A model generated the notes under the pieces. The model searched no databases. It worked only from the letters and a program-made list of their open reading frames with translations, and was not told where the DNA came from. A stretch of DNA of 58,340 nucleotides from Minisyncoccota bacterium (lineage in GTDB: Bacteria > Patescibacteriota > Minisyncoccia > Phycocordibacterales > UBA6899), in contig DATEZQ010000004.1 of assembly GCA_035583355.1 (NCBI GenBank), forward strand, positions 1-58,340, given 5' to 3'. The translations under genes were made by a program, and so were the position numbers. How positions within the stretch are numbered: the first letter of the stretch is position 1; every line of letters starts with the position of its first letter. Positions 1-58,340 of this stretch are shown here, piece after piece.

Positions 1-117
1 GCGAAAAGCCGGCGATCCCGGCAAAAAGACCGGGGCCGTACCTAAGCTGTGGCGGCCAGCTTTGCGCTAGCGGGTGCGCAGCACCGCTCATTGCTGCGGA
101 GCAGCGATGCGCAAAGC
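1..117. other. GC-rich hairpin-dense segment cut by the window edge; either a structured RNA fragment or the end/start of a GC-rich CDS, unresolved
   Basis: Clearly more G+C-rich than the flanks. Nested stems: GCCGG 8-12 / CCGGC 18-22, and GCTTTGCGC 59-67 / GCGCAAAGC 109-117 enclosing two hairpins. It is also open in + frame 3 (stop TAA 132-134) and in a minus frame from ATG 91 to the edge, so coding cannot be excluded. Confidence 0.2.
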
Positions 118-120
118 GAT

Positions 121-173
121 CTCTCACATATTAAAAGTCGCTTGCAAAGCAAGCGACTTTTAATATGTGAGAG
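121..173. terminator. Perfect palindrome (25-nt arms, 3-nt loop) with an A4/GC-stem/T4 core; bidirectional terminator-like
   Basis: ctctcacatattaaaagtcgcttgc-aaa-gcaagcgacttttaatatgtgagag. The inner part AAAAGTCGCTTGC/GCAAGCGACTTTT matches the bidirectional terminators seen elsewhere in the window. It sits 7 nt after the stop of the 180..305 minus-strand ORF. Confidence 0.55.
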
Positions 174-179
174 AAAGAA

Positions 180-305
180 TTACTTCTTGCCCTTCTTAGC
201 AACCTTCTTGACTGCCTTCTTAGCAACCTTCTTGACTGCCTTCTTTGCAACCTTCTTGACTGCCTTCTTGACAATCTTCTTTGCTGCCTTCTTTGCTACT
301 GCCAT
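180..305 (-). CDS. 41-aa Lys/Ala-rich basic protein (histone H1 / Hc-like nucleoid protein candidate)
   Basis: ATG 305..303, TAA 182..180. Translation is MAVAKKAAKKIVKKAVKKVAKKAVKKVAKKAVKKVAKKGKK. Too short for the ORF track. The + strand ORF 49..384 is its hydrophobic mirror image. The palindromic terminator follows directly. Confidence 0.55.
   Translation of the reverse strand: MAVAKKAAKKIVKKAVKKVAKKAVKKVAKKAVKKVAKKGKK
191..300. repeat. 24-nt tandem repeat, about 4.5 copies (ccttcttagcaaccttcttgactg)
   Basis: Units at 191-214 and 215-238 are identical. The unit at 239-262 has 1 change, 263-286 is diverged, and a partial copy follows. Each unit encodes KKAVKKVA on the minus strand. Confidence 0.9.
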
Positions 306-630
306 AATATTTTTGAGAAGTGTGTACGATGATAATGAGCTTACGCTGACCACGAGTAAGCGAGTAGAGTTTCATCATGCATAGCACGCTGACACTCTTT
401 ACTTTATTATCCCGCACATTGTGCAATACAACAATGATGAAAACAATTTTCGTGTGGATAACTTTTGGAAATATAGAATTGAATTTTCATGTACGTGAAT
501 ATATTTTTTTAAAAATAATTATTTTGTTTTCGATGAAAAAATATTTTTTGCGGAAATTTTATTCATTTACTTTTTTATATTCTTACGGTAGCTTGAAATG
601 AGCATAGTACTTTCACTCACGGAGCACGTC

Positions 631-1293
631 ATGCCCTACGCGAAAACGGTCATCCTTATCCGACACGGACAGACACCCTCAAACCTGACAGGGTCAATTC
701 AGGGCCCTGATGAGCCACTTACGGACCTCGGCCGAGACCAGGCTGAGAAACTCGCAAACAGGCTTGCACGCTCCCCAAGACTGTATCCACTCAAAGCAAT
801 CCTAACGAGCAGTTTCGCTCGTGCAAAAGAGACCGCGCTAATCATTGGAGACAGGTTTCCCGGCGTAGCAGTAGTTCCATCCATGGTCTACCATGAATGC
901 TTACACCCCTCGCGTATTCGCGGTCTACCCATCAATGATCCCGAGGTTGTGCGCACACTTGGCGAGTTCACAAAAAACTTTCACAATCCTGAGTATAGCT
1001 ATGAGGATGGTGAAACATTCTCACAGCGCAAAGCACGTGCGCTCATCGCGCTCTCACAACTTGAGGACCATTACGGTGACTGCATTGCACTCGTCACTCA
1101 CGGCGTGTTTGCAACCCATATCATCAATTGCATCCTCCACGGAGAGCAACTCACCTCTTACATGCTCGAACGTGCACCAATGATGTTCCCTAATACCGGT
1201 ATTCTCAAACTTACATTTGGCGAGTACCACACCTTTAGTGGCAAGCGCACAGGATGGAGGATTCACCCCGGCGATGCAAGCCACCTTGAATAA
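631..1293 (+). CDS. Histidine phosphatase family protein (phosphoglycerate mutase-like)
   Basis: RHG motif (VILIRHGQT) and a second catalytic His (LVTHGV). GGAG lies 6 nt before ATG 631; the track ORF starts at 598. A hairpin plus T-run follows the stop. Confidence 0.8.
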   Translation: MPYAKTVILIRHGQTPSNLTGSIQGPDEPLTDLGRDQAEKLANRLARSPRLYPLKAILTSSFARAKETALIIGDRFPGVAVVPSMVYHECLHPSRIRGLPINDPEVVRTLGEFTKNFHNPEYSYEDGETFSQRKARALIALSQLEDHYGDCIALVTHGVFATHIINCILHGEQLTSYMLERAPMMFPNTGILKLTFGEYHTFSGKRTGWRIHPGDASHLE

Positions 1294-1299
1294 AAACAC

Positions 1300-1322
1300 A
1301 ACGCACTTCGGTGCGTTTTTTG
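1300..1322 (+). terminator. Intrinsic terminator
   Basis: aacgcac-ttcg-gtgcgtt followed by TTTTTT. Confidence 0.8.
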
Positions 1323-1350
1323 TTCCATTTAATACCACTTTTCTGTTCTA

Positions 1351-1359
1351 TGCTATACT
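1351..1359 (+). promoter_or_regulatory. Extended -10-like box TGCTATACT upstream of 1390 gene
   Basis: Same 9-mer as at five other gene starts. Here it lies 30 nt before the ATG. A second TATAAT at 1373-1378 lies 11 nt before the ATG. Confidence 0.4.
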
Positions 1360-1389
1360 AAAGTAGAGTAAATATAATCATACAATTAT

Positions 1390-3489
1390 ATGACTGACTT
1401 ATCCGAAATATCTTTCGTGCTCACCAAAATACTGCTTGCGCTTACTGCCCTAGCGGGAATTGTCGTGCTCGTGCTTACCACCATGAAAGCAAGACACGTG
1501 CGCGGCTCCCTTGCATTGATCATTGCAAGCCTTGGCACACTACTATGGTCTAGCACACTATTTGCAAGTCTATGGTTTTCGGGCCAAACAATTGATGTAT
1601 CAATTTATGTCTTTGCGCTCTCCACCTCCTTCTGCTTCGCTTGGCTGGCATATGCTTATCAGTCATCCCTCAACACACGCAATGTAGTGTTGTTGGCAAT
1701 ACCCATATTTCTCTTCTTGGCATTTGCTTTTGTGCCGGGTTTCATGTTCAACGGATATTCATCGAGCCTAAATGGTTCCATTGAAACAAGCGGGGCGATG
1801 GGATATTTCATATTCCACATACTCTTTTACGCATATCTTATCCTCGCTTCAATTAAACTCATCTCGCGTAGAGCAATAACACGCAATGCAACACTGCGAC
1901 AGCAATTTGAGTTCCTTTTGTTTGGCACGCTTGTTTTTGCACTCATAAAGTTCATCGCCAACATCATCCTTGGTGGTTTCTACGGTATCATCACCCTAAA
2001 TCCTCTCATGCCAAGCGCGGCGCTTATACCACTATTTATCGCCTACGGAGTAGTGACGCAATACTACTTCATCGATCTCAAGTACATTCTTTATAGCTTC
2101 ATAGGTAAAATTGCGCTTTTCCTCTTCTCGGGACTCACGTACCTCCTTGCACTCCTCTCCATTGGCGCACTTGCTCGCGGACACAATATCCTTACCTACC
2201 ACATCGCCTTCCTTATTACGCTTCTTGCCTCATTAAAACTCGCACCCATACTCAAAAAGGAAGCAGTCCTTCTTGCGGCAGGACCTCGCGAGCGTGCATA
2301 TAAAGATGCAGTGGATCGTTTTATACTCGATCTCTATGAGCAACAACACACGCCGATTGAAATCTCCAATGCCACCACACAGCTCTGCGGAGAAATTCTT
2401 AGTGCAAGCAACAGTCAACTTATCACTGAGGCCAATGGGAATGAGCGCGAACTTTTGCTTCTTACGAGTATAAGAATGAGCGGCGCATCGTTCCTCGAGG
2501 AATCAACGATTTTGCTACTCGAGACAACAAGCACGTCGGAAATAGGAGTTCCTTCCCCTCAGGAAAAATTCGGCGAAGAACTACGTAATATCTATGGTGC
2601 GGCACTCGTCGCGACCCTTTCGTCACAAGGCACACTTTATGGGCTCCTTATTCTCGGTGAACGAAAAGACGGTAGGGGCTATTCAAAACAAGACGTTGCT
2701 TTAGTGCAAAGTATATTACTCCCACTTTCATCTGCACTTGCTGAAGCTTCGTTTCGTACGCGCATCACACTCCTCACCCGATCGAGTGACAATGAAACGG
2801 GCAAGCTAAGAGAGAAAGTCTTCCAGAAGAACACAAAAAATATAATGCTGATCGAGGCACTGGAAAATAGCAGCCGTGAAGCCCTCAGACAAATCAGAAG
2901 CAAGGTTGATGCAATCAACCAATTTGGTCCAAGTGCAGTACATGCCGCACTCGAAACAGTAGAGAAATCCACCCTTGAAATTGAGCGTAGTGTTGCACGA
3001 CTCCATACAGAGGTACTCAAACCAATCACCGAGCAAGCAGACCTTGCGCCACTACTTCACAAGCTCATAGAAGTCTATGGAGCACGATCACTGATTGAGC
3101 AAAGCCATCTCTCGTATGAACTTCCCGAGTCAATACCGGTCATTGGAGACCCACAACAGATATATGAAGCGATTGCACTACTGTTCCAGGCGGTCTTTAC
3201 CAAAGACTGTTGCAAAGAAGAATATATTTCGTTCAAGGTTTCGCTCATGCCGAATACGATTGAGATTACCCTGATGCAAAAGTACAGTAGCGACAAAGAA
3301 ATCGTTACAGAAACCGAGTGGACCAACCGACAAAAATGCCTCATGGCTTATGATAATCCTCTTGCAGAATCACTGATTAAGCGTAATAATGGCGTGCTCC
3401 GTGGAGAAATGACCGGAAATACCACAGCTGAAACACACATAACGCTCATCCGTGATATCGGCGAAGATCGCGGTGGCATGACCGAATAA
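1390..3489 (+). CDS. Multi-TM GAF-containing histidine-kinase-like protein with a degenerate catalytic core
   Basis: About 7 N-terminal hydrophobic helices (HisKA_7TM-like) and a GAF-like segment (LYGLLILGERKDGRGYSKQD). The C-terminal kinase-like region has no recognisable H, N, G1 or G2 boxes. Same architecture as 5281..7386. Confidence 0.65.
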   Translation: MTDLSEISFVLTKILLALTALAGIVVLVLTTMKARHVRGSLALIIASLGTLLWSSTLFASLWFSGQTIDVSIYVFALSTSFCFAWLAYAYQSSLNTRNVVLLAIPIFLFLAFAFVPGFMFNGYSSSLNGSIETSGAMGYFIFHILFYAYLILASIKLISRRAITRNATLRQQFEFLLFGTLVFALIKFIANIILGGFYGIITLNPLMPSAALIPLFIAYGVVTQYYFIDLKYILYSFIGKIALFLFSGLTYLLALLSIGALARGHNILTYHIAFLITLLASLKLAPILKKEAVLLAAGPRERAYKDAVDRFILDLYEQQHTPIEISNATTQLCGEILSASNSQLITEANGNERELLLLTSIRMSGASFLEESTILLLETTSTSEIGVPSPQEKFGEELRNIYGAALVATLSSQGTLYGLLILGERKDGRGYSKQDVALVQSILLPLSSALAEASFRTRITLLTRSSDNETGKLREKVFQKNTKNIMLIEALENSSREALRQIRSKVDAINQFGPSAVHAALETVEKSTLEIERSVARLHTEVLKPITEQADLAPLLHKLIEVYGARSLIEQSHLSYELPESIPVIGDPQQIYEAIALLFQAVFTKDCCKEEYISFKVSLMPNTIEITLMQKYSSDKEIVTETEWTNRQKCLMAYDNPLAESLIKRNNGVLRGEMTGNTTAETHITLIRDIGEDRGGMTE

Positions 3490-3501
3490 AAACGCATACA
3501 T

Positions 3502-4221
3502 TTACGGTATGCGTTTTTTCATATAATGATCGCGCAATGGGGGTTCAAAATGTTCGAGTGCATAGCGTAAGGCAGTTCGAGGTAATTTAGAAGCATATAC
3601 GTCGAGAAACTTACACTCCTCATCACGACCAATGCGTTTCCCCACCTCCCTAAGCATCCACCCTATTGCCTTGTGCATAAGATCATGAGGGTCATCGATA
3701 AGCATGCGTGCAAGCATAAATATCTCCGCGCTACTTTTCTTCTCTATGAATGCGAGTGTTGCAATAACTGCAATACGGCGGTCCCAAAGTCGATCAGAAA
3801 GTGCGAGCTTAGTAAGTATTGATCTTTCGCGGTGGTGATTAAGAAGAAACGACCCTACAATACGAGATGCCGAAGTATCTACGAGATCCCAATTGTCGAC
3901 AGCACTGCGCTTTGCTATATAAAATCGATATATGTCTCTCCTTGTCCGTTCATCACCATGCTCGAATTGTATGACCAAAATAATAAGCGCGAGCAATCGA
4001 TCTTCATGAATTTTACTCATCAAGAGCTTCCCAATCTCATTAAGAGGAAGATTTGAAAATTGCTTTGCCACTTTCCTAGTATCAGGAACAGTCACCCCAA
4101 TAAACACATCTCCATAACCGTATTCCCCTTTCTCTGTTTTAAAAAATCGTGCGGCACCAATCGCTCGCTCTACGCTTCTATACTGACGAAGTATTCTTTT
4201 TGCTTGCACTGCAGTTGTCAT
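3502..4221 (-). CDS. DNA alkylation repair protein (AlkD/AlkC-like HEAT-repeat glycosylase family)
   Basis: Family-typical blocks ARFFKT..GYGDVF, WDLVD and IGWMLRE. The track ORF extends to 4257; ATG 4221 (MTTAVQAK) is more plausible. Confidence 0.7.
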   Translation of the reverse strand: MTTAVQAKRILRQYRSVERAIGAARFFKTEKGEYGYGDVFIGVTVPDTRKVAKQFSNLPLNEIGKLLMSKIHEDRLLALIILVIQFEHGDERTRRDIYRFYIAKRSAVDNWDLVDTSASRIVGSFLLNHHRERSILTKLALSDRLWDRRIAVIATLAFIEKKSSAEIFMLARMLIDDPHDLMHKAIGWMLREVGKRIGRDEECKFLDVYASKLPRTALRYALEHFEPPLRDHYMKKRIP

Positions 4222-4502
4222 GTAACAATCATACCCAAAGTTACAAAGATACGCCAACTTGCTGATGTGATTTTCGCTTCACAGTGAACCAGAAACTGGT
4301 TTTCCACGAGAAGAGTTAGAGTAATCCACAAGTAAACTCAAAAATACCTTGACGGGTATCTCCAATAACCCTTTATTTATATGAATTATTTTAGATATAT
4401 GAAAGTTATCCACATTACTAACATATTCCCCACATACATACATGTTACATATAGGTTACAATCTGTATAGGAGCTCTTCAAAAACAACTATAGGAGGCAA
4501 TC

Positions 4503-5153
4503 ATGCTCACTCTTCGTGCAATATTCCCCGGCGACCCCCTCTTCCCCCTTGTGCGGAGCTTTGTAAGCCGCGTGTACTCAACCAGATTGGAGGTTATCAA
4601 CCCCGCAAACCCCGACGCATTTGCGGCACTATTTTTCCATGGCACTCCGATAGCGTGTGCGGGAATATTTAGCGCAGCGACACATAAACCTCTATTCTTC
4701 GAGAGGTTCTTCGATTATCCGATTCTTGAGGAGATTGACCCCACGGGGCCACGCGCCACTTTCGCGGAGCTTGGCGCACTAGCTATTGAAGCACCAGAAG
4801 CATTGTCGAAGCATGTGCAGCAGATTGCAGCACTTATCCTAATCGCAGCTTCACTAATCGCATATGAGGAGCAGATTACGCATCTTGTATTTATCGGAGA
4901 CAGACTGCTTCCTCGTTTTTCGAAGCTATTTGGTGTCCCGTTTCACAATTTTGGACGGGTTGAACCACACAACATTGAGCCAGAGTTTAGAGCAAAACTC
5001 GAACGTTATTTCAGGGTTGGAAGAAATGCCTATACAGTACCCACCACACCCGTTAAACGGATCAAGAATGAAATTATGGATGGACTTATGGCTACTCTCG
5101 GTGTAATAGAGCATGAATCAATGCTTCCCCGTGTTGCCACGCTTGTCTCATAA
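4503..5153 (+). CDS. Thermostable-hemolysin-like / GNAT-fold acyltransferase-like protein
   Basis: AGGAGG 5 nt upstream of the ATG. PGDPL near the N-terminus and an ELGALA core resemble the T_hemolysin family as I recall it. A terminator follows. The CDS is solid; the family call is tentative. Confidence 0.45.
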   Translation: MLTLRAIFPGDPLFPLVRSFVSRVYSTRLEVINPANPDAFAALFFHGTPIACAGIFSAATHKPLFFERFFDYPILEEIDPTGPRATFAELGALAIEAPEALSKHVQQIAALILIAASLIAYEEQITHLVFIGDRLLPRFSKLFGVPFHNFGRVEPHNIEPEFRAKLERYFRVGRNAYTVPTTPVKRIKNEIMDGLMATLGVIEHESMLPRVATLVS

Positions 5154-5158
5154 CCCAC

Positions 5159-5181
5159 CCCCCGCTTCGGCGGGGGTTTCT
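5159..5181 (+). terminator. Intrinsic terminator
   Basis: cccccgc-ttcg-gcggggg then TTTCT. Confidence 0.75.
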
Positions 5182-5280
5182 ATTGCTTCACCCCGGGAAC
5201 TTATTCTATAGTTATAAAACGGTGAGTATCGGTATTGACCGTTACCGTTAATATGACATCATAGTATATAAGGAACACTT

Positions 5281-7386
5281 ATGCTTACCTCCGAAACAAT
5301 TTCCACCTTTCTTGCTGGGCAAAAGGCAGTTCTCCTCCTCACCTTGATTGTAAACATATGGGGCCTTGTTGCTCTTTATCGCAATGCAAGAAATCGGCCT
5401 TCTGATTTCGGTCTCGCATTCATGTTGCTTGGTCTGCTGGGATGGACCGGCAGTATTCTTGCGCTACTCTTGTTTGCGACACTACCTGCTGCACATATTG
5501 CATTCTTCTCGACAACAATGGCACTCACGGGCTTTGCTTGGTTTGCGCTCGTGTACCCCAGTGAAACATACAAAAAATACCACCTGCTTGCACTCGTCCC
5601 TGGCACCATCGTCGGGATACTTGCACTTATCCCGAATTTTTTCATAAACGGATTGAGCATCGACGCTCATGGTTATCTTTCACTCATCCGCAACCAAACA
5701 CTTACATGGTTTTCGATCTATGTGATTATTGCAGGAACGCTGCCAACATACCTACTCTTTCGCAAAAAATTCACTGAACAGAACGTTCAGATGCGCCAAC
5801 GCTTACACTGGATTGCAACTGCGTCACTCATTACTTTCACGGGGAGCTTCGTCACCAATGTACTTCTCCCAAATTTCTTTGACTTCCCCTATCTCAACAG
5901 TATTGGTCCTGCATTCTCAATGATGCTCGCAATGATCATCGTATGGATGACGTCGACTGAACATTATGTTGATTCAAAAAACGTATTTGGTATCATCACT
6001 GGACGACTTGCACTTGCCGCTGCGACGATCATCGTATTTTCAAGTATTTCAATGCTCCTTGCGCTCGGCAGCACTGAATCAGTCATCATTAACATCGTTG
6101 CAGCGTCTGCAACAGCACTCATTATTTTTGTTCTTGGTCCATGGATACGCAATGCTGGAGAATCACTCCTTCAGCAAAAAGAACGCCGACAACTCGCAGT
6201 GCATGGCAATACACGTGGACTCTTTGATGCACTTGCTCCAACAACAACTGTCGGTGAGATCATCAGTATACTTGGAAAGAAATTTGATGAAATAGCAACA
6301 GTTGAAATCCTTCTCGCAAGCAGAGCATCACCTGAGATTGCTACACATGTTGCGGCACTTGCCGAAATTCGCACCTGCACACTCAATCCCCCGACAACAT
6401 ATCTCATCGACGCATTGTCTGTTACGATGCCCCACGAAGCAGATCCTCATCGCATAGCTGTCTCTGCACTCGCAACAGCATTGGCTGCTCGTGTGATTGT
6501 GCCAATCACGCACCATCAACAGATTATTGGTATCCTTGCGCTTGGTCGCAAGAAAAACGGAAGCGGATACACAAAGCACGATGCGATTACACTTGCGTCG
6601 ACCGCTCGCATGCTTTCTCCACTTCTCATTCGCGCCTCAATAATTGAGCAAGCTGATGAGACGGCAAGGACGCTCGAAGAGAACGTCGCCCTGCGTACTC
6701 ACGCAATCAAACGTACACAAGAAGACGAACGTGATGTTGCGTATCGCCTTGCACTAATGATCACTCAGCCAATCGACGAGCTACGAGAATCCACCATTCT
6801 CACCAAGGAAAACTTCGAAACAGACATGGTGAAAATCGGAAAGACACTTGATGTTGTCTCTCAAGCCGCACAAGCATTGCTCGCATTTACACGAGCGAAA
6901 AGTGCCCCATTCACCCCCAGCAGAACATTCAACCTGAGCACGATGATTCGTGAGCTTGTCACGAGCTCGCAAGCGATTGCAAGCGATGCTGATGTCGAAC
7001 TCCGCTATGAACTTACTGATAACATACTCATCCGCGGCAATGCGACGAGTATACAAAACACACTCGCTGCGATTATTGGTAATGCCTTCAATTATCTCGG
7101 GGCCACAAACCGAGCAGTGCATATATCTCTCTCAGCAAACGCAAGTCAAGCGATCATCTCAGTGAGCGATACAGGGATCGGATTCCCAGGTGATGTGATC
7201 GACCGTATTGGTACTCCATTTTTCAATGCACATCCACGCAGAGAGGTTGAGCAGGGTCTCGGCTTAAACCTTTCAATTGCAAGAGGAATCATCTTGCAGC
7301 ATGGTGGCACGATAGTCGTAACCAGCCTGCACGAAAAAGGAACGACAGTGCGCATCGCACTCCCACTCTCAAAAGAAGAAAATTAA
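5281..7386 (+). CDS. Multi-TM GAF sensor kinase-like protein (HATPase_c intact, H-box not recognisable)
   Basis: N-terminal TM bundle and a GAF-like segment (IIGILALGRKKNGSGYTKHD). N box GNAFNY, G1 DTGIGF and G2 GLGLNLS are present. Where SHELRTP is expected the sequence reads LMITQPIDEL. Confidence 0.75.
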   Translation: MLTSETISTFLAGQKAVLLLTLIVNIWGLVALYRNARNRPSDFGLAFMLLGLLGWTGSILALLLFATLPAAHIAFFSTTMALTGFAWFALVYPSETYKKYHLLALVPGTIVGILALIPNFFINGLSIDAHGYLSLIRNQTLTWFSIYVIIAGTLPTYLLFRKKFTEQNVQMRQRLHWIATASLITFTGSFVTNVLLPNFFDFPYLNSIGPAFSMMLAMIIVWMTSTEHYVDSKNVFGIITGRLALAAATIIVFSSISMLLALGSTESVIINIVAASATALIIFVLGPWIRNAGESLLQQKERRQLAVHGNTRGLFDALAPTTTVGEIISILGKKFDEIATVEILLASRASPEIATHVAALAEIRTCTLNPPTTYLIDALSVTMPHEADPHRIAVSALATALAARVIVPITHHQQIIGILALGRKKNGSGYTKHDAITLASTARMLSPLLIRASIIEQADETARTLEENVALRTHAIKRTQEDERDVAYRLALMITQPIDELRESTILTKENFETDMVKIGKTLDVVSQAAQALLAFTRAKSAPFTPSRTFNLSTMIRELVTSSQAIASDADVELRYELTDNILIRGNATSIQNTLAAIIGNAFNYLGATNRAVHISLSANASQAIISVSDTGIGFPGDVIDRIGTPFFNAHPRREVEQGLGLNLSIARGIILQHGGTIVVTSLHEKGTTVRIALPLSKEEN

Positions 7387-7406
7387 AAACCGCCTTTGCG
7401 GTTTTT
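7385..7406. terminator. Bidirectional terminator shared by convergent genes
   Basis: aaaaaccgc-cttt-gcggttttt. It contains the TAA of the + gene (7384-7386) and the TAA of mgtA (7405-7407). Confidence 0.8.
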
Positions 7407-10047
7407 AATTATAACCAAACTTGCGTATGTACCACGTCTTAATAAGTTGCGTGAGCAACATATACATAATCATCATACCTACAAGAATCGGCCAATAGAG
7501 TGCGGGTAGGCGCACTAAACCAAGATGTTTTGCAATAGGAGAAAACGTCAGCGCAATACCCGAAATAATAACCAATATCGTTGAGATGACGAGTGGTTTA
7601 CTTGCCCAAGTCTGCAAGAATGGAATCTTTCGACTTCGAATCACATGCACAATGAGTGTTTGTGTAAGCAAAGATTCTATGAACCAACCAGTCTGCAAAA
7701 GCGCAGGCGCTTGATATGCATGGAATACGAACCACATCACCGCAAACGTCATATAATCGAATAGTGAGCTGATTGGCCCGATAAAGAGCATATATCGCCC
7801 CACATCACTGATGTGCCATTTACGTGGTTGCTCCACATATTCATCATCGACATTGTCCGTTGGGATCGTCGTCTGAGAAAAATCATACAGAAGATTATTC
7901 GCGAGGATCTGTACTGGTGTCATCGGCAAGAATGGAATAAGCACGCTCGCTCCAAGTACACTGAACATATTTCCAAAATTCGAACTCGCACCCATCTTAA
8001 TGTACTTCATGATATTGCCAAACACCTTTCTCCCCTCAACTACCCCTTCACCCAAGACAGACAAACTCATCTCAAGGAGAATGATATCAGCGGACTCCTT
8101 TGAAATGTCGACTGCGGTATCTACTGAAATTCCGACATCGGCAGTGCGTAATGCAGGTGCATCATTGATGCCATCACCCATGAAGCCCACGACGCAATCA
8201 TTTCTTTGCAGAGACTTCACAACACGTCGCTTGTGGTCAGGCAATAACTTTGCGAAGATCGTCGTTTGCACCACGACCTTATCAAGCTCTTCATCGGTCA
8301 TTTTTTCGATCTGGCCTCCGAGTAGAATTTGCACGTCTCCGTCAAGGCCCACATCATGACAGATCTTCTTTGTCACGAGTTCATTGTCCCCTGTAAGGAT
8401 CTTCACCGCGACACCGTACTTTGTGAGCTGCTTGATAGCTTCGGTTGCCGACTCTTTCGCTGGATCAAGAAATGCCATGAATCCAAGAAGTACAAAATCA
8501 TGCTCATCATCTTTCGCGTAGACCTTCTTTGGATCAGTAATCTTGCGCTCGGCGACGGCAAGCACTTGGTATCCTTCGCTACTTAACTCACGTTCAAGCG
8601 CCCAGATCTTATCGGTGCTCACCTTTTCGAAATCATGCTCGACTCCATCAAGCATATACTTCGTACAAAGTGCGACGACTTCCTCTGATGCGCCCTTACA
8701 GAACATATACTGCTGATGCGCGGAATTTTCTACGATGAGCGAAACGCGTCTACGCTCAAAGTCAAAAGGCAATTCATCGACTTTCTTGAACTCTTCCTTA
8801 AGGTGTTCAATATTCTTATCTTTTCCATGTTTCAACACCGCCCCATCAAGGAGATTCTTAAACCCTGTCTGATAGAAGCTATTAAGAAAGGCGGATCGCA
8901 ACACTGCATCGTTCGTCTCCCCATTAATATCGATATTCTTGATGAGTACGACTTCATTACGAGTCAATGTCCCGGTCTTGTCCGAGCAAAGGACGTTCAT
9001 TGCGCCAAAGTTCTGTATTGAGCTCAGATGCTTCACGATGACTTTTTTCTTTGCCATTGCGATAGCACCCTTGCTCAGGTTCACCGTCACAAGCGCGGGC
9101 AGCATTTCCGGTGTAAGTCCAACAGCAACAGATACCGCGAATAGAAATGCTTCGCCCCAATCGTGCTTACTAAAGCCATTAATGATGAATACTAGTGGCA
9201 CCATGATGCCCATGAAGCCCATCATGAGCCAGGTAAACTTACTTATTCCCTTATCGAAACTCGTCACCTCACGCTCTCCAACGATATCTTTCGCGAGACT
9301 ACCGAAAAATGTGAGCCCTCCCGTGGCAACCACGATTGCACGAGCCGACCCGCTCTCGACATTTGAACCCATGAGACAGATGTTTTGGTACTCAAGCGGA
9401 CTGTCGATCGTAGTACCTGAGGCAAACGTTGCATGCTTTTCGACAGGCAGGGCTTCTCCAGTAAGGAGGGACTGATTGACGAACAAATCCTTGCTAGTGA
9501 TGATACGAGCATCTGCGGGCACGATATCTCCCGCATTGAGTTGAAGAATATCTCCAGGCACCACATGATCAATATTTATCTCTTGCTCAATTCCACCACG
9601 AATAACCGCACAGGTGGTATGCACCATTTTACGCAATGCCTGCGCAGAACTGTATGCCTGATTTTCCTGCACAAAGCGTATGGAAACACTGATGAGCACC
9701 ATGCTGTAGATGATGACTGCAGTCGCGATGTCGGAGGTGAATACCGAAACACCACCGAGCACCAACAGAAGCAGCACCAGTGGATTCAATATAATCTTAA
9801 GCAAACGAATGGGCCAAACCCTGCGCTTTTCGCGCACAATGACATTAGTGCCGAATTTTTGCAGTAGCGATTTGACCTGTTTATTACTGAGTCCATTTTC
9901 ACTCACTTCATGCTCCGCAAGCAGCGTTTCGATGGGGCGCTCCGCAGCGACGGTCAATGAATCGAGGATTTGTGGTTTTGGTTTTTCTCCAGCAACATGA
10001 GTGCGGAAAATCATTGAACGGATTTCATCAAAATAGTGGACTTTCAT
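7405..10047 (-). CDS. mgtA: Magnesium-translocating P-type ATPase
   Basis: CSDKTGTLT phosphorylation site, TGDN and GDGINDAPAL. PFDFERRRVS and a length of about 880 aa are typical of MgtA/MgtB. The track ORF extends to 10128. Confidence 0.85.
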   Translation of the reverse strand: MKVHYFDEIRSMIFRTHVAGEKPKPQILDSLTVAAERPIETLLAEHEVSENGLSNKQVKSLLQKFGTNVIVREKRRVWPIRLLKIILNPLVLLLLVLGGVSVFTSDIATAVIIYSMVLISVSIRFVQENQAYSSAQALRKMVHTTCAVIRGGIEQEINIDHVVPGDILQLNAGDIVPADARIITSKDLFVNQSLLTGEALPVEKHATFASGTTIDSPLEYQNICLMGSNVESGSARAIVVATGGLTFFGSLAKDIVGEREVTSFDKGISKFTWLMMGFMGIMVPLVFIINGFSKHDWGEAFLFAVSVAVGLTPEMLPALVTVNLSKGAIAMAKKKVIVKHLSSIQNFGAMNVLCSDKTGTLTRNEVVLIKNIDINGETNDAVLRSAFLNSFYQTGFKNLLDGAVLKHGKDKNIEHLKEEFKKVDELPFDFERRRVSLIVENSAHQQYMFCKGASEEVVALCTKYMLDGVEHDFEKVSTDKIWALERELSSEGYQVLAVAERKITDPKKVYAKDDEHDFVLLGFMAFLDPAKESATEAIKQLTKYGVAVKILTGDNELVTKKICHDVGLDGDVQILLGGQIEKMTDEELDKVVVQTTIFAKLLPDHKRRVVKSLQRNDCVVGFMGDGINDAPALRTADVGISVDTAVDISKESADIILLEMSLSVLGEGVVEGRKVFGNIMKYIKMGASSNFGNMFSVLGASVLIPFLPMTPVQILANNLLYDFSQTTIPTDNVDDEYVEQPRKWHISDVGRYMLFIGPISSLFDYMTFAVMWFVFHAYQAPALLQTGWFIESLLTQTLIVHVIRSRKIPFLQTWASKPLVISTILVIISGIALTFSPIAKHLGLVRLPALYWPILVGMMIMYMLLTQLIKTWYIRKFGYN

Positions 10048-10119
10048 GGTAGTGCATGCGCTCAGCCTTCGCCGAATCCCTCTAATAATACCATGCCAGT
10101 ATTCACCTCCAAGCACACC

Positions 10120-10154
10120 CAAAAACAAAAACCGGCGCAGAGGCGTCGGTTTTT
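10120..10154 (-). terminator. Intrinsic terminator after ABC-F gene
   Basis: On the minus strand, accgacgc-ctct-gcgccggt (one mismatch) followed by TTTTTGTTTTT. Confidence 0.65.
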
Positions 10155-10155
10155 G

Positions 10156-11610
10156 CTATTTATCAAGATCAAACACTTCATCGATGCGTACCTGATCAAC
10201 AAATGACTTCACGTGCGATACGAGCACCAAGGCACCCTTATAGTCATGGAGTGCTTTTGCGATGACCGGAATATGGCGGAAATTAACGTGGTTCGTCGGC
10301 TCGTCGACGATAAGGACTCCCGGTTTCTGTAGGATAAGCTGCGCGAAGCAAACAAGAGCCTTCTGACCTTCTGAGAGTGATCGAATCTTCGTCTCTAGGA
10401 CCGCACCTGAGAGCAATAGCCCGCCCGCAACCTGGCGAAGCTCCACGTCTACTGGCCTACCCACAAACGCACGCTCTAGGGCCTTGTAGACGGTTTCATC
10501 GGGGTCGAGGGTCGAGAAGTCTTGACGGTAATAGCCCACCCGAACTCCTGGAGCAAATTTCGCACCTTCAGACTTTCCGCTCGCAAGTGTCTCCAAAAGT
10601 GTCGTTTTTCCGATACCGTTTGGACCGACAAGCTGCAAGTGCTGATCCTTCTTGAGTATAATATTCGCAGTACGCTGCACTACCTTGTGATGCTTCATCA
10701 TTGAAAACGCAGTAATCGTTAGCAACGGACCAGAGAGATCCTCCTGCGCTGGAATGACAAATTTTCGAATAGTACGATCCTCTTTACGGACATCGACTTT
10801 ATTCTCCTCCATCTCCTCGATCTCATCACGCATGCGTGCCGCGAGTTTACGCATATTTCCCCCCTTCTGAGCGAAGAAGTTCACTTTCTCTTTATTCTCA
10901 GAGATTTTCTTTGCGAGGCGTGCATTTGCCATATTCTCCTTCTCCACTCGAGCCGCGATATCACGAACTACATTGTGGTAGTTTCCCACGTACTGCTCGA
11001 TCTTTCTCGTATAGATGTCGAGATAGAGCACACCATCTGAAAATGCATTCAAGAAATCCGCATCATGGGAAATGACAAGCACCGTCTTTTCGAAGTTCCT
11101 GAGGAATTCAGTAAGATGTTCGATGCCTGCATGATCAAGGTTATTTGTCGGCTCATCAAGAAGCAGGATATCTGGATCCTGAATGAGCGCAGAAGCAAGC
11201 AAAAGTCTCGCCTGCTGCCCACCAGAAAAATCATTAATGATACGGTCGAGTGGCGCATGGAGATTCACTACCTCGAGCACTGCCTCGATCTTTGGATCAA
11301 TATCATACACTTTATGCGCGAAGCACTTTTCAAAAAACTCTCGCACCGTAAGGTCTAGCTCTTCGCGAGGAATCACTTGACGTGCAATCGCAACCGACAT
11401 ACCACGACCGATATGCACATCACCCTCCTCAGGCTTGAGTCGTCCTGTGATGAGGCCAAAGAGCGTACTCTTCCCCCCACCGTTCTGTCCCATCAAAGTG
11501 ATCTTCGAACCTCGACGTACGGAAAAAGAAACCTCACTCAAGATCGGTTTATTGTGTGCGTATTCAAATGTCACTTCATCAAAGCGAAGGACGACTTCAT
11601 TGGATGCCAT
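10156..11610 (-). CDS. ABC-F family ATPase (two ABC cassettes, no TM domain)
   Basis: Walker A GQNGGGKST and GPNGIGKTT; signatures FSGGQQ and LSEGQK; Walker B LLLDEPTNNLD and LIVDEPTNHV. Confidence 0.85.
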   Translation of the reverse strand: MASNEVVLRFDEVTFEYAHNKPILSEVSFSVRRGSKITLMGQNGGGKSTLFGLITGRLKPEEGDVHIGRGMSVAIARQVIPREELDLTVREFFEKCFAHKVYDIDPKIEAVLEVVNLHAPLDRIINDFSGGQQARLLLASALIQDPDILLLDEPTNNLDHAGIEHLTEFLRNFEKTVLVISHDADFLNAFSDGVLYLDIYTRKIEQYVGNYHNVVRDIAARVEKENMANARLAKKISENKEKVNFFAQKGGNMRKLAARMRDEIEEMEENKVDVRKEDRTIRKFVIPAQEDLSGPLLTITAFSMMKHHKVVQRTANIILKKDQHLQLVGPNGIGKTTLLETLASGKSEGAKFAPGVRVGYYRQDFSTLDPDETVYKALERAFVGRPVDVELRQVAGGLLLSGAVLETKIRSLSEGQKALVCFAQLILQKPGVLIVDEPTNHVNFRHIPVIAKALHDYKGALVLVSHVKSFVDQVRIDEVFDLDK

Positions 11611-11651
11611 AGTAGAAAAAGAAAATCCCTTGCGGGGTTATTCGTATGCGC

Positions 11652-11660
11652 ATTGTAGCA
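11652..11660 (-). promoter_or_regulatory. Extended -10 TGCTACAAT for ABC-F gene
   Basis: The + strand reads attgtagca, 41 nt upstream of ATG 11610. Confidence 0.45.
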
Positions 11661-11713
11661 CGAAAGGGGCATAAAGTAAAGTAACACGCATACCGAAAGT
11701 GGCATGCGTGCGA

Positions 11714-12238
11714 CTATATCTTCCTACTATCATATGCCCAATGTAAGAGCGCCTGGCGCTGACGCTTGCGACAACCAAGGTCGCCTACTCTGCAATTCTG
11801 CGCAATCTGCGCGAGATGGCGACGCATCGCTTTCCAGCGCTTGATCTGGAGTGCATCCTCGTCAGGAATTCTTCGCCCCATATAATAACGGCAATACCAT
11901 TGAAACCAACCACGTGGATCATGCTGCTCATTTATCCAACCTTTCTTTCGCCACTCAACAAGCTCCTGACTTGCACGTACCCCAAAATAATTCAGTGACG
12001 GACTATTGCCAGGAACTCCTATGGGATGGAGGCGCGCTCTCATAAACCAACTTTTTGGAAATTCGTTCACACAATCGCGCATATAACGACCACCAAAAAT
12101 CCCAAGTGCGAGCATTTCACGCGGAGAGAGATCCGGCTTGAATTCTTTATCGAACTGTTTGCCTACGGGCGCAGTACGTACATAACGATAACCATTCTGC
12201 ATGAGGTCTCGCACGATCACTTCATTATTTTTTTTCAT
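11714..12238 (-). CDS. Conserved hypothetical protein (DUF4385-like by recollection)
   Basis: Distinct conserved blocks DPRGWFQWYCRYYMGRR and IKRWKA. No catalytic motif recognised. The track ORF extends to 12262. Confidence 0.4.
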   Translation of the reverse strand: MKKNNEVIVRDLMQNGYRYVRTAPVGKQFDKEFKPDLSPREMLALGIFGGRYMRDCVNEFPKSWFMRARLHPIGVPGNSPSLNYFGVRASQELVEWRKKGWINEQHDPRGWFQWYCRYYMGRRIPDEDALQIKRWKAMRRHLAQIAQNCRVGDLGCRKRQRQALLHWAYDSRKI

Positions 12239-12276
12239 AGGTATATACAGAAAAGCGGCCAAGGGCCGCAGTTCAT

Positions 12277-12672
12277 TTACTCAGAAATCACTCCATCAAA
12301 ATGCTCGTCATCATCCTCCGCTGCAGCTTTCGTATGATGTACTGTTCCATCGCGATGATGTGGGGGCATATACAATGAGTAGAGCTTTAGTGGCCCTGCT
12401 CCTGTATTGATTACATTATGCTTTGCACCCTTTGGGACAATCACCACACTCCCATCACTGATCGCATGGGGTTCATCATTGATAATCACCTTACCTTCTC
12501 CCTCTTCAATGCGGAAGAATTGGTCATTCTCTTCATGAATCTCCTCTCCAATCTCAACACCACGAGGGAGTGCCATCAAGACAAGCTGACCATTATGACT
12601 TGTATAAAGTACTCGACGAAAATCTTCGTTCTCTCGAGTAAGCTCCTCGATATTTGTTATATAGCCTTTCAT
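12277..12672 (-). CDS. Cupin domain protein
   Basis: Cupin motifs (GVEIGEEIHEENDQFF, VIVPKGAKHNVIN), 131 aa, acidic tail. Confidence 0.75.
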   Translation of the reverse strand: MKGYITNIEELTRENEDFRRVLYTSHNGQLVLMALPRGVEIGEEIHEENDQFFRIEEGEGKVIINDEPHAISDGSVVIVPKGAKHNVINTGAGPLKLYSLYMPPHHRDGTVHHTKAAAEDDDEHFDGVISE

Positions 12673-12678
12673 AGAGAT

Positions 12679-12687
12679 ATTGTAACA
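12679..12687 (-). promoter_or_regulatory. Extended -10 TGTTACAAT, 6 nt before ATG 12672 (leaderless)
   Basis: The minus strand reads TGTTACAAT-atctct-ATG. Confidence 0.6.
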
Positions 12688-12742
12688 CAGCGCGAGGTGT
12701 ATAAAAAAGCGACCAGAGAAATCTCCTAGCCGCCTCTAGAAA

Positions 12743-13276
12743 CTAATACAATTCGGGATTTTGAAGATGAATAAGCGCCAGGCGAATCGCCTGCATCATG
12801 TATTCCGAGCGTGTAACGTGCCCCTTGGTGAGTACACCGATTGCTCCTCCGCGATGCCCGAGCTTCGGATCATCAGTAAGCCCACACTCGTGAAATGCTT
12901 TATTGAGATCCACTCCATCTTCGTGCACCATATCCACAACCTTCGAGGGACACTCGAATGCAGATGACAGTCCAAGATGGAACGCATGTCCGTCATAGAG
13001 CACACACGCTGTCGTGACCATCATTCCTGACTTCGCAAGCGGGACAGGAAAGAGTCCGCTCTCAAGCCCAACCGCAATTCCATTTGCGGTATAGGCTTCA
13101 CGCGCGCGATTCCGCGCACCAACAATAATCTCCTCGAGAGATTTCGGTTGCTCGGAAACACCCGATTGCACTGCGAACGAATGTACTGCACAGTCGCGAT
13201 ACTCTTCGTATTCAGACAATACCGCAATCAAGGCGTTGGTTTTCGTTGGATTCGTAGAGCCGATGGCAAAACGCAT
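12743..13276 (-). CDS. yjjX: Inosine/xanthosine triphosphatase (NTPase I-T / YjjX family)
   Basis: N-terminal IGSTNPTK and family-like overall layout. GGAG lies 5 nt upstream of the ATG. Confidence 0.65.
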   Translation of the reverse strand: MRFAIGSTNPTKTNALIAVLSEYEEYRDCAVHSFAVQSGVSEQPKSLEEIIVGARNRAREAYTANGIAVGLESGLFPVPLAKSGMMVTTACVLYDGHAFHLGLSSAFECPSKVVDMVHEDGVDLNKAFHECGLTDDPKLGHRGGAIGVLTKGHVTRSEYMMQAIRLALIHLQNPELY

Positions 13277-13340
13277 AGATTCTCCAATGTGTTTCTAGCT
13301 GAACTATACTCGATTTTACCCAATAATCAATATCAAAGAA

Positions 13341-13646
13341 TCAGGTGCCTGAAACGGATTGACTTGGCAAGACAACAAAAATGAGCACGCCGAGCGCGAG
13401 AACATACAAAAGGAATGTGAAGACCAGCCCCCAGAATCCCAATCGCTCCTGATTGAAACGGGCAAGGAAAAACATGAAGATACACCAGAGTGATACAGGA
13501 GCGATGAGCCAGTAGCTGAGTCCTACATAGAGCCCCGTAATGATTGTAAGAAGCGATGAGAGCACGAGTAATGAACCAAAAAGAAGAAATACCCCAGACC
13601 GCCCCGAAAATGCACTCCCCCCTTCCTTGTGTAGCTCTTCTCTCAT
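13341..13646 (-). CDS. Small integral membrane protein
   Basis: 101 aa with three hydrophobic helices and no other motif. Confidence 0.5.
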   Translation of the reverse strand: MREELHKEGGSAFSGRSGVFLLFGSLLVLSSLLTIITGLYVGLSYWLIAPVSLWCIFMFFLARFNQERLGFWGLVFTFLLYVLALGVLIFVVLPSQSVSGT

Positions 13647-13754
13647 ATCATGCTCTATTATTATACTTATATGCTTCTATTATAGCACGATGGGTGCAAG
13701 CTGCGTTTAGCTCTCCAATAACCCTTACACCTTGCCGAAAACGTCTAAATAAAG

Positions 13755-13760
13755 CATAAT
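13755..13760 (+). promoter_or_regulatory. -10 CATAAT, 7 nt before ATG 13768
   Basis: aagCATAATctcatcgATG. Confidence 0.4.
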
Positions 13761-13767
13761 CTCATCG

Positions 13768-14646
13768 ATGCAGAAATATCTTCGATTTGCTGGAATAACG
13801 GTAGTGCTCCTCTTTGCCCTCATCGGCTTTGTTTTTACGGTCGTCTTCGTCGGGATGCAGTTTGGAGCATTCAACGTACGCGGCTCTATCAAGGAGCGCA
13901 ATGATTTCTTTCAAACAGGTACCACAAAGAAGGAAGCTCTGACAAGTAACAGCACAAGCACTCAAGCGGTCGAGCCTTCATGCGTAAACGGTGACACTGT
14001 TTGTGCCTGGAACGAAACTCGCGAATGGACTGCGGTGTCCGGAGGTCTTGCAAAAGATCAAGCGATTATCAACAAGGTAGCGAAAGCCACCGGCGTCTCA
14101 CCGCGCCTCATCGCCACTATCGTTGTCCCAGAGCAGACCCGCTTCTTTACTGCAGAACGCGAAGTCTTCAAACGCTACTTCGAGCCACTCAAAATCCTTG
14201 GCTCACTGTCGAAATTCTCTCTTGGAGTCTCCGGTATAAAACAAGACACGGCGCTTTTGATCGAGCAATATGCGAATGACCCCACCTCCCCTTTCTACCC
14301 TGGAGACGCGTACGCCCCACTCATTGCATATGAAACTGGCGTCGACCACGACAAGGTACTTTATGATCGACTCACAGACGCAAAAAATCACGAATATTCT
14401 TACCTCTATACGGCACTTTTTGTGAAGGAGATTGCGACACAATGGAAGAATGCAGGATTTGATATCAGTAACAACCCAGGAGCCATTGTCACTCTCTTCA
14501 ATATTGGTTTCAAAAAATCCCGCCCGAACGCGAACCCCCAGCTCGGAGGCGCTGAGATTATCACTGGCGGAAAGACCTATACGTACGGGGAGCTCGGAAG
14601 TTTATTCTTTAGCTCTGCAGAACTAAGAAAGGAGTTCCCAAATTAA
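13768..14646 (+). CDS. N-terminally anchored exported protein, unknown function
   Basis: One N-terminal TM helix, then a soluble domain with no recognised family. Spacing is faintly SLT-like (PEQT...GVSGIK...FNIGF); this is speculative. Confidence 0.55.
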   Translation: MQKYLRFAGITVVLLFALIGFVFTVVFVGMQFGAFNVRGSIKERNDFFQTGTTKKEALTSNSTSTQAVEPSCVNGDTVCAWNETREWTAVSGGLAKDQAIINKVAKATGVSPRLIATIVVPEQTRFFTAEREVFKRYFEPLKILGSLSKFSLGVSGIKQDTALLIEQYANDPTSPFYPGDAYAPLIAYETGVDHDKVLYDRLTDAKNHEYSYLYTALFVKEIATQWKNAGFDISNNPGAIVTLFNIGFKKSRPNANPQLGGAEIITGGKTYTYGELGSLFFSSAELRKEFPN

Positions 14647-14667
14647 AAACCAGCGCCGCTGGTTTTT
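14645..14667. terminator. Bidirectional terminator shared by convergent genes
   Basis: aaaaaccagc-gcc-gctggttttt. It overlaps both stop codons (14644-14646 and 14666-14668). Confidence 0.8.
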
Positions 14668-14965
14668 AAAATCCTCCCCTATGTCTCTCTTCGATTTTAA
14701 TCTTTGACTTCTGCACCGCTGCATCAAGGTCGATATTATAATTATTAGCCACTGTAGCAAGAGCAATAAGCACATCCCCCATTTCCCCCTCAAGATCCAT
14801 GACCTCATCCTTCCGATCTTTATACCCGGAACTTTTGCGAATAGCCTCCGCCATTTCGCCGAGCTCCTCAAAAAGATAAAGTAATTGCAAGTGTGGATCT
14901 GGCCTTGTATTTGAGTGCTGCTCCCAGTCCGTCCGCACCCACTGTTGTAATTCAAGTATTTGCAT
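14666..14965 (-). CDS. MazG-like nucleotide pyrophosphohydrolase
   Basis: EELGEMAEA and EMGDVL helix motifs. The longer track ORF (to 14992) would run into the upstream terminator hairpin, so ATG 14965 is preferred. Confidence 0.7.
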   Translation of the reverse strand: MQILELQQWVRTDWEQHSNTRPDPHLQLLYLFEELGEMAEAIRKSSGYKDRKDEVMDLEGEMGDVLIALATVANNYNIDLDAAVQKSKIKIEERHRGGF

Positions 14966-14971
14966 ATCATT

Positions 14972-14977
14972 AGTATA
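14972..14977 (-). promoter_or_regulatory. -10 TATACT, 6 nt before ATG 14965 (leaderless)
   Basis: The minus strand reads TTGTATACT-aatgat-ATG, immediately after the terminator. Confidence 0.5.
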
Positions 14978-14981
14978 CAAC

Positions 14982-15002
14982 AAAAGCCCCATAGGGGCTT
15001 TT
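14982..15002 (-). terminator. Intrinsic terminator closing the surface-protein locus
   Basis: aaaagcccc-ata-ggggctttt. On the minus strand it is followed by TTTTGTTGT. Confidence 0.8.
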
Positions 15003-15008
15003 GTTGTA

Positions 15009-15914
15009 TTAACGACGCATTATCTGTCTCATCACCTTCTTAAATTGCACCACCGCTCCATGAGCAACACCTGCACGCAAAAGGTGAAAAATAAATGCAA
15101 AAATCACGAATAAACTTATCCACTCCCCCTGTCGCCAAATGGGAACATTTATCCTAGGCGCGACAACCACCTCTCTGACATTGCCCTCTTTATCAATCGC
15201 TCGAATATATATAGGTCTATCAACTTTTTGCCGCTTTAGAAGATATGGGCTCTCTGCCCGAACATACAAACCAAACAACCCTTCGCGAATCTCATAATGG
15301 TCCACACCCAATCCTTTATCCTGCGTCTTGAATACGATGAAGTGCTTACCATCATAGATATTATGATCGTTTGCAATGATCGGAGTAAAGTCCTCTGGCG
15401 GCTCTACATCTAGTTGAGTCATCTTTGCCGGAGCAAGGCTCTCTCCTTCAACAACAAGCGAGAGCGCCTGCATATCGAGCGCACTTGGACTACCACTGCC
15501 ATCATTTTTATAGAGGCGTGCCCCACGAATAGAAATCGTATGTGTACCGACTTTCTTTGCCTTCATACGCAAGGCGAAGAGTTTCTCATTGTTTCCCTGG
15601 AATCCCCCCGGAGTCATTCCTGCAAATGTAATGACCCCAGGTGACACCTCATGGGGAGACTCAATCCAGAAGTTAATTCCTGAATTACCCTCATAAATAT
15701 CCATGCTCTCAAAAACTGTAGCATCATAAATGATCTGACCATCTACTGCGTTTGAATCCTCGCCCGCATCAAGCAACACAGTAAGGATGAACTCGTCACG
15801 GTGACGCACTACGGGGCTTTCTTGCCTTAAATGTAATGCATAAGCAAAAACATATCGAGGAGCGAAGGCTATGATTAGCGCAAGGAGCACATATATGTAT
15901 TTTTTGGTTTTCAT
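15009..15914 (-). CDS. Cohesin-like domain protein with signal peptide and C-terminal TM anchor
   Basis: MKTKKYIYVLLALIIAFAP signal. The block FILTVLLDAGEDSNAVDGQIIYDATVFE...GVITFAGMTPGG...KLFALRMKAKKVGTHTISI matches the cohesin beta-sandwich pattern. C-terminal helix WISLFVIFAFIFHLL. The track ORF extends to 15971 and would overlap the upstream gene. Confidence 0.5.
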   Translation of the reverse strand: MKTKKYIYVLLALIIAFAPRYVFAYALHLRQESPVVRHRDEFILTVLLDAGEDSNAVDGQIIYDATVFESMDIYEGNSGINFWIESPHEVSPGVITFAGMTPGGFQGNNEKLFALRMKAKKVGTHTISIRGARLYKNDGSGSPSALDMQALSLVVEGESLAPAKMTQLDVEPPEDFTPIIANDHNIYDGKHFIVFKTQDKGLGVDHYEIREGLFGLYVRAESPYLLKRQKVDRPIYIRAIDKEGNVREVVVAPRINVPIWRQGEWISLFVIFAFIFHLLRAGVAHGAVVQFKKVMRQIMRR

Positions 15915-15930
15915 ATATTGATGGATTTGA

Positions 15931-16962
15931 TTATGCAGTCCAGCGATACACAAGAATACTGAAATCCACAATATTCACCACTCCATCTTTATTGAGATCA
16001 ACACTTGCGGGTGGAATAGGATTTTTATACCAATAGAGCAAAATGGATAGGTCGACTAGATTCACTCTGCCATCACAGTTCACGTCAGAAACTTTACACC
16101 CTTTCGTATCTTCGAGTACTTGCGCACTTATAGCCGACGAAAAAATTGAGAAATCGACACTACGAGAAAGGCCGCTAAGATCTTGCCCCTCTATTGTGTA
16201 GAGTCGTAGCACATGTGCACCCGGAAAAAGTAGGGATGTATCAATTTTTACTGCATATTTTCCCTGCTTATCAACGCGTGTCTTCAAATCTACGGCGGTG
16301 TTGCTATCAATCAAAGCATAAAGCAACGCGCCAGGTATGGCATTGCCCGAGAGTATCAATGGCTCTTTCTTTTTCACATGCTCTGACGCAGGATACAGTG
16401 ACGGTGCGATAGCAATGCCACTCACCTTAAGTACTGCTCCACTACCTACATTCACTGGAAATCCCATAAGTGGAGATTGAACACCTTTTTCATCAAGAGC
16501 ATATGCTGCGAAGATATAGTTTCCGCTGGAAAGCCCTGAAATAGTCGTCTGAAAAACACCCTCGGCGTTCGTTATTGTTGTTGCAATCGATTGACCATCC
16601 TTAAGCAGGGTCACTGAACTACCAGGATATGACCTCCCCATAAATGCTACTGTTGCGGTGGTAACCACGGGAGCGCCACCGCCTCCTCCACCACCACCTC
16701 CCGATGGAGCATGTGTTGAGCAGTTCAAAGTATTCTGAGTACACACACTCGTACACGTGAGGATACCCGACGCATATCCCAAAGAGGCGCATGTAGCGCC
16801 TCCGAGGTTTGCTCCATCGCACTGTTCTCCTGGCCCAATAACACTATCACCGCAGCCAGGTACGGTTGCGGTGATCTGTACTGCTATCGCCTGACCAATA
16901 CGAGGAGTGATGAGCGTAACGAGAAGAGCAAGAAACAAGAATGTTCTTGATCGGTTATCCAT
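15931..16962 (-). CDS. Secreted Cys-rich-repeat / poly-Gly / Ig-like protein with C-terminal dockerin repeats
   Basis: Signal peptide. CGDSVIGPGEQCDGANLGGATC...C...C resembles the myxococcal-type Cys-rich repeat. G9 linker. Two dockerin segments: DVNCDGRVNLVDLSILL and DLNKDGVVNIVDFSILV. Confidence 0.65.
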   Translation of the reverse strand: MDNRSRTFLFLALLVTLITPRIGQAIAVQITATVPGCGDSVIGPGEQCDGANLGGATCASLGYASGILTCTSVCTQNTLNCSTHAPSGGGGGGGGGAPVVTTATVAFMGRSYPGSSVTLLKDGQSIATTITNAEGVFQTTISGLSSGNYIFAAYALDEKGVQSPLMGFPVNVGSGAVLKVSGIAIAPSLYPASEHVKKKEPLILSGNAIPGALLYALIDSNTAVDLKTRVDKQGKYAVKIDTSLLFPGAHVLRLYTIEGQDLSGLSRSVDFSIFSSAISAQVLEDTKGCKVSDVNCDGRVNLVDLSILLYWYKNPIPPASVDLNKDGVVNIVDFSILVYRWTA

Positions 16963-16986
16963 TATATTTGCAAAAACAAAACAGTA

Positions 16987-17937
16987 CTATTTTTGATTTG
17001 TCGCTGCAGCAATGATGTTTTTCTTATACTGCAGAAGAATAAACCTGAGCACAACAATCACCAGAAATACACAAACCATGAGCTGCCAAGGAAATACAAA
17101 GAAATGATATGTAGCTACGGCTGTTTGCGGCACGTCTCCCCACGCGAGGCTCAAATCGGCGGTGTACCATCCAAAATGAAAATCAGAAAGCTGTAATAAA
17201 GCAAGACTGAAGAATCCTCTCTCCTCATTTGAGACTTCATTGCCCCAGGCTACCGAGAAACGACGAGGACTTCCTGGGAGCACGCTACCCTCTCGCTCAT
17301 TAGCAAGCAACTTTGCAGTAATACTGCGGAAGGAATTTTTAATAACAATATCTCCCTTCGGCACCACACGATCCCCACCCTTATTATTGAAAACATATTC
17401 AAGTGTCACAGGAAGCATTGTAAAGAAGCGTTGCGCCCCCTTACCACTGAAGCCAGAGAGTCCTGCTGCTTGCTCGACATCACCGTTGACTGAGAGAAGC
17501 ACGAGTACTCCAACTTTTCCTCCGATAGAAACATCTCCAGGGTTACCTGATTTTGGTTGCTCGGTTCCGAAGAATTCTGCAGCGAAATACCCTCCTGGCT
17601 TAGCAGACTGTGGAATAGTGATTGTGAATGGAACCTTCACGCGCTCACCAGTGGCAATTTCGATTTTTGCATCTGAAGTCATCCAGGTCGCAAGACCATC
17701 CTTATTTCCAATGAAATATGGAGCCCCGGTATCTCCTCGTGATTCAAAGTTTTCGAACGACGTATAGAATGTCTTTCCTTCCTGCTGCTCATTATAGATT
17801 TCCATCTCCCCCTTGAGAGTCTGTCCAGGATTACCACGAATTTCAATGCGCGTCGGCGAGACGGTCAGTGCGGAGGCAGATGCAGCAAAACTAAATGCTG
17901 CAATCAGCGCTATGGTTGTAATAACTGTTGTTCTCAT
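16987..17937 (-). CDS. DUF916/DUF3324-like (WxL-interacting-protein-like) surface protein with C-terminal TM anchor
   Basis: Signal peptide. LTVSPTRIEIRGNPGQTLKGEMEIYN...VKVPFTITIPQSAKPGGYFAAEFF is the pattern I associate with DUF916. C-terminal helix LMVCVFLVIVVLRFILL followed by a basic tail. Confidence 0.5.
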   Translation of the reverse strand: MRTTVITTIALIAAFSFAASASALTVSPTRIEIRGNPGQTLKGEMEIYNEQQEGKTFYTSFENFESRGDTGAPYFIGNKDGLATWMTSDAKIEIATGERVKVPFTITIPQSAKPGGYFAAEFFGTEQPKSGNPGDVSIGGKVGVLVLLSVNGDVEQAAGLSGFSGKGAQRFFTMLPVTLEYVFNNKGGDRVVPKGDIVIKNSFRSITAKLLANEREGSVLPGSPRRFSVAWGNEVSNEERGFFSLALLQLSDFHFGWYTADLSLAWGDVPQTAVATYHFFVFPWQLMVCVFLVIVVLRFILLQYKKNIIAAATNQK

Positions 17938-17972
17938 AAATTTATGCTGGTGTGCGTGTTAAGCGTAGTGAA

Positions 17973-19025
17973 CTAGAAGTTCGCCGTTGCTGCGTAGTTG
18001 ATGGTAGATGTATATGTTCCCGCTGGTGTCGTTGCATCGATATTTGCGATGTAGTGGATACCGTATGTTGCTGCAGCAACCGATCCTGCAGTTGATGCGA
18101 TAGTGTCACCTGAGTTGAATGCCCATGTTGCACCACCTGCGTAAGGAGCGGCAACGGTACCCGTACCACTGTTGAGTGTTGCACGGAGACCGAACTGCTT
18201 GGTGTTTGGAGCAGATGCGACAGCAGCAGCACCGATACCTGTGATGGTATTTGCACCGTAGGTCAACGTTGAACCATTGACCGTAAGTGTGTAGCCATTG
18301 GCAGCATTGGTCCCCACTGAGACCGTATGTGCCTCAGCGTCTGCAGCAACTCCGCCTGATGTATTCGCAAAGCGAGCGTTAGCAGTCGTGAGTGTTCCGA
18401 AACCAACAGCATTCTGACTTAAGCTGAATGTCAAAGACTGTGGAACAATTGCAGAAACCTGAACAGTATCATCATTCAAAATGTTCACGGTTGTAGTACC
18501 CACGTCACCGAATGTGCCACCGACTGCAACAGTATACGATGCTGCGGTGCCTGGATTGATCGCATTAGTGTTCGGAAGAGTGATGATCACCTTATCATTT
18601 GGTGCAAGTGCTGCAGTACCAACACCATCGGTTGGAGTAGTGAGCGTCAGTACGTTATTCTGAGCACCCGAGAATACTGCTCCCCATGCGGTAGCACTTG
18701 GAGCTGCAAGCAAAGGCTCTGAAGCCTCGAGTCCTGTCGATGCACCATGAGTAAAGGTGATACCAGTGATTGCTTTGCCGGTAAAGTTAAAGCCTGGATT
18801 CTGGTATGTAATCACAATCGTCTGTCCTGCCACGGCCTCACCAGAAGGTGTAGTGAACTTAATTGTACTTGTTGCGGTCGTGCTTATCTTTGCTGAAGAA
18901 AGAGCAACCGACGTCGACAAAAGTTGTGCCGCCGACGCAATATATGGTGCCCCTGCAAAAGAGAGCAACACAGCCACAAGGACAATTGGGCTTACGAGGG
19001 CTTTATTGAATTTATTTATTTTCAT
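17973..19025 (-). CDS. Secreted fibre-subunit candidate sharing a C-terminal ~157-aa domain with the 1278-aa protein
   Basis: Signal MKINKFNKALVSPIVLVAVLLSFAGAPYIASA. G/T/A-rich beta-type sequence. The C-terminal domain (17976-18446) aligns with 19195-19674. It has its own promoter and is preceded by a terminator. The track ORF extends to 19082. Confidence 0.6.
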   Translation of the reverse strand: MKINKFNKALVSPIVLVAVLLSFAGAPYIASAAQLLSTSVALSSAKISTTATSTIKFTTPSGEAVAGQTIVITYQNPGFNFTGKAITGITFTHGASTGLEASEPLLAAPSATAWGAVFSGAQNNVLTLTTPTDGVGTAALAPNDKVIITLPNTNAINPGTAASYTVAVGGTFGDVGTTTVNILNDDTVQVSAIVPQSLTFSLSQNAVGFGTLTTANARFANTSGGVAADAEAHTVSVGTNAANGYTLTVNGSTLTYGANTITGIGAAAVASAPNTKQFGLRATLNSGTGTVAAPYAGGATWAFNSGDTIASTAGSVAAATYGIHYIANIDATTPAGTYTSTINYAATANF

Positions 19026-19082
19026 CTTTGTTGTGCAAATATAATTGATATGCAAATGCAAAGCATTTGTATCTATAGGCAT

Positions 19083-19091
19083 ATTGTAACA
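19083..19091 (-). promoter_or_regulatory. Extended -10 TGTTACAAT for the fibre-subunit gene
   Basis: The + strand reads attgtaaca, 57 nt upstream of ATG 19025. The leader contains the hairpin caaatgc-tt-gcatttg. Confidence 0.5.
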
Positions 19092-19171
19092 CGTAACCCA
19101 TCACAAATTACAAAGCTATCCCCAGAAATATGGATATTTCGTAAATGTTACACCTATCCTTATACAACCAA

Positions 19172-19191
19172 AAACACCCACCGGGGTGTTT
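19172..19191 (-). terminator. Intrinsic terminator after the 1278-aa gene
   Basis: aacaccc-accg-ggggtgtt. On the minus strand it is followed by TTTTTGGTTG. It abuts the TAG at 19192-19194. Confidence 0.7.
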
Positions 19192-22100
19192 CTAGAAAGA
19201 CGCAGTGATCGTATAGGTTACATTCGCAGCATACGCACCAGCCTGCGACTGGGTAGAGATATTCCCGAGATAGCGCACTGCATATGTTGTTGGCGTAGAA
19301 CCACTGCTTACCATTGCAACGGCATCAGGAAAGGCGGTCGTATTGAACGCATACCCTGCCCCATCATATGGAGCAGAAACGACACCCATTCCGCCCGTCG
19401 CGGTCATGCGCATACCAAACTGCTCTGTCCCTGGAATTGATGCAGTATTCACAGCACCAATAGCGGCAATGGTCGAGCTGCCCGCAGAAAGCGTATTTCC
19501 GTTTATAGAGAGCACATAGCCATTGGAGGAGTTGGTCGCTGCTGTGATCGTATGCGCCACAGCCTCAGTTGTGGAGCCGAGGCCATCTGCGGTTGCAAAG
19601 CGCTCGCCACTGGCATTAAGTGACCCAAACCCAGCGGTATTATTCGAAATACTGAACGTAAGCGACTGCGATACGGGCGGTACTTCAATCCACTGGAATG
19701 ACATCATCGCAAAATCCCACTGCGCCGTCATCGCACTCGCTCCTGACGCAGAGGTGCGCAAACGCATATTCAATATCGCTCCGACTGTGTCAAGGTGATC
19801 GCCGACACTCGTCGACCAACCCGCAGCTCCACCCGAAGCAACGGTAGCCATGGAAATATTGTCTGTATATATTAGTGCGGTCGTCGCACCGGCGCCAACC
19901 GGAGACCACCCTCCAGTAACATTCGTTGACCCACCGAAATCCCTTATCCCTGCAATGACCGTACCAACCGTACCCGACATATGTCGGCTTGCGAAGAAGA
20001 TGCCGGCTGCTGCCGTATTATTGGGGAGCGACGCACCGAAATCTACATTCGCTGCTACTGCATATCCTGCAGTCGTATTATTATTGCTATCGTATCCGTA
20101 TGTTGCAAACGCTTGAGTATTCGACTTCGCTGCTCCAAGTAAATTCCATGTATTGCTCGTACCCGTCATGTCCAGGTCACTCGTATTAGCAACCGTACCT
20201 GCAGCATTTGAACCGAAAGTGATGTTTCCAACACCATCGGTATTTGTCGTTCCTATCATGACATACGCCATATTTAGTCGAATTGCTACAGTACTGTTCG
20301 AGAGACCGTGCCATCCAACACGAATCTCACCATTTGAAATATAGTTGCTCATGGTGATATTCGACTTTGACCATGCGTTAGTAGCAGCAGTAGTGGAGCA
20401 CGCAATAGAAGTAGTAGTGAGATCCTCCCACAATGTGGTGTTGTAATTATAGATCTTCGGCCTAATCGTCGGGCCAGTTGCTGAGCAAGAGTAATTCGCG
20501 CGATAAAGGATTGTATTTGCTCCTGGATAGGTTTTTACATTTTTGTATGAAACATAAAAGTCTGAAACCGTACTTGCGGTACCAGGTACTTGGAAGTATG
20601 CAGTATCTGCGCCAGTTTGTCCGGCTCCACCCATATTCGCCATCGAGTAGTCCCCCGTGATTGTTCCTCCAGAAATCTGAGTTGCACTCGAACCAGAATA
20701 CACTGGATTGACCACGACAAACGCACGAAGATAATCAATATTCACTAATGATGTGGTATTTGTTGTTGAGTAGTAGCGCACGCGGATTGTATTTGATCCG
20801 TTGATGAAGTTTGCAAGTGGAGTTGCGATTGACGTTGTTGCACTCGAGCTCCAATACCCATCATATATCTCCCAGTCGTATGCGGTTGCGGTCACTGTAG
20901 TGATTGCTGCGTCATTCAGATTCAAATTTCTCCACCCTCCTCCTGTGCATTGCGCATCTGCGGCACTATTCACTCCGACCGAAGACACCCAGTCGCATAC
21001 CTGCACGAGCGTCGAAGGCGCCGTCGCATCAAGATCAAACTCTGTTTGGAGAATAATCTTATTTGCACCATTGAGACGCACATCTCCTATATCGAGATAC
21101 GCGTTGTATCCTGACGCAGATGATGTAACTCCGAAATGTAAATTATCATCAGCAATGGCCCCGCGCCAATCTCCCATATTCACTCCTTCTGTCGCAGGAG
21201 CCGTGAGGCCAAGAATTGCAGGAGCAGTACCCGTCACGATACCACCGCCAGAAACACCATAGCGATACGATTCCGATGGGTGTATCGGTTGCTCTATCCA
21301 CTGAATCGACATCATAGCAAAATCCCACTGTGCTGTATTCACACTCGCCGCGGACACCGAGGTACGTAAACGCATATTCATCATATTTGTTACCGAGTCC
21401 GTGAAATCTTTTGGGCTCGTCGACCATCCTGTCGCACCGCCAGAGGCAACCGTTGCGACGCTGATATTATCCGTGTACACAAGTGCGGTAGTTCCCACTG
21501 CACCAACTGCAGACCAACCTCCGGTTACACTTGTACCTGCTCCGTAATCCATAACTCCCACCTGCACCGTCCCTGCAGTGCCAGACATATGCCGAGATGC
21601 GAAAAATACACCAGTGATTGCACCACCCTCTGGTATCGTCGTATTGAAATTCACATTTGCAGCCGCAGCATAGCCTGCGGTAGTATTATTGTTTCCATCA
21701 TACGCGTACGATGCAAACGCCTGAGTATTCGATTTTGCAGCACCAAGAATACTCCATGTACTTGCGGTACCGGTCATGTCGAGCGAAGCAGTATCTGATA
21801 CAGAGCCTGCTGCACTCGAACCGAAGGTGACTGCTGCACCTTCTCCAGTGTTGACGGTACCGATCATGATGTATTGCATATCAAGACGCAAAGACACAGT
21901 ACTATTAGAGAGCCCATACCAGCCTACGCGAATTTCACCACCAGAAATATAATCATTAATATTTATATTACTTTTCGCCCATGCATTTGTCGCATCTGCT
22001 GTTGCACATGCAATAGAGGCGGTCGTGAGATCCTCCCAAAGCTCAGTTGCAAAGTTATAAATCTTTGGACGTCGTGTTGGACCCGTCGCTGAACAGGAAT

Positions 22101-23028
22101 ACTCCGCACGCACGAGAATCGTATTTGCTCCGGTATACGTCTTTACATTCTTGTACGATAGATAGAAATCCGAAACGCTTCCTGCTGTTCCTGGAACTTG
22201 AAAGTATGCATTATCCGATCCCAACTGCCCCGCACCTCCGATATTCGCCATTGCATAATCTCCAACGATCGTACCGCCTGAGAGCTGCGTCGCACCGGAA
22301 GCAGAGTAAACAGGATTCACCACCGCAAATACGCGGAGATAATCAATATTCACAAGTGAAGTTGTGTTTGTTGTCGAGTAATAACGCACACGGATCGTAT
22401 TTGAACCGTTCACAAAATTAGTGAGGGGCGTATTAATTGAACTCGTTGCGCTTGCACCCCAGTATCCATTATAGACCTGCCAATCATATGCAGTTCCCGT
22501 GGTCGGTGCTATTGTCGCGTCATTTAAATTTAAATTTCTCCACCCTCCCCCAGTACACTGCGCGTCCGCCGCACCATTGACGCCAACTGAAGAAACCCAG
22601 TCACAAACCTGGACAAGCGTTGCAGGAGCAGTAGCATCGAGATCTAACTCAGTCTCGAAGATCAATTTATTCGCACCATTGAGCACAACATTACCCAGAT
22701 CAAGATATGCATTATAACCACTTGCGGTAGAAGAAAAACCCCAATGCAAGTTATCATCCGCAACAGTACCCTTCCAATCACCCATATTTACACCCTCAGC
22801 AGTAGGGGCGGTAAGACCGAGAATAGGTGCTGCAGTACCCGTCACTAGCCCACCACCCGAGGGATCAAACTGATATGATGCACGAGCGATTTTCGTGGTC
22901 TTTGGGAATACGCCAGCTCTAGAAAAGAGCGGGATATAACCTGTAGCAAAAAGGACGCTCGCCACGATGAGTATGACTGCGAGACTTTTCTTGCCCGATA
23001 TGATTATATGTTCATAAAGTCTTCCCAT
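19192..23028 (-). CDS. 1278-aa anchored/secreted adhesin-like protein: two ~536-aa repeats plus a fibre-type C-terminal domain
   Basis: N-terminal hydrophobic helix (LAVILIVASVLFATGYIPLF). Two tandem repeats with conserved Cys pairs (VCDWVSSVGVN..AADAQCTGGGW; YSCSATGPT..SIAC). The C-terminal 160 aa are homologous to the C-terminus of the 17973..19025 product. Confidence 0.7.
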   Translation of the reverse strand: MGRLYEHIIISGKKSLAVILIVASVLFATGYIPLFSRAGVFPKTTKIARASYQFDPSGGGLVTGTAAPILGLTAPTAEGVNMGDWKGTVADDNLHWGFSSTASGYNAYLDLGNVVLNGANKLIFETELDLDATAPATLVQVCDWVSSVGVNGAADAQCTGGGWRNLNLNDATIAPTTGTAYDWQVYNGYWGASATSSINTPLTNFVNGSNTIRVRYYSTTNTTSLVNIDYLRVFAVVNPVYSASGATQLSGGTIVGDYAMANIGGAGQLGSDNAYFQVPGTAGSVSDFYLSYKNVKTYTGANTILVRAEYSCSATGPTRRPKIYNFATELWEDLTTASIACATADATNAWAKSNININDYISGGEIRVGWYGLSNSTVSLRLDMQYIMIGTVNTGEGAAVTFGSSAAGSVSDTASLDMTGTASTWSILGAAKSNTQAFASYAYDGNNNTTAGYAAAANVNFNTTIPEGGAITGVFFASRHMSGTAGTVQVGVMDYGAGTSVTGGWSAVGAVGTTALVYTDNISVATVASGGATGWSTSPKDFTDSVTNMMNMRLRTSVSAASVNTAQWDFAMMSIQWIEQPIHPSESYRYGVSGGGIVTGTAPAILGLTAPATEGVNMGDWRGAIADDNLHFGVTSSASGYNAYLDIGDVRLNGANKIILQTEFDLDATAPSTLVQVCDWVSSVGVNSAADAQCTGGGWRNLNLNDAAITTVTATAYDWEIYDGYWSSSATTSIATPLANFINGSNTIRVRYYSTTNTTSLVNIDYLRAFVVVNPVYSGSSATQISGGTITGDYSMANMGGAGQTGADTAYFQVPGTASTVSDFYVSYKNVKTYPGANTILYRANYSCSATGPTIRPKIYNYNTTLWEDLTTTSIACSTTAATNAWSKSNITMSNYISNGEIRVGWHGLSNSTVAIRLNMAYVMIGTTNTDGVGNITFGSNAAGTVANTSDLDMTGTSNTWNLLGAAKSNTQAFATYGYDSNNNTTAGYAVAANVDFGASLPNNTAAAGIFFASRHMSGTVGTVIAGIRDFGGSTNVTGGWSPVGAGATTALIYTDNISMATVASGGAAGWSTSVGDHLDTVGAILNMRLRTSASGASAMTAQWDFAMMSFQWIEVPPVSQSLTFSISNNTAGFGSLNASGERFATADGLGSTTEAVAHTITAATNSSNGYVLSINGNTLSAGSSTIAAIGAVNTASIPGTEQFGMRMTATGGMGVVSAPYDGAGYAFNTTAFPDAVAMVSSGSTPTTYAVRYLGNISTQSQAGAYAANVTYTITASF
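19675..22875. repeat. Intragenic tandem duplication, 2 x ~1.6 kb (about 19675-21267 and 21268-22875)
   Basis: Each copy starts Y(Q/R)(F/Y)..SGGG..VTGTA and ends QWDFAMMS(I/F)QWIE. The period is 1608 nt. The copies are diverged, about 70-80% aa identity by eye. Confidence 0.85.
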
Positions 23029-23037
23029 GATCTACTT

Positions 23038-24774
23038 CTATGGAAGCATACCTTCCATATCTTCAAAGATCGGAGTAGTCGCTCCATTCTCTAAGATAAA
23101 TTTTTTCAAGCCGCTCGATTCATCACGAAATTCCACTGCGACCGATCCATCCTCATTCGGAGACGATGACTCAAATGAGTTGCTCGAAATATTATATTTC
23201 CATAATGCACCATCCTTCCCAAGCCAAAATATGTTCCCAAAATCGAAGAATATCTTCGAATCAGCACTCACCTGCTTGCGATCCGCAATAAATGACCAAC
23301 GCTTCTCAGTATTACTATGTAGCCATAGCTCTACAATACGACTTTCATCGAACGCTGCAGTGGTCGTAGTTGCCTCGGCGAGCACCACAACATCTGAACT
23401 TGATGCAGAGGTAGTCGCAAAATTATAGATTGGAAGATCATTCAAAATCGGCCTACTCACAAGAACTGCGACTCCATCACTGTATGCTACCTCACGAAGA
23501 TAGGTATCCCCTCGTAAGAGACTAGGTGCGGGATGAGGATCATCCCCAACCCTTTCGTACTCTACAGCGAGCCAGACTGCATCGAGGTAGATAATTGGCA
23601 TCACCGCATCAAGCGTTGGTACACTCCGCACACCGATTTTGAGGTTTGACACATCTTCCCAGCCAACGATTTCATCAACAGGAATCTCAAATTCCTTGGT
23701 ATCAAATTCATCATCCGCAACATAACCAAGGCTCTTCCAATTCATGTCATCAAAAGAATAGATGGCCTCAACAAGACCGTATGGTGTAGTCGATGCGATA
23801 CTGGTACTAGTACTTGCACCAGAACTTGTTGCGAACCAAGATGCGTCTACAGTAGTCGTTGCAGGAGGTGGAATTTCTAAAGATGAAGTCGCAAGTGTTC
23901 CCGTTGCTTCTGTCTGTGTAACAGCAGGCTCCACAACGGCAACTGTATTACTTGCACTAAATACTTCCTCTGCAAATGCAGAATGTATGAAATAATTAAT
24001 AAGAGATAACGGCTCCGAAGTAGCAGGAGCAGGTGGAGAAACAGGAGGAGGCGCATCTGTCGGAGATGACGACGATTCAGGTTCACTTGGGGTAATAGGC
24101 ACAGCTGAAGCTTCAACTGTAGTAGGAGGAGTACTTGAAGCAGTAGAGTCACTCTCTGGAGGCGCTGAAGCGTCTACTACCTCACTCACTGTCGTCGAAG
24201 CTGCAATCTCTTGTGTACTTACTGGAGTCGTTGAAGAGGAAACATCCTGAGTACTCGTTGAAGTGATAGCGGTACTCGAAGCAACTGTAGACGTCGAGCC
24301 TTGTTCAATCAACTCACTTGCACTCACCCCGTCACTGCGTGGCGCAGATACAGTAGATTCAGGAGGAGTTATGCTTGTAGTGTCCGGAATACCACTCGCT
24401 GCTTCTTCAATTCGTGCTTCCTCTATCGCTCGAGCCTCGGATGGATATGTTGCCGCCCAAGAGAACTTGGCAAACACACGCTTTGGCGCAGTATTCACAC
24501 TCACCTCGCCATGAAAATCCCCACAACTGATCTGTGACTGCTGCCCATTGCGAAGAATCGCAGAATTTTGTTCGTTAAATTGTGCAACCTGAGGCCCAAG
24601 TACGTCAGGAGAACCTGTTGCATACTCAGCATGCTCCCAGCCACCTTCACAATGAGAGGCATATAGGTTATATGTATCAGCATGCGCAGAATTAGGGTGC
24701 CGAAAAACAGACACGCCAATAATAGAGAGGATTAATATTACCGAAAGAAAGGTTCTCAAGGAAACCCGTTGCAT
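23038..24774 (-). CDS. Secreted protein with a long Ser/Thr/Pro-rich linker, unknown function
   Basis: Signal MQRVSLRTFLSVILILSIIGVSVF..AHA. A folded N-domain with 2 Cys, about 200 aa of S/T/P/E low complexity, then a C-terminal folded region. The stop lies 9 nt before the next start. The track ORF uses TTG at 24834. Confidence 0.6.
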   Translation of the reverse strand: MQRVSLRTFLSVILILSIIGVSVFRHPNSAHADTYNLYASHCEGGWEHAEYATGSPDVLGPQVAQFNEQNSAILRNGQQSQISCGDFHGEVSVNTAPKRVFAKFSWAATYPSEARAIEEARIEEAASGIPDTTSITPPESTVSAPRSDGVSASELIEQGSTSTVASSTAITSTSTQDVSSSTTPVSTQEIAASTTVSEVVDASAPPESDSTASSTPPTTVEASAVPITPSEPESSSSPTDAPPPVSPPAPATSEPLSLINYFIHSAFAEEVFSASNTVAVVEPAVTQTEATGTLATSSLEIPPPATTTVDASWFATSSGASTSTSIASTTPYGLVEAIYSFDDMNWKSLGYVADDEFDTKEFEIPVDEIVGWEDVSNLKIGVRSVPTLDAVMPIIYLDAVWLAVEYERVGDDPHPAPSLLRGDTYLREVAYSDGVAVLVSRPILNDLPIYNFATTSASSSDVVVLAEATTTTAAFDESRIVELWLHSNTEKRWSFIADRKQVSADSKIFFDFGNIFWLGKDGALWKYNISSNSFESSSPNEDGSVAVEFRDESSGLKKFILENGATTPIFEDMEGMLP

Positions 24775-24780
24775 ATTTCG

Positions 24781-24789
24781 ATTATAGCA
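24781..24789 (-). promoter_or_regulatory. Extended -10 TGCTATAAT, 6 nt before ATG 24774 (leaderless locus promoter)
   Basis: The minus strand reads cttGCTATAAT-cgaaat-ATG. The upstream gene's terminator precedes it. Confidence 0.65.
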
Positions 24790-24834
24790 AGTTTGTTGCA
24801 AATGTGACAGAACTACACTATCAAAATCTATCAA

Positions 24835-24860
24835 AAAAGTAGCCCAGTTTGGCTACTTTT
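24835..24860 (-). terminator. Intrinsic terminator
   Basis: aaaagtagcc-cagttt-ggctactttt. It includes the TAG of the 24853 gene. A T-run follows on the minus strand. Confidence 0.75.
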
Positions 24861-25191
24861 CCACGCTCGAATCATTTTTCTTTGGTGGCCCCCACTGCCA
24901 ACGCGGCCTTTCTCCTTTCTTGTATGCAATAACAAGCAGAAGAACGGTCAGTACCAAAATCGGTAATGCAAATGTTAGGACATTTGTGCCAGAATCGGGA
25001 TTCCCTGGGATATCTTTTTCACTAAGCGATACTATTCCTAGTACGAGCACAAGATAAAGAGCAATAACGCTCCACCCCTGCCAGCGGACTGGAGTCCAAC
25101 CCCAGCCATAGAGTTTTGCCTTAAACCAATAATTATTTGGATTATCATGGAGATAATCTGAATGTGCTTTGAAATACTCCTTCAGGTTCAT
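24853..25191 (-). CDS. Small membrane protein (two TM helices, Trp-rich)
   Basis: WGWTPVRWQGWSVIALYLVLVLGIV and LTFALPILVLTVLLLVIAY helices. The track ORF extends to 25212 (TTG). Confidence 0.55.
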   Translation of the reverse strand: MNLKEYFKAHSDYLHDNPNNYWFKAKLYGWGWTPVRWQGWSVIALYLVLVLGIVSLSEKDIPGNPDSGTNVLTFALPILVLTVLLLVIAYKKGERPRWQWGPPKKNDSSVEK

Positions 25192-25216
25192 ATATAAATA
25201 GTATACACCCAATAAA

Positions 25217-25237
25217 AAATGAGGCGATGCCTCATTT
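25217..25237 (-). terminator. Intrinsic terminator
   Basis: aatgaggc-gat-gcctcatt, with TTTTTTATT downstream on the minus strand. Confidence 0.75.
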
Positions 25238-25239
25238 CT

Positions 25240-26772
25240 TTATGCAAATCCTGGAAAGAAATCAACAATGATGCGCTTTGCGATGACACCCATCTGCTTG
25301 AGTGTCTGTTCAAATACATTCACCATTCCGTGTGGACCTGAAATATAATACGTTCGATCTTTATAGTCGGGAACATACTTCGTGATCATTGCGGCATCAC
25401 AAGGTCCACACTCGGCCCATGCATTACCCTCAGCTGCACCTGGATCGGTGAGTACGATGACCACACGGATGCCAAGTTTATACTTCGCCTCCTCAAGAAC
25501 ATCTTTATATGCGACTTCATCTGCAACCTTGTTCAGGTAGAAGACAACGATATCGCGCTGTTCATTCATATCAACGAGATACTTGAGCATGCTGCGGAAC
25601 GGTGTGATGCCGATACCCCCCGCGATGAAGACGAGTTTCTCACTCTTGTCTTTAGGGAGCACGAAGTCTCCAGCCACCTGAGATGCAGTCATCATGTCTC
25701 CTTCTTTCATAAGCAGTAATGCTTTCTTGTATGTACTTCCCGACTCGAAACTCTTGATACCCAAGAGGAAATCTTTTTCTGTCGGCGAAGATGCGATTGT
25801 GAAATAGCGACGACTCCCACGCGTATCACTCCCCTCATGTGGGAGCGTCCACTCCATATACTGGCCTGGCACAAACTTCGGAGTCACATCAGGACTGAAT
25901 ATAAGTTCAAATGTATGCTGCGCGAGTTCCTTCGTCGCCTTGAGTGAAAGCATCACACGATCACGCGCAGTAATACTGAATGCGAAGATATTTCCCAGCA
26001 CGAGCGCGAGTTCTGGTGTTCCATAGATACCGAAGAGGTGCGCTGCGGGAACTGCGAGACTTCCAACAAGGGCACCATAGAACACGCGCGGTATCTTCCT
26101 CGTCGGCGCAGTAAGCGGCTCAGTGAGCATAACAAAACCAAGAAAGAAAATGGGTGAGCGCAATATAACATTCACAAATGTCGTAAGGATATTCCCCCCA
26201 CTGATGACAATGTGAAGAATAGAGAAAAATGTAAATGCACCGAAAAAGGCATAGAGCATATCCGCTCTACGCAATTTACGAACGATCAAGAGACCTCCAA
26301 AAAATACAAACGGAAAAAGCATGGGTGTTCCAGCGACCCACCAATCAGTAATATGACCTGCCGCAAACGACATGATGACTGCAGCAATCGCCACGGGATT
26401 GAACACATGCTGCTTTCGATAAGCGAAAATATACTTTGAGGCCATCGCAATCACTGCAGACCAAAAATACATCCCGAACATCACTCCTGGTGACCCTGGA
26501 GTAATAAGTAATGTCAAAATCAACGCAGTGATATAGACGGACTCGACATTCGTCGGTGCACTGAATACTCTTGAAAAGATTGCATTCGTGAGCCATGACA
26601 CCGCAGTGATGAATGCAGCCTCCGCTAGTAGATAGATGGGGTTATAATCGATTACCTTGAATATACTAAGGAGCAACGCGACAGCGAAAAGCCCGAGAAG
26701 ATAATAGAGCACAACCCGATACATCGTGAATCGGTTGAGCACAGTATCGATATATTTCATTAAAAAATTCAT
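25240..26772 (-). CDS. Fusion of an NqrB/RnfD-like membrane domain with an FNR-type FAD/NAD(P)H oxidoreductase domain
   Basis: The N-terminal ~240 aa are polytopic with HVFNPVAIAA (NqrB/RnfD-like). The C-terminal part has RRYFTIASSP (RxY[ST] FAD site) and GGIGITPFRSML (NAD(P)H site). The start overlaps the apbE stop (TAATG). Confidence 0.65.
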   Translation of the reverse strand: MNFLMKYIDTVLNRFTMYRVVLYYLLGLFAVALLLSIFKVIDYNPIYLLAEAAFITAVSWLTNAIFSRVFSAPTNVESVYITALILTLLITPGSPGVMFGMYFWSAVIAMASKYIFAYRKQHVFNPVAIAAVIMSFAAGHITDWWVAGTPMLFPFVFFGGLLIVRKLRRADMLYAFFGAFTFFSILHIVISGGNILTTFVNVILRSPIFFLGFVMLTEPLTAPTRKIPRVFYGALVGSLAVPAAHLFGIYGTPELALVLGNIFAFSITARDRVMLSLKATKELAQHTFELIFSPDVTPKFVPGQYMEWTLPHEGSDTRGSRRYFTIASSPTEKDFLLGIKSFESGSTYKKALLLMKEGDMMTASQVAGDFVLPKDKSEKLVFIAGGIGITPFRSMLKYLVDMNEQRDIVVFYLNKVADEVAYKDVLEEAKYKLGIRVVIVLTDPGAAEGNAWAECGPCDAAMITKYVPDYKDRTYYISGPHGMVNVFEQTLKQMGVIAKRIIVDFFPGFA

Positions 26773-27515
26773 TAGATTATGTATTTAGCAAATCCAGTAG
26801 TCATCATCGCCATTCCATTACTACCGACGAGATATCCTTCGACACCATCGATATATTCGAGAAAATATATCCCCTCCTCACCCATGGCATAGCATGCGGT
26901 CGCAAGACGATCAGCCTCATAAACATTCGGACCAATGACCGTAAGGCCGACGATTTTTTCTATCTTGTCCGTCCAGTTCTTTGGATTATAGATATGATTA
27001 CCTCGCTGATAGATTCCCGATGTTGCGATACCCTTATCGGTGATTGCAACTCGTTTAATAATCTCGGCAAGATTGAATGGGTTCTGTATTCCAATCACCC
27101 AATCAGTACCGTCCCCATTATGACCCGATACTTCCATGTCTCCCGCAATCTCAACGCAGTAATTCTTATATCCCCGCTTCTTGAGTATCTGGGCGCCACG
27201 GTGCACCGCGAGACCCTTCACAAGACCCGATGGATTATAAGTTCCATCGGGCTGCTTGATATCGAAAAATCCATCAGTCTCTTCTTTGGTCTTCGCGCAA
27301 AGCGCAAAGACCTCGATCATCTCACTTGTCGCATCTTTCAATTTCAGCTCCCCCCTATTAATCGCTGAGAGTTGACTTGTTGGTTTGAAATAACTGAACG
27401 TATCATCAATATGTTTGAAATAATCAAAGACCGCTTCAATGTCTTTAACATCTGCGTTTGCATCAACTATTTCAACAATGCAAGGCATCGTCATGTAGGT
27501 ACGTTCGAATTTCAT
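26772..27515 (-). CDS. apbE: FAD:protein FMN transferase (ApbE family), short form with no signal peptide
   Basis: ApbE-typical blocks (TFSYFKPTSQLSAINRG; GLVKGLAV; IATSGIYQRG). 247 aa. The N-terminus MKFERTYMTMPCIVEI is not hydrophobic. Confidence 0.8.
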   Translation of the reverse strand: MKFERTYMTMPCIVEIVDANADVKDIEAVFDYFKHIDDTFSYFKPTSQLSAINRGELKLKDATSEMIEVFALCAKTKEETDGFFDIKQPDGTYNPSGLVKGLAVHRGAQILKKRGYKNYCVEIAGDMEVSGHNGDGTDWVIGIQNPFNLAEIIKRVAITDKGIATSGIYQRGNHIYNPKNWTDKIEKIVGLTVIGPNVYEADRLATACYAMGEEGIYFLEYIDGVEGYLVGSNGMAMMTTGFAKYII

Positions 27516-27518
27516 ATG

Positions 27519-28088
27519 TTAGGCTTTTGCCTGAGCGAGTGCTGATGCAAGAGAATCCACGAAGCCCCCACTCGTCGCTGACGCACCAGAAACTCGGTCG
27601 ACTTGTGCATCTTGCGCAACAATCGCTTCTTGCGTAAGGATAGGTCGGGCGCGTGCGCTCTTGCCTGCTGATGTCGGATTATCATTTGGATAACTGAGCC
27701 ATACGACATCGACAAGTTTCCCATTCTTCACGACTGCGCGCACTTGTACAAGTCCATAATAGACGTCAGCAATGTCTCCATCATAAGACCCATCTCTAAA
27801 CTTCCCAGCAATCGCAGGTGTGGGGGTCGGAGTTGCGGGAACCGGAGCGGGTTTTGGTGTCTTCCCTTCGGGAGCGACCGTGGATTTCGGTGCGGTTACC
27901 GGTACCTGCGCAACGGGGGTTGGCTGCACAAAATCTCCTACGCTTACGGGCTTCCCGGGCTCCATATCATCCGCATTCGGAACGAGCACCGTATCAATAG
28001 GTGGTAATACAGAATTTGATTGCCTTTCGTATAATGCAAACCCTGCGAAAGAAAGAATCGTGAATATTGAAAGTAGGTATTTTTTCAT
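27519..28088 (-). CDS. Exported FMN-binding domain protein (flavinylation substrate)
   Basis: Signal/anchor MKKYLLSIFTILSFAGFALY, a Pro-rich linker, and an FMN_bind domain with the flavinylation motif DRVSGAS (Dxx[ST]GA[ST]). Confidence 0.75.
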   Translation of the reverse strand: MKKYLLSIFTILSFAGFALYERQSNSVLPPIDTVLVPNADDMEPGKPVSVGDFVQPTPVAQVPVTAPKSTVAPEGKTPKPAPVPATPTPTPAIAGKFRDGSYDGDIADVYYGLVQVRAVVKNGKLVDVVWLSYPNDNPTSAGKSARARPILTQEAIVAQDAQVDRVSGASATSGGFVDSLASALAQAKA

Positions 28089-28108
28089 GAAAACAAAAGG
28101 GTATTAAT

Positions 28109-28738
28109 TTAATCATCATCCTCCCACTCATCATCGTCATCATCACGTGAAATATTTGCTCGCTGCGGTAATAGCTTCGGCACATATTTCGTCGTCGTTG
28201 ACTGAATGGTTGTCGGTGCAGGAGTTTCGGGCGTTTGAGAAATACCAGTTGGACTTTGCACATTTAATATTGTGCCTTTTTGGCCTTTCTCCGCAGGAAG
28301 TATATCAGCATGCTCACCCTGAGCGCTTCCCGATAAAGGTAATGCTCCGTAGAGAATGGAAAGGGATGAGTTTTGCTTAAGATTATCACTCAATGTCTTT
28401 GCGACAGATCGAGCATCCTTAAAATCACTTGTGTTATTCAGCGCAAGAATTGCAGCATTTACCTTACTAATCTCACTTTCAAAAGCAGACTTCGTAAACT
28501 CTTGCGTCTTACCATCGAGCTTTCCCAGACTTTTCAGTTGTTCAATTTCGCGCAGGCGCTCAAGTGCATGGCTAACGTATACGGCACTTTCTGCTTTTGG
28601 ACCGAATGCAAGTGCTTCCTCGACGGGTTCAGTTACGGAAGTTTTCACACTATAAAGAGCGTCTCCTGGAAGCGCGCTTTTCGATGCATATCCGACACCA
28701 CCAGTAAGCGCGAGAATGATAAGTACAATGATTGGCAT
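28109..28738 (-). CDS. Exported helical protein with poly-acidic C-terminus, unknown function
   Basis: N-terminal anchor MPIIVLIILALTGGVGYA and a C-terminal DDDDDEWEDDD. First gene of the same-strand run with the flavinylation genes. Confidence 0.5.
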   Translation of the reverse strand: MPIIVLIILALTGGVGYASKSALPGDALYSVKTSVTEPVEEALAFGPKAESAVYVSHALERLREIEQLKSLGKLDGKTQEFTKSAFESEISKVNAAILALNNTSDFKDARSVAKTLSDNLKQNSSLSILYGALPLSGSAQGEHADILPAEKGQKGTILNVQSPTGISQTPETPAPTTIQSTTTKYVPKLLPQRANISRDDDDDEWEDDD

Positions 28739-29146
28739 ATTATAGAAAGATGACCCAAAATAGGTCTACCTTATTATACTATGACAAATAGATGAAGAAT
28801 TTGTGACATTACTAAATGGATAGATTGCAAATTTTTAATTTTCTCCCTATATATACTGCTCTCTAAGAAATTGACATTCATTGCAATCGTGTTACAGTTT
28901 TTCAGCTCCCTACCTCCCCTTACTCCAACAACTCTCAAAAAGTAGCGTCTATGCGGGCGTCATCACTCTTGTCATCGTTGTTATCTTCGCTGCCCTGAGC
29001 TACTCCATCGGCCAGTGCAACCACTCGTAGAAATAGTATCCGTGTCGCTTCCGTCATCATCTCCTGTTTTTCGGCGTGCTCGAAGTTCAAGATGGTTTCG
29101 CTTTCGGTATTTTCCTCAGCACCTTCAAGCGGAAGGCGGCACGAAC

Positions 29147-29173
29147 AAAACGACCCCTCATGGGGTCGTTTTT
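29147..29173. terminator. Bidirectional-type terminator after mscL
   Basis: aaaacgacccc-tcat-ggggtcgtttt. Confidence 0.8.
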
Positions 29174-29182
29174 CTAAAGTTA

Positions 29183-29581
29183 CTATTGCGGCTGCGCACA
29201 ATGACTACAGCGCTTCGCTCCGAGAGGAATCTCACTCAGACACTCAGTACACTTCTTTGTCGTCGGGTCTGCAGGTGCATCTTTACGCGTACGCATGATG
29301 AGATGATTCATCGGCCTTACCACGAAGAAAAATACCGCAGAAGCGACCAAGAGGAATGAAACGAGCGCATTCAGAAAGTGCCCAACTGCAAATTTGCTTC
29401 CATTGATCGTGAACGCGAGCCCAGAAAAGTCAGGCACCTTTGCGATGGCCGCAATGAGCGGCGTCAGAATATCAGCGACCAGTGCAGTCACTATCGTACC
29501 AAATGCAGCACCAACTACGACACCAACTGCAAGATCGACAACGTTCCCGCGAAGGAGAAACTGTTTGAATTCTTTAAGCAT
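29183..29581 (-). CDS. mscL: Large-conductance mechanosensitive channel with C-terminal CxxC...CxxC tail
   Basis: MLKEFKQFLLRGNVVDLAVGVVVGAAFG is the canonical MscL N-terminus. The tail is KKCTECLSEIPLGAKRCSHC. Confidence 0.85.
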   Translation of the reverse strand: MLKEFKQFLLRGNVVDLAVGVVVGAAFGTIVTALVADILTPLIAAIAKVPDFSGLAFTINGSKFAVGHFLNALVSFLLVASAVFFFVVRPMNHLIMRTRKDAPADPTTKKCTECLSEIPLGAKRCSHCAQPQ

Positions 29582-29585
29582 ATGG

Positions 29586-29999
29586 TTATAGAGTATTCCC
29601 CCTTATATCCTTTTGCAAGTGTGCAGCATGCTCGTCCCACGGAATGAACTTCAACGATACCGAGTTCACACAGTGACGCACATTCTTCGGAGTCATCTGC
29701 TCATTGATAAATACATGTCCGAGATGTGCTCCACATTTTGCACAAACGATTTCCGTGCGCTCGCCATCAGGGTCAGGATTATGAATCACTGCACCTGGTA
29801 TTTCCGCATCGAATGCAGGCCAACCACATCCCGCTTCGAATTTATCTTCGGAACGATAAAGTGGTGTCTCGCACTGACGACAAACATATGTGCCACCTTC
29901 AAAGAATTTGTCATATTTTCCTGTAAACGGAGACTCCGTCCCCTTCTCGATGATCACATGACGCTCTTCTGGTGTGAGCGGATTGAGTTTCATTTCCAT
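29586..29999 (-). CDS. msrB: Peptide-methionine (R)-S-oxide reductase
   Basis: CRQC...CAKCGAHLGHVF zinc and catalytic motifs, plus GCGWPAF. Confidence 0.9.
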   Translation of the reverse strand: MEMKLNPLTPEERHVIIEKGTESPFTGKYDKFFEGGTYVCRQCETPLYRSEDKFEAGCGWPAFDAEIPGAVIHNPDPDGERTEIVCAKCGAHLGHVFINEQMTPKNVRHCVNSVSLKFIPWDEHAAHLQKDIRGNTL

Positions 30000-30001
30000 A
30001 T

Positions 30002-30487
30002 TTAGAGATAACTTTCAAAGCGAATAAAATGACAAGTGTAACCATCAGGATTCTTCTGCAAATAATCCTGGTGGTAGTCTTCAGCGACGTAGAACTTCGT
30101 GAATGGTTCAAGAGTCGTCACGACGGGATCCTTCCATCGACCTGACTTATTTACAAGCATAATGAAATCTTCTGCTTCCTTCTTCTCTGCATCATCCGCA
30201 TAGAATATAGCCGAGCGATATGATGTCCCCACATCACCTCCCTGCCGATTCAGTGTTGTTGGGTCGTGAATCTGAAAGAAGAAATCGAGTAGCTGTTTAT
30301 ACGAGGTCTTTGTATCATCATAGGAAATACGCACCGCCTCAGCATGGCCTGTATGCTTCTCATAGGTCGGATCGATCTCGGAGCCACCAGTATAACCAAC
30401 CTCAGTACCCACAACACCCTCACGCTTGCGAATAAGTTCTTCCATGCCCCAAAAGCATCCTCCCGAAAATACAGCTTGCTTTATCAT
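30002..30487 (-). CDS. msrA: Peptide-methionine (S)-S-oxide reductase
   Basis: GGCFWGME active site. ATG 30487 is preferred over the track start (TTG 30523) because TGCTATACT lies 6 nt upstream. Confidence 0.9.
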
Positions 30488-30493
30488 ATATAA

Positions 30494-30502
30494 AGTATAG
30501 CA
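30494..30502 (-). promoter_or_regulatory. Extended -10 TGCTATACT, 6 nt before ATG 30487 (leaderless msrA-msrB-mscL operon)
   Basis: The minus strand reads aaTGCTATACT-ttatat-ATG. Confidence 0.65.
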
Positions 30503-30637
30503 TTGGAAATGGTCTAATAACAAAAAAGATGAGGAATAACAACACCTTTCCTATTGCGTATTTCAATATTGCGTGTTATAGTATCCCCCGAACAACAAGA
30601 TAACCTTGTTTGCTCTTTCCCCAATAAGGAGTCCCTA

Positions 30638-31825
30638 GTGGAAAACAAAGTTCGCGCCCTCGAACTCGCAAAAAAGATGGATTTCCAGCGTATTCAAAAA
30701 TTCGCAGAAAACCAGCAGACCCCATGCCTCATCATCGATCTCAAGCGCATCAATGAAGCCTACGACCGGCTCGTGAGCTCCATGCCCGGCACTCGGATCT
30801 TCTACGCCATCAAGGCGTGCCCGATGGACGAAGTGATCACCACGATTTACGGGCGCGGCTCGAACTTCGATGTCGCCTCTCGGCCCGAGATCGAGCAACT
30901 GCTCCGTCTCGGCATCCCCGGCAGCCGAATCAGCTACGGCAATCCGATCAAGACGCGTGAGGAAATCACGTTTGCCTTCGAGAGCGGCGTCAAGCTTTAC
31001 ACCTGCGACTCCTACGAGGACCTCATGGATATGGCCGAGTGTGCTCCTGGCGCGCTCATCAACTTCCGGATCCTCCTCGATGGCGAAGGTGCCGACTGGC
31101 CCCTCTCACGTAAGTTCGGTTGCCACCCCGGCATGGCCTTCCGCCTCGCGATCAAAGCGAGGGAGCTCGGCCTCGTGCCGTACGGCATTGCATTCCATGT
31201 CGGCTCACAGCAACGCGATATCGGCCAGTGGGATACGGCGCTCACTCAAGTGAAAAGCCTGTTTGACGCGCTCGCGAAGGAGCAGGACATCCACCTCAAG
31301 TGCATCAACATCGGTGGCGGATTCCCTGCCCAGTACCTGAAGCCCACGCACTCGCAAGAGAAGTATGGCTCGTCCGTCATGGACTACCTGCGCGATGACT
31401 TCAACATCGAAGACCTCGACATCATCGTCGAGCCTGGCCGCTCGCTCGCAGGCGATGCGGGTGTCATCTGCACCAAAGTCAAACGCGTCAGCAAGAAGTC
31501 CGTCAACGACGACGTCCGCTGGCTCTTCCTCGACATCGGCCGCTTCGGTGGACTCGCAGAGACGGAGGGCGAAGCTATTCGCTACCCGATTCACTATCCC
31601 GACTACGCACACGAAAGTGGTGAAGACTGGGATGATGTGATTATCGCAGGCCCGACCTGCGATTCCGCGGACATCATGTACCAGAAGGAGCTCTACGCAG
31701 CGCCTGCCGGCCTCAAGCAAGGAGACTTCGTCTACCTGCTCTCAACCGGCGCGTACACCTCAAGCTACAGTGCGGTGTGCTTTAACGGCTTTCCGCCACT
31801 TACCACTAAGGTCCTCGCGGACTAA
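30638..31825 (+). CDS. PLP-dependent ornithine/lysine decarboxylase (Orn/DAP/Arg decarboxylase family 2)
   Basis: YAIKACP (PLP Lys), FDVAS, GGGFP and CDSAD motifs. AAGGAG lies 6 nt before GTG 30638; the track ORF starts at 30554. Strongly GC3-rich. Confidence 0.8.
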   Translation: MENKVRALELAKKMDFQRIQKFAENQQTPCLIIDLKRINEAYDRLVSSMPGTRIFYAIKACPMDEVITTIYGRGSNFDVASRPEIEQLLRLGIPGSRISYGNPIKTREEITFAFESGVKLYTCDSYEDLMDMAECAPGALINFRILLDGEGADWPLSRKFGCHPGMAFRLAIKARELGLVPYGIAFHVGSQQRDIGQWDTALTQVKSLFDALAKEQDIHLKCINIGGGFPAQYLKPTHSQEKYGSSVMDYLRDDFNIEDLDIIVEPGRSLAGDAGVICTKVKRVSKKSVNDDVRWLFLDIGRFGGLAETEGEAIRYPIHYPDYAHESGEDWDDVIIAGPTCDSADIMYQKELYAAPAGLKQGDFVYLLSTGAYTSSYSAVCFNGFPPLTTKVLAD

Positions 31826-31837
31826 TAGAATAAAATC

Positions 31838-31868
31838 CCCGCAGCTTCGGCTGCGGGTTTTCTTTTTT
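31838..31868 (+). terminator. Intrinsic terminator
   Basis: cccgcagc-ttcg-gctgcggg then TTTTCTTTTTT. Confidence 0.85.
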
Positions 31869-31877
31869 GTGCAAAGT

Positions 31878-31900
31878 AAAATGGGGTCAGACCCCATTTT
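31878..31900 (-). terminator. Intrinsic terminator after uppP
   Basis: aaaatggggt-cag-accccatttt. It overlaps the uppP stop codon. Confidence 0.75.
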
Positions 31901-32675
31901 ATAATATGATGAACCAGAAGAGTATGGCAGCGACGATGCGATACACGCCGAATGAAATAAACGTATGCTTCTGTATATAACTGAGCAAGAACTTAATGCT
32001 GAAATATGCGACAACAAATGAGGTAACGAAGCCGATGGCGAGTGTACCGAATTGATTCGACGAGAAGGCTGATGCATTTTTAAGGAGATCGAGCCCTGTT
32101 GCGGCAAGCATCGTCGGCACTGCGAGGAGGAATGAAAATTCGACTATCGTTGTGCGCTTGAGCCCGAGTAGGAGTCCACCCACAACAGTGGCAGCCGAAC
32201 GAGATACTCCTGGTACAATCGCGAGCGTCTGGAAGAGTCCTATAGAAAATGCTTGCTTATACGAAATCGATTCGATATCCACAGTCGCACCTTCCGGCTC
32301 TTTATGCCAAAGTTCAAAAGCGATGAGTGCGATACCGCCAATAAGGAGGGCAGCGAGTACAACATAATGATTGCCAAGCAAATATCCTTTGATGACCTTG
32401 TAGAGTGTCAGGCCAATGATACCTGTCGGAATGAAGGCCACGACAAGCTTCTTAATGACAGCAATATTCCAGAGCTTATGCCAGTAGATTGCGACGACGG
32501 ACAAGATTGCTCCGAGCTGAATGATGATATCGAAACTCTTTTGGAATTCGGTCGCAGGAATCTTAAGCAGCTCCCCCGCGAGGAGCAGATGCCCTGTAGA
32601 AGAGATTGGTAAGAATTCAGTGATACCCTCGACGATTCCAAGTATGAGTGCATGCAATGTAACCATATTCTGCAT
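31899..32675 (-). CDS. uppP: Undecaprenyl-diphosphate phosphatase
   Basis: GIVEGITEFLPISSTGHL signature and a polytopic membrane protein. The track ORF extends to 32714. Confidence 0.85.
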   Translation of the reverse strand: MQNMVTLHALILGIVEGITEFLPISSTGHLLLAGELLKIPATEFQKSFDIIIQLGAILSVVAIYWHKLWNIAVIKKLVVAFIPTGIIGLTLYKVIKGYLLGNHYVVLAALLIGGIALIAFELWHKEPEGATVDIESISYKQAFSIGLFQTLAIVPGVSRSAATVVGGLLLGLKRTTIVEFSFLLAVPTMLAATGLDLLKNASAFSSNQFGTLAIGFVTSFVVAYFSIKFLLSYIQKHTFISFGVYRIVAAILFWFIIL

Positions 32676-32737
32676 TGTAGCATGCACCCAAAAAGAATAA
32701 AAATTCCAGAGCATCGGCCCTCAAAAACATGAACTTC

Positions 32738-32746
32738 TGATATAAT
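32738..32746 (+). promoter_or_regulatory. Extended -10 TGATATAAT, 8 nt before ATG 32755
   Basis: cTGATATAATtgtgcaatATG. Confidence 0.55.
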
Positions 32747-32754
32747 TGTGCAAT

Positions 32755-33105
32755 ATGAATAATCTGCTTATATATTTCATTACAGGAGGTCTTTTTACGA
32801 CACTCATTATTGCTCTTGAGGAAAGTGGCTCGCGCACACTCTCTGGCTTCATGGCTTTAATTCCTGTATTCACCCTTGTCTCATACATCTTTATAGGACC
32901 ATCACAGGGTGGTTTTGCAGTCAGTCAACATGCAAAATTTGTGCTCTTTGGCACTTTTGCAGCGTGGGTGCCCTATATGATCGCAGTTATATATCTTGCG
33001 CCAAAACTAGGAGCACTAAAAGCAACCGTAGTGGGAATGTTGTTATTCTTTGTTCTCGCAGGTATTTACATCTATTTTATTAATCGATTTGGATTCTTTC
33101 AATAA
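32755..33105 (+). CDS. Small integral membrane protein (GlpM/DUF3147-like, tentative)
   Basis: 116 aa with four hydrophobic helices. The track ORF uses TTG 32746. Confidence 0.5.
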   Translation: MNNLLIYFITGGLFTTLIIALEESGSRTLSGFMALIPVFTLVSYIFIGPSQGGFAVSQHAKFVLFGTFAAWVPYMIAVIYLAPKLGALKATVVGMLLFFVLAGIYIYFINRFGFFQ

Positions 33106-33129
33106 AAAACGGGACTGAACCCCGTTTTT
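33105..33129 (+). terminator. Intrinsic terminator
   Basis: aaaaacggg-actgaac-cccgttttt. Confidence 0.7.
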
Positions 33130-33169
33130 ATTTATAGCTATACCACAACAATCTCCATCTCACATTGCA

Positions 33170-33547
33170 CTACATACCAACTGGCGCATCATGGAGCTTG
33201 TGATAGCTCACATACGATGCGACGAGGAGTCCGAGGAAAATAAGTGGGAAGAATGCACCGAAGCCGAGACCATCGACCACTGCAATACTGACCGATGCGG
33301 AGATGAAGTCGATACCGAATCCCGCATATGCCCATTCCTTCACCCTCCCCGGAACCTGCGGAATGATGAGTGCGAGCGTGCCCAGCACCTTAAAGACGCC
33401 GATAAGCGTCACGAAGTAAACCGGATAGCCAAGATGTGTTACGCCATCAATCGCCATCTGCGTTTGCGAAGTGAGTGCGGTCATCACCCCCTCGAAGAGG
33501 AAGATAATACTTGTAGTGGTCCAGAATATAATTTTGAATTTTTTCAT
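33170..33547 (-). CDS. DoxX-like membrane protein
   Basis: 125 aa, four TM helices, with the GVFKVLGTLALIIP and EWAYAGF blocks typical of DoxX-type proteins. Confidence 0.6.
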   Translation of the reverse strand: MKKFKIIFWTTTSIIFLFEGVMTALTSQTQMAIDGVTHLGYPVYFVTLIGVFKVLGTLALIIPQVPGRVKEWAYAGFGIDFISASVSIAVVDGLGFGAFFPLIFLGLLVASYVSYHKLHDAPVGM

Positions 33548-33567
33548 ACTATCAAATTATAGCAGAT

Positions 33568-33593
33568 AAAAAGCCCCCGAGTGGGGGCTTTTT
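33568..33593 (-). terminator. Intrinsic terminator
   Basis: aaaaagccccc-gagt-gggggcttttt. Confidence 0.8.
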
Positions 33594-33926
33594 CTATCGA
33601 TCAGGACGGTCGAGATTGTCGAGGCGGATTGCTTCGAGGAGGATGAACAATGCGTTACGTGTACGCAGTGAGTGCCCACCACCTTCATAGCTGCGGAAGC
33701 GGAGCGAGGGTGAGACCTCTTCTTCATCACCCGTGATGGAGATGACCATATCTGCATTCGGAAGAAAGTGCACATGGAGTTCCCCCTGCCCTGTGCCACC
33801 GTGTTCATCATGCAGGCGATGCACAGTGCGCTCACCGCTGAGTTCGAGCATGCCGAATTCCGAGTCGAGCAGTGCCCTGATGGTGTCTGGGATCTTACTG
33901 AGAGGAATTGTTTTCCGTGCCCGCAT
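33594..33926 (-). CDS. Hypothetical protein (110 aa)
   Basis: Bounded by a terminator. G+C above background. No motif recognised. A second same-strand frame (33557..33982) looks like a shadow ORF. Confidence 0.4.
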   Translation of the reverse strand: MRARKTIPLSKIPDTIRALLDSEFGMLELSGERTVHRLHDEHGGTGQGELHVHFLPNADMVISITGDEEEVSPSLRFRSYEGGGHSLRTRNALFILLEAIRLDNLDRPDR

Positions 33927-34000
33927 GGGTGCTCCTCATGAATGATCTGGGGTGATACTACAGGAAATGAGCAAGCAAGCAAGTACTATATTTTTTATAG

Positions 34001-34006
34001 TATACT
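34001..34006 (+). promoter_or_regulatory. -10 TATACT, 6 nt before ATG 34013 (leaderless)
   Basis: tagTATACTtaaaccATG. Confidence 0.5.
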
Positions 34007-34012
34007 TAAACC

Positions 34013-34426
34013 ATGCGCCTTCTCCTTTCTTCCCTCATCATCTCCCTTGTCGGGGTCTTTGTGATCGATTACTTTTCCCACCTCATATTCTCTGACCCCA
34101 TGGAGACCCTCGGGTACTTCTGGGTGAAAGCTGGAGCATTCTTCTTGTTCTCGCTCGCATTCCTCAAATACATAAATCTCTCCACGCATGAGCTACACAA
34201 GGTGATGATTGGTGGCATAGTGATTGCCTCCCTCTGGGGCATGTATTACAACGTCTTCCCTCTACTCTTTGAATATTATCCTTATGGCATCGCACTGAAT
34301 GGCCTTTCTTTCCTTGGGATGGGAATCTTTGGTACTGGCGTCGCCTTTGGTATTGTGCACACTCTCGCTTTCACTCTCGGATACTATACAAATCGTAGTA
34401 TAATATCTTTATTACCCCTAACATAA
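34013..34426 (+). CDS. Integral membrane protein, unknown function
   Basis: 137 aa, four hydrophobic helices. Lies 8 nt upstream of the cupredoxin gene. Confidence 0.55.
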   Translation: MRLLLSSLIISLVGVFVIDYFSHLIFSDPMETLGYFWVKAGAFFLFSLAFLKYINLSTHELHKVMIGGIVIASLWGMYYNVFPLLFEYYPYGIALNGLSFLGMGIFGTGVAFGIVHTLAFTLGYYTNRSIISLLPLT

Positions 34427-34434
34427 CATTTTCC

Positions 34435-34833
34435 ATGAATACAAAAAATATCACCTGGATTGTCGTCATACTCATCGTTGTCGTGCTTGGACTCTATTGG
34501 TATATGCCTTCATCAAGCACCTACCAAAGCGGGGCGCCAGCAGAGAACAATACTCCAACTGACAACGAACCAGCCACCATCAACAGCACTGAGGTCAGCA
34601 TCGTCGATTACAAGTTCGAGCCAAGCCCACTCACCATTAAGGCAGGAACAAAAGTTACTTGGACAAACAATGATACCGTACCTCATACAGTAACTTCGGA
34701 CGCAGGAACTGTACTCAACTCCCCCCGCCTTGCGCCAGGAGAAAAGTTTAGCTATACCTTTTCTGCAGCTGGTAGCTATGACTACCACTGCACCGTCCAT
34801 CCGATGATGAAAGGAGGAGTTGTTGTGCAATAA
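34435..34833 (+). CDS. Membrane-anchored cupredoxin (plastocyanin/amicyanin-like blue copper protein)
   Basis: N-terminal TM helix. Type-1 Cu ligands in the canonical arrangement: H in VPHTVTS and C-x2-H-x2-M in YHCTVHPMM. Confidence 0.8.
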   Translation: MNTKNITWIVVILIVVVLGLYWYMPSSSTYQSGAPAENNTPTDNEPATINSTEVSIVDYKFEPSPLTIKAGTKVTWTNNDTVPHTVTSDAGTVLNSPRLAPGEKFSYTFSAAGSYDYHCTVHPMMKGGVVVQ

Positions 34834-34834
34834 A

Positions 34835-34870
34835 AATCCCCCGCTTCGCAACGCGAAGCGGGGTTTTATT
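34835..34870. terminator. Bidirectional terminator (11-bp GC stem)
   Basis: ccccgcttcgc-aac-gcgaagcgggg, flanked by an A-run and a T-run. Lies between convergent genes. Confidence 0.85.
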
Positions 34871-35645
34871 ATTTGAGCATCTTGAGCGCATTCATAAGAT
34901 AGGTGCTCGCCATCCCCCAGTCGATAGGGTCGAGCGCATTCCCGCTCGGGCGGAGCCTTCCTTGCGCGTCGATGGAAAGATCAGGGAATTCTTCGATGAG
35001 TGGCTGAACGAGGTCCATTGTGTCGGGACCAAGCCCGCCCGCAGCACCGATACCGAGCTCAGGGAATGCATCGCGGATCGCACGTGCATACGGAAGGAGT
35101 CCTTTGGCATCCATACCGAGACCCTTCCCCATGCTCTTATCCAAGAGGACGCGATGGATGATGCCTTCGTAGCACCCGAGACGTTCCACGACTTTGCGTG
35201 GATCGTTGTCACACACCTCAATGGCATTCTTCCCGACCTGGAGAATGATCTCCGGTTGCATGGCGGCGACTTGCGCCGCGCGGAAGATCTGGCGCGGGGT
35301 CGGCCAGATCATGTCGAGCTGAACCGCACTCAGGCGATTACCGCCGAAGCACATTGCGAGGGCGAGATGCTGATAGAAGTCATCGCTGTGGTCGTAGTCC
35401 GCGTAGTGCAGACAATTGTACGAATCGAGCGACCGGAAGATCTCCACGACCTGCTCCCTGTGCGGAAAGGCCTTGCTCCACTTGGTCTCGATGTCGTTCA
35501 GCGTCTTGTAGCTCATCATCACGCCAACATGGAGTTGGCGCCCTGAGCCTTCCTGCTTGCTTCCTGCGAAGACCGCTTCCATGGCCTCGACTTGTGCGAA
35601 GTTCATGAAATCGGTAATACCAATATAGGGACGCAGTGCACTCAT
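34869..35645 (-). CDS. TIM-barrel-like protein (phosphoribosylanthranilate-isomerase-like, tentative)
   Basis: 258 aa, GC3-rich. Alternating beta/alpha-like pattern with GIGAAGGLGPD and IDAQGRLR near the C-terminus. Family assignment is uncertain. Confidence 0.35.
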   Translation of the reverse strand: MSALRPYIGITDFMNFAQVEAMEAVFAGSKQEGSGRQLHVGVMMSYKTLNDIETKWSKAFPHREQVVEIFRSLDSYNCLHYADYDHSDDFYQHLALAMCFGGNRLSAVQLDMIWPTPRQIFRAAQVAAMQPEIILQVGKNAIEVCDNDPRKVVERLGCYEGIIHRVLLDKSMGKGLGMDAKGLLPYARAIRDAFPELGIGAAGGLGPDTMDLVQPLIEEFPDLSIDAQGRLRPSGNALDPIDWGMASTYLMNALKMLK

Positions 35646-35706
35646 GGGACACTCCTTTCGTGTCTACATCTTATCGCATACTACCCGAAAATATCAGGCA
35701 TGCAAG

Positions 35707-35728
35707 AAAAAGCCCACATGGGCTTTTC
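35707..35728 (-). terminator. Intrinsic terminator
   Basis: aaaagccc-acat-gggctttt. Confidence 0.75.
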
Positions 35729-35729
35729 A

Positions 35730-36119
35730 TTACATCGGGAGTGGCTTGATGATACTTGCACGATTGCCTTCAGTATCAGTGAAAGAAACGTAGGTGCCTG
35801 TACCAGGAATGTCAACGGGATGACCGATGATCTTCCCTCCCGCCATCTCGATGTTCTTCATCGCTTCAGCAATATCATCAACCGCAATGACCACCGAAGG
35901 GAATGGATTGTCGCCGGTCTTCTGATACAGCCCACCATTGATCATGCCGGGCTTCTTTGGCATCTTCGTCACCTCATCCCGTTCACCCGTTTCGACGACG
36001 ACATAATTCCCCATCTCTGGACCCAAAATGTTTGGCTTCCATCCGAAGGTCTTCGAATAAAACTCAACCATGCGCCCCTGATCTTCATAGGGCATTTCAA
36101 AATGCACGACTGGATTCAT
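35730..36119 (-). CDS. VOC family protein (glyoxalase/bleomycin-resistance fold)
   Basis: VVHFEMPYED start, FYSKTFGW, and GTYVSFTDTEGN typical of the VOC fold. Confidence 0.8.
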   Translation of the reverse strand: MNPVVHFEMPYEDQGRMVEFYSKTFGWKPNILGPEMGNYVVVETGERDEVTKMPKKPGMINGGLYQKTGDNPFPSVVIAVDDIAEAMKNIEMAGGKIIGHPVDIPGTGTYVSFTDTEGNRASIIKPLPM

Positions 36120-36190
36120 ATAAGTGATGATTAGTGATATATGAAATTATAGCATCAAAAAAGAGTAACTTAAGCTACTCATTTTTGATA

Positions 36191-36349
36191 CTAAAAGGTC
36201 AACAAATAATCAACCAATTTGGGCACCCAGAATTTCTGAGTGAGGAGCAACGCAATACCTATGACGATAAGTATAAGGAGGATAATTCGGAGGCGCTTTA
36301 TTACAGGACTCGCATTGTCTTCCATACATTCGATACATGTTTTGAGCAT
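36191..36349 (-). CDS. 52-aa CxxC + single-TM mini-protein (candidate)
   Basis: MLKTCIECMEDNASPVIKRLRIILLILIVIGIALLLTQKFWVPKLVDYLLTF. TGGTATAAT lies 6 nt upstream. It is the in-frame tail of the spurious 351-aa track ORF. Confidence 0.35.
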   Translation of the reverse strand: MLKTCIECMEDNASPVIKRLRIILLILIVIGIALLLTQKFWVPKLVDYLLTF

Positions 36350-36355
36350 ACACAA

Positions 36356-36364
36356 ATTATACCA
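36356..36364 (-). promoter_or_regulatory. Extended -10 TGGTATAAT, 6 nt before ATG 36349
   Basis: The minus strand reads gTGGTATAAT-ttgtgt-ATG, directly after the nadR stop. Confidence 0.5.
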
Positions 36365-36365
36365 C

Positions 36366-37340
36366 TTACCCGAACACTGAATTTGCGAGCAATGCATCAA
36401 TAGCCTCCGTCGCCTGTCGCATACGTTCATCATGCGTGCCGCACACGACGATATACTTGCGATTCGATTCCTTGAGTGCCTCTTCGAACCACTGATGCAT
36501 CTCGTGACGAATATGCTCTCCATCACGGGTACCATCCTGCACAAAAGGAATCTCATCTCCCGTAAGTATATAGAGGTCAGCGACGCGCTTATCTGCCACT
36601 CGAACAACTTCAGGAGAGAGCTCCCCCATATAGCGCTTATGCCAAATACTTGTCGCGAAGGCATCGGTATCACAGATGAGCACCTCGCGCGCATGACGTG
36701 CCTGTTCCACTTCACGGCGCTCTTGCTCAGAAGCGATATGAATGAATTCATTCGTACTCCACTGATGCGTTGCGAGGTCTGGCTTCTTATCACAATAGCT
36801 ACGTCCGTACTCGGGCACCCATGCAGTCTGATAGTGCCCTGCGAGTGCCTCGGCGAGGGTGGTCGTCCCTGTCGACTCCGCACCGAGTACCACGACGCGC
36901 TTTGCGAAATATGCACGCACTGGCGGTGCCAAGAGATCCCAGCTCGCAAAGACATCTGCACGCACACGCGTCCCAGAGATAGGCACATGGTCACGCTGTT
37001 TATTGACCAGGAAATGCTGCGAACCCATCGCGCGTGCATAGGGCTCACCGTAGTCCTCTGAGGTAAAAACGATATCTGGAGCCTTCCCCAAGACACGCAA
37101 AGTGTACTTCGCCCAGCCTGCGGTATCATCATCGCTGAGTGTGTCCGGCACGAGGCGTACCTCAACATCAGGATAGAGCTCCTTGATCCAATCGGCGCGC
37201 ACGTTGCCGAGCACTTCCTGGTCAGCCTTCTCACACACCCACACAATCAATTTGTCACAACGTGCGCGTGCCACATCGAGAAGATACATATGCCCCAAAT
37301 GAAATGGGTAGAATTTTCCAATGACAAATCCAGTAATCAT
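36366..37340 (-). CDS. nadR: NadR-type NMN adenylyltransferase / ribosylnicotinamide kinase (no HTH domain)
   Basis: GKFYPFHLGHMYL (nucleotidyltransferase HxGH) and a C-terminal P-loop VVLGAESTGTTTL. Sits 1 nt downstream of pnuC. Confidence 0.8.
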   Translation of the reverse strand: MITGFVIGKFYPFHLGHMYLLDVARARCDKLIVWVCEKADQEVLGNVRADWIKELYPDVEVRLVPDTLSDDDTAGWAKYTLRVLGKAPDIVFTSEDYGEPYARAMGSQHFLVNKQRDHVPISGTRVRADVFASWDLLAPPVRAYFAKRVVVLGAESTGTTTLAEALAGHYQTAWVPEYGRSYCDKKPDLATHQWSTNEFIHIASEQERREVEQARHAREVLICDTDAFATSIWHKRYMGELSPEVVRVADKRVADLYILTGDEIPFVQDGTRDGEHIRHEMHQWFEEALKESNRKYIVVCGTHDERMRQATEAIDALLANSVFG

Positions 37341-37341
37341 A

Positions 37342-37992
37342 TTATTCCTTTTGCGCAGCGCGCTTTATTTTTAGCCATGTAAAGAGGCCATGGGTCGCGA
37401 TTGCAAGGAAGAGTACATAGAGCAGTGCTACAAGATGTACGCCCTTTACCCAGTAGAGCCAAATACCGATGATGTCCACGAAGATCCAAAGATACCAATT
37501 CTCGATTTGCTTGCGCACCATGAAGATCGTTGCGACAAGACTGAGCACTGTTGTGAATGCATCGAGCATCGCATACGACGCAGCTTCAGGGAAATATGCA
37601 GGATACCAAAGATGGAGATGCGTTGTGAGGTAGGTAAGAACAACGGTGCCTCCGGTAATAATCGCGCCCCACATGAGATATGCACTTCTCTTGAGTGTGT
37701 TGACCGGAAGTTCCACTCCATCCCTCCTCCCTTTCGTCCAAACGTACCATCCCCAGAATCCGGTAACGAAATAGTAGAACTGTTCAAGTAAGTCCGAGTA
37801 CAAGCGGATTTGCCAGTAGAGCGCAGCAAAGAGCACTACTCCAATAATACCGATTGGCCAATTAAGAATTTTATTCTTTGCAACAAGCCACACGCACCAG
37901 ATATTAAAGAGTGTACCGAAAAACTCTACGTAGCTCATCGGGTAACCCAGCACAGTGAAAAAGATGTGATTGATATCGAGGAATGAATACAT
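37342..37992 (-). CDS. pnuC: Nicotinamide riboside transporter
   Basis: WLVAKNKILNWPIGIIG and FWGWYVW blocks typical of PnuC; 7-TM layout. The track ORF extends to 38049. Confidence 0.85.
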   Translation of the reverse strand: MYSFLDINHIFFTVLGYPMSYVEFFGTLFNIWCVWLVAKNKILNWPIGIIGVVLFAALYWQIRLYSDLLEQFYYFVTGFWGWYVWTKGRRDGVELPVNTLKRSAYLMWGAIITGGTVVLTYLTTHLHLWYPAYFPEAASYAMLDAFTTVLSLVATIFMVRKQIENWYLWIFVDIIGIWLYWVKGVHLVALLYVLFLAIATHGLFTWLKIKRAAQKE

Positions 37993-38161
37993 ATATGTGT
38001 AATTATGTAGTGCCAATAAAGCGTGCATATGACTTCGAGCAGACCCCACCCCATTGCCTGCTTCGCGTCATATATAGTGTATATATCACACTATATATAA
38101 TTATGCAAGCCTATGTTTTTCATGCTTTCTTAGGGGTCAGCAAAAAAGGTTACCCATACCA

Positions 38162-38170
38162 TGCTATAAT
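38162..38170 (+). promoter_or_regulatory. Extended -10 TGCTATAAT, 6 nt before ATG 38177 (leaderless)
   Basis: caTGCTATAATcgataaATG. Confidence 0.65.
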
Positions 38171-38176
38171 CGATAA

Positions 38177-38677
38177 ATGCAACGTACTAAGGGTTTTACA
38201 CTCATCGAACTACTTGTGGTCATCGCAATCATCGCGCTACTTTCGAGCGTCGCCCTTGCCACCCTTACCTCTGTACGAGTAAAAGCGCGCGACTCCAAAC
38301 GTGTCGAAGAAGCCCGCCAGATTGTGCATGCGATGTCGCTTTTTGCATCTGAGGCTGGGAGTGGTCTTCCTCCCCAAGCTACAGCGAATTATTCCAATGC
38401 ATCATCTTCTTCTCCTTACTGCGGAAGCAATAACACAGCGTGCTGGACGGACCTCTACGCACAGCTATCACCCTACTTCCCAAGAATGCCGAAAGACTCC
38501 GCAAACAGCTACCCTTACGTGTACTACTATAGGCCATTAGGATACAATTCATGCAATGCGGACAAGCTCCCTGTCGTCGTCTTCATTACTGAGTCCAACG
38601 AGTACCCTTCACTCAACAACTTCTCCTTCAATACAGGCACAGCAACAGTGACCGCATATTGCCTTATTGTTCCATAA
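38177..38677 (+). CDS. Type IV pilin-like protein (prepilin N-terminal cleavage/methylation domain)
   Basis: MQRTKG|FTLIELLVVIAIIALLSS class III signal with Glu at +5. Variable Cys-containing C-terminal domain. Confidence 0.8.
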   Translation: MQRTKGFTLIELLVVIAIIALLSSVALATLTSVRVKARDSKRVEEARQIVHAMSLFASEAGSGLPPQATANYSNASSSSPYCGSNNTACWTDLYAQLSPYFPRMPKDSANSYPYVYYYRPLGYNSCNADKLPVVVFITESNEYPSLNNFSFNTGTATVTAYCLIVP

Positions 38678-38680
38678 ATA

Positions 38681-38711
38681 AAAAAACTTCAAGTGGTGCT
38701 TGAAGTTTTTT
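38681..38711. terminator. Bidirectional terminator shared by convergent genes
   Basis: aaaaaacttcaag-tggtg-cttgaagtttttt. It overlaps the hemerythrin gene stop. Confidence 0.85.
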
Positions 38712-39132
38712 ATTTTAAACCGTGTGCCAAGAAACACTGCTTATATTGCTGATCCATACCCATCACATGCCCTATGAGCCAGTTCTCAAGAAAATCCACA
38801 AGATCATATGCGAAAACGCGCGGATTACCCCTATCCCCCTCCTGGAACTCTCTCGCTTTCTGATTGAAGACTTCATGTGCTGCCTCGTGTGCAGCAGTAC
38901 CCTCGTAATTGAATAAATGAAAATACTTTTCCTCAGTGGCGAAGTGTAATGTTTTAAAAGCAAGCAAATCTTCCGTGATGCGAATGATGTCCTCCTCCTT
39001 TGTATCAAGAGAATCAATTACCCCAATCAATTCATTGATAATACCAAAGAGATGCTTGTGCTGCTCATCGATCTCCTCGGTAATGCTATATTTGTCGTCC
39101 CAGATGAGTATGGCATTTTTTGTAGCGTTCAT
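38710..39132 (-). CDS. Bacteriohemerythrin-like metal-binding protein
   Basis: IDEQHKHLF, HFATEE and WLIGHV His/Glu ligand motifs. Confidence 0.8.
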   Translation of the reverse strand: MNATKNAILIWDDKYSITEEIDEQHKHLFGIINELIGVIDSLDTKEEDIIRITEDLLAFKTLHFATEEKYFHLFNYEGTAAHEAAHEVFNQKAREFQEGDRGNPRVFAYDLVDFLENWLIGHVMGMDQQYKQCFLAHGLK

Positions 39133-39210
39133 ATATAGTTATTATACTCCTTGTAATCAAGATGTGAATGACGAGGATCAATAGTGAATATTTTTTGTTA
39201 CCATATAACC

Positions 39211-39462
39211 ATGACTCAACATAAAGTATCTGCCGGCACAGTACACAACGTACCAAAAGACATGCAGGAACTCATCACTTCCTTGCCGAAGGTCCATGGC
39301 ATGTGGGAAGATATTACACCACTTGCACGCAATGAGTGGATCTGCTGGATTACCTCCGCAAAGCAACAAGAAACTCGCGAACGCAGAATGCGTATCATGA
39401 GTGAAAATTTGCTTGCAGGGAAAAGACGACCGTGTTGCTGGGCAGGATGTGGACATCGATAG
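39211..39462 (+). CDS. YdeI/OmpD-associated (OmdA) family protein
   Basis: W..ITPLARNEWICWITSAKQQETRERR and C-terminal GKRRPCCWAGCGHR, typical of this family. The track ORF starts at 39184. Confidence 0.6.
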   Translation: MTQHKVSAGTVHNVPKDMQELITSLPKVHGMWEDITPLARNEWICWITSAKQQETRERRMRIMSENLLAGKRRPCCWAGCGHR

Positions 39463-39469
39463 CATATAC

Positions 39470-39491
39470 AAAGCACCCTCGGGGTGCTTTT
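39470..39491 (+). terminator. Intrinsic terminator
   Basis: aaagcaccc-tcg-gggtgcttt then T. Confidence 0.75.
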
Positions 39492-39521
39492 ACGCTAGCG
39501 AAGACCGCATCAGGTGTCCGC

Positions 39522-40247
39522 TTATTTCCTCGCATCGAGTGATGCAAATGCTGAGGGGTTGAATCCCTTTATGATAAGCCATATGCCGAGCAATAACTCG
39601 AACAGTGCGACCGGTACAGCAAACAATCCCGTAGAGGCAGCGTGCTGATCTACGACGCCAAAGAGGGTCGCTAGATAACCCACAACAAGTATCGGGGCAC
39701 CGATGATTCCAATCGAGGAGAGTAAACGCGGTACAAGTCGTGACTGATAGAGCAAAACTCCAAGCAGAAGATCATTCACTGCAGGTAAAAAGCTTTGCCC
39801 GAGGAGAAAAATTCGATCATAGAGCACCGCAAGCATATGGCTTATCGAGAGTGACTCTGCGCCCGCACCTGACTCACGCAAAGAGATGATCGCAAGGATG
39901 AATGCGACGCCAAGAAATATCGTGCCCGCCTCGAGAATGCGTGAAGCAACAAGCCCGAGTGCATATACTTGATTCTGTTTCTTGAGGAGTGGATACAGCA
40001 CCACTGCAGTACCGATACAGGTGAGCGCAACGATAATCTCAAGTAGTCCGCCAATCGTTCCACCAATACTCTGACTTGCCCCAAGCATATATTCAGCACT
40101 TTTGACTGGACCATACAAAGCAAGCGTCGGTATTGAAACAAATGTAAGTAAATACAATACGCCTGCGGACAAAGAGATTTTCCTTGATGTCCACAAGGAG
40201 GCCTCTGGAACACCCCCTACCGGCTCAATGTTTGTTATTTCTACCAT
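39522..40247 (-). CDS. Polytopic membrane protein (DUF4386-like, tentative)
   Basis: 241 aa with about 6 TM helices. No catalytic motif recognised. Confidence 0.45.
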   Translation of the reverse strand: MVEITNIEPVGGVPEASLWTSRKISLSAGVLYLLTFVSIPTLALYGPVKSAEYMLGASQSIGGTIGGLLEIIVALTCIGTAVVLYPLLKKQNQVYALGLVASRILEAGTIFLGVAFILAIISLRESGAGAESLSISHMLAVLYDRIFLLGQSFLPAVNDLLLGVLLYQSRLVPRLLSSIGIIGAPILVVGYLATLFGVVDQHAASTGLFAVPVALFELLLGIWLIIKGFNPSAFASLDARK

Positions 40248-40321
40248 TACTGTATAGTAACATATCCCAATGATGCGCTCTACGAATCCCTCCTGAGGCT
40301 CCTTTACCGCATAGTTCTATA

Positions 40322-40330
40322 TGCTATCCT
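40322..40330 (+). promoter_or_regulatory. -10-like TGCTATCCT, 6 nt before ATG 40337
   Basis: aTGCTATCCTgagggcATG. The hexamer is weaker than at the other copies. Confidence 0.4.
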
Positions 40331-40336
40331 GAGGGC

Positions 40337-40891
40337 ATGGAGCAAACACAGTCCCAAAGGGGTAATGACGATACGATTCTCTTTCATATCCATCGCTACC
40401 CCAATATCTTTTCAGAATTCGACGCTCGGCCGTTTTCGAGGCGTAGTCTCTCGAGTGACTTCCTCGAAGAGTTACATAGGCAAATTCATGCACACGAAAA
40501 TCCTATCTCAGGATTCACTTTCGTCCTCCCTCCCGAGAAGCGCGATGCGGAATCAGAAGTGATCATCAAAGAGCGACTCACTGCCTATTTGCGCAAACAC
40601 ATCAGCCAAGTGCGCACTGCGAAACGTGCCGCAATGAGGCATAGTGCAGCAATGCTCCTTTCGGGAGCAGTACTCATGTCGCTCACGACATATATCATAT
40701 CGCTTGAATCTGCATCCCACTTCCCCTACACCATTATCAGGGCTCTCATCGAACCCGCATCATGGTTCCTCCTCTGGGAAGGAATCAATCGTTACACCTC
40801 ACGCATGAATGAGCTCAAGCTCGATATTGCGCTCAGGGAGAAGATCGCTGAGAGCTATGCAAATATTCAGTTCGTTTCGGAGGAGAGATAG
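40337..40891 (+). CDS. Hypothetical membrane protein
   Basis: 184 aa with two central TM helices. A terminator follows. Confidence 0.5.
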   Translation: MEQTQSQRGNDDTILFHIHRYPNIFSEFDARPFSRRSLSSDFLEELHRQIHAHENPISGFTFVLPPEKRDAESEVIIKERLTAYLRKHISQVRTAKRAAMRHSAAMLLSGAVLMSLTTYIISLESASHFPYTIIRALIEPASWFLLWEGINRYTSRMNELKLDIALREKIAESYANIQFVSEER

Positions 40892-40906
40892 GAGAATGTG
40901 GAATGC

Positions 40907-40936
40907 AAAAGACCTCTTGCGAGGTCTTTTTTGTTT
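40907..40936 (+). terminator. Intrinsic terminator
   Basis: aaaagacctc-ttgc-gaggtctttt then TTGTTTT. Confidence 0.85.
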
Positions 40937-41004
40937 TACTTCAATGGAAGGATTCGGCAAAGATTCACTATTTTGAAGAAATAGTTCCATATATGCACTG
41001 GGCA

Positions 41005-41036
41005 AAATAAAAAACTTCTTCGGCCGCCCGAAGAAG
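41005..41036 (-). terminator. Intrinsic terminator
   Basis: cttcttcgg-ccgc-ccgaagaag, with TTTTTTATTT downstream on the minus strand. Confidence 0.8.
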
Positions 41037-41495
41037 CTATTTCAATTTATCAAAGCGATGCATTTCTACTGCACCTCTTATACTCGTTACAACCGTAATA
41101 TATTTTGATATCTGAGGATCACTCGGTGCGTGCAAGGAGTAAATAGGCACATCAGAAGCTACCGCAACTCCAATTTCCATTGCGACAGAGCTTCCTATGT
41201 ATCCGTCTGGGCATACGAGCCACAGGAAATTCGATGCGCGAATACAACGATTATGCCTATCTTGCACACTCTTGATAGAAGAGTGAGGAAAGAGCATGTC
41301 TCCCTCAAGAAGAAGAAAATTCTTGCTCAGCATACTGTGTGGGTTCGGCTTCTTCGGCGACAAGACGCGCGCGCCGAAATTTTGCAACTCTTCCATTGCC
41401 AAAGCGGTTTCTTTCAAAAATCTATTGAAACTAGAGCTTACTACAACAAGCGGAGAATTATAAATTTGAATACTGGGAAGTATAATCGGGCTCAT
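41037..41495 (-). CDS. Nucleoside 2-deoxyribosyltransferase-like Rossmann-type protein (tentative)
   Basis: GAGGAGG lies 5 nt before the ATG. LWLVCPDGYIGSSVAMEIGVAVASDVPIY resembles the C-terminal core of that superfamily. The CDS is solid; the function is tentative. Confidence 0.4.
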   Translation of the reverse strand: MSPIILPSIQIYNSPLVVVSSSFNRFLKETALAMEELQNFGARVLSPKKPNPHSMLSKNFLLLEGDMLFPHSSIKSVQDRHNRCIRASNFLWLVCPDGYIGSSVAMEIGVAVASDVPIYSLHAPSDPQISKYITVVTSIRGAVEMHRFDKLK

Positions 41496-41555
41496 CGCAA
41501 CCTCCTCTCTTTTCTCTGCATAAAGACTAGAGGAATAGGAAGGAAAAGTAAAGAT

Positions 41556-41711
41556 GGCAGCAGGAATCGCCCCTTCGTCACATCAGTATGTTGTTTCGCA
41601 GGCTCACAACATACTGTGTGCGAGTAGGGCTAGGGATCGGCGTCGACCGCTTCGGTCGGAACCTCAGCGGCCGGCTTCGCGGCCTCCGCCCTTCGAATCC
41701 TGCGCCGGAGG
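41556..41711. ncRNA. Unclassified GC-rich structured RNA candidate (5' leader of the 41495 gene or an independent small RNA)
   Basis: Closing helix GCAGGAATCG 41560-41569 / CGAATCCTGC 41694-41703 (1 mismatch). Internal hairpins: 41584-41594/41606-41616 (11 bp, extendable), 41644-41649/41653-41658 and 41669-41673/41680-41684. G+C is far above the local background. The 64-aa track ORF here is implausible. Confidence 0.4.
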
Positions 41712-41745
41712 AAAACAAAAATCCATGAAGCTTCGCTTCATGGAT
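41711..41745 (-). terminator. Intrinsic terminator after tRNA-Asn
   Basis: atccatgaagc-ttc-gcttcatggat, with TTTTTGTTTTC downstream on the minus strand. Confidence 0.85.
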
Positions 41746-41757
41746 TAATGTTTTCTG

Positions 41758-42070
41758 CTCCGGCGGCAGGATTCGAACCTGCGACCAATACGTTACTCAT
41801 GTTCACTGCTTTCGTAGTGGGAGGACTATATCATCACCCTTCTTTCGAGTGGGGTGCGAGGCGCTTCCCGTCCTAGATAAATCTAAGATAGTACTCCTTG
41901 CGGATAGTCTCTGAACCTTCGATGTGATTACTCACAAAGCTTGGCTGCTGATCGCCCTCGTCTTTCTCGTTAGGGTTTCCAGCAATTCACCTCGTTATTC
42001 ACCATTTCATTACTGAGATGGGCTGCGTTTAACGCCACAGCGTACTGCTCTACCGCTGAGCTACACCGGA
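41758..42070 (-). tRNA. tRNA-Asn(GUU) interrupted by a group I intron (exons 42070-42037 and 41795-41758)
   Basis: The spliced 72-nt product has acceptor TCCGGTG/CGCCGGA, D arm GCTC-AGCGGTA-GAGC, anticodon stem GTACG/CGTAT, loop CTGTTAA, T arm GCAGG-TTCGAAT-CCTGC and discriminator G. CCA is not encoded. Confidence 0.85.
41796..42036 (-). ncRNA. Group I self-splicing intron (IC3-like), 241 nt, in the anticodon loop between positions 35 and 36
   Basis: Core elements GGTTCAGAGACTATCCG and GATGATATAGTCCTC (P7 GACTAT/ATAGTC), plus GAAACCCTAA and GCCAAGC. In P1, exon GCUGU pairs with intron GCAGC, with U-G at the splice site. In P10, intron CGUUA pairs with exon-2 UAACG. The terminal nucleotide is G. 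Confidence 0.85.
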
Positions 42071-42143
42071 ATACACATAAAACACTCATTCCAAAAGAGG
42101 AATGTGTTCAGAGAATACCAAAAAATGCTCATATTTGCAAGTC

Positions 42144-42470
42144 CTATTCTCCGGTCCCAAACTGAGCATTTTCGGCATGTAATTCCCTATGGCAATTCGC
42201 GCAAAGTAGGATACATTTATCAGCCTCAGCCCTTAATTTATCCCATGATCGCGTAATACCACCTACTCCGAAACCGAAGTCTTTCTTTGACTCATCGAGG
42301 TGGTGCAGATCAAAGACTGCGGGACATGACGAATACCCACAGCGCGAACACTTCCCTCCCTTATACTGGATAAGCATGAGCTTCAGTTTTCTTCGTCTCT
42401 CTGACACGGCGCGCTTTAGATACTCACGCCTGTCCGCATACGTACGCTTCTCTTTTTTAGTGACTGGCAT
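42144..42470 (-). CDS. Small HNH endonuclease
   Basis: CSRCGY...HLHHLD...CANCH zinc-finger/HNH layout, 108 aa, basic N-terminus. Ends 73 nt upstream of the intron-containing tRNA. Confidence 0.8.
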   Translation of the reverse strand: MPVTKKEKRTYADRREYLKRAVSERRRKLKLMLIQYKGGKCSRCGYSSCPAVFDLHHLDESKKDFGFGVGGITRSWDKLRAEADKCILLCANCHRELHAENAQFGTGE

Positions 42471-42575
42471 ACTATACTAAGTATACCATTATCCGTGAAA
42501 CGAGGCATTGCTTTTTCCCAAATCTATTGTAGTTTCAAAGTAGATACTGTATTACTCTACAAGGAGAAAGCCCAC

Positions 42576-43463
42576 ATGGGTAAAGTTCCCGCTCGTGACC
42601 TCATTCTCGTCCGCCACCTGCCTTCGGTCGCCAACAAGGCGATCCATGAGATCATCCAAGAGCACGCGTTCCACATGAGTGAGCTACTCAGGCGCGTCCC
42701 CCATCCGCAATACCGTCTGACCCAAGAGGGTGCGGACAAGGGTGTTGAAATCGGAGAATTCCTCCGTAGCGAATTTCCCAAAATCGACTGGTGCTACAGC
42801 TCCGACATGGATCGCGCCATCGAAACCGCACTCATTTTCACCCCTCGCGGCGCATACTACGAACCTGAAGATCGATATCTAGGATTCCAGATCACAGGAC
42901 GCTTGCGTGAACGTTTCTGGGGTGACCTCGAACAGCCCGGCTGGAAACATGCAGAGCTCGTCGAAGAGCACCGCAAAATCCGCGAGGGTGTAGATACCTT
43001 CGAACTCAAACTGCCTAACGGCGAAAAACTTGCAGTACGTAGGATCGAAGACATCTTCACCTGGGTGCCCCCCAATGGCGAACCCTTCGTGGTGACCCAG
43101 GGCCGCGCGTGCGATGTGCTTCGGGATGCACATGCTCGAAAATTCAAGAACCCGTGCTTCTATACACATGGTGACTGGATTCTCGCAGCCATGTCCGTTC
43201 TCGAGAACAAGACGAGCCTCGACACCAACGGCAAGTACCTCTGGCGTGATCGTATTCCCGACAATGGATCGATCATCCACTACCATGTGGGCGAACTCGA
43301 CGAAGATAATCCGAAGGCGCACAATCCCTTCTACTTCGAATGGGTTCGCGAGACGAGCAGAGATCATCCGACCGAGTTCGGACCTGTGCGAGAAATTCGC
43401 CACAGCTGTCGCACTCCTGAGGAAATGTGGGCGTTCATCAATCAGCATCCGCGCATTCTCTAG
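42576..43463 (+). CDS. Histidine phosphatase family protein (divergent PGAM-like)
   Basis: LILVRHLPS (RH motif), RLRERFWGDLE, and a second His in FYTHGDW. AAGGAG lies upstream of ATG 42576; the track ORF starts at 42495. GC3-rich. Confidence 0.65.
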   Translation: MGKVPARDLILVRHLPSVANKAIHEIIQEHAFHMSELLRRVPHPQYRLTQEGADKGVEIGEFLRSEFPKIDWCYSSDMDRAIETALIFTPRGAYYEPEDRYLGFQITGRLRERFWGDLEQPGWKHAELVEEHRKIREGVDTFELKLPNGEKLAVRRIEDIFTWVPPNGEPFVVTQGRACDVLRDAHARKFKNPCFYTHGDWILAAMSVLENKTSLDTNGKYLWRDRIPDNGSIIHYHVGELDEDNPKAHNPFYFEWVRETSRDHPTEFGPVREIRHSCRTPEEMWAFINQHPRIL

Positions 43464-43468
43464 TTACC

Positions 43469-43492
43469 AAAGAGGCCTTCGGGCCTCTTTTT
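43469..43492 (+). terminator. Intrinsic terminator
   Basis: aagaggcc-ttcg-ggcctctt then TTT. Confidence 0.85.
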
Positions 43493-43529
43493 ATAAAAAT
43501 GTTTCTACTTTATTTACTTACTCGTTCCA

Positions 43530-43538
43530 TGCTATAAT
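43530..43538 (+). promoter_or_regulatory. Extended -10 TGCTATAAT, 10 nt before ATG 43549
   Basis: caTGCTATAATattttatagtATG. It has the same CATGCTATAAT as the other pilin gene. Confidence 0.55.
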
Positions 43539-43548
43539 ATTTTATAGT

Positions 43549-44073
43549 ATGGACGAATTCAAGTCATCACATAAAAGCAGCAATGGCTTCACAATCCCTG
43601 AGCTCCTCATCGTCGTCTCGGCGATCGCACTCCTCTCTTCTATTGTCATCGCCGCACTCATGCGTGCGCGCGAGCGTGCTTTTGTTGCGCGCATGGGCTC
43701 CGACTTCGCACAAATTAATCGTGCGGTCGAAGCATATCGTACACAAAACTCCAACTCCCCATGTATTGATGCAGACATGACGAGCAATGATATGACCGAC
43801 ACCTACGAGAAAGGCGCACTTGTCGGTTACTACACTTGGCCAAAGACTCCTTTCAATAATGACTACTACCTCGGATATACAGGAACGCCTGGCAACCCCT
43901 CCGCAAGTAATAATTACTACATCGGCATCATCATGCCCTCAGACATTGCACTCATTTTTGATCGGCTCTATGACGACGGAAACCTCGGTACTGGACTATT
44001 CAAATACAATGCAACCCCGCTTCCCCACTACGAGTATTTCCTCAATTACGTCATCACAGGAGACCACTGCTAA
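43549..44073 (+). CDS. Type IV pilin-like protein (prepilin N-terminal domain)
   Basis: MDEFKSSHKSSNG|FTIPELLIVVSAIALLSS. It is in frame with, but much shorter than, the 319-aa track ORF 43114..44073. Confidence 0.75.
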   Translation: MDEFKSSHKSSNGFTIPELLIVVSAIALLSSIVIAALMRARERAFVARMGSDFAQINRAVEAYRTQNSNSPCIDADMTSNDMTDTYEKGALVGYYTWPKTPFNNDYYLGYTGTPGNPSASNNYYIGIIMPSDIALIFDRLYDDGNLGTGLFKYNATPLPHYEYFLNYVITGDHC

Positions 44074-44102
44074 CGAATGCGCAATCCTCGCATTCGTTTT
44101 TT
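44072..44102 (+). terminator. Intrinsic terminator
   Basis: aacgaatgcg-caatcct-cgcattcgtt then TTTT. Confidence 0.8.
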
Positions 44103-44113
44103 GAACATGCTAA

Positions 44114-44122
44114 TGCTATACT
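44114..44122 (+). promoter_or_regulatory. Extended -10 TGCTATACT, 9 nt before ATG 44132
   Basis: aaTGCTATACTattatagtaATG. Confidence 0.55.
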
Positions 44123-44131
44123 ATTATAGTA

Positions 44132-45811
44132 ATGGCAAAAAAGACAATCATACAGCATGCTGTCTTTGGCGGGGCCTACGCGTCACATGCCGCGCCTGTG
44201 TTTTCGCGCATCGTCGGCGTACTCTCAGTGTCCCTCGGAAACACACCTACAAACGGAACACCTTTTGTCCATATCAATTTTGACGACACACTCACCTCAT
44301 ACACAAAACTCGTCGAACTCTACATCACCCTCACACTGCAATCAAAAAATACTCCGGTAATTATTTACCCATACAACACCCCACAAAGAGAAGAGCTTAG
44401 TAAACTTTTCTCAACCGATCGAATGAAGTTTCCTCCTCAAGAAGTATTACTCGAAACGTTTTCAGACTTTACTGGACAAGAACGCATCCCTCCCCCGCCG
44501 CTCGATATTCTCCTCTATCTCGCACGCCCCGACGAAGCGAGTGTACGTCTAATGACAAAAGAAGGTGCGGTTGCGGAACTGGAGGAAACGAAACGCGCGG
44601 TACTCAATCTTCTCGAGGATACTCGAGAATCTGAAGAGAAAATCACCGCACAAGCCGCTGACTTAGCAAAGGCGCTTGAAGATTCGCGAGCATTTGCACG
44701 ATCTGCAGAGGAAGAACGCGCGACCTACCACCAGCTCGTTTCTTCTATTGGAGAAGGCGTCATTGTACTTGGTGCGGATGGACTCATAAAAATCGTGAAT
44801 GATGTGACGGTCTCTATGATTGGCGAGCCAAGAGAATCACTCATCAACAAAGATCCCGTTGCTGCACTACATTTGCGCGATAGAGAGCGCAATGAACTTC
44901 CTCAAGAATACTGGGATGCGATTCTCAAAACTGAAAAGACGATCACGCTCCCCATTCTCACAAGCGTTCGTAACGATGGCACAGTTATTTATGCTTCAAG
45001 CATTGCCGCTCCCATCGTAAACGAAACAACAAAAGAGCACAAAGGAATCATCATTACCTTTCGTAATATCAGTGAAGATTTTGCGCTCGACGAGGCGCGA
45101 ACAAATTTCATCTCCACTGCATCACATCAGTTGCGTACACCACTGACCACGATTCGCTGGTTCATTGAAATGCTTCAAAGTGGTGATGCTGGCGCGCTCA
45201 CTGAAGGCCAGAAACAATACCTCCATCAAATCGATGAGGGCATCGCACGCATGATCAACCTAGTTGGTTTCCTATTGCGTACGGCAAGAGTTGAAACAAA
45301 CAGAGTGATCATCACTCCAAAGCCACTCTCACTCCGTAAGGCAATCGAAGCCTGTGTGTCTGAGCTTATGCCACGCCTAAAAAACAAGAAGCAGACAGTA
45401 TCAATCGCCGGCGACGACCTCCCCGAAATTCCTCTCGATCCTGACTATGTCCATGAGGTGTTTCTAACGATTCTTATGAACGCGCAGCTTTATGGCATCC
45501 CCGGAGACACAATATATGTACAATTAGAGCGAAGTGGAAATTTCGTAGAGGTACATATTACCGATCACGGAATGGGTATTGCCCAGGATGAACGCAAGCG
45601 TGTCTTCGATAAATTCTTTCGCTCAAACAAGGCTATTGTCGCCTCCCCTGATGGCTCGGGGCTTGGACTCTCCCTTGTACGCATGCTCGTTTCTGACTGG
45701 GGCGGGAATGTATGGTTCGAGAGCGAGGAGGACAAAGGTACAACCTTTTCCGTCTCCATCCCCGTCTCGGGCATGAATGCACGCGAAGGTGAAGTTACTC
45801 TGCTCGAGTAG
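44132..45811 (+). CDS. Cytoplasmic sensor histidine kinase: degenerate MsrA-like N-domain, coiled coil, PAS, HisKA, HATPase_c
   Basis: H box FISTASHQLRTPL, N box LMNAQLYG, G1 DHGMGI, G2 GSGLGLSL. No TM helix. Residues 1-100 align with this window's own MsrA but lack GCFW. Confidence 0.85.
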   Translation: MAKKTIIQHAVFGGAYASHAAPVFSRIVGVLSVSLGNTPTNGTPFVHINFDDTLTSYTKLVELYITLTLQSKNTPVIIYPYNTPQREELSKLFSTDRMKFPPQEVLLETFSDFTGQERIPPPPLDILLYLARPDEASVRLMTKEGAVAELEETKRAVLNLLEDTRESEEKITAQAADLAKALEDSRAFARSAEEERATYHQLVSSIGEGVIVLGADGLIKIVNDVTVSMIGEPRESLINKDPVAALHLRDRERNELPQEYWDAILKTEKTITLPILTSVRNDGTVIYASSIAAPIVNETTKEHKGIIITFRNISEDFALDEARTNFISTASHQLRTPLTTIRWFIEMLQSGDAGALTEGQKQYLHQIDEGIARMINLVGFLLRTARVETNRVIITPKPLSLRKAIEACVSELMPRLKNKKQTVSIAGDDLPEIPLDPDYVHEVFLTILMNAQLYGIPGDTIYVQLERSGNFVEVHITDHGMGIAQDERKRVFDKFFRSNKAIVASPDGSGLGLSLVRMLVSDWGGNVWFESEEDKGTTFSVSIPVSGMNAREGEVTLLE

Positions 45812-45832
45812 CAAGTATGCAGCAGAAGGATT

Positions 45833-45841
45833 TGCTATACT
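45833..45841 (+). promoter_or_regulatory. Extended -10 TGCTATACT, 6 nt before ATG 45848 (leaderless)
   Basis: ttTGCTATACTatagctATG. Confidence 0.65.
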
Positions 45842-45847
45842 ATAGCT

Positions 45848-46240
45848 ATGCAAGAAAGCAAAATATCAGAGCGTCGACGCTTCTCGATTGTAAAACGCGC
45901 AGAAAGTTTTACTCATGCAGGCAGAGGAATTTACGTTTTTGTGAAAAGCACGCACAATGCATGGGTACACATCTTCCTCTTTCTTTGTGCAGTTGCGCTT
46001 GGTGTCTATTTCCATATCACACAAACTGAGTGGATACTCCTCATCTTAACTTCTGGGATAGTATTTACTGCTGAAGCATTCAATACTGCAATAGAGATCG
46101 ATATTGATCTCACTTCTCCCGAGGAACACCCTTATGCACGTGACACGAAGGATGTCGCAGCAGGAGCAGTGCTCATTTCTGCAGTAGCTGCAGTAATCGT
46201 TGGTGGTATTATTTTCATCCCTTATATGCAATACATATAA
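45848..46240 (+). CDS. dgkA: Diacylglycerol/undecaprenol kinase family protein
   Basis: Three TM helices and the EAFNTAIE motif, 130 aa. Confidence 0.8.
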   Translation: MQESKISERRRFSIVKRAESFTHAGRGIYVFVKSTHNAWVHIFLFLCAVALGVYFHITQTEWILLILTSGIVFTAEAFNTAIEIDIDLTSPEEHPYARDTKDVAAGAVLISAVAAVIVGGIIFIPYMQYI

Positions 46241-46262
46241 AACCGACGCTTGCGTCGGTTTT
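46239..46262. terminator. Bidirectional terminator shared by convergent genes
   Basis: aaaaccgacg-cttg-cgtcggtttt. It overlaps both stop codons. Confidence 0.85.
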
Positions 46263-46794
46263 ATACTCCCAATTGCTTGAACACGATGTCATATTCATCC
46301 CCATGAGGGACTAAGTCATCGCGCTTCTCAGACACCCACTTCCTGAGTTCAAGTAATGATATCCACTTCAGCTCTGCAAGCTCTTCCGTTTGCATGCTCA
46401 GCTCCTCAATTTTCTTGTCGAGTGACATGATATATACAGCACACAATTCCCTATCGATATACCCCCCGTTGTGCAAGATGAATTCCTGGGGCACAGTGGT
46501 AATATAATCCAAATCATCCTCATGAGCCTCTATGCCTATCTCCTCCTCGATCTCCCGCAGTGCCCCCATGAGTGGACTCTCTCCTGTCGAAATATGCCCC
46601 GTAACCGAGACATCCCAATAGTTAGGAAAATTCAACTTGTCCTCGGCGCGACGCTGCATAAGCACTTCACCGCGCTCATTGATACACCAAATGTGCACGG
46701 TCTTATGCCAGTCACCGTCACGGTGCACATCCACCTTGGACTTCTGTATGCCAAGACGATCACCCGCCCTATTTAATACATCAAGATATTCCAT
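46261..46794 (-). CDS. NUDIX hydrolase
   Basis: Nudix box GHISTGESPLMGALREIEEEIGI. Confidence 0.8.
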   Translation of the reverse strand: MEYLDVLNRAGDRLGIQKSKVDVHRDGDWHKTVHIWCINERGEVLMQRRAEDKLNFPNYWDVSVTGHISTGESPLMGALREIEEEIGIEAHEDDLDYITTVPQEFILHNGGYIDRELCAVYIMSLDKKIEELSMQTEELAELKWISLLELRKWVSEKRDDLVPHGDEYDIVFKQLGV

Positions 46795-46804
46795 ATGGGT
46801 TCAT

Positions 46805-47581
46805 TTAACCAATCTTAAGTCCAGTCATCGACAGTGATCCTGCGACGAGTACATCGTTGAATAATTCGATACGCTCCTTTGCATCCTTCATGCCAAGCAC
46901 ATAGAGTAGCGGCAAATAGTGTTCCGGGGTTGGAATAGCGAGCTGCACTGCATCACTTAATTTCTCAAATTGCACAAGTGACTCTATACCTCCACTCAGA
47001 AGGAGATTATTTAATGTTTCGCGAGCTTCTTTTGCCCAGTCAAAACCATAATCCTCTTTTTCATAATTCTGAAAATCAATAAGACCTAAATTATGCACAA
47101 GATTTCCACTTCCCATCACGAGCACTTCTTCATCACGTAATTTGCGTAATTTTTTCCCAAGCTCAAAATGATAGACGCCCGGCTTGTTGTAATCGATACT
47201 GAGCTGTACCACAGGCACATCAGCATTCGGGTACATATGCTTCAGTACGGTCCATGTACCATGATCGAGACCCCACTCCAAATCAAACCCCACCGCATGC
47301 GGCGCAAGCAAAGCGCGTACATGCTCTGCAAGCGCCCTATTTCCTGGTGCAGGATAATTGATTGCATACAACTCCTTTGGGAACCCACCAAAATCATGAA
47401 TCGTGCGAGGATGTTCCATCGCAGTAACCCATGTGCCTTCAGTGTACCAATGCGCAGAAATACAAAGAATCGCCTTTGGTTTCCGAAATGTTTTTGTAAG
47501 GTCGCGAAAAGTAGCCACGAAGCGATTGTCTTCGATTGCATTCATTGGACTACCGTGTCCGACAAAGAGTATCGGGAGCAT
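46805..47581 (-). CDS. ygiD: Class III extradiol dioxygenase (4,5-DOPA dioxygenase, YgiD-like)
   Basis: LFVGHGSPMNA start, SAHW, and GSGNLVHNL typical of the YgiD/LigB family. Confidence 0.8.
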   Translation of the reverse strand: MLPILFVGHGSPMNAIEDNRFVATFRDLTKTFRKPKAILCISAHWYTEGTWVTAMEHPRTIHDFGGFPKELYAINYPAPGNRALAEHVRALLAPHAVGFDLEWGLDHGTWTVLKHMYPNADVPVVQLSIDYNKPGVYHFELGKKLRKLRDEEVLVMGSGNLVHNLGLIDFQNYEKEDYGFDWAKEARETLNNLLLSGGIESLVQFEKLSDAVQLAIPTPEHYLPLLYVLGMKDAKERIELFNDVLVAGSLSMTGLKIG

Positions 47582-47660
47582 AGGTTAATGATACACCTAA
47601 ATAGGTGCGGTCATAATAACAAAAAATATGACCATTACTGGTCATATTTTTGAGTATTTA

Positions 47661-49145
47661 CTACTCCACGTGCACCACCGCAGTAGTATTTTCATTCTTT
47701 ATCTTGAGCGTAAGCGCAGTGAGCGCTCCGACCAATATCACTACGGCAGCAAGTACATATACATCCTTATACGCATTAATCTGCGCTTTCAGTATGATGA
47801 GTTTAATGTATGTTGCAATCGTAGTTGGATCAGTAGTGTGCAACGTACTCCAATGATTGATTGTAAGCACATTGCGCTCAATCGACTTTGTGAGATATGT
47901 TGCAAAGATTGCAATACCAAAGGCTCCTGCAATGTTTCGTACGAGTGCGAGGAGTGAAGATGCGATTCCTATTTCATGTGGATCAACGAGCGACGCGATA
48001 ATATTCGTACGTTGTGCCATTCCAAGGCCTAGACCAAATGCCATCACCATCAGTGGAAAGATAAGGTCGAGTGCAGTAGACTTCGCATCAATACCAACAA
48101 AGAGAAATGTTCCAATTGCCGCAATCAATGTGCTCCAAAAGATGACCATACGCGAAGAAATCTTTCCTGTGAGATTCCCTCCGATGACCGATGCGGACAT
48201 CATTGCAACCACCATCGGCATAAAGAGGAATCCCGTCTCTGTCGCAGTGTATCCAAGAAAGGTTTGTGCGAAGACGGGGAGCAAGAACATACTCCCCATC
48301 ATACCCATGAATACAATGAAGTTATTCATGAGCACATTGACGAATGCGGGAATCTTGAAGAATTTCAGGTCGACAATAGGCTCTTCATGATTGCGCTCAA
48401 TATAGACGAAGAGAACTAAGAAGATTGCAGTCACTGCGTAAGAGAGCAGGCTATAGGCCGACAACCACCCCCAGCTAAGTCCCTTCTCTAGGACGAGCAC
48501 AAGCGCCGACAGGGACACACCGAGCGAAATCGCACCCCACCAATCGAATGACTTCGTCTTCACATCTGAACGAGACTCATGGATATAACGCATGGCCATA
48601 TAGATTCCAAGAATTCCGATTGGAAGATTGATAAGGAACACTGACCTCCATCCAAAGATATCGATGAGTGGACCACCAAGGAGTGGGCCAAACACGGCGG
48701 CGGCGGCAAAAGAACCCGACCAAATACCGAGCGCCTTCGCACGGTCCTTACCTTCTTTGAAGGTAACTGCAATGATTGCCATTGCGGTTGGATAGTCCGC
48801 CGATCCCGCGATCGCCTGAATGACGCGAAATACGATCATCGATGAAAGATTCCACGCGAAGCCCGCGAGTACGGACCCCAGAATGAAAATCGAGAATCCA
48901 ATCAAATAGACTTTCTTTCTTCCGATGGTATCTCCGAGCTTTCCCCAAATAGGGACGAAAATCGCATTCGCGAGAATATATGCTGTAGAAATCCAGCCCG
49001 CTGAGGTCACCGTAATACCGAATGTATCGATCATCTTCGGCAATGCGAGATTGACGATAGTCTGATCAAGCCTTCCCAAGAATGTACCAACAATGACCGT
49101 CAAAAGGACCATCCACTTTAATTTTTCTTGAGACTTTTCGCTCAT
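47661..49145 (-). CDS. MFS transporter, DHA2 (EmrB/QacA-type, 14 TMS)
   Basis: 494 aa with about 14 helices. MFS motif A GKLGDTIGRKK and motif C-like segments. Confidence 0.85.
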   Translation of the reverse strand: MSEKSQEKLKWMVLLTVIVGTFLGRLDQTIVNLALPKMIDTFGITVTSAGWISTAYILANAIFVPIWGKLGDTIGRKKVYLIGFSIFILGSVLAGFAWNLSSMIVFRVIQAIAGSADYPTAMAIIAVTFKEGKDRAKALGIWSGSFAAAAVFGPLLGGPLIDIFGWRSVFLINLPIGILGIYMAMRYIHESRSDVKTKSFDWWGAISLGVSLSALVLVLEKGLSWGWLSAYSLLSYAVTAIFLVLFVYIERNHEEPIVDLKFFKIPAFVNVLMNNFIVFMGMMGSMFLLPVFAQTFLGYTATETGFLFMPMVVAMMSASVIGGNLTGKISSRMVIFWSTLIAAIGTFLFVGIDAKSTALDLIFPLMVMAFGLGLGMAQRTNIIASLVDPHEIGIASSLLALVRNIAGAFGIAIFATYLTKSIERNVLTINHWSTLHTTDPTTIATYIKLIILKAQINAYKDVYVLAAVVILVGALTALTLKIKNENTTAVVHVE

Positions 49146-49148
49146 AGA

Positions 49149-49802
49149 CTAGTTCGCAAATACCGTGATTTTCGCGGACATACCCTGTTTGAGCATTGGG
49201 TACCTCGTTCCATCAAAACTCACCTTGATATCAAATTGCTTCACTTCACGCTTGTCTGAGATGTTGAACATCACACCACTCTGATTCGACATCGGACTGA
49301 TGTACGACACGTAACCTTCAAAGCGCTTGCTGCCGAATGCATCAACCGTGAATGTTGCGGGTTGCCCAATCTTGAGATCAACAAGACCTTTATCTTCATC
49401 GATCTTTCCTAATACCTTCTCCTCTTTTGTATTAATCATCGACACAATCGGTGCTCCAGGATTGAAGTACTGCCCCTCCTGGTGATTCACTGAAACGATG
49501 AGCCCAGCAACTTTTGTGAAGATAAGCTCATTGCCCACCTTTGCGACCGCAGTGTTCTCGGTTACGGTATCACCTGCATTGACGTAAATTTCCGCGAGCA
49601 CACCCGGCGCAGTCGGTGAAAGATTAATGATTGGTGCCTCAATTGAAGAATTCTCGATGGAGATCTTCTTCCACTCCATGCGCCAATAGGTGAATCCTGC
49701 GAGTAAAACGAGAATGATCACGATACCAATAATACTTTTCATCCATGGTTGCTTAACGATGCTTTCCTTGAGCAACAACTCCTCTACTTTCTTTGTTTCC
49801 AT
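49149..49802 (-). CDS. HlyD-family membrane fusion protein (short, no long coiled coil)
   Basis: N-terminal TM helix, a lipoyl-like hairpin (GVLAEIYVNAGDTVTENTAVAKV) and a beta-barrel segment. Confidence 0.65.
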   Translation of the reverse strand: METKKVEELLLKESIVKQPWMKSIIGIVIILVLLAGFTYWRMEWKKISIENSSIEAPIINLSPTAPGVLAEIYVNAGDTVTENTAVAKVGNELIFTKVAGLIVSVNHQEGQYFNPGAPIVSMINTKEEKVLGKIDEDKGLVDLKIGQPATFTVDAFGSKRFEGYVSYISPMSNQSGVMFNISDKREVKQFDIKVSFDGTRYPMLKQGMSAKITVFAN

Positions 49803-49810
49803 AATATTGG

Positions 49811-50902
49811 TTATTTCTTTACGACCATACTGATAATACGTTGATTCATAACCGCAATCTCGCCTGCCTTGATATTGAGTACGGTTACTACACCATCCTC
49901 TGGAGCAAAAATGAAGTTGTTATTGTATGCGCCTTCGGCCACTCGGAGTGCACCGCTTGCTGCTTCTACTCCAGCCTTTGCGATGGAAACATCTTCAGGT
50001 CGTGCAGCAGCTTGCTTTGCGGCGAGAATACTCTTGGCCTGATCGAGCGCAGCACTCGCATCAGCGACCATCTGTTCCTTCACGCGAAGCGCAGACTGAT
50101 ATGCATTGTAATTCGCAAGATAGTTCGGAGCCTTCTTATTTGGGAGCGTGATTGTCCAGTTTTCGTACTGAATCGTCTTATCACCAGTGAATTTAATATA
50201 TAGGCCTGAATCTGCAATCGGCTGCTCATTAATCATATTAATCTGACCCGTTCCCGTCGCCATGCCTGTAGCATAAAACGAGATACCACCAGTACTATGG
50301 AAGAACTTGAGGTTGATTGTACCCTCCTTTCCAAGATTGTAGGTACCACTGATGACCGGCGCGAGGTAGTCACTCGTATCATTTGCAGGGAATGCCTGGA
50401 CGGTCGAATTGAGCAAATTGAAGTATGCATTCTTCACAATGACCTCCTGTGTCTCCCTGGTTTTGTCATAATTGTTTTCTGCGCGCACGACGGCAGCCTT
50501 GAGGACATCGATATCTGGCCCTGTGGCACCATTCAGAATCTTCTCATAATTCGCTTGCGCAACAGCAAGCGCACCACGCGCCTGATTCACCATTCCTTGC
50601 GCATCAATCGCATCGAGGCTTGCGAGTACATCTCCCTTCTTGACGATATCGCCCACCTTGACGCTTACTGCATTTACGCGTCCACCCTTCGGAAATGCAA
50701 GATTCACCTCATCGCCATCGCGATAGCCACCAAAAATAGAGGCTGTTTTCGTATCACCCAACTCCATATTCACCACTGGTGCAATGCCAACATTCTTATA
50801 GATATATACCCCAGCAAGTCCTGCCAAAAGTGCAGTCACTGTAATGACACGAGTAGGCTTATTGAGTACACGTATTAACTTTTGTTTCATAGAATTATTC
50901 AT
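49811..50902 (-). CDS. HlyD/efflux periplasmic-adaptor family protein
   Basis: N-terminal anchor, a lipoyl motif (VKVGDIVKKGDVLASLD), alpha-hairpin repeats, and a second lipoyl half (VTVLNIKAGEIA). Confidence 0.65.
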   Translation of the reverse strand: MNNSMKQKLIRVLNKPTRVITVTALLAGLAGVYIYKNVGIAPVVNMELGDTKTASIFGGYRDGDEVNLAFPKGGRVNAVSVKVGDIVKKGDVLASLDAIDAQGMVNQARGALAVAQANYEKILNGATGPDIDVLKAAVVRAENNYDKTRETQEVIVKNAYFNLLNSTVQAFPANDTSDYLAPVISGTYNLGKEGTINLKFFHSTGGISFYATGMATGTGQINMINEQPIADSGLYIKFTGDKTIQYENWTITLPNKKAPNYLANYNAYQSALRVKEQMVADASAALDQAKSILAAKQAAARPEDVSIAKAGVEAASGALRVAEGAYNNNFIFAPEDGVVTVLNIKAGEIAVMNQRIISMVVKK

Positions 50903-51308
50903 TGATGATCTTATTTAGTATTTTGCTCAGCGATTCCTTGTCTTCGTTATTCAACTTCGAGAACAAGTTTTTCAAAATGACCAGTTTCGCGTCTTTTAGC
51001 GAGGAGAATGCCTTGAACGTCTTTGGGGCAACAACAACACGCACGATGCGGCGATCGTTCTCATCGACTTCCCTCTTTAAGAATCCATTGTCGCAAAGCG
51101 GTTCCACAATACTCGTCACTGACGGTGGTGTGATATTGAGCGCAGCGGCAATATCCTTCATCGTGGGGTTTTCATTTTCCGAAACGAATTGAAGCACTTG
51201 GAGTTGCGATGGCGTGAAGTGCAGTCGCTCTGCTTCCTTATGAAGCTCACTGATGAGCTTACGGTGAAAGCCGAGGATGGTGTTTTCGAGATCTTTTTCC
51301 GTTATCAT
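50895..51308 (-). CDS. MarR family transcriptional regulator
   Basis: Winged-helix core LTPSQLQVLQFV...MKDIAAALNITPPSVTSIVEPL...DRR. Its stop overlaps the next gene's start by 8 nt. Confidence 0.85.
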   Translation of the reverse strand: MITEKDLENTILGFHRKLISELHKEAERLHFTPSQLQVLQFVSENENPTMKDIAAALNITPPSVTSIVEPLCDNGFLKREVDENDRRIVRVVVAPKTFKAFSSLKDAKLVILKNLFSKLNNEDKESLSKILNKIINE

Positions 51309-51314
51309 GAATTA

Positions 51315-51327
51315 TTAGTTTAACTAA
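51315..51327. promoter_or_regulatory. 13-bp perfect palindrome TTAGTTTAACTAA, candidate MarR operator
   Basis: Centred 13 nt upstream of the marR ATG (51308), in the only intergenic space of the operon. Confidence 0.4.
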
Positions 51328-51379
51328 CTATTAGACAAACTTAACATTGAATACTTTGCGTGTCAACGATGCTTATACA

Positions 51380-51408
51380 CAAAAACGGGCCTGCATGACG
51401 CAGGCCCG
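51380..51408 (-). terminator. Intrinsic terminator after hybrid kinase gene
   Basis: cgggcctgc-atgac-gcaggcccg, with TTTTTGTG downstream on the minus strand. Confidence 0.85.
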
Positions 51409-51415
51409 GTAATAT

Positions 51416-53218
51416 TCAATTCTTCTCTGATGCGCTCGCCATCGCCTCACCAATTACCCTTGAAAGGCTTTTTATGGTATAGGGTTTTGGCAGTGACGCC
51501 TTGAAACCTGTAGGGATGCGATCAGAGTACCCACTGGAAATGATTGCAATAAGCTCGGGATTAATCTCGAGCAAACGCTTGAGCGTCTCCTCTCCCCCCA
51601 TACCTCCAGGAATCGTCAGATCGAGAATAACGAGATCGAAGGGTTCACCACTGAATGCGGTGGACTGATAGATCTCAATCGCCTCAACCCCATGACTTGC
51701 AACGGTGACCTTGTGCCCCAACATTGCGAGCGCCTCGGTAAGCACCTCCTGCATTGCCCGATCATCATCCATCGCAAGGATCTTGCATGGACGCGACACA
51801 ATAGACTTTTCTACTCGTTCAGGGACAGGCTGGGCATCAGGACCAAGGGCAGGCAAATAAATACAGAACGTTGTCCCCTTCCCCTCCTTTGAGTTCACGA
51901 TGATTTTTCCATGGTGTTTTTCAATGATGCGATACACCACAGAGAGACCTAAGCCAGAACCTGCTCTTTCACCTTTTGTAGTGAAGTACGGCTCGAAAAT
52001 CCTCTCGATGTACTTATCAGGAATCCCAATTCCTTTGTCGATGACCGAGATATGAATATAGTCACCTCGAACTTGAACCGCTTCCGGGTCAACAGCATTC
52101 TTCGCCAGGATGCGTATCTTTCCACCATCAGGCATAGCCTGGTTCGCATTCAGGACTAGATTTTGGATTACTTGACCAATCTGCGACGCATCGATATCAG
52201 CAAGCCAAAGATCATCCGAAAGCTCGAGCTCACAGACAGATTTCGATCCTTTGCCGATAATAAACTCGGCCGATTCGCGAATCACCTGTGCAACCGATGT
52301 TGTCTTTGTGCAAGGAATACCTCCACGTGCAAACGCGAGTAGCTGCTGCGTCAAACCTGTCGCGCGCTCAGTCGCTTTCACAATTGCATCAAGCGACCCT
52401 CGCTGTTGGTCGTCCCGAGAAGTCATGCTTGCCATTGAGGCTTGCGCCATGATTGCGGTCAAGATGTTGTTGAAATCATGCGCAATACCACCAGCAAGAA
52501 TTCCAAGCGATTCAAGCTTTTGCAACTTTGAGCGCTCCTCACCCGCCATGCGATACTTCGTGATATCAGCAACATGTCCGTGCCAAAGGATTCCACCATC
52601 CTCCTCCAATTCTGGAGTTGAATGACTGAGAAGCCATTTAATCGGCTGACCGGGGAGCTTAATACGAAATTCCTTCTGCCGCAAACTAAGGTTCGCAGCA
52701 GAGAGTTCAAATGACTCAATGAGGCTTTGGTAGTCCTCGGGAAGAACCACATTCCCGATAGGGTCATAGCATTCGAACACCTGTTCGGGGCGGCATCCAA
52801 AAATCTCATAGATTCCTTCTGTGGTAAATGGGACTGAATAGGTCCCATCAGGTCTGCGCCTGAATTGAAATACCACACCAGGAATATGCGAAATGAGCTT
52901 ATGAAAGCGCACCTCATTCTCCCGCAGTACGCGCTGCGCTCTATTGCGCTCTGCAATAAAACTATTTTCGCGCTGTTTGATGTAATACGCGACCAAACCA
53001 ACAATCGCCACGACAAACAAAATCGTATAGAGCCGTGATTCAATGATGGTAATTCCGGGGCGAATCGTATGCTGCATCCATTCGAATACAGTCATGACTA
53101 CAAGCGCAAACAACATGCTTGCCAGCACGATATACGGAGTATTTCGACTACTGGAAAGACGGACAAAATTCAACTTCCTAGGCATACAACACCACACTTT
53201 CTCGAGCAGTGCTCGCAT
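51416..53218 (-). CDS. Hybrid sensor histidine kinase / response regulator (2 TM, PAS, HisKA, HATPase_c, REC)
   Basis: GGIAHDFNNILTAI H box, NLVLNANQAM, DKGIGI, GSGLGLSVV. C-terminal REC domain (KILAMDDD...DLVILDLTIPGG). Confidence 0.85.
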   Translation of the reverse strand: MRALLEKVWCCMPRKLNFVRLSSSRNTPYIVLASMLFALVVMTVFEWMQHTIRPGITIIESRLYTILFVVAIVGLVAYYIKQRENSFIAERNRAQRVLRENEVRFHKLISHIPGVVFQFRRRPDGTYSVPFTTEGIYEIFGCRPEQVFECYDPIGNVVLPEDYQSLIESFELSAANLSLRQKEFRIKLPGQPIKWLLSHSTPELEEDGGILWHGHVADITKYRMAGEERSKLQKLESLGILAGGIAHDFNNILTAIMAQASMASMTSRDDQQRGSLDAIVKATERATGLTQQLLAFARGGIPCTKTTSVAQVIRESAEFIIGKGSKSVCELELSDDLWLADIDASQIGQVIQNLVLNANQAMPDGGKIRILAKNAVDPEAVQVRGDYIHISVIDKGIGIPDKYIERIFEPYFTTKGERAGSGLGLSVVYRIIEKHHGKIIVNSKEGKGTTFCIYLPALGPDAQPVPERVEKSIVSRPCKILAMDDDRAMQEVLTEALAMLGHKVTVASHGVEAIEIYQSTAFSGEPFDLVILDLTIPGGMGGEETLKRLLEINPELIAIISSGYSDRIPTGFKASLPKPYTIKSLSRVIGEAMASASEKN

Positions 53219-53381
53219 ATGCGCAAAGCGCTATTGTAGGATGAATAGGCGGAACAACTGTTAGTACGCCGTAATACGGAACTCTGTATTGTTTCTACAG
53301 TATATATATTATCTGTCAAATTACAGAATAGATAGTCATACTTGTCAAAAAAACCAAATGCAACACCTGCTCGCCCTGGAA

Positions 53382-53390
53382 TGCTATACT
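53382..53390 (+). promoter_or_regulatory. Extended -10 TGCTATACT, 6 nt before ATG 53397 (leaderless)
   Basis: aaTGCTATACTcatcttATG. Confidence 0.6.
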
Positions 53391-53396
53391 CATCTT

Positions 53397-53558
53397 ATGA
53401 AAGAAAAGAAGGCTCAGTCCACAAAACATGTACGCTCAATCGAGAAACTTCATCATTTTTCATGTGGGGCATGTAACAAGTGGTGGTCTATCGGAGATGC
53501 ACCGCAAGCCCCACGTGCCTGGTATTGCCCATGGTGCGGAACAAAAGCAAAACATTAA
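53397..53558 (+). CDS. 53-aa zinc-ribbon mini-protein
   Basis: MKEKKAQSTKHVRSIEKLHHFSCGACNKWWSIGDAPQAPRAWYCPWCGTKAKH with CxxC...CxxC. The track ORF starts at TTG 53289. Confidence 0.5.
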   Translation: MKEKKAQSTKHVRSIEKLHHFSCGACNKWWSIGDAPQAPRAWYCPWCGTKAKH

Positions 53559-53579
53559 AAAACGGCACTGCCGTTTTTT
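53557..53579. terminator. Bidirectional terminator shared by convergent genes
   Basis: aaaaaacggc-act-gccgtttttt. It overlaps both stop codons. Confidence 0.85.
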
Positions 53580-54426
53580 AATATTCGATATTGATTGGAA
53601 ATGACATTGATGCATCCTTGTCGTTCATACCTGAGGGATTATCTTTTTTGAGCACGACTGTCGCAGTACCAATATAGTTCCCTGGAACAGTAACTGATGC
53701 CACAAACGGAACGAAGTCCGTCGTCATCCAATCACCTTGCGCTTTCGCAATTGATTGTGCAATTATCTTTCCATTCACATCAAGTACAGCAACTGGAAAT
53801 GAGGCCTCAAAGAACCACATGCCACGCGCCTCCCCTCGCACATCGAACTGCTTCCCCACGACAGCGCCAAGTGGCGGAGAGCTTACACGTACCATATCAG
53901 CGGTTGCATTCACATAATCCACCAGTACATCCTCTATCTTGAACGTGAGAGTATAATCCTTCAGCGAGAGCGAACCTTCTTTCTTGCGCACCGGACCAAC
54001 AGAGGTCAGGGTGATCATCTTTCCGAGAAATATGAATGGCTCACCTACGAGGAACGTTTGCTTAGTTCGCTCACTTCCCACGTGGACTGCCGCATCGATG
54101 CGCACGCGGCCAGCCTGAATACACATAACCCCTAGTGGGCAGCGACTATCTTCGACAACCTCGCTCGGAGTGATCGAAACATTTCCAAGGGTAGCCATTT
54201 CGCCGATATGAACAGTGACTATTCCTGACGTAGGCAGAACTGGCTTTGGAGTGGTCACCACAGGCACTGGTGCCTCAGGCTCACTTTCAACAGGAGTGAC
54301 TTCCTCGGGGACAGGCTGCGCTACTCTAACCGTTTTCTTGTCTGCCATAATATAAAGTGCCAACCAAACGACGAGCACGATAAGAATAATAAATGTAACG
54401 ATTGCAGTAATGCGTGATGAATTCAT
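53578..54426 (-). CDS. Membrane-anchored protein with a C-terminal Gmad2 Ig-like domain
   Basis: N-terminal TM helix and a Pro/Glu/Val linker. The C-terminal block VSSPPLGAVVGKQFDVRGEARGMWFFEASFPVAVLDVNGKII...GDWMTTDFVPF is typical of Gmad2. Confidence 0.6.
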   Translation of the reverse strand: MNSSRITAIVTFIILIVLVVWLALYIMADKKTVRVAQPVPEEVTPVESEPEAPVPVVTTPKPVLPTSGIVTVHIGEMATLGNVSITPSEVVEDSRCPLGVMCIQAGRVRIDAAVHVGSERTKQTFLVGEPFIFLGKMITLTSVGPVRKKEGSLSLKDYTLTFKIEDVLVDYVNATADMVRVSSPPLGAVVGKQFDVRGEARGMWFFEASFPVAVLDVNGKIIAQSIAKAQGDWMTTDFVPFVASVTVPGNYIGTATVVLKKDNPSGMNDKDASMSFPINIEY

Positions 54427-54512
54427 ATATGAATTATAACACTAAGAAGATAGACTTTCCCTCTCTACAAACCATTGACTGACTACTCCATCTCAAGTAC
54501 CCTACAATCACT

Positions 54513-54830
54513 ATGGGAAACACGACTGGTAAACGCATTGCCCGCTCACATACGACAGCGATTGCACTCGCTTCCGAACTTGCACTCATGCTTGATGCAA
54601 GTGGTGTCGTAACAAAAGTCATGCTCGGAGTTATTACCGCACGCTCAGGATGCAAGACAGAAAAGATCATCATCAATCACGATCAATTCAATCTCCGCCT
54701 AACCATACAACAGCCACCCACAAAACAAGAACTCTATGTAAGTGCACCCGACCGCATATCGGTAGCAGCACTTATTGTTACTTGGAGTAAACAAAAAAAT
54801 ATTGAGTGTATCGTTCGTACCAATGAGTGA
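54513..54830 (+). CDS. Hypothetical protein (105 aa)
   Basis: TACAAT lies 4 nt upstream of the ATG. No motif recognised. Preferred over the antisense 80-aa ORF. Uses a TGA stop. Confidence 0.35.
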   Translation: MGNTTGKRIARSHTTAIALASELALMLDASGVVTKVMLGVITARSGCKTEKIIINHDQFNLRLTIQQPPTKQELYVSAPDRISVAALIVTWSKQKNIECIVRTNE

Positions 54831-54919
54831 CCCAAAATAGCCATGAAAAACAATCTCTAATCTCATGCGTTTATCGATAGACATATTGCCCGCATTCTAT
54901 TTCCTTTGATACTATTCAT

Positions 54920-54928
54920 TGGTATACT
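54920..54928 (+). promoter_or_regulatory. Extended -10 TGGTATACT, 13 nt before ATG 54942
   Basis: atTGGTATACTgtagacactatatATG. Confidence 0.45.
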
Positions 54929-54941
54929 GTAGACACTATAT

Positions 54942-57935
54942 ATGTCTACTACCGTAAACAAAAATGCCCGAACAGTTAGGTCTATCTGTTTCCAGGGCAC
55001 CGCAATAGCGATCTTTCTTGTTGTCATTCTCTGCAACATTCTTTCGTTATACCCACTATGTGCAGAAAGCTCAACGAGCACTACGTCATTTGCAACTTCA
55101 GTACAATCAAGTAGTGCTTCGCCTGGAATACTTCGTTCTGAATTTCATTTTCTCGGAAACAAGAACATTGCTCCGGTGCTATTTCTTCAAGGGGATACAG
55201 CGGCAGGACTTGCCGCTGACATCGTGAACGAAATGTCTAAACATATGTCCAAACCAATTGTAATCACCGCAATGGATTGGACTAATGCACAACAGCTGGT
55301 TGCAGCAGGTGAAGCTGACGCGCTAATTCAAATCAATCAAAACCCTGAGCGACTAAAGATCTATGATTTCTCAGACCCCTTGCTCGAATCTCACTTTTCC
55401 ATCTTCGTAAGGGACATCCGCGGAGACATTTCAGACCTCGTGAGCCTAAAAGGAAAGCGCGTGGGGGTCGAAGCAGGCGGGCTTCCCGCGCAAGTTCTTG
55501 CGAATGATAATGAGATTGAATCAATAGTCGTGCCGAATTTCACTCAGGCTTTTGCACTACTCAATGCTGATACAATCGATGCGGTTATTGTCGATTATCG
55601 CGTTGGGGCGTACATACTCGCCGCAAATAATATTCGTGGAGTGAAAGTAGTAGGCATGCCTATTGCATCATCATACTCTGCTCTTGCTGTAAAGAAAGGA
55701 AATGTCGCCCTGCTCAGCGAAATCAATACGGCTTTACGTACAATCAAGACAGACGGAACATATCAGGCAATACTCGATAGATGGAAACCCAAAGAGGTTA
55801 TATTCATTACGCAGGAAAAAATCACTGACTATATTCACACACTCCTCATTATCATTCTTTTAATTTCCCTTATCGCCACAGCAGTATGGTCTCTACTCCT
55901 GATGCGAGAATTGAAGAAAAGAAAGATTGCAGAGACTGCCGAGCTTAAAGCAAAGAAATACTCGGAAAAACTTGTAAGTGCAGCAAATGCAATGATTATA
56001 TGCCTCGACCGGGAGGGGAAAATAAATGTCTTTAATGAAGCTGCAGAAAATATCACAGGATACAAAAAAGAAGAGGTAATCGGGCAAAACTGGTTCAGGT
56101 TGGTCGTTCCTCGTAATCTATACCCAGAGGCATGGAAGATATTTGAGGATTTCCAGAAGCAAGGAAAATCCATTCTAGGTGAATTTCAAAACCCAATTCT
56201 CACTAAATCAGGAGAAGAGAGGATTATTGAGTGGCGTAATTCTGACCTTCTCGACGGCAATAGTGTTGTGGGCACCATTTCCTTTGGTATTGATGTTACA
56301 GAACAAAAACTAATAGAGAAAAAACGGATCGAGTCTGAGGAAAAGTTCTCCGCTGCATTCAACGCTTCACCAGACCTAATGGCAATAACTCGAGCTGCGG
56401 ATGGCAAAATCCTAGAAATTAATGAAGGGTATACACGTATGCTCGGATATGAGCGCGCAGAGTCTGTAGGTAAAACGACGGCGGAGCTTGCTATCTGGGC
56501 AGATACAGCTGATCGAGCAAAATTCATATCGCTCCTACAGCAAAATAATTCAGTAATTGACTTTGAGACCAAGCTTAAAAGGAAAGACGGGAAAATAATT
56601 ACCGTCATTGATTCTGCACGAATGTTTGATCTTCTTGGGCAAGCGTGTATCCTCTCAACTGCACATGATATTAGTGATCGAATTCATGAGGAACAGGAAC
56701 TAAAACGCACAAACCGTGCACTCTCTATTCTAAGCGCAACAAATCAAGAACTCATTCATGTCACAGAGGAAAAGGCTCTTCTCGACAAAATAAGTAAAAT
56801 CATCACCGACATTGGTGGATATCGGCTTATGTGGATTGGTTTTGCATACAAAGACAGAACAAAGACACTACACGTAGCCGCACAATCAGGCTTCATGCAT
56901 AATAATATGACTTCGCCAGATATAAACTGGGAGGATGCACCTGGTAACAAGAACCCTGCAAGCGTAGCAATTCGTACCGGAAAAACACAAATTGCCTACA
57001 ATATACAAAATGACCCGAAGCTGTCACCGTGGAGGGATGCAGCCGTACAGAGTGGGAGCAGATCATCTATCGCCCTCCCCCTCACCAGCGAAGGAGAGAC
57101 CTTTGGTGTGGTAAATATCTACTCAAGCGAAACGGATGCCTTTAATGATCAGGAAGTTAAAATACTCGAAGAACTAACCAGCGATCTCGCTTTTGGTATT
57201 ACCACTCTACGCAAAGAAGAAAAAATTGAAGAGCGAACGAAGGAAATCGACCAACTCAAAAATAAATTCATTCAGATTGTCTCTCACCAACTTAATACAC
57301 CTCTAAACGTCATACGCTGGAGCCTTGAAGCAATTATGGACAGGAAGCGCGGTGAAGTTCCTGCAGCAATATTAGAACTTCTCAAGGGGACGTATGCTGC
57401 AGATCTTGAGATTATATCGAGAATAGGCGACCTACTTACTGCAATGAACATTGAAGAAGGGCAGATACATCTTAGTAGAGATGCTACCAACATGGATGAT
57501 CTTCTCCGTCCAACCTGCGAAGAGAAACTGAAATTGACACACCTTAAAAACATCACTTATGAAATTACACCACTTCAGTCAACAATTCCCATAGTGAATG
57601 TGGACGCGGAAAAAATTCGCGATGTTGTTGCGCGTCTTGTAGACAATGCCGTAACTTACACGAAAGATGGCGGGCATATTAATGTAAAATATTTTACACA
57701 AGACCATACCTTCCGCTTTGAAATTACAGACTCTGGAGTCGGAATCCCCTCATCAGAGCAATCAAAGGTATTCGAGCGTTTTCATAGGGGATGGAATGCA
57801 GCACAAATGAAACCTGACGCATCTGGGTTGAGTTTGTATATCGCCAAAAAATACATTGACATTCATGATGGAAGGATTGGGTTTAATTCAACTGAGGAAG
57901 GTGGGAGTACGTTTTGGTTCGAACTTCCACAATAA
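54942..57935 (+). CDS. Sensor histidine kinase with extracytoplasmic family-3 solute-binding domain, TM, 2 PAS, GAF, HisKA, HATPase_c
   Basis: Signal/TM, an SBP_bac_3-like domain (KGKRVGVEAGG..., DAVIVDY), and a TM helix LLIIILLISLIATAVWSLLL. PAS repeats and GAF. H box IVSHQLNTPL, DSGVGI, ASGLSLYI. Confidence 0.85.
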   Translation: MSTTVNKNARTVRSICFQGTAIAIFLVVILCNILSLYPLCAESSTSTTSFATSVQSSSASPGILRSEFHFLGNKNIAPVLFLQGDTAAGLAADIVNEMSKHMSKPIVITAMDWTNAQQLVAAGEADALIQINQNPERLKIYDFSDPLLESHFSIFVRDIRGDISDLVSLKGKRVGVEAGGLPAQVLANDNEIESIVVPNFTQAFALLNADTIDAVIVDYRVGAYILAANNIRGVKVVGMPIASSYSALAVKKGNVALLSEINTALRTIKTDGTYQAILDRWKPKEVIFITQEKITDYIHTLLIIILLISLIATAVWSLLLMRELKKRKIAETAELKAKKYSEKLVSAANAMIICLDREGKINVFNEAAENITGYKKEEVIGQNWFRLVVPRNLYPEAWKIFEDFQKQGKSILGEFQNPILTKSGEERIIEWRNSDLLDGNSVVGTISFGIDVTEQKLIEKKRIESEEKFSAAFNASPDLMAITRAADGKILEINEGYTRMLGYERAESVGKTTAELAIWADTADRAKFISLLQQNNSVIDFETKLKRKDGKIITVIDSARMFDLLGQACILSTAHDISDRIHEEQELKRTNRALSILSATNQELIHVTEEKALLDKISKIITDIGGYRLMWIGFAYKDRTKTLHVAAQSGFMHNNMTSPDINWEDAPGNKNPASVAIRTGKTQIAYNIQNDPKLSPWRDAAVQSGSRSSIALPLTSEGETFGVVNIYSSETDAFNDQEVKILEELTSDLAFGITTLRKEEKIEERTKEIDQLKNKFIQIVSHQLNTPLNVIRWSLEAIMDRKRGEVPAAILELLKGTYAADLEIISRIGDLLTAMNIEEGQIHLSRDATNMDDLLRPTCEEKLKLTHLKNITYEITPLQSTIPIVNVDAEKIRDVVARLVDNAVTYTKDGGHINVKYFTQDHTFRFEITDSGVGIPSSEQSKVFERFHRGWNAAQMKPDASGLSLYIAKKYIDIHDGRIGFNSTEEGGSTFWFELPQ

Positions 57936-58151
57936 CAACTGTTAGCTATAACAAGCAGTGAAGTCGATATTTTTCTAAATGATGTAGAACATACTGTGAC
58001 ATATACAAATTCACATTATATTCAAGTGGTCCCCACTTCTCATTTGATTTGGTTTTACGTAGCATTCAACTTTGACAGTCATATATTTAGTAATAGAATT
58101 AAATATGTTGTCGATAGTTGATTTGGACTTAATACAATAACCAAAAACCGT

Positions 58152-58340
58152 ATGCCAAACGAAACGTATCAAGATTTAGGAGTACTTGTACCAGAAATCA
58201 TGCTTCCACGTGAAGGAACAGATATGACAAAGTGGGCGGTGGTCGCCTGCGATCAGTACACCTCTCAGCCCGAATATTGGAATAAAGTTGAAGCCCTTGT
58301 TGACGGAGCGCCATCGACACTCCGCATCACCCTTCCTGAG
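58152..58340 (+). CDS. DUF1015 family protein, 5' partial (runs off the window)
   Basis: MPNETYQDLGVLVPEIMLPREGTDMTKWAVVACDQYTSQPEYW matches the conserved DUF1015 N-terminus as I recall it. Confidence 0.55.
   Translation, partial: MPNETYQDLGVLVPEIMLPREGTDMTKWAVVACDQYTSQPEYWNKVEALVDGAPSTLRITLPE

Follow-up and report, generated by a model that had tools for sequence, protein, structure and literature searches.

Gene content and transcription signals

The window analysed here, a 58,340-nucleotide stretch of DNA from a Minisyncoccota bacterium, carries six consecutive minus-strand open reading frames, G1 to G6, running from position 24774 down to 15009; all features of these genes described below lie on the minus strand. 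They are present as reported in a preliminary description of this DNA, and when genes were called independently on a groundwater contig of 89% identity, the same six came out (562, 1284, 350, 316, 345 and 302 aa). Each of the six proteins has a hydrophobic signal segment at its N-terminus, and G4 and G6 have a further TM segment at the C-terminus, in agreement with the earlier view that the products carry signal peptides or are anchored. The accompanying claim that they have no enzymatic motif also held, since searches of Pfam and NCBIfam found none. Measured against the groundwater relative, all six genes are under purifying selection (pN/pS 0.12-0.54). The gene order, whose conservation in relatives the preliminary description had proposed to check, is kept in a close relative from G1 to G6, and about 50 of 63 loci, which come from different CPR species, show the arrangement (G1)-CTD-only protein-pilin-G4-G5-G6-(second cohesin protein).

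A leaderless promoter had been proposed at 24781-24789. The sequence and a consensus scan show a −35-like hexamer together with the extended −10 element TGCTATAAT (24781-24789; whole promoter 24781..24810), giving 10 of 12 consensus matches plus the TG. The −10 element is followed by 6 nt and then by the G1 start codon, ATG at 24774, which implies a leaderless or near-leaderless G1 mRNA. A relative (locus L064) has the identical TGCTATAAT, 6-nt spacing and ATG with a different spacer sequence, and the proposed promoter is present. The gene upstream has its own 13-bp terminator at 24832-24863.

Within the locus, a terminator- or attenuator-like hairpin with a T run directly follows the G2 stop codon (19165..19191), with positions 1-20 paired in the MFE fold of the G2-G3 intergenic RNA. 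L064 has a hairpin at the same place with a different sequence, which amounts to compensatory change. Ahead of G3 lies a −10-like element, TGnTACAAT (19083..19091), followed by a leader of about 55 nt, and both are conserved in L064. An alternative ATG at 19082 is absent from that relative, which speaks for a start of G3 at the ATG at 19025. Given this hairpin and the conserved −10-like element, the six genes probably do not make up one simple unit. The G6 stop codon is directly followed by a 14-bp intrinsic-terminator-like hairpin (14977..15007) that reads ACAACAAAAGCCCC-TAT-GGGGCTTTTGTTGT; it is absent from the list of the automatic terminator scan and was read from the sequence, in accordance with the terminator previously placed at 14982-15002.

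The first gene, G1 (23038..24774), encodes a 578-aa protein with two conserved blocks (approximately residues 30-115 and 330-410) separated by a Ser/Thr/Pro-rich spacer. Pfam and NCBIfam gave no match to it. Its homologues head at least 14 syntenic loci and its pN/pS against the 89%-identical relative is 0.42; we class it as a conserved accessory protein that is secreted.

Pilin-domain proteins and a chaperone-like partner

The C-terminal domain common to the 350-aa G3 and the 1278-aa G2 had been recognised previously, and we confirmed it with a direct comparison (G2 residues 1119-1278 and G3 residues 194-350, 45% identity, E=5e-34). By eye it had not been placed in a named family. The domain in fact matches the NCBIfam family NF058581, the ‘Pam pilus system pilin subunit’ domain, with 85.3 bits in G3 and 64.6 bits in G2 (residues 1152-1278) against a cut-off of 55. 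The Pam pilus is a fibre of CPR bacteria with a cryo-EM structure from 2026 (Troman et al., bioRxiv 10.64898/2026.03.03.709456). Hence the claim of an undescribed system fails, as the shared domain matches a fibre that is already characterised, an outcome that the preliminary description had itself regarded as refuting. Pam pilins consist of an N-terminal sandwich, a strand serving as linker, and a truncated Ig C-terminal domain, and the linker inserts into the C-terminal domain of the neighbouring subunit; the system further comprises chaperones with a TM anchor, a tip that lacks the linker, and PamR, a TM terminator that bears a strand (bioRxiv 10.64898/2026.03.03.709456). Our comparison with Pam covered Ca. 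Mycosynbacter amalyticus and other CPR bacteria and the families NF058581 and NF058579.

In G3 (17973..19025) a signal peptide is followed by a beta-sandwich of about 150 aa in the N-terminal part, a linker and, at the C-terminus, the Pam acceptor domain. At E≤1e-3 G3 has 532 homologues, of which the best 120 show 49-89% identity. The linker contains the proposed donor strand DTVQVSAIVP (residues 186-195; 18441..18470), and the motif DDQVxV(S/T)ATVP is found just ahead of ‘QSLTFSIS’ in 50 G3-class pilins. This segment is coil in the monomer model, and the alignment of the PamT model to G3 begins past it, at residue 199. In the AF2 model the N-terminal domain has about 10 strands at pLDDT 75-90. 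The C-terminal domain, at pLDDT 30-45, looks as expected of an incomplete fold, with values too low to confirm a truncated-Ig fold; a Foldseek search with this model was uninformative.

Donor and acceptor motifs were analysed across about 60 syntenic loci. The G3 linker scores 22.2 bits on the linker PSSM, whereas the motif is missing from 51 CTD-only proteins (median best score −3.5) and from G2 (best score −4.7). Given that donor strand and acceptor domain are both present in G3, we read it as the major (shaft) pilin, and G2, with an acceptor domain and no donor strand, as the putative tip adhesin.

G2 (19192..23028) is made up of a segment that is either signal or anchor, two modules of 536 aa (residues 51-586, 21271..22878; residues 587-1122, 19663..21270) and the Pam pilin acceptor domain (residues 1119-1278, ending TYTITASF; 19195..19674). 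Self-comparison substantiates the two repeats reported earlier: residues 51-581 and 587-1117 align over 531 aa with 74% identity and no gaps. Elsewhere the module is mostly single-copy, in CPR proteins of about 740 aa, and its submodules A and B are related to each other (hhalign probability 96.9%). The preliminary description could not place the repeat in a named family by eye, and searches of PDB and Pfam gave no placement either. Full-length G2 orthologues of 57-58% identity are present in two loci (L005 and L022).

G4 (16987..17937) encodes a 316-aa membrane-anchored two-Ig protein of the WxLIP/PapD type. Its AF2 model (pLDDT 83.9) shows two beta-sandwiches and a TM helix (residues 284-315; 16993-17088), and the best PDB match by Foldseek is the Enterococcus faecium WxLIP 9i1y (DUF916+DUF3324+TM, E=3.6e-11). 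Further matches are RbmA (1e-10), the chaperones CfaA, CsuC and DraB (about 1e-7) and 9i25, a complex of WxLIP with a long WxL protein. The earlier likeness to DUF916/DUF3324 is thus weak by sequence (13.8 bits to DUF916) and supported by structure. NCBIfam gave no match to G4; its family comprises 8172 clusters, and a divergent member, P0409, passes the Pfam cut-off for DUF916 (PF06030). On the basis of the modelled fold we read G4 as a putative chaperone.

Dockerin and cohesin proteins

The sequence of the 343-aa G5 (15931..16962) reads, in order, as a signal peptide, an N-terminus resembling a donor strand, a module rich in Cys, poly-Gly, two domains of Ig-like type and a dockerin. Pfam gave Dockerin_1 at 38.2 bits (PF00404, E=1.7e-9, cut-off 22.9) and Big_6 at 32.1 bits. 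The dockerin, with two Ca-binding repeats (residues 292-343; 15934..16089), is found by PF00404 in 35 of 40 G5 homologues, and its family profile matches solved cellulosomal dockerins (6e-6), so the original assignment stands. The mature N-terminus IAVQITATVP (residues 26-35; 16858..16887) resembles a pilin donor strand and scores 11.8 bits on the G3-linker PSSM, compared with 22.2 for the G3 linker. Among 54 G5-class ORFs, 24 score at least 7 bits, 23 of them at positions 25-47; among 2417 other ORFs, 10 reach this score (Fisher 4e-35). In the syntenic loci G5 always follows the chaperone gene. The donor strand at the mature N-terminus, with no acceptor domain alongside it, and the dockerin lead us to propose that G5 is a base adaptor.

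In the 301-aa G6 (15009..15914) a signal peptide, a cohesin domain (approximately residues 25-165; 15420-15842) and an Ig-like domain are followed by a TM helix at the C-terminus (approximately residues 265-289; 15048-15122). The proposed cohesin falls below the Pfam cut-off in the window protein itself (PF00963, 17.3 bits against 24.1) and is borne out at the family level, where PF00963 matches 11 of 41 homologues (best 2.1e-9) and the family profile matches solved cohesins at 4.6e-5 (R. flavefaciens 5aoz). A cohesin combined with a C-terminal TM helix suggests that G6 is a membrane anchor.

Across the loci, dockerin and cohesin come and go as a pair: about 44 loci have both, and L001, L006, L011, L017 and L037 have neither. 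L023 and L028 have a dockerin-bearing G5 and no cohesin gene nearby. The G5 homologue of L017 has a TM helix at its end in place of the dockerin, and the short G5 proteins encoded by L001, L006 and L011 have neither of these. After the chaperone gene, the distant loci L056 and L060 have a PamR-like protein of about 260 aa with an N-terminal strand and a C-terminal TM helix. Relatives also encode a second cohesin protein, whose tail is a coiled coil and cytoplasmic.

A Pam-type assembly model and its alternatives

We consider it likely that the locus encodes a Pam-type pilus, namely a Sec-exported fibre of CPR bacteria (Parcubacteria/Paceibacteria) that is polymerised by donor-strand exchange and has a cohesin-dockerin base. 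All subunits would be exported by Sec, their signal peptides being visible in the sequence. The membrane-tethered G4 would lend a beta-strand to the incomplete C-terminal Ig-like domain of the subunits, as its fold and the Pam and WxLIP precedents suggest. From the motif analysis, G2 has an acceptor without a donor strand and so could sit only at the distal end, where its two 536-aa beta-sandwich modules would form a host-binding tip. G3, which belongs to the pilin family, would polymerise into the shaft in the manner of PamA and PamB. The proximal end would be capped by G5, as it has a strand without an acceptor domain, and the G5 dockerin would then bind the cohesin of the membrane-anchored G6, to judge from the identity of the domains and their co-occurrence. 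On this sequence evidence a cohesin-dockerin interaction seems to fix the fibre base to the membrane, a base plug that is absent from the published Pam system. The anatomy of the locus given earlier is borne out, as is the idea of an apparatus for attachment or a fibre on the cell surface.

The locus resembles Pam in its pilin C-terminal domain family, its two-domain pilin with a conserved linker strand, its linker-less tip subunit, its TM-anchored two-Ig chaperone-like protein (G4 being compared by description with PamC and PamD of M. amalyticus), its Sec-dependent export with no usher or sortase, and its restriction to CPR bacteria. It differs in having a single shaft pilin rather than PamA, PamB and PamE, a single chaperone-like gene rather than PamC and PamD, and a 1278-aa tip with a duplicated 536-aa module rather than the small PamT, while two proteins, G5 (strand and dockerin) and G6 (cohesin and TM), stand in for PamR, which is terminator and anchor in a single chain. 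The lineage also differs, as the Pam paper does not name Parcubacteria/Paceibacteria, nor does it mention cohesin or dockerin (bioRxiv 10.64898/2026.03.03.709456). Chaperone-usher pili (Pap, Fim, CFA/I, Csu) have in common with the locus the logic of donor-strand complementation and exchange, the order of tip adhesin (N-terminal binding, C-terminal pilin domain), shaft and terminator, and the two-Ig chaperone fold seen in the Foldseek matches; the G5 donor strand, as in chaperone-usher subunits, is an N-terminal extension. In contrast to those pili, an usher and an outer membrane are lacking here, the chaperone-like protein is tethered to the membrane, an internal linker serves as the donor strand of the shaft, and no PapD_N or Fimbrial Pfam matches were found in the locus. 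Set against the Pam reading are the dockerin loci with no cohesin nearby (L023 and L028), the short G5 proteins of L001, L006 and L011, the lower score of the G5 strand relative to the G3 linker, the low pLDDT of the modelled G3 C-terminal domain, the missing NCBIfam match of G4, and G1, for which this reading offers no explanation.

In Firmicutes WxL (Csc) clusters, a small and a large secreted protein have a common C-terminal domain, which a TM-anchored two-Ig partner is predicted to complete with a beta-strand (PMC10599100). The same layout is found here, with G4 as the predicted strand-giving partner, and the analogy drawn in the preliminary description has a real basis because G4 matches WxLIP, including the complex 9i25, and a G4-family member passes the DUF916 cut-off. 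The products could accordingly form a non-filamentous complex of the WxL/Csc type in which G4, through completion of their C-terminal domain, permanently holds G3 and G2 on the surface of the cell; the subunits would not polymerise, and G2 would be displayed as a binder of host or substrate. We regard this as quite improbable, since the C-terminal domain belongs to a family whose members are seen as filaments by cryo-EM, and a linker strand that is strongly conserved in G3, missing in G2-like proteins and present at the G5 N-terminus is required for an ordered polymer but not for a 1:1 complex. Furthermore, the locus proteins have neither W-x-L motifs, whose absence had been noted, nor PF13731. 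An LPXTG CscD is also absent, and the conserved polymerisation linker, the cohesin-dockerin pair (rightly described as foreign to Csc clusters) and the CPR host distinguish the locus from its Firmicutes counterparts.

The cohesin-dockerin pair invites two other explanations. As in cellulosomal anchoring (e.g. of type II dockerins to SdbA, OlpB or Orf2p), the cohesin is on a cell-anchored protein, G6, the G5 dockerin is type-I-like with two Ca-binding repeats, and the two genes are adjacent. A scaffold of cellulosome- or S-layer-like type that captures polysaccharides, the G2 modules being its carbohydrate-binding modules, would also fit weak matches of these modules to GH114_assoc and galactose-binding-like families (6 of 20 members, best E 6e-4). 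We think this highly improbable: those matches are below the family thresholds, the locus has no enzymes and no other dockerin proteins, and the pilin domain and chaperone-like gene would be left unexplained. In the Pam-type model, by contrast with cellulosomes, the proposed cargo is a pilus base rather than an enzyme scaffold, and the G6 anchor is a C-terminal TM helix instead of SLH domains or sortase. Cohesin-dockerin pairs have many non-cellulosomal surface functions, and G5 and G6 may instead be an independent, merely co-transcribed display pair rather than the pilus base, for example a short Ig-like membrane stalk touching the host or the cell's own envelope. The second, coiled-coil-tailed cohesin protein of relatives and the retention of the dockerin in L023 and L028 are in keeping with this. 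It is nevertheless unlikely, as the G5 N-terminus matches the pilin linker motif far above chance, G5 always follows the chaperone gene, and its place is taken by PamR-like strand and TM proteins in distant operons and by a TM-bearing G5 in L017.

A six-gene locus with Pam-type pilins

The locus comprises six consecutive open reading frames on the minus strand, all of which were found as the preliminary description had called them: G1 (23038-24774, 578 aa), G2 (19192-23028, 1278 aa), G3 (17973-19025, 350 aa), G4 (16987-17937, 316 aa), G5 (15931-16962, 343 aa) and G6 (15009-15914, 301 aa). Independent gene calls in a groundwater metagenome contig (L064) that is 83-89% related to the window gave products of 562, 1284, 350, 316, 345 and 302 aa, with matching gene order and flanks. 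Since pN/pS between the two loci lies at 0.12-0.54 for every gene, all six are genuine coding genes. A 369-aa extension of G3 and a 598-aa extension of G1 were rejected, because L064 does not conserve their upstream starts, which also overlap promoter elements. The view that all the products are signal-peptide or anchored proteins is borne out by a hydrophobic signal segment at each N-terminus and a C-terminal transmembrane (TM) helix in G4 and G6, and none of the six matched an enzymatic family in Pfam or NCBIfam, consistent with the enzymatic motifs having been called absent. In G1 two conserved blocks flank a Ser/Thr/Pro-rich spacer, and the protein has no recognisable family match.

An extended -10 element, TGCTATAAT, precedes the G1 ATG by 6 nt. 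Because L064 keeps both the element and the 6-nt spacing with a different spacer sequence, the leaderless promoter proposed earlier gains support as a leaderless or near-leaderless G1 start. The proposed terminator corresponds to a 14-bp hairpin after the G6 stop codon. The 166-nt spacer between G2 and G3 (19026-19191, minus strand) holds further elements that had gone unnoted. It opens with a terminator-like hairpin and T run, and L064 has a hairpin at the same place with a different sequence and the pairing kept. These are joined by a conserved TGnTACAAT and a leader; a stretch of about 35 nt in it, which includes a small hairpin (AAATGCtttGCATTT), is fully conserved between the window and L064. 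The conserved leader fixes the G3 start at 19025. Taken together, the hairpin with its T run, the TGnTACAAT and the leader argue that the major pilin gene G3 probably has its own promoter, and suggest that the shaft pilin may be expressed separately, probably at a higher level.

The C-terminal domain shared by G3 (residues 194-350) and G2 (residues 1119-1278; 45% identity, E=5e-34) matched NF058581, the NCBIfam family 'Pam pilus system pilin subunit' (CPR_Pam_pilin_C), with 85.3 bits for G3 and 64.6 bits for G2 against a cut-off of 55 bits. The source of this family is a 2026 preprint describing, by cryo-EM, filaments of the CPR parasite Ca. Mycosynbacter amalyticus, which are built from two pilins, PamA and PamB (10.64898/2026.03.03.709456). 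In both, one linker strand joins an N-terminal beta-sandwich to a truncated C-terminal domain of Ig-like type, and they polymerise by insertion of the linker into the C-terminal domain of the next subunit. The same operon encodes the chaperone-like PamC and PamD, which have C-terminal TM helices, a linker-less tip, PamT, and the RbmA-like PamR, which has an N-terminal strand besides its TM helix and is the terminator and anchor (10.64898/2026.03.03.709456). Because the shared domain confidently matches the pilins of this characterised fibre, the claim of an undescribed apparatus fails: by its pilin sequences, the locus is of the Pam pilus kind.

The G3 monomer model has a confident N-terminal domain of about 10 strands, a coil for the linker and a C-terminal domain at pLDDT of only 30-45, for which reason Foldseek with this model was uninformative. 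Sequence searches of G2, G3 and G4 against PDB chains gave nothing useful, in a copy evidently without the PamA/PamB entries 25PZ and 25QA, and a C-terminal-domain profile (A6) found no match in the PDB.

The flanks consist of unrelated housekeeping genes (RnfD/NAD-binding protein, ApbE, MazG, NTPase, ABC ATPase and P-type ATPase). Among the ten flanking genes scanned we did not see the ATP-synthase neighbourhood reported for pamA (10.64898/2026.03.03.709456). A small MazG-type nucleotide pyrophosphohydrolase gene lies directly 3' of the operon both in the window (14666-14965, minus strand) and in L064 (14049-14348); the same preprint notes a MazE-like gene near the Pam operon, which is probably a coincidence.

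Proposed donor strands and subunit order

Immediately before the C-terminal domain, whose start reads 'QSLTFSIS', G3-class pilins have a 10-residue motif, DDQVxV(S/T)ATVP, which is conserved in 50 G3-class homologues. In G3 itself the linker reads DTVQVSAIVP (residues 186-195). We take this segment as the donor strand, because it is coil in the monomer model and precedes residue 199, where a weak alignment of G3 to the NCBIfam PamT model starts. The motif is absent from G2 and from 51 homologues that share only the C-terminal domain (median best PSSM score of this class, -3.5). In G2 the C-terminal domain directly follows 'WDFAMMSFQWIEV', a strand that was assigned to the fold of the G2 module because it also closes repeat 1. 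G2 thus has the C-terminal domain and no linker strand, as a tip of the PamT type does. In G5 homologues the motif comes right after the signal peptide (ITVEITATVPGCGD), and the window G5 reads IAVQITATVP. With a PSSM made from the 50 linkers, scores of at least 7 bits were reached by 24 of 54 G5-class ORFs versus 10 of 2417 other ORFs (Fisher 4e-35, on 2471 locus ORFs with pilin and other ORFs bearing the C-terminal domain set aside), and 23 of the 24 matches fall at positions 25-47.

The presence or absence of the motif across the subunits therefore defines three classes, namely acceptor only, donor plus acceptor, and donor only. Motif, fold, synteny and precedent suggest that the subunits would assemble into a filament by donor-strand exchange, in which G2, as acceptor only, would form the tip, G3, carrying both elements, the shaft, and G5, as donor only, the base. 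This tip-shaft-base ordering logic is common to the published Pam model and to chaperone-usher pili, and as a sequence rule it would make subunit order readable from genomes.

The two repeats of about 536 aa claimed for G2 (residues 51-581 and 587-1117) align without a gap at 74% identity. Elsewhere the module is mostly single-copy, in CPR proteins of about 740 aa composed of signal, module and C-terminal domain; the tandem duplication occurs in the window, L064 and two further related loci (L005 and L022). Homology links two of its three submodules (hhalign probability 96.9%). The module could not be placed by eye and is still without a family in Pfam, NCBIfam or the PDB (a profile, A4, found nothing in the last), giving only sub-threshold matches to GH114_assoc, DUF642, Exop_C and galactose-binding-like families.

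The chaperone-like protein G4 and the WxL comparison

An AF2 model of G4, built with 38 homologues (pLDDT 83.9), shows two beta-sandwich domains and a TM helix at residues 284-315, with a poorly ordered loop (125-139) followed by a long strand (140-150). The top Foldseek match in the PDB was WxLIP of Enterococcus faecium (9i1y, 3.6e-11), followed by WxLIP in complex with a long WxL protein (9i25, 2.8e-10), Vibrio cholerae RbmA (about 1e-10) and the chaperone-usher chaperones CfaA, CsuC and DraB (about 1e-7). Model and matches agree in showing a two-Ig, chaperone-type protein with a C-terminal TM helix within the operon, and motif, fold, synteny and precedent suggest that G4 may act as a chaperone.

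Chaperone-usher pili, in contrast to this locus, have an outer-membrane usher and a periplasmic PapD-family chaperone; no usher was found in the locus or its flanks, and Pfam gave no PapD-family match (PF00345/PF02753), so that the likeness of G4 to these chaperones is one of fold only. The analogy with Csc/WxL clusters drawn in the preliminary description held for one component and not for another. For G4 itself PF06030 (DUF916) is marginal, at 13.8 bits against a cut-off of 27.3, with weak matches in 8 of 38 homologues, and PF11797 (DUF3324) was not detected. A profile search for the G4 family returned 8172 clusters (50% identity) at E<=1e-3, of which the best 150 were listed; among the weakest of the matches listed, on which Pfam was run, PF06030 is recorded for 8 of 10 divergent members. 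One of these (P0409), encoded in a pilin-like operon, passes the PF06030 cut-off with 31.0 bits. The G4 family profile (A2) found no match in the PDB. On its predicted fold the Csc/WxL analogy for G4 is structurally grounded and, with P0409, probably evolutionarily grounded as well.

The shared C-terminal domain carries no WxL signal. As described before, W-x-L motifs are absent: G2 and G3 have no PF13731 match and their C-termini read ...ITASF and ...ATANF, respectively. Among 46 C-terminal domains run against Pfam at E<=1 there was no match to PF13731, and only single chance-level matches to Fimbrial and SCPU appeared. On these results no relation of the Pam C-terminal domain to that of the WxL proteins could be demonstrated. 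The locus also has no LPXTG protein that would correspond to the LPXTG-anchored CscD, and WxL/Csc clusters have Firmicutes hosts whereas the homologues of this locus are labelled CPR.

Related loci and the proposed cohesin-dockerin base

Among the candidates scored, 532 G3 homologues were found at E<=1e-3, the best 120 with 49-89% identity, and a pattern scan of species-representative genomes gave 63 loci. A rescan with distant pilins (A7), aimed at M. amalyticus, mostly returned the same loci. Many of the genome labels are of the Parcubacteria lineage (Parcubacteria, Paceibacterota, Nomurabacteria, Magasanikbacteria and Harrisonbacteria); the commonest, 'uncultured Candidatus Saccharibacteria', stems from a single bulk assembly set and could be a generic name. 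Named homologues of G4 and of the G2 module likewise point to Kaiser-, Taylor-, Wolfe-, Ryan-, Falkow- and Doudnabacteria. When all ORFs of the loci were compared by BLAST with the six proteins of the window, one order recurred: G1 in some loci, a protein sharing only the C-terminal domain, the pilin, G4, G5 and G6, in many cases with a second cohesin protein after them. The product encoded ahead of the pilin varies in length between 249 and 2095 aa, its common part being the C-terminal domain only. The gene order is therefore conserved among relatives, and within this clade the operon regularly includes the cohesin-dockerin pair.

A divergent operon (L065, 3860-10319) has a distant G4-type member, pilin-like proteins ending in ...YRVTGNF or ...YRVTGSF and a 1084-aa neighbour with the G3 N-terminal domain in common; further operon variants therefore exist. 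In most relatives a second cohesin-like gene follows G6 (13884-14924 in L004, 13877-15652 in L005, 7049-8812 in L009 and about 40 others). This seventh gene is absent from the window and L064. Its product combines Ig-like domains with a TM helix and, on the cytoplasmic side, a coiled-coil tail of about 75 aa, and might link the pilus base to something intracellular.

The dockerin claimed for G5 is secure (PF00404, 38.2 bits against a cut-off of 22.9); it is present in 35 of 40 G5 homologues, and the family profile matches solved dockerins at 6e-6. The G6 cohesin is sub-threshold (PF00963, 17.3 bits against 24.1), recovered in 11 of 41 G6 homologues (best 2.1e-9), and the family profile matches solved cohesins of Ruminococcus flavefaciens at 4.6e-5 over about 60 residues only. 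Both domains are present in about 44 loci and both are absent from five (L001, L006, L011, L017 and L037), while two (L023 and L028) have a dockerin and no adjacent cohesin gene. This pattern of co-occurrence and co-loss suggests that G5 and G6 may bind each other by a Ca-dependent cohesin-dockerin interaction. Three of the five (L001, L006 and L011) have short G5 proteins without an evident anchor. The G5 homologue of L017 (7335-8363) retains the N-terminal donor strand together with the Cys-rich module and Ig domain, but has a C-terminal TM helix and no dockerin, and there is no cohesin gene after it; it resembles a natural fusion of the G5 and G6 anchor. In two distant loci (L056 and L060) the chaperone gene is followed by one for a protein of about 260 aa that, like PamR, carries the strand at its N-terminus and a TM helix at its C-terminus. 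The window has no such single protein: G5 carries the strand and G6 the TM helix, and we read the two as a putative split PamR in which the G5 strand would cap the fibre and the G5 dockerin would plug it into the membrane cohesin of G6.

Directly after the strand, G5 has a Cys-rich segment (residues 36-82, CGDxxxxxxEQCD..., eight Cys) that resembles the 'Myxococcus cysteine-rich repeat' or DUF4215; one homologue matches PF13948 at 8e-4. From where it lies, next to the inserted strand, this segment may be a disulphide-locked stopper.

The locus differs from the published Pam system in its giant, duplicated putative tip, its single WxLIP-like putative chaperone, its proposed cohesin-dockerin base and its host of Parcubacteria lineage. 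The Pam paper mentions neither cohesin, dockerin, Parcubacteria nor WxL (10.64898/2026.03.03.709456), and a search of the literature turned up no mention of dockerins in CPR pili. We tentatively put forward two linked readings, to which together we give not quite an even chance: that a cohesin-dockerin plug anchors a strand-exchange pilus of Parcubacteria/Paceibacteria, and that the Pam 'chaperones' are homologues of WxLIP (DUF916). The first, if true, would mean that the pilus is anchored in a modular, non-covalent way that has not been described for any class of pilus and could let fibres be shed or swapped; such an anchor would have evolved by the splitting of a PamR-like anchor, or by re-fusion in L017. 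The second would place Pam pili and WxL/Csc clusters as two branches within a single ancient monoderm system of strand complementation, and predicts that WxL proteins may polymerise or that Pam subunits may form WxL-like displayed complexes. The poorly understood WxL/Csc clusters of lactobacilli, enterococci and Listeria would then be tied to a strand-exchange pilus system, which points to experiments that could be done in tractable organisms.

CPR bacteria account for a large part of bacterial diversity and are host-attached, yet to our knowledge how most of them attach is not known, and the only characterised Pam pilus we know of is that of one cultured Saccharimonadia species. The present locus extends the same core machinery to groundwater Parcubacteria and more than 60 other species-level genomes, with the cohesin-dockerin pair as a possible different anchoring solution and the hypervariable putative tip proteins as plausible determinants of host range.

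Apart from the pilus locus, the region 41757-42069 (minus strand) holds a tRNA gene that is split by a full-length group I intron (RF00028, 67.3 bits, 41803-42072) and that ARAGORN did not detect; the tRNA halves read TCCGGTGTAGCTCAGCGGTAGAGCAG... and ...GGTTCGAATCCTGCCGCCGGAGCA. An upstream 108-aa ORF (42144-42470, minus strand) carries an HNH-like CxxC...CANCHRELH motif and probably encodes a homing endonuclease.

Follow-up and report, generated by a model that had tools for sequence, protein, structure and literature searches.

The stretch of DNA analysed here, called the window (58,340 nucleotides), carries on its minus strand what is in all likelihood a tRNA-Asn(GUU) gene split between U35 and U36 by a group I intron of the IA2 type, 241 nt long and free of open reading frames (Table 1). 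The 5' half of the tRNA reads TCCGGTGTAGCTCAGCGGTAGAGCAGTACGCTGT and the 3' half TAACGTATTGGTCGCAGGTTCGAATCCTGCCGCCGGAG. When the two halves are joined, ARAGORN recognises a tRNA-Asn(GTT) with a regular cloverleaf; the ligated exon sequence predicted at the 35/36 junction is ACGCUGUUAACGUA, with the anticodon loop CUGUUAA. The discriminator base G73 is followed by CAG, so that CCA is not encoded and must therefore be added post-transcriptionally. The intron is recognised by the Rfam model RF00028 (Intron_gpI; match at 42072-41803 on the minus strand, 67.3 bits, E=5.9e-15), which is covered over its full length (model positions 1-253 of 253) at a score above the curated gathering score of 50 bits. 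Intron_gpI is the sole Rfam family matched within the window. With its intron option off, as is the default, ARAGORN reports no tRNA anywhere in the window.

An earlier note on this DNA had placed a tRNA-Asn(GUU) gene with a 241-nt group I intron at 41758-42070. Its coordinates and length are correct, with the gene on the minus strand, and two of the checks it proposed, an RF00028 scan and a tRNA call on the spliced sequence, gave the results described above. The group I core that it recognised is confirmed by the Rfam match and by covariation across six homologs.

Table 1. Coordinates of the split tRNA-Asn gene, the elements of its intron and the adjacent hairpin, in positions of the window.
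Feature	Position	Strand	Description
tRNA-Asn 5' exon, tRNA positions 1-35	42070-42037	-	34 nt, ends C32 U33 G34 U35; evidence: sequence
Group I intron	42036-41796	-	241 nt, without ORF; starts GGCG, ends GAG; evidence: RF00028, homologs, covariation
P1 hairpin	42022..42041	-	exon GCUGU (42041-42037) with guide GCAGC (intron 11-15, 42026-42022)
P10 guide CGUUA (intron 3-7)	42030..42034	-	complementary to exon-2 UAACG (41795-41791), 5 bp
P2	42002..42021	-	8-bp hairpin with GUAA tetraloop; one C-A mismatch (U-A in L003)
P3 5' strand, J3/4, P4-P5-P6-P6a domain	41915..41994	-	P3 5' strand CGAGG (41994-41990)
P7 5' strand G(A)GACUA	41905..41911	-	bulged A; pairs with UAGUCC (41828-41823); guanosine-binding helix; invariant
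P7.1, GUA linker, P7.2	41868..41904	-	P7.1 is UCC-GCAA-GGA; between P7 and P3'; from segment folds
P3 3' strand, P8	41835..41861	-	P3 3' strand CCUCG (41861-41857); P8 CACCC...GGGUG
P7 3' strand UAGUCC, P9.0, P9 hairpin, terminal G	41796..41828	-	terminal G at 41796
tRNA-Asn 3' exon, tRNA positions 36-73	41795-41758	-	38 nt, starts U36 A37 A38 (UAACG); discriminator G73
Candidate bidirectional intrinsic terminator	41720-41746	.	12-bp hairpin, T-runs on both strands, 12 nt 3' of the tRNA

The elements of the intron can be assigned one by one. In P1, a U35-G11 wobble lies at the 5' splice site and G1 of the intron pairs with C10. The central domain consists of P4 (UGCUGG/UCAGCA), P5 (CCCU/AGGG), P6 (GCC/GGU) and P6a with a GUAA loop. 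P9.0 is formed by UC (41822-41821) with GA (41798-41797), and the P9 hairpin (41819-41804) has a GAAA loop and one A-C mismatch. GNRA tetraloops thus cap P2, P6a, P7.1 and P9 (GUAA, GUAA, GCAA and GAAA, respectively). Two mismatches in the periphery, the C-A of P2 and the A-C of P9, occur at positions where a close homolog (L003, see below) is paired. The P1 helix GCUGU/GCAGC with a U-G pair at the cut, the P7 strands and the 3'-terminal G had been claimed from inspection of the sequence, and all are present.

Downstream of the tRNA, the hairpin at 41746-41720 is a perfect 12-bp stem, AATCCATGAAGC-GAA-GCTTCATGGATT, and a hairpin of this kind is also conserved behind the tRNA of L003. It resembles an intrinsic terminator that acts in both directions and would end the tRNA transcription unit.

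When 185,579 species-representative genomes were scanned for exact copies of the 38-nt 3' exon, it was present at two loci. One of them (L002, 2651-2725 on the plus strand), in a Candidatus Lloydbacteria MAG of the Parcubacteria group, is an intron-less tRNA-Asn(GTT) gene with the loop CTGTTAA, identical to the window exons at 71 of 72 nt (33/34 in the 5' exon and 38/38 in the 3' exon), although it encodes CCA, unlike the tRNA in the window. This gene is a natural "empty site" for the window intron. The L002 locus also contains a match to the Rfam LOOT RNA (5626-5767; 50.4 bits, gathering score 46.4). The other locus (L003, annotated as "MAG: bacterium isolate SKS1.bin43") has a homologous intron of 258 nt, likewise at 35/36. 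The flanking DNA shows synteny with the window, at 71-79% nucleotide identity, and the scan found one copy of the 3' exon in this MAG, the intron-containing one.

A search of metagenomes with a motif built on P4 and P6, AATTGCTGGAAA-N(8-38)-ATCAGCAGCCAAG, matched at least 120 loci. ARAGORN found a split tRNA in 9 of the 126 motif regions examined, the window and L003 included. Once a U before the intron (U-1) and a terminal G were required, six of the nine proved to be tRNA-Asn(GUU) genes split at 35/36, the four additional ones being metagenomic genes with differing exon sequences and introns of 227 nt (L037), 342 nt (L048), 243 nt (L063) and 562 nt (L079). The six introns share 72-91% identity. 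Four of the five homologs also pass the Rfam gathering score; L048 falls below it, probably because of a large insertion in P6. Two further split genes are a tRNA-Leu(CAA) interrupted after loop position 1 (L077) and a CAU tRNA interrupted after position 5 (L120); the presence of this core in other tRNAs fits with intron lineages that move between tRNA sites. For the ninth (L064), there was no solution with U-1 and a terminal G. At six other loci (L035, L078, L115, L128, L134 and L192), the core motif of the intron occurs two or three times within about 0.3-1.3 kb, except for one copy in L115 that lies ~8 kb from the other two, which suggests genes with multiple related introns.

The six tRNA-Asn introns (window, L003, L037, L048, L063 and L079, two of them close to each other) were aligned with MAFFT. 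From this alignment, RNAalifold recovers P1, P2, P3, P4, P5, P6, P6a, P8, P9.0 and the anticodon-stem pairs of the exons. Standard base pairs occupy 96.3% of the cells (the P7 pseudoknot included), as compared to 34.5-42.0% in controls in which the pairing partners were slid by 1-3 columns, and 22 pairs show changes on both sides, versus 1-5 in the slid controls. None of 500 shuffles reached the observed values of pairing and covariation. Compensatory changes affect seven of the eight pairs in P2, and P3, P5, P6a and P8 covary as well. P4, P6 and P7 are invariant among the six homologs and are therefore uninformative for covariation, either way. As P9, P7.2 and P6a were poorly aligned, they were assessed by folding segments individually: the hairpins P2 (GNRA-capped), P5, P6a, P7.1, P7.2, P8 and P9 occur at corresponding places in all six introns, with differing sequences. 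The minimum free energy fold of the window intron alone reproduces P2-P9. Its stability does not differ significantly from that of shuffled sequences (z=-0.64), so the energy is not used as evidence.

The alignment also bears on the position of the splice sites. The four P1 pairs CUGU/GCAG, including the U-G wobble, are invariant among the six homologs. P9.0, which adjoins the terminal G, occurs as UC/GA, AC/GU, AU/AU and GC/GC, so that both of its pairs covary (AU in three, UA in two and GC in one intron; CG in five and UA in one). An invariant wobble on one side and a covarying helix directly before the terminal G on the other fix both splice sites. According to the earlier note, the sites were set by P1, P10 and the terminal G. 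P10 is indeed present in the window intron, but by inspection it occurs only there and in L003 and is absent from L037, L048, L063 and L079, so that it has to be rejected as a 3' determinant for the lineage as a whole. Across the lineage, the predicted 3' splice site is fixed by P9.0 and the terminal G.

With introns allowed, ARAGORN reports a different gene for both the window and L003, namely a tRNA-Thr(agt) with an intron of the same length shifted by 2 nt, i(33,241). The intron would then separate U33 from position 34, 2 nt upstream of the 35/36 site, in a gene for tRNA-Thr(AGU). This register likewise has a U before the cut and a G at the end of the intron, yet we see next to no chance that it is correct. 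The base before the cut would be opposite an A of the guide rather than a G, which abolishes the U-G wobble, and the terminal G would be separated from the covarying P9.0. In the Thr register, the homologs would have the anticodons AGU, UGU, UGU and CGU, with none at all for L063, whereas the 35/36 register gives GUU in all six genes. The uninterrupted copy of the tRNA body in L002 has the anticodon GTT. G73, finally, is the discriminator base of tRNA-Asn in E. coli. The tRNA-Thr(AGU) call was thus rejected on the grounds of the U-G wobble, P9.0, the comparison of anticodons and L002, and an insertion between 35 and 36 with the ligated loop given above, as originally proposed, is borne out by the spliced tRNA, the intron-less L002 gene and the homologs.

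The gene thus illustrates a pitfall of routine annotation, being either missed (ARAGORN in default mode) or named tRNA-Thr(AGU) because of a 2-nt misregister. As standard tRNA finders miss or misplace it, the genome, if annotated in the usual way, would appear to lack a tRNA-Asn.

A further claim of the earlier note, that the intron resembles the IC3 introns of tRNA genes such as that of Azoarcus, is true of the motifs it named but does not hold for the subgroup. The shared features are location in an anticodon loop, a U-G pair in P1, a terminal G, small size, retention of the anticodon-stem pairing between the exons, and the shared core motifs GAAACC, GCCAAG, AGAGACUA and AUAGUCC. In the IC3 seeds (Azoarcus included), however, P3' follows almost directly after P7, at a distance of 2-3 nt (GAGACUAGACGG) and without P7.1 or P7.2, as it does in the tRNA introns of Anabaena and Synechocystis. 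This arrangement is not found in the window intron, where 37 nt with two hairpins separate GAGACUA from GAAGCG. In all six tRNA-Asn introns, GAGACUA is followed by a small hairpin, then by GUA and another hairpin ahead of P3'. Two hairpins, P7.1 and P7.2, joined by G-U-A are the hallmark of subgroup IA2 (PMC3428280; also PMC4227781), and this element is present in 6/6 introns although the stem sequences differ. J3/4 is GUGAAUU in the window as against GUCAAAUU in IC3, and the IC3 hosts and sites are different ones (Leu at 34/35, Ile and Arg at 36/37). When 15 seeds were compared in crude pairwise alignments, none was less similar than that of Azoarcus, contrary to what is expected if IC3 introns were the closest relatives. 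One difference separates the window intron from some IA2 introns: these have extended P9.1/P9.2 elements, whereas the 27 nt after P7' hold P9.0 and a single P9 hairpin, with neither P9.1 nor P9.2.

The nearest annotated relatives of the window intron are introns of phages. A blastn search of 50,697 phage genomes matched 84 records, of which the best falls in the interrupted thyX of Alteromonas phage AD45-P1, with 76.7% identity across 73% of the query; other matches are in DNA polymerase genes of Bacillus phages and in Staphylococcus, Enterococcus and crAss-like phages. The likeness comprises the P3-P7 core (70-83% identity over 35-73% of the intron) and the GUA-linked P7.1/P7.2. Phage IA2 introns frequently contain HNH endonuclease ORFs, and they differ in that they interrupt protein-coding genes, not tRNAs; according to a 2014 review, the phage introns known by then were all in protein-coding genes (PMC3984707). 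The P4/P6 motif is present in at least 120 viral contigs (L124-L243), and none of the 124 viral regions examined had a split tRNA at the motif. In AD45-P1 (L244, 65098-70266), thyX is annotated as two separate "thymidylate synthase" CDSs that flank HNH and GIY-YIG ORFs, and the split appears to be an unannotated intron. Given the P7.1-GUA-P7.2 element, the distance from the Azoarcus seed and the phage relatives, we classify the predicted structure of the window intron as IA2-like and not IC3.

In the classical view, bacterial tRNA introns are of the IC3 type and reside in tRNA-Leu, fMet, Ile and Arg genes. An IA2-type intron with its closest annotated relatives among phage introns of protein-coding genes, found in an anticodon loop in the window and in five homologs, contrasts with this view. 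Our search of the open-access literature found no paper that links IA2 introns to tRNA anticodon loops, and for group I introns combined with tRNA-Asn or CPR it gave mitochondrial or unrelated papers, or nothing.

The host and insertion site, which the earlier note did not count among the classical cases, are on record nevertheless. Williams (bioRxiv 10.1101/2020.01.27.920355) searched 80,413 genomes of bacteria and 1,028 of archaea, which raised the classical settings of tRNA and intron from four to 21. Among the seeds of the alignment given there is "Pam37.Asn.4Ug". In the nomenclature of that work (Leu.3Ug standing for CUU/AAAA), position 4 corresponds to the 35/36 site, so that Asn.4Ug denotes an intron that follows the fourth loop nucleotide of tRNA-Asn, is preceded by U-1 and ends in G; introns at position 4 of Lys, Tyr and Asp tRNAs are also among the seeds. 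The window gene has just these properties: the spliced product is tRNA-Asn(GUU), and the loop reads CUGU | intron...G | UAA with U-1 and a terminal G. The class of host and site was therefore already known, and current understanding is not overturned, because this class had been catalogued computationally in 2020.

The Pam37 seed nevertheless differs from our introns in several respects. Both share the tRNA-Asn host, the 35/36 site, the U before the cut, the terminal G, a P9.0 of the AC/GU type and additional structure in the P7-P3' interval. In Pam37, however, P1 pairs UGU with a GUA guide, the P4 strands are UCAAGG/CCCUGA, and the interval holds a single long hairpin containing the motif CAAUAA rather than P7.1-GUA-P7.2. 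Its identity to the six introns is 63-68%, as compared to 72-91% among the six. Due to these differences in guide, P4, P7-P3' segment and identity, the introns described here probably form a separate sub-lineage at the 35/36 site.

Although no homing endonuclease ORF is found in the 241-nt intron of the window, one of its homologs has such a gene. The 562-nt tRNA-Asn intron of L079 (3630-4267, minus strand) contains in the loop of P1 (L1) an ORF for a 104-aa protein that matches the Pfam HNH domain (PF01844, 22.9 bits, cutoff 21.4). The ORF ends just past the guide GCAGC, overlapping the 5' strand of P2. On sequence grounds, this points to a lineage mobile by homing, with the L079 intron as a candidate for its mobile form, and we infer that a mobile ancestor gave rise to the copy in the window, which lacks the ORF. 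The window intron, the L079 intron with its HNH gene and the uninterrupted tRNA gene of L002 together provide a compact system for tests of homing into an anticodon loop.

The mechanism that we propose is modelled on the established two-step pathway of group I introns. The exon segment G31-U35 would pair with the guide GCAGC to form P1, with the U35-G wobble at the cut. A free guanosine held in P7 would then attack 3' of U35. G241 would subsequently take the guanosine site, being placed by P9.0 (UC/GA) and, in the window copy, also by P10, so that the 3'-OH of U35 could attack after G241 and join the exons to the loop C-U-G-U-U-A-A. End processing would follow and then, because CCA is not encoded, CCA addition.

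Two alternatives question whether the intron acts in this way. It might be a decaying relic that no longer splices, leaving the tRNA a pseudogene and Asn codons to be decoded by another tRNA-Asn gene. The lack of an endonuclease ORF and the mismatches that P2 and P9 show where L003 is paired could be read in this sense, and a second tRNA-Asn gene may exist elsewhere in the genome, the data being those of the 58-kb window. We nevertheless consider a relic quite improbable. P3, P4, P6, P7, J8/7, the bulged A, the terminal G and the U-G pair are intact and identical to those of the five homologs. The differences from the L003 intron include a compensatory change in P6a (U-A to C-G) and loop changes from one GNRA tetraloop to another, which is the pattern that selection for the fold would produce. 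The near-identity of the exons to the functional-looking intron-less gene of L002 also argues against decay, as does the related MAG L003, in which the exact scan revealed a single, intron-containing copy of the 3' exon.

It is somewhat less improbable, but still unlikely, that the intron is excised in vivo with the help of a host protein, either a chaperone or a maturase. Certain IA-type introns are protein-assisted in vivo, and the unremarkable stability of the fold together with the two peripheral mismatches would be compatible with such a dependence. On the other hand, the window intron encodes no maturase, it is compact, with four of its hairpins (P2, P6a, P7.1 and P9) GNRA-capped, and related phage IA2 introns, such as that of Pf-WMP3, self-splice in vitro (PMC3428280). 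We thus favour self-splicing: the window intron is, judging from its conserved features, probably a functional self-splicing intron, and we infer that splicing occurs and requires no protein.

A more far-reaching scenario is that an IA2 lineage of phage type, distinct both from IC3 and from Pam37, has independently invaded the tRNA-Asn genes of Patescibacteria-like bacteria at position 35/36, has been spread by an HNH endonuclease and interrupts the only tRNA-Asn gene of the cell. Taken as a whole, this remains a tentative proposal that we would not expect to hold in all its parts. If the only tRNA-Asn gene is indeed interrupted, the decoding of every Asn codon would depend on self-splicing of a ribozyme.

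The surroundings of the gene give some indications on its host. A protein of 1278 aa encoded at 19192-23028 on the minus strand has the NCBIfam domain CPR_Pam_pilin_C at its C-terminus (64.6 bits, cutoff 55), which, together with the near-identity to the Lloydbacteria tRNA, hints at an origin from Patescibacteria/CPR. A separate ORF at 38177-38677 (plus strand) has a pilin N-methylation motif, and the two genes suggest a pilus system of the type found in Patescibacteria. The window also contains four PAS/histidine-kinase sensor genes within its 58 kb (5281-7386, 44132-45811, 51416-53218 and 54942-57935) and a gene for an MgtA-type P-type ATPase (7405-10128), which would be a rich sensory repertoire if the host is a reduced CPR bacterium.

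What the first reader, a model, noticed from the sequence alone, without database searches (positions are those of the whole stretch)
44132..44440. Histidine kinase whose N-terminal sensor is a catalytically dead MsrA-like domain
Residues 1-100 of the soluble kinase align with the window's own MsrA (30002..30487). AVFGGAYASHAAPVFSRIVGVLSVSLGNT matches [51 protein letters not shown] matches [38 protein letters not shown] matches [18 protein letters not shown]. The catalytic GCFW cysteine is replaced (GAYA) and about 10-15 residues around GHAE are missing. This looks like an enzyme fold recruited as a ligand-binding input, perhaps for methionine sulfoxide or oxidised peptides. It is followed by a coiled coil, PAS and a fully canonical HisKA/HATPase core. 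I do not know of a described MsrA-sensor kinase.
Basis: seen in the sequence. Interest (0 to 1): 0.65.

Follow-up and report, generated by a model that had tools for sequence, protein, structure and literature searches.

The report
Dead MsrA-like domain on a kinase
A soluble bacterial sensor kinase carries at its front end a stripped-down, catalytically dead copy of the repair enzyme MsrA, a very rare and undescribed input-type domain whose signal is unknown and is probably not methionine sulfoxide.

Summary
The ORF at 44132..45811 (+) encodes a 559-aa kinase with no TM segment. Its first ~120 residues are a genuine but highly degenerate homologue of MsrA.

- **Sequence evidence:** BLASTP against the window's own MsrA gives 30.8 bits; the Smith-Waterman score beats 5000 shuffles. 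hhalign of an 11-member family profile against an MsrA alignment gives 95 % probability over 110 columns, about 14 SD above column-shuffled controls. PF01625 is the only Pfam family any member touches.
- **Structure evidence:** A confident AF2 model (pLDDT 83.5) finds MsrA structures as its top PDB fold matches (TM 0.67).
- **Loss of function:** Cys, Phe/Trp, Tyr, Glu and Tyr of the MsrA active site are substituted or deleted in all members, and no Cys is conserved. The domain cannot be a reductase, and canonical Met-SO binding is unlikely.
- **Position:** It sits where paralogues carry TM+HAMP. In a second architecture it connects through a coiled coil directly to HisKA, without PAS.
- **Rarity:** Three 50 %-identity clusters among 1.84 billion representatives, all kinases, apparently from CPR-like groundwater bacteria.
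- **Prior description:** No Pfam or NCBIfam model and no paper found.

Verdict: a new variant of a known kind (sensor kinase with a novel enzyme-derived N-terminal domain). The signal is unknown. The Met-SO idea is not supported.

The parts
44132..45811 (+). Whole gene: 559-aa histidine kinase with no predicted TM segment (MsrA-like domain, junction, coiled coil, PAS, HisKA, HATPase_c)
   Evidence: ORF list; Pfam domains; 9 full-length orthologues at 44-75 % identity with the same start; no TM segment by hydropathy
44132..44491 (+). Degenerate, catalytically dead MsrA-like domain (residues 1-120; homology-supported core 7-117 = 44150..44482)
   Evidence: hhalign 95 %, 110 columns, with shuffle control; AF2 pLDDT 83.5, pTM 0.78; Foldseek top hits are MsrA, TMq 0.67; PF01625 is the only Pfam family touched; catalytic residues lost
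44492..44557 (+). Family-specific junction (residues 121-142) holding the conserved LLYLAxPDEA motif (L130, A131, E135 invariant)
   Evidence: Invariant in all 11 members of both architectures. TM+HAMP paralogues align only from residue 147. Low AF2 confidence here
44558..44719 (+). Long helix (residues 143-196), presumed signalling coiled coil of the dimer
   Evidence: AF2 helix 143-196, low pLDDT as a monomer; conserved TKRAxLNLLED segment
44726..45076 (+). PAS domain (residues 199-315)
   Evidence: PF00989 31.9 bits against a cut-off of 22.6; AF2 PAS-like alpha/beta unit
45095..45298 (+). HisKA/DHp (residues 322-389); phospho-acceptor His332 at 45125..45127
   Evidence: PF00512 60.1 bits; SHQLRTP invariant
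45437..45766 (+). HATPase_c catalytic domain (residues 436-545) with N, G1, F and G2 boxes
   Evidence: PF02518 79.3 bits; N450, D478-x-G480-x-G482, F495/F496 and G508-x-G510-L-G512 invariant
43549..44073 (+). Pilin-like gene (174 aa, class III signal G|FTIPELL, two invariant Cys), 58 nt upstream on the same strand; conserved partner of the PAS-form kinase
   Evidence: N_methyl/T2SSG weak Pfam hits; the same gene pair occurs in the window and in the 5 related PAS-form contexts retrieved; alignment A5
30002..30487 (-). The window's genuine msrA (161 aa, short type), used as the comparison sequence; not part of the kinase locus
   Evidence: PF01625 E=2.9e-60; C11, Y42, E50 and Y90 invariant in 28 relatives

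Best explanation
The gene encodes an orphan class-I (HisKA-type) sensor histidine kinase with no predicted membrane segment. It comes from an uncultivated bacterium that looks CPR/Patescibacteria-like.

Residues ~6-120 are a pared-down descendant of peptide-methionine (S)-S-oxide reductase (MsrA). The ferredoxin-like beta-alpha-beta-beta-alpha-beta-alpha core and its fold-defining residues are kept (G29, G36, D51, Y79, F113, corresponding to MsrA G24, G31, D57, Y96, F132). The active-site loops are excised and all catalytic and substrate-binding residues are lost. The domain is therefore a pseudoenzyme module.

Shown: homology to MsrA, loss of the active site, conservation as a family, and position in the input slot.

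Inferred: the domain acts as the N-terminal input or regulatory module. A change in it, from binding an unknown ligand or partner, would pass through the conserved LLYLAxPDEA junction and the long coiled-coil helix to PAS and DHp, and would tune autophosphorylation of His332.

The signal is probably not methionine sulfoxide and cannot be thiol redox chemistry. The conserved pairing with a pilin-like gene (PAS form), or with a receiver plus a DsbA-like gene (PAS-less form), points loosely to a cell-surface or pilus circuit.
For: - **Homology:** BLASTP 30.8 bits. SW 63 against a shuffle maximum of 51, p~1e-5. hhalign 95.1-95.2 %, E~3e-8, 87-110 columns. 150 column-shuffles gave mean 12.9 and maximum 23.6 against 52.4; the reversed profile gave 9.5. 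PF01625 is the only Pfam family hit by any of 11 members at E<=10. With filters off, the domain HMM scores all 120 lineage MsrAs, up to 26 bits.
- **Fold:** AF2 pLDDT 83.5, pTM 0.78. The same secondary structure appears in the full-length model. The best Foldseek PDB matches are MsrA: 5fa9 TMq 0.67-0.68, rmsd 2.5-2.6; also 2j89, 3pim, 3bqe. Non-MsrA ferredoxin-like hits reach TMq <=0.42.
- **Dead enzyme:** residue mapping, using the catalytic set from PMC6210582.
- **Input slot:** the paralogue P0012 (TM+HAMP) aligns only from residue 147. PAS-less members P0018 and P0241 join the domain through the coiled coil directly to HisKA.
- **Real, selected family:** 13 sequences at 27-58 % identity in the domain, with invariant core residues.
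- **Intact kinase core:**
Against: - **Sensory role unsupported directly:** No ligand, pocket or conserved polar cluster could be shown, because model coordinates cannot be inspected with these tools.
- **Alternative sensor:** The PAS domain could be the real sensor in the 559-aa form.
- **Sequence searches that fail:** Pfam PF01625 does not reach significance (best E 0.084). HMMER against PDB sequences finds no MsrA.
- **Weak structural statistics:** Foldseek E-values are weak (0.017-0.2; none <=0.001).
- **Thin alignments:** The MsrA alignment used for hhalign has low diversity (Neff ~1.9), and the AF2 alignment has only 9 sequences.
- **No partner in the window:** No cognate response regulator lies next to the gene.
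Confidence: 0.6

Rival explanations
1. The MsrA-like domain is not a sensor. It is a structural, dimerisation or partner-docking cap at the N-terminus of the coiled coil. Signal perception is done by the PAS domain or by an accessory protein.
For: No conserved candidate binding residues beyond the fold core. The PAS domain is well conserved. The domain evolves faster than the kinase core: ~55 % against ~70 % identity.
Against: In the 420-aa members the domain is the only module upstream of DHp. Faster evolution is typical of sensor modules. The junction motif to the signalling helix is invariant, which suggests coupling.
Confidence: 0.22
2. One reading: the dead MsrA domain still binds methionine sulfoxide or oxidised peptides, and so reports oxidative protein damage to the kinase.
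For: MsrA ancestry. Genuine msrA-msrB genes lie in the same genome region, 14 kb away.
Against: All residues that bind the sulfoxide oxygen (Tyr/Glu/Tyr) or the methyl group (Phe/Trp) are substituted or deleted in every member. Three active-site loops are excised. There is no gene-neighbourhood link to msr genes beyond synteny among close relatives.
Confidence: 0.07
3. The resemblance is convergent. The domain is a generic ferredoxin-like (ACT/RAM-like) small domain with no MsrA ancestry.
For: The MsrA core is a ferredoxin-like beta-alpha-beta-beta-alpha-beta unit. Foldseek also lists S6, MupZ, AcrB subdomains and similar. Pfam and PDB sequence searches are not significant.
Against: Motif-level sequence matches fall in order along the whole domain. 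The hhalign score is ~14 SD above shuffles. PF01625 is the only Pfam family seen. MsrA hits have much higher TM (0.55-0.68) than the other ferredoxin-like hits (<=0.42).
Confidence: 0.08
4. Artefact: a decayed msrA pseudogene fused in-frame to a kinase by mis-assembly or a wrong start codon.
For: None beyond the low sequence identity to MsrA.
Against: The same start, length and domain appear in independent assemblies from several samples and sources. Core residues are conserved. The predicted fold is confident.
Confidence: 0.01

Closest known systems
MsrA, peptide-methionine (S)-S-oxide reductase (Pfam PF01625 PMSR; e.g. PDB 5fa9, 2j89, 3pim, 3bqe)
   Same: Same predicted fold and the same order of secondary-structure elements. 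Shared core motifs (AVF-GG, GV-x-V-x-G, V-x-I-x-[FY]-DD-T-x-TSY-x-x-L, I-[IF]-Y-x-x-x-x-x-x-E). Profile-profile homology of 95 %.
   Different: No catalytic Cys. No Phe/Trp methyl pocket. No Tyr/Glu/Tyr sulfoxide-binding triad. Three loop deletions of 11, 6 and 5 residues. No C-terminal recycling-Cys tail. About 115 residues instead of ~150-160. Fused to a kinase. Below the Pfam threshold.
Multidomain Msr proteins (Neisseria PilB Trx-MsrA-MsrB; Treponema MsrAB)
   Same: Show that the MsrA fold can be used as a module inside larger proteins.
   Different: There the MsrA module is a fully active enzyme fused to other redox enzymes. Here it is inactive and fused to a signalling output.
PAS-HisKA-HATPase kinases of the PhoR/WalK/PnpS type
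   Same: The kinase core (residues ~160-545) matches these NCBIfam models at E 1e-47 to 1e-58. PAS, H-box and N/G1/F/G2 boxes are canonical.
   Different: All scores fall far below the equivalog cut-offs. There are no TM segments, HAMP or extracytoplasmic sensor. The N-terminal module is unique.
Enzyme-derived or enzyme-related sensor modules in bacterial signalling (own knowledge, e.g. fRMsr, which is a GAF fold acting as a free Met-R-SO reductase)
   Same: Same general principle of exchange between enzyme folds and sensor folds.
   Different: In fRMsr a sensor fold is used as an Msr enzyme. Here an Msr enzyme fold is used as a presumptive sensor or regulatory module. No MsrA-fold example was found in the literature searched.
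PilS-PilR pilin-responsive two-component system (own knowledge)
   Same: A histidine kinase genetically linked to a pilin-like gene.
   Different: PilS senses pilin inside the membrane through its TM segments. This kinase has no TM segment and no adjacent PilR-type regulator. The link is gene adjacency only.

Membership tests
MsrA / PMSR (PF01625) | Matches the Pfam PF01625 profile at the gathering score (23.7 bits) | tested here: not met
   No hit for the window protein at E<=10. Among 11 family members, 2 hit weakly, best E 0.084.
MsrA / PMSR (PF01625) | Catalytic Cys in the GCFWG motif at the N-terminus of helix 1 | tested here: not met
   MsrA C11 aligns with Tyr16; the family column reads Y/F/N/R/A/G. 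No Cys is conserved anywhere in the domain.
MsrA / PMSR (PF01625) | Sulfoxide-binding and acid-catalysis residues Tyr82/Glu94/Tyr134 (N. meningitidis numbering, PMC6210582) and the Phe/Trp methyl pocket | tested here: not met
   Y42 is deleted, E50 is replaced by Pro/Thr/Val/Asp, Y90 by Asn/Asp/Ser and others, and F12/W13 by Ala/Ser and others.
MsrA / PMSR (PF01625) | MsrA three-dimensional fold | tested here: met
   For a predicted model only: the AF2 model (pLDDT 83.5) has MsrA structures as its best PDB matches, TMq 0.55-0.68, probability 0.84-1.00, but Foldseek E is only 0.017-0.2.
MsrA / PMSR (PF01625) | Detectable common ancestry (profile-profile homology) | tested here: met
   hhalign 95 %, 110 columns, score 52.4 against a shuffle maximum of 23.6.
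MsrA / PMSR (PF01625) | Met-SO reductase activity | not testable with these tools
   Predicted absent because no nucleophile is present. An enzyme assay is needed.
Class I (HisKA) sensor histidine kinase | HisKA/DHp domain with a phospho-acceptor His in the H-box | tested here: met
   PF00512 60.1 bits against a cut-off of 26.9. S-H332-Q-L-R-T-P is invariant.
Class I (HisKA) sensor histidine kinase | HATPase_c domain with N, G1, F and G2 boxes | tested here: met
   PF02518 79.3 bits. N450, DxGxG 478-482, FFR 495-497 and GxGLGL 508-513 are invariant.
Class I (HisKA) sensor histidine kinase | Cognate response regulator encoded nearby | tested here: not met
   No receiver gene is adjacent in the window. 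The nearest receiver is part of a hybrid kinase at 51416..53218. The PAS-less relatives do have an adjacent stand-alone receiver.
PAS domain | Matches the PF00989 PAS profile above the cut-off | tested here: met
   31.9 bits against 22.6, residues 199-313.
PilS-type pilin-sensing kinase | Multiple TM segments that contact pilin in the membrane, with a PilR partner | tested here: not met
   The maximum 19-residue hydropathy is 1.45, so there is no TM segment. No adjacent regulator.

The most novel reading that the evidence does not exclude
The MsrA-derived domain is a previously unrecognised class of cytoplasmic signal-input domain. It would have arisen within a CPR lineage by duplication and stripping of the lineage's own short MsrA. 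It would bind a specific ligand or partner linked to the conserved pilin-like / DsbA-like neighbours, for example reporting pilin or pilus-assembly status. That would make this a new type of pilus- or envelope-sensing two-component system in episymbiotic bacteria.
Probability: 0.15. Interest if true: 0.65.

Novelty: new variant of a known kind. Interest (0 to 1): 0.45.

Why it matters
- **Evolution of sensor modules:** It would add the MsrA fold to the small list of enzyme folds turned into signalling modules. It also shows a clear route: loop excision plus loss of all catalytic residues, with the core kept.
- **Annotation:** It defines a new domain family with no Pfam or NCBIfam model. These proteins are currently labelled only 'PAS domain S-box protein' or 'histidine kinase'.
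- **Biology of CPR bacteria:** Regulatory circuits in CPR/Patescibacteria are almost unknown. The conserved pairing with a pilin-like gene gives a testable handle.
- **Limits:** The family is tiny (about 13 sequences), no signal is known, and the general idea of pseudoenzyme sensor domains is not new.

Tried and rejected
- **Word-indexed homologue search with the N-terminal 138 aa alone:** nothing found. Orthologues were found only with the full-length query.
- **phmmer and family-profile hmmsearch against PDB sequences:** no MsrA at E<=10, only noise hits (glycosyltransferase, VisC).
- **Pfam on the single sequence:** no hit. **NCBIfam:** no model for the domain.
- **Genome-contig scan with the domain alignment:** 57 pattern matches, none confirmed. 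The retry with P0007 found only its own MAG, labelled 'bacterium isolate SKS1.bin43', plus unrelated kinases.
- **tblastn of the stand-alone receivers from L002/L012 against the window:** no hit at 1e-3.
- **Promoter and terminator scan around the gene:** not above shuffle expectation, so no statement on co-transcription with the pilin-like gene.
- **Pilin leader as a recognised peptide:** considered and set aside, because the leader is not conserved among orthologues.
- **Cys- or Met-based redox sensing in the domain:** considered and rejected, because no Cys or Met is conserved.
- **Literature searches** for an MsrA pseudoenzyme, MsrA-like sensor, or PMSR in kinase architectures: nothing relevant.

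Full report
**What is at the coordinates.** The finding (44132..44440) is the 5' fifth of an ORF at 44132..45811 on the + strand, encoding 559 aa. Pfam finds PAS (residues 199-313, 31.9 bits), HisKA (322-389, 60.1 bits) and HATPase_c (436-545, 79.3 bits). It finds nothing for residues 1-138, even at E<=10. The window's MsrA is at 30002..30487 (-), 161 aa, PF01625 E=2.9e-60. An MsrB-like ORF lies directly downstream of it. The kinase has no TM segment: the maximum 19-residue Kyte-Doolittle value is 1.45, inside the PAS sheet.

**Is the similarity more than chance?**
- *Pairwise.* BLASTP of residues 1-138 against the window MsrA gives 30.8 bits with 19/73 identical residues. The Smith-Waterman score is 63. 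None of 5000 shuffles exceeded 51, and the Gumbel p is ~1.3e-5.
- *Orthologues.* A full-length search found nine orthologues (P0002-P0010, 44-75 % identity, full coverage) that share the N-terminal region.
- *Profile-profile.* A profile of that region against an alignment of 28 MsrAs gives hhalign probability 95.1 % over 87 columns. Adding two more distant members gives 95.2 % over 110 columns, HK 7-117 against MsrA 2-136.
- *Control.* 150 column-shuffled query profiles scored mean 12.9, SD 2.8, maximum 23.6, against the real 52.4. The reversed profile scored 9.5.
- *Family libraries.* Scanning all 11 domain sequences against Pfam at E<=10, the only family hit by any member is PF01625 (2 members, best E 0.084). 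NCBIfam has no model for the domain.
- *What failed.* Ordinary HMMER searches of PDB sequences did not find MsrA. The relationship is therefore remote and visible only at profile-profile and fold level.

**Fold.** AF2 on the 9-sequence domain alignment gave a confident model: pLDDT 83.5, pTM 0.78, with order beta7-13, alpha17-24, beta30-37, beta44-51, alpha57-70, beta76-79, alpha83-95, beta105-107, beta117-119. The same elements reappear in the full-length model.

Foldseek against the PDB ranks MsrA structures first: 5fa9_A/B (TMq 0.67-0.68, rmsd 2.5-2.6 Å, 125 columns, probability 1.00), 2j89 (0.60), 3pim/3pin (0.55-0.58) and 3bqe (0.54). Other ferredoxin-like proteins reach only TMq <=0.42. 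The caveats are that the Foldseek E-values are modest (0.017-0.2) and the alignment behind the model is shallow.

**A dead enzyme.** The review PMC6210582 gives Cys51 as the catalytic cysteine, Glu94 as the acid catalyst, and Tyr82/Tyr134 as proton donors in N. meningitidis MsrA. By motif (GCFWG, PTY, GHAE, SYRS), these correspond to C11, Y42, E50 and Y90 of the window MsrA. All four are invariant in its 28 relatives.

Through the hhalign alignment:

| MsrA residue | Position in the kinase domain | Family column |
|---|---|---|
| C11 | Tyr16 | Y/F/N/R/A/G |
| F12 / W13 | Ala17 / Ser18 | not conserved |
| Y42 | inside an 11-residue deletion (MsrA I38-H48) | deleted |
| E50 | Pro44 | P/T/V/D |
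| D85 | inside a 5-residue deletion | deleted |
| Y90 | Asn73 | variable |

No Cys or Met is conserved anywhere in the domain. The MsrA C-terminal tail, which carries Cys152, has no counterpart. What is kept are fold-core positions: G24 → G29, G31 → G36, D57 → D51, Y96 → Y79, F132 → F113. The domain therefore cannot reduce Met-SO.

**Distribution and architectures.** An exhaustive hmmsearch of 1.84 billion cluster representatives with the domain profile found only three clusters: P0006 (this family), P0008, and P0241 at E=1.6e-5.

P0241 and P0018 are 420-aa kinases. In them the same domain and the same junction (…ILAILAHPGEA…) lead through the coiled coil directly to HisKA, with no PAS. The closest paralogues without the domain (e.g. 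P0012, 705 aa, with HAMP) align only from residue 147 onward. The MsrA-like domain therefore occupies the slot that a TM sensor plus HAMP occupies in paralogues.

The junction residues L130, A131 and E135 are invariant across both architectures.

Named homologues of the kinase core and of the MsrA come from Candidatus Daviesbacteria, Yonathbacteria, Parcubacteria, Berkelbacteria, Moraniibacteriota and Wolfebacteria. One relative comes from a groundwater metagenome. Placing the window in a CPR/Patescibacteria-like bacterium is an inference from these names.

**Context.** In the window the kinase follows a pilin-like gene at 43549..44073. That gene has a class III signal (G|FTIPELL) and gives weak N_methyl and T2SSG hits. 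The gap is 58 nt and both genes are on the same strand.

The same pair is found in the window and in all five related PAS-form contexts retrieved (L001/L003 being one locus, L011, L013, L014, L015). These include members only 44-47 % identical. The pilin-like proteins are orthologous and have two invariant Cys, but their leader peptides are not conserved.

Downstream genes vary: DAGK, NUDIX, LigB-like, then an MFS/HlyD/MarR cluster and a hybrid kinase-receiver.

The two PAS-less members are each transcribed divergently from a stand-alone receiver (150-153 aa) that lies next to a DsbA/thioredoxin-like gene. No homologue of that receiver is present in the window.

**Interpretation.**
- *Shown:* MsrA ancestry and fold, loss of the active site, conservation as a small family, an intact kinase core, and position in the input slot.
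- *Inferred:* the domain regulates the kinase through the conserved junction and signalling helix. The strongest argument is the PAS-less architecture, where it is the only module upstream of DHp.
- *Unknown:* the signal.

Met-SO sensing is disfavoured, and thiol or Met redox sensing in the domain is excluded by composition. The main rival is a purely structural or docking role. Convergence to a generic ferredoxin-like fold is unlikely given the ordered sequence motifs and the shuffle control. An assembly artefact is excluded by independent contigs.

**Novelty.** No Pfam or NCBIfam model covers the domain. Full-text searches found no paper describing a catalytically dead MsrA domain or an MsrA-type kinase input. 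The kinase itself is ordinary, and the principle of enzyme-derived sensor modules is known. I therefore rate this a new variant of a known kind, of moderate interest.

Noticed in passing
window 41758..42070 (-): A tRNA gene is interrupted in its anticodon loop by a group I intron (Rfam RF00028, 67.3 bits, 41803..42072). ARAGORN reports no tRNA in the whole window. In-silico splicing gives a valid tRNA; the junctions that obey the exon-U / intron-G rule give Asn(GUU) or Thr(AGU).
   Followed up: partly
window 43549..44073 (+), and L001 7419-7943, L011 7430-7942, L013 2805-3329, L014 295-807, L015 547-1077: A pilin-like gene (170-178 aa; G|FT[IL]xELL signal; two invariant Cys; variable leader) lies immediately upstream, on the same strand, of every PAS-form MsrA-like kinase examined. 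This holds even at ~45 % kinase identity, so it is a conserved gene pair of unknown meaning.
   Followed up: partly
L002 514-1888 and L012 5064-6490: The PAS-less MsrA-like kinases are each divergent from a stand-alone receiver (150-153 aa) that sits next to a DsbA/Thioredoxin_4-like protein of ~270 aa. The arrangement is conserved in both contigs.
   Followed up: partly
window 29586..30487 (-): The genuine msrA (30002..30487) is followed 2 nt downstream by an msrB-like ORF (29586..29999, CxxC...CxxC, GWPAF motif). This is an msrA-msrB pair about 14 kb from the kinase. Contig lengths suggest relatives P0123 and P0124 share contigs with kinases P0002 and P0007.
   Followed up: no
window 47661..53218 (-): An efflux-type cluster runs MFS_1 transporter (494 aa), two HlyD/membrane-fusion-like proteins, a MarR regulator (50895..51308), then a hybrid PAS-HisKA-HATPase-receiver kinase (51416..53218). 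It is syntenic in L001 and L011.
   Followed up: no
window 42495..43463 (+): A histidine-phosphatase-superfamily (His_Phos_1) gene lies upstream of the pilin-like gene and is also present in L013. The mechanical ORF 43114..44073 overlaps it, but its true start is most likely the ATG at 43549.
   Followed up: no
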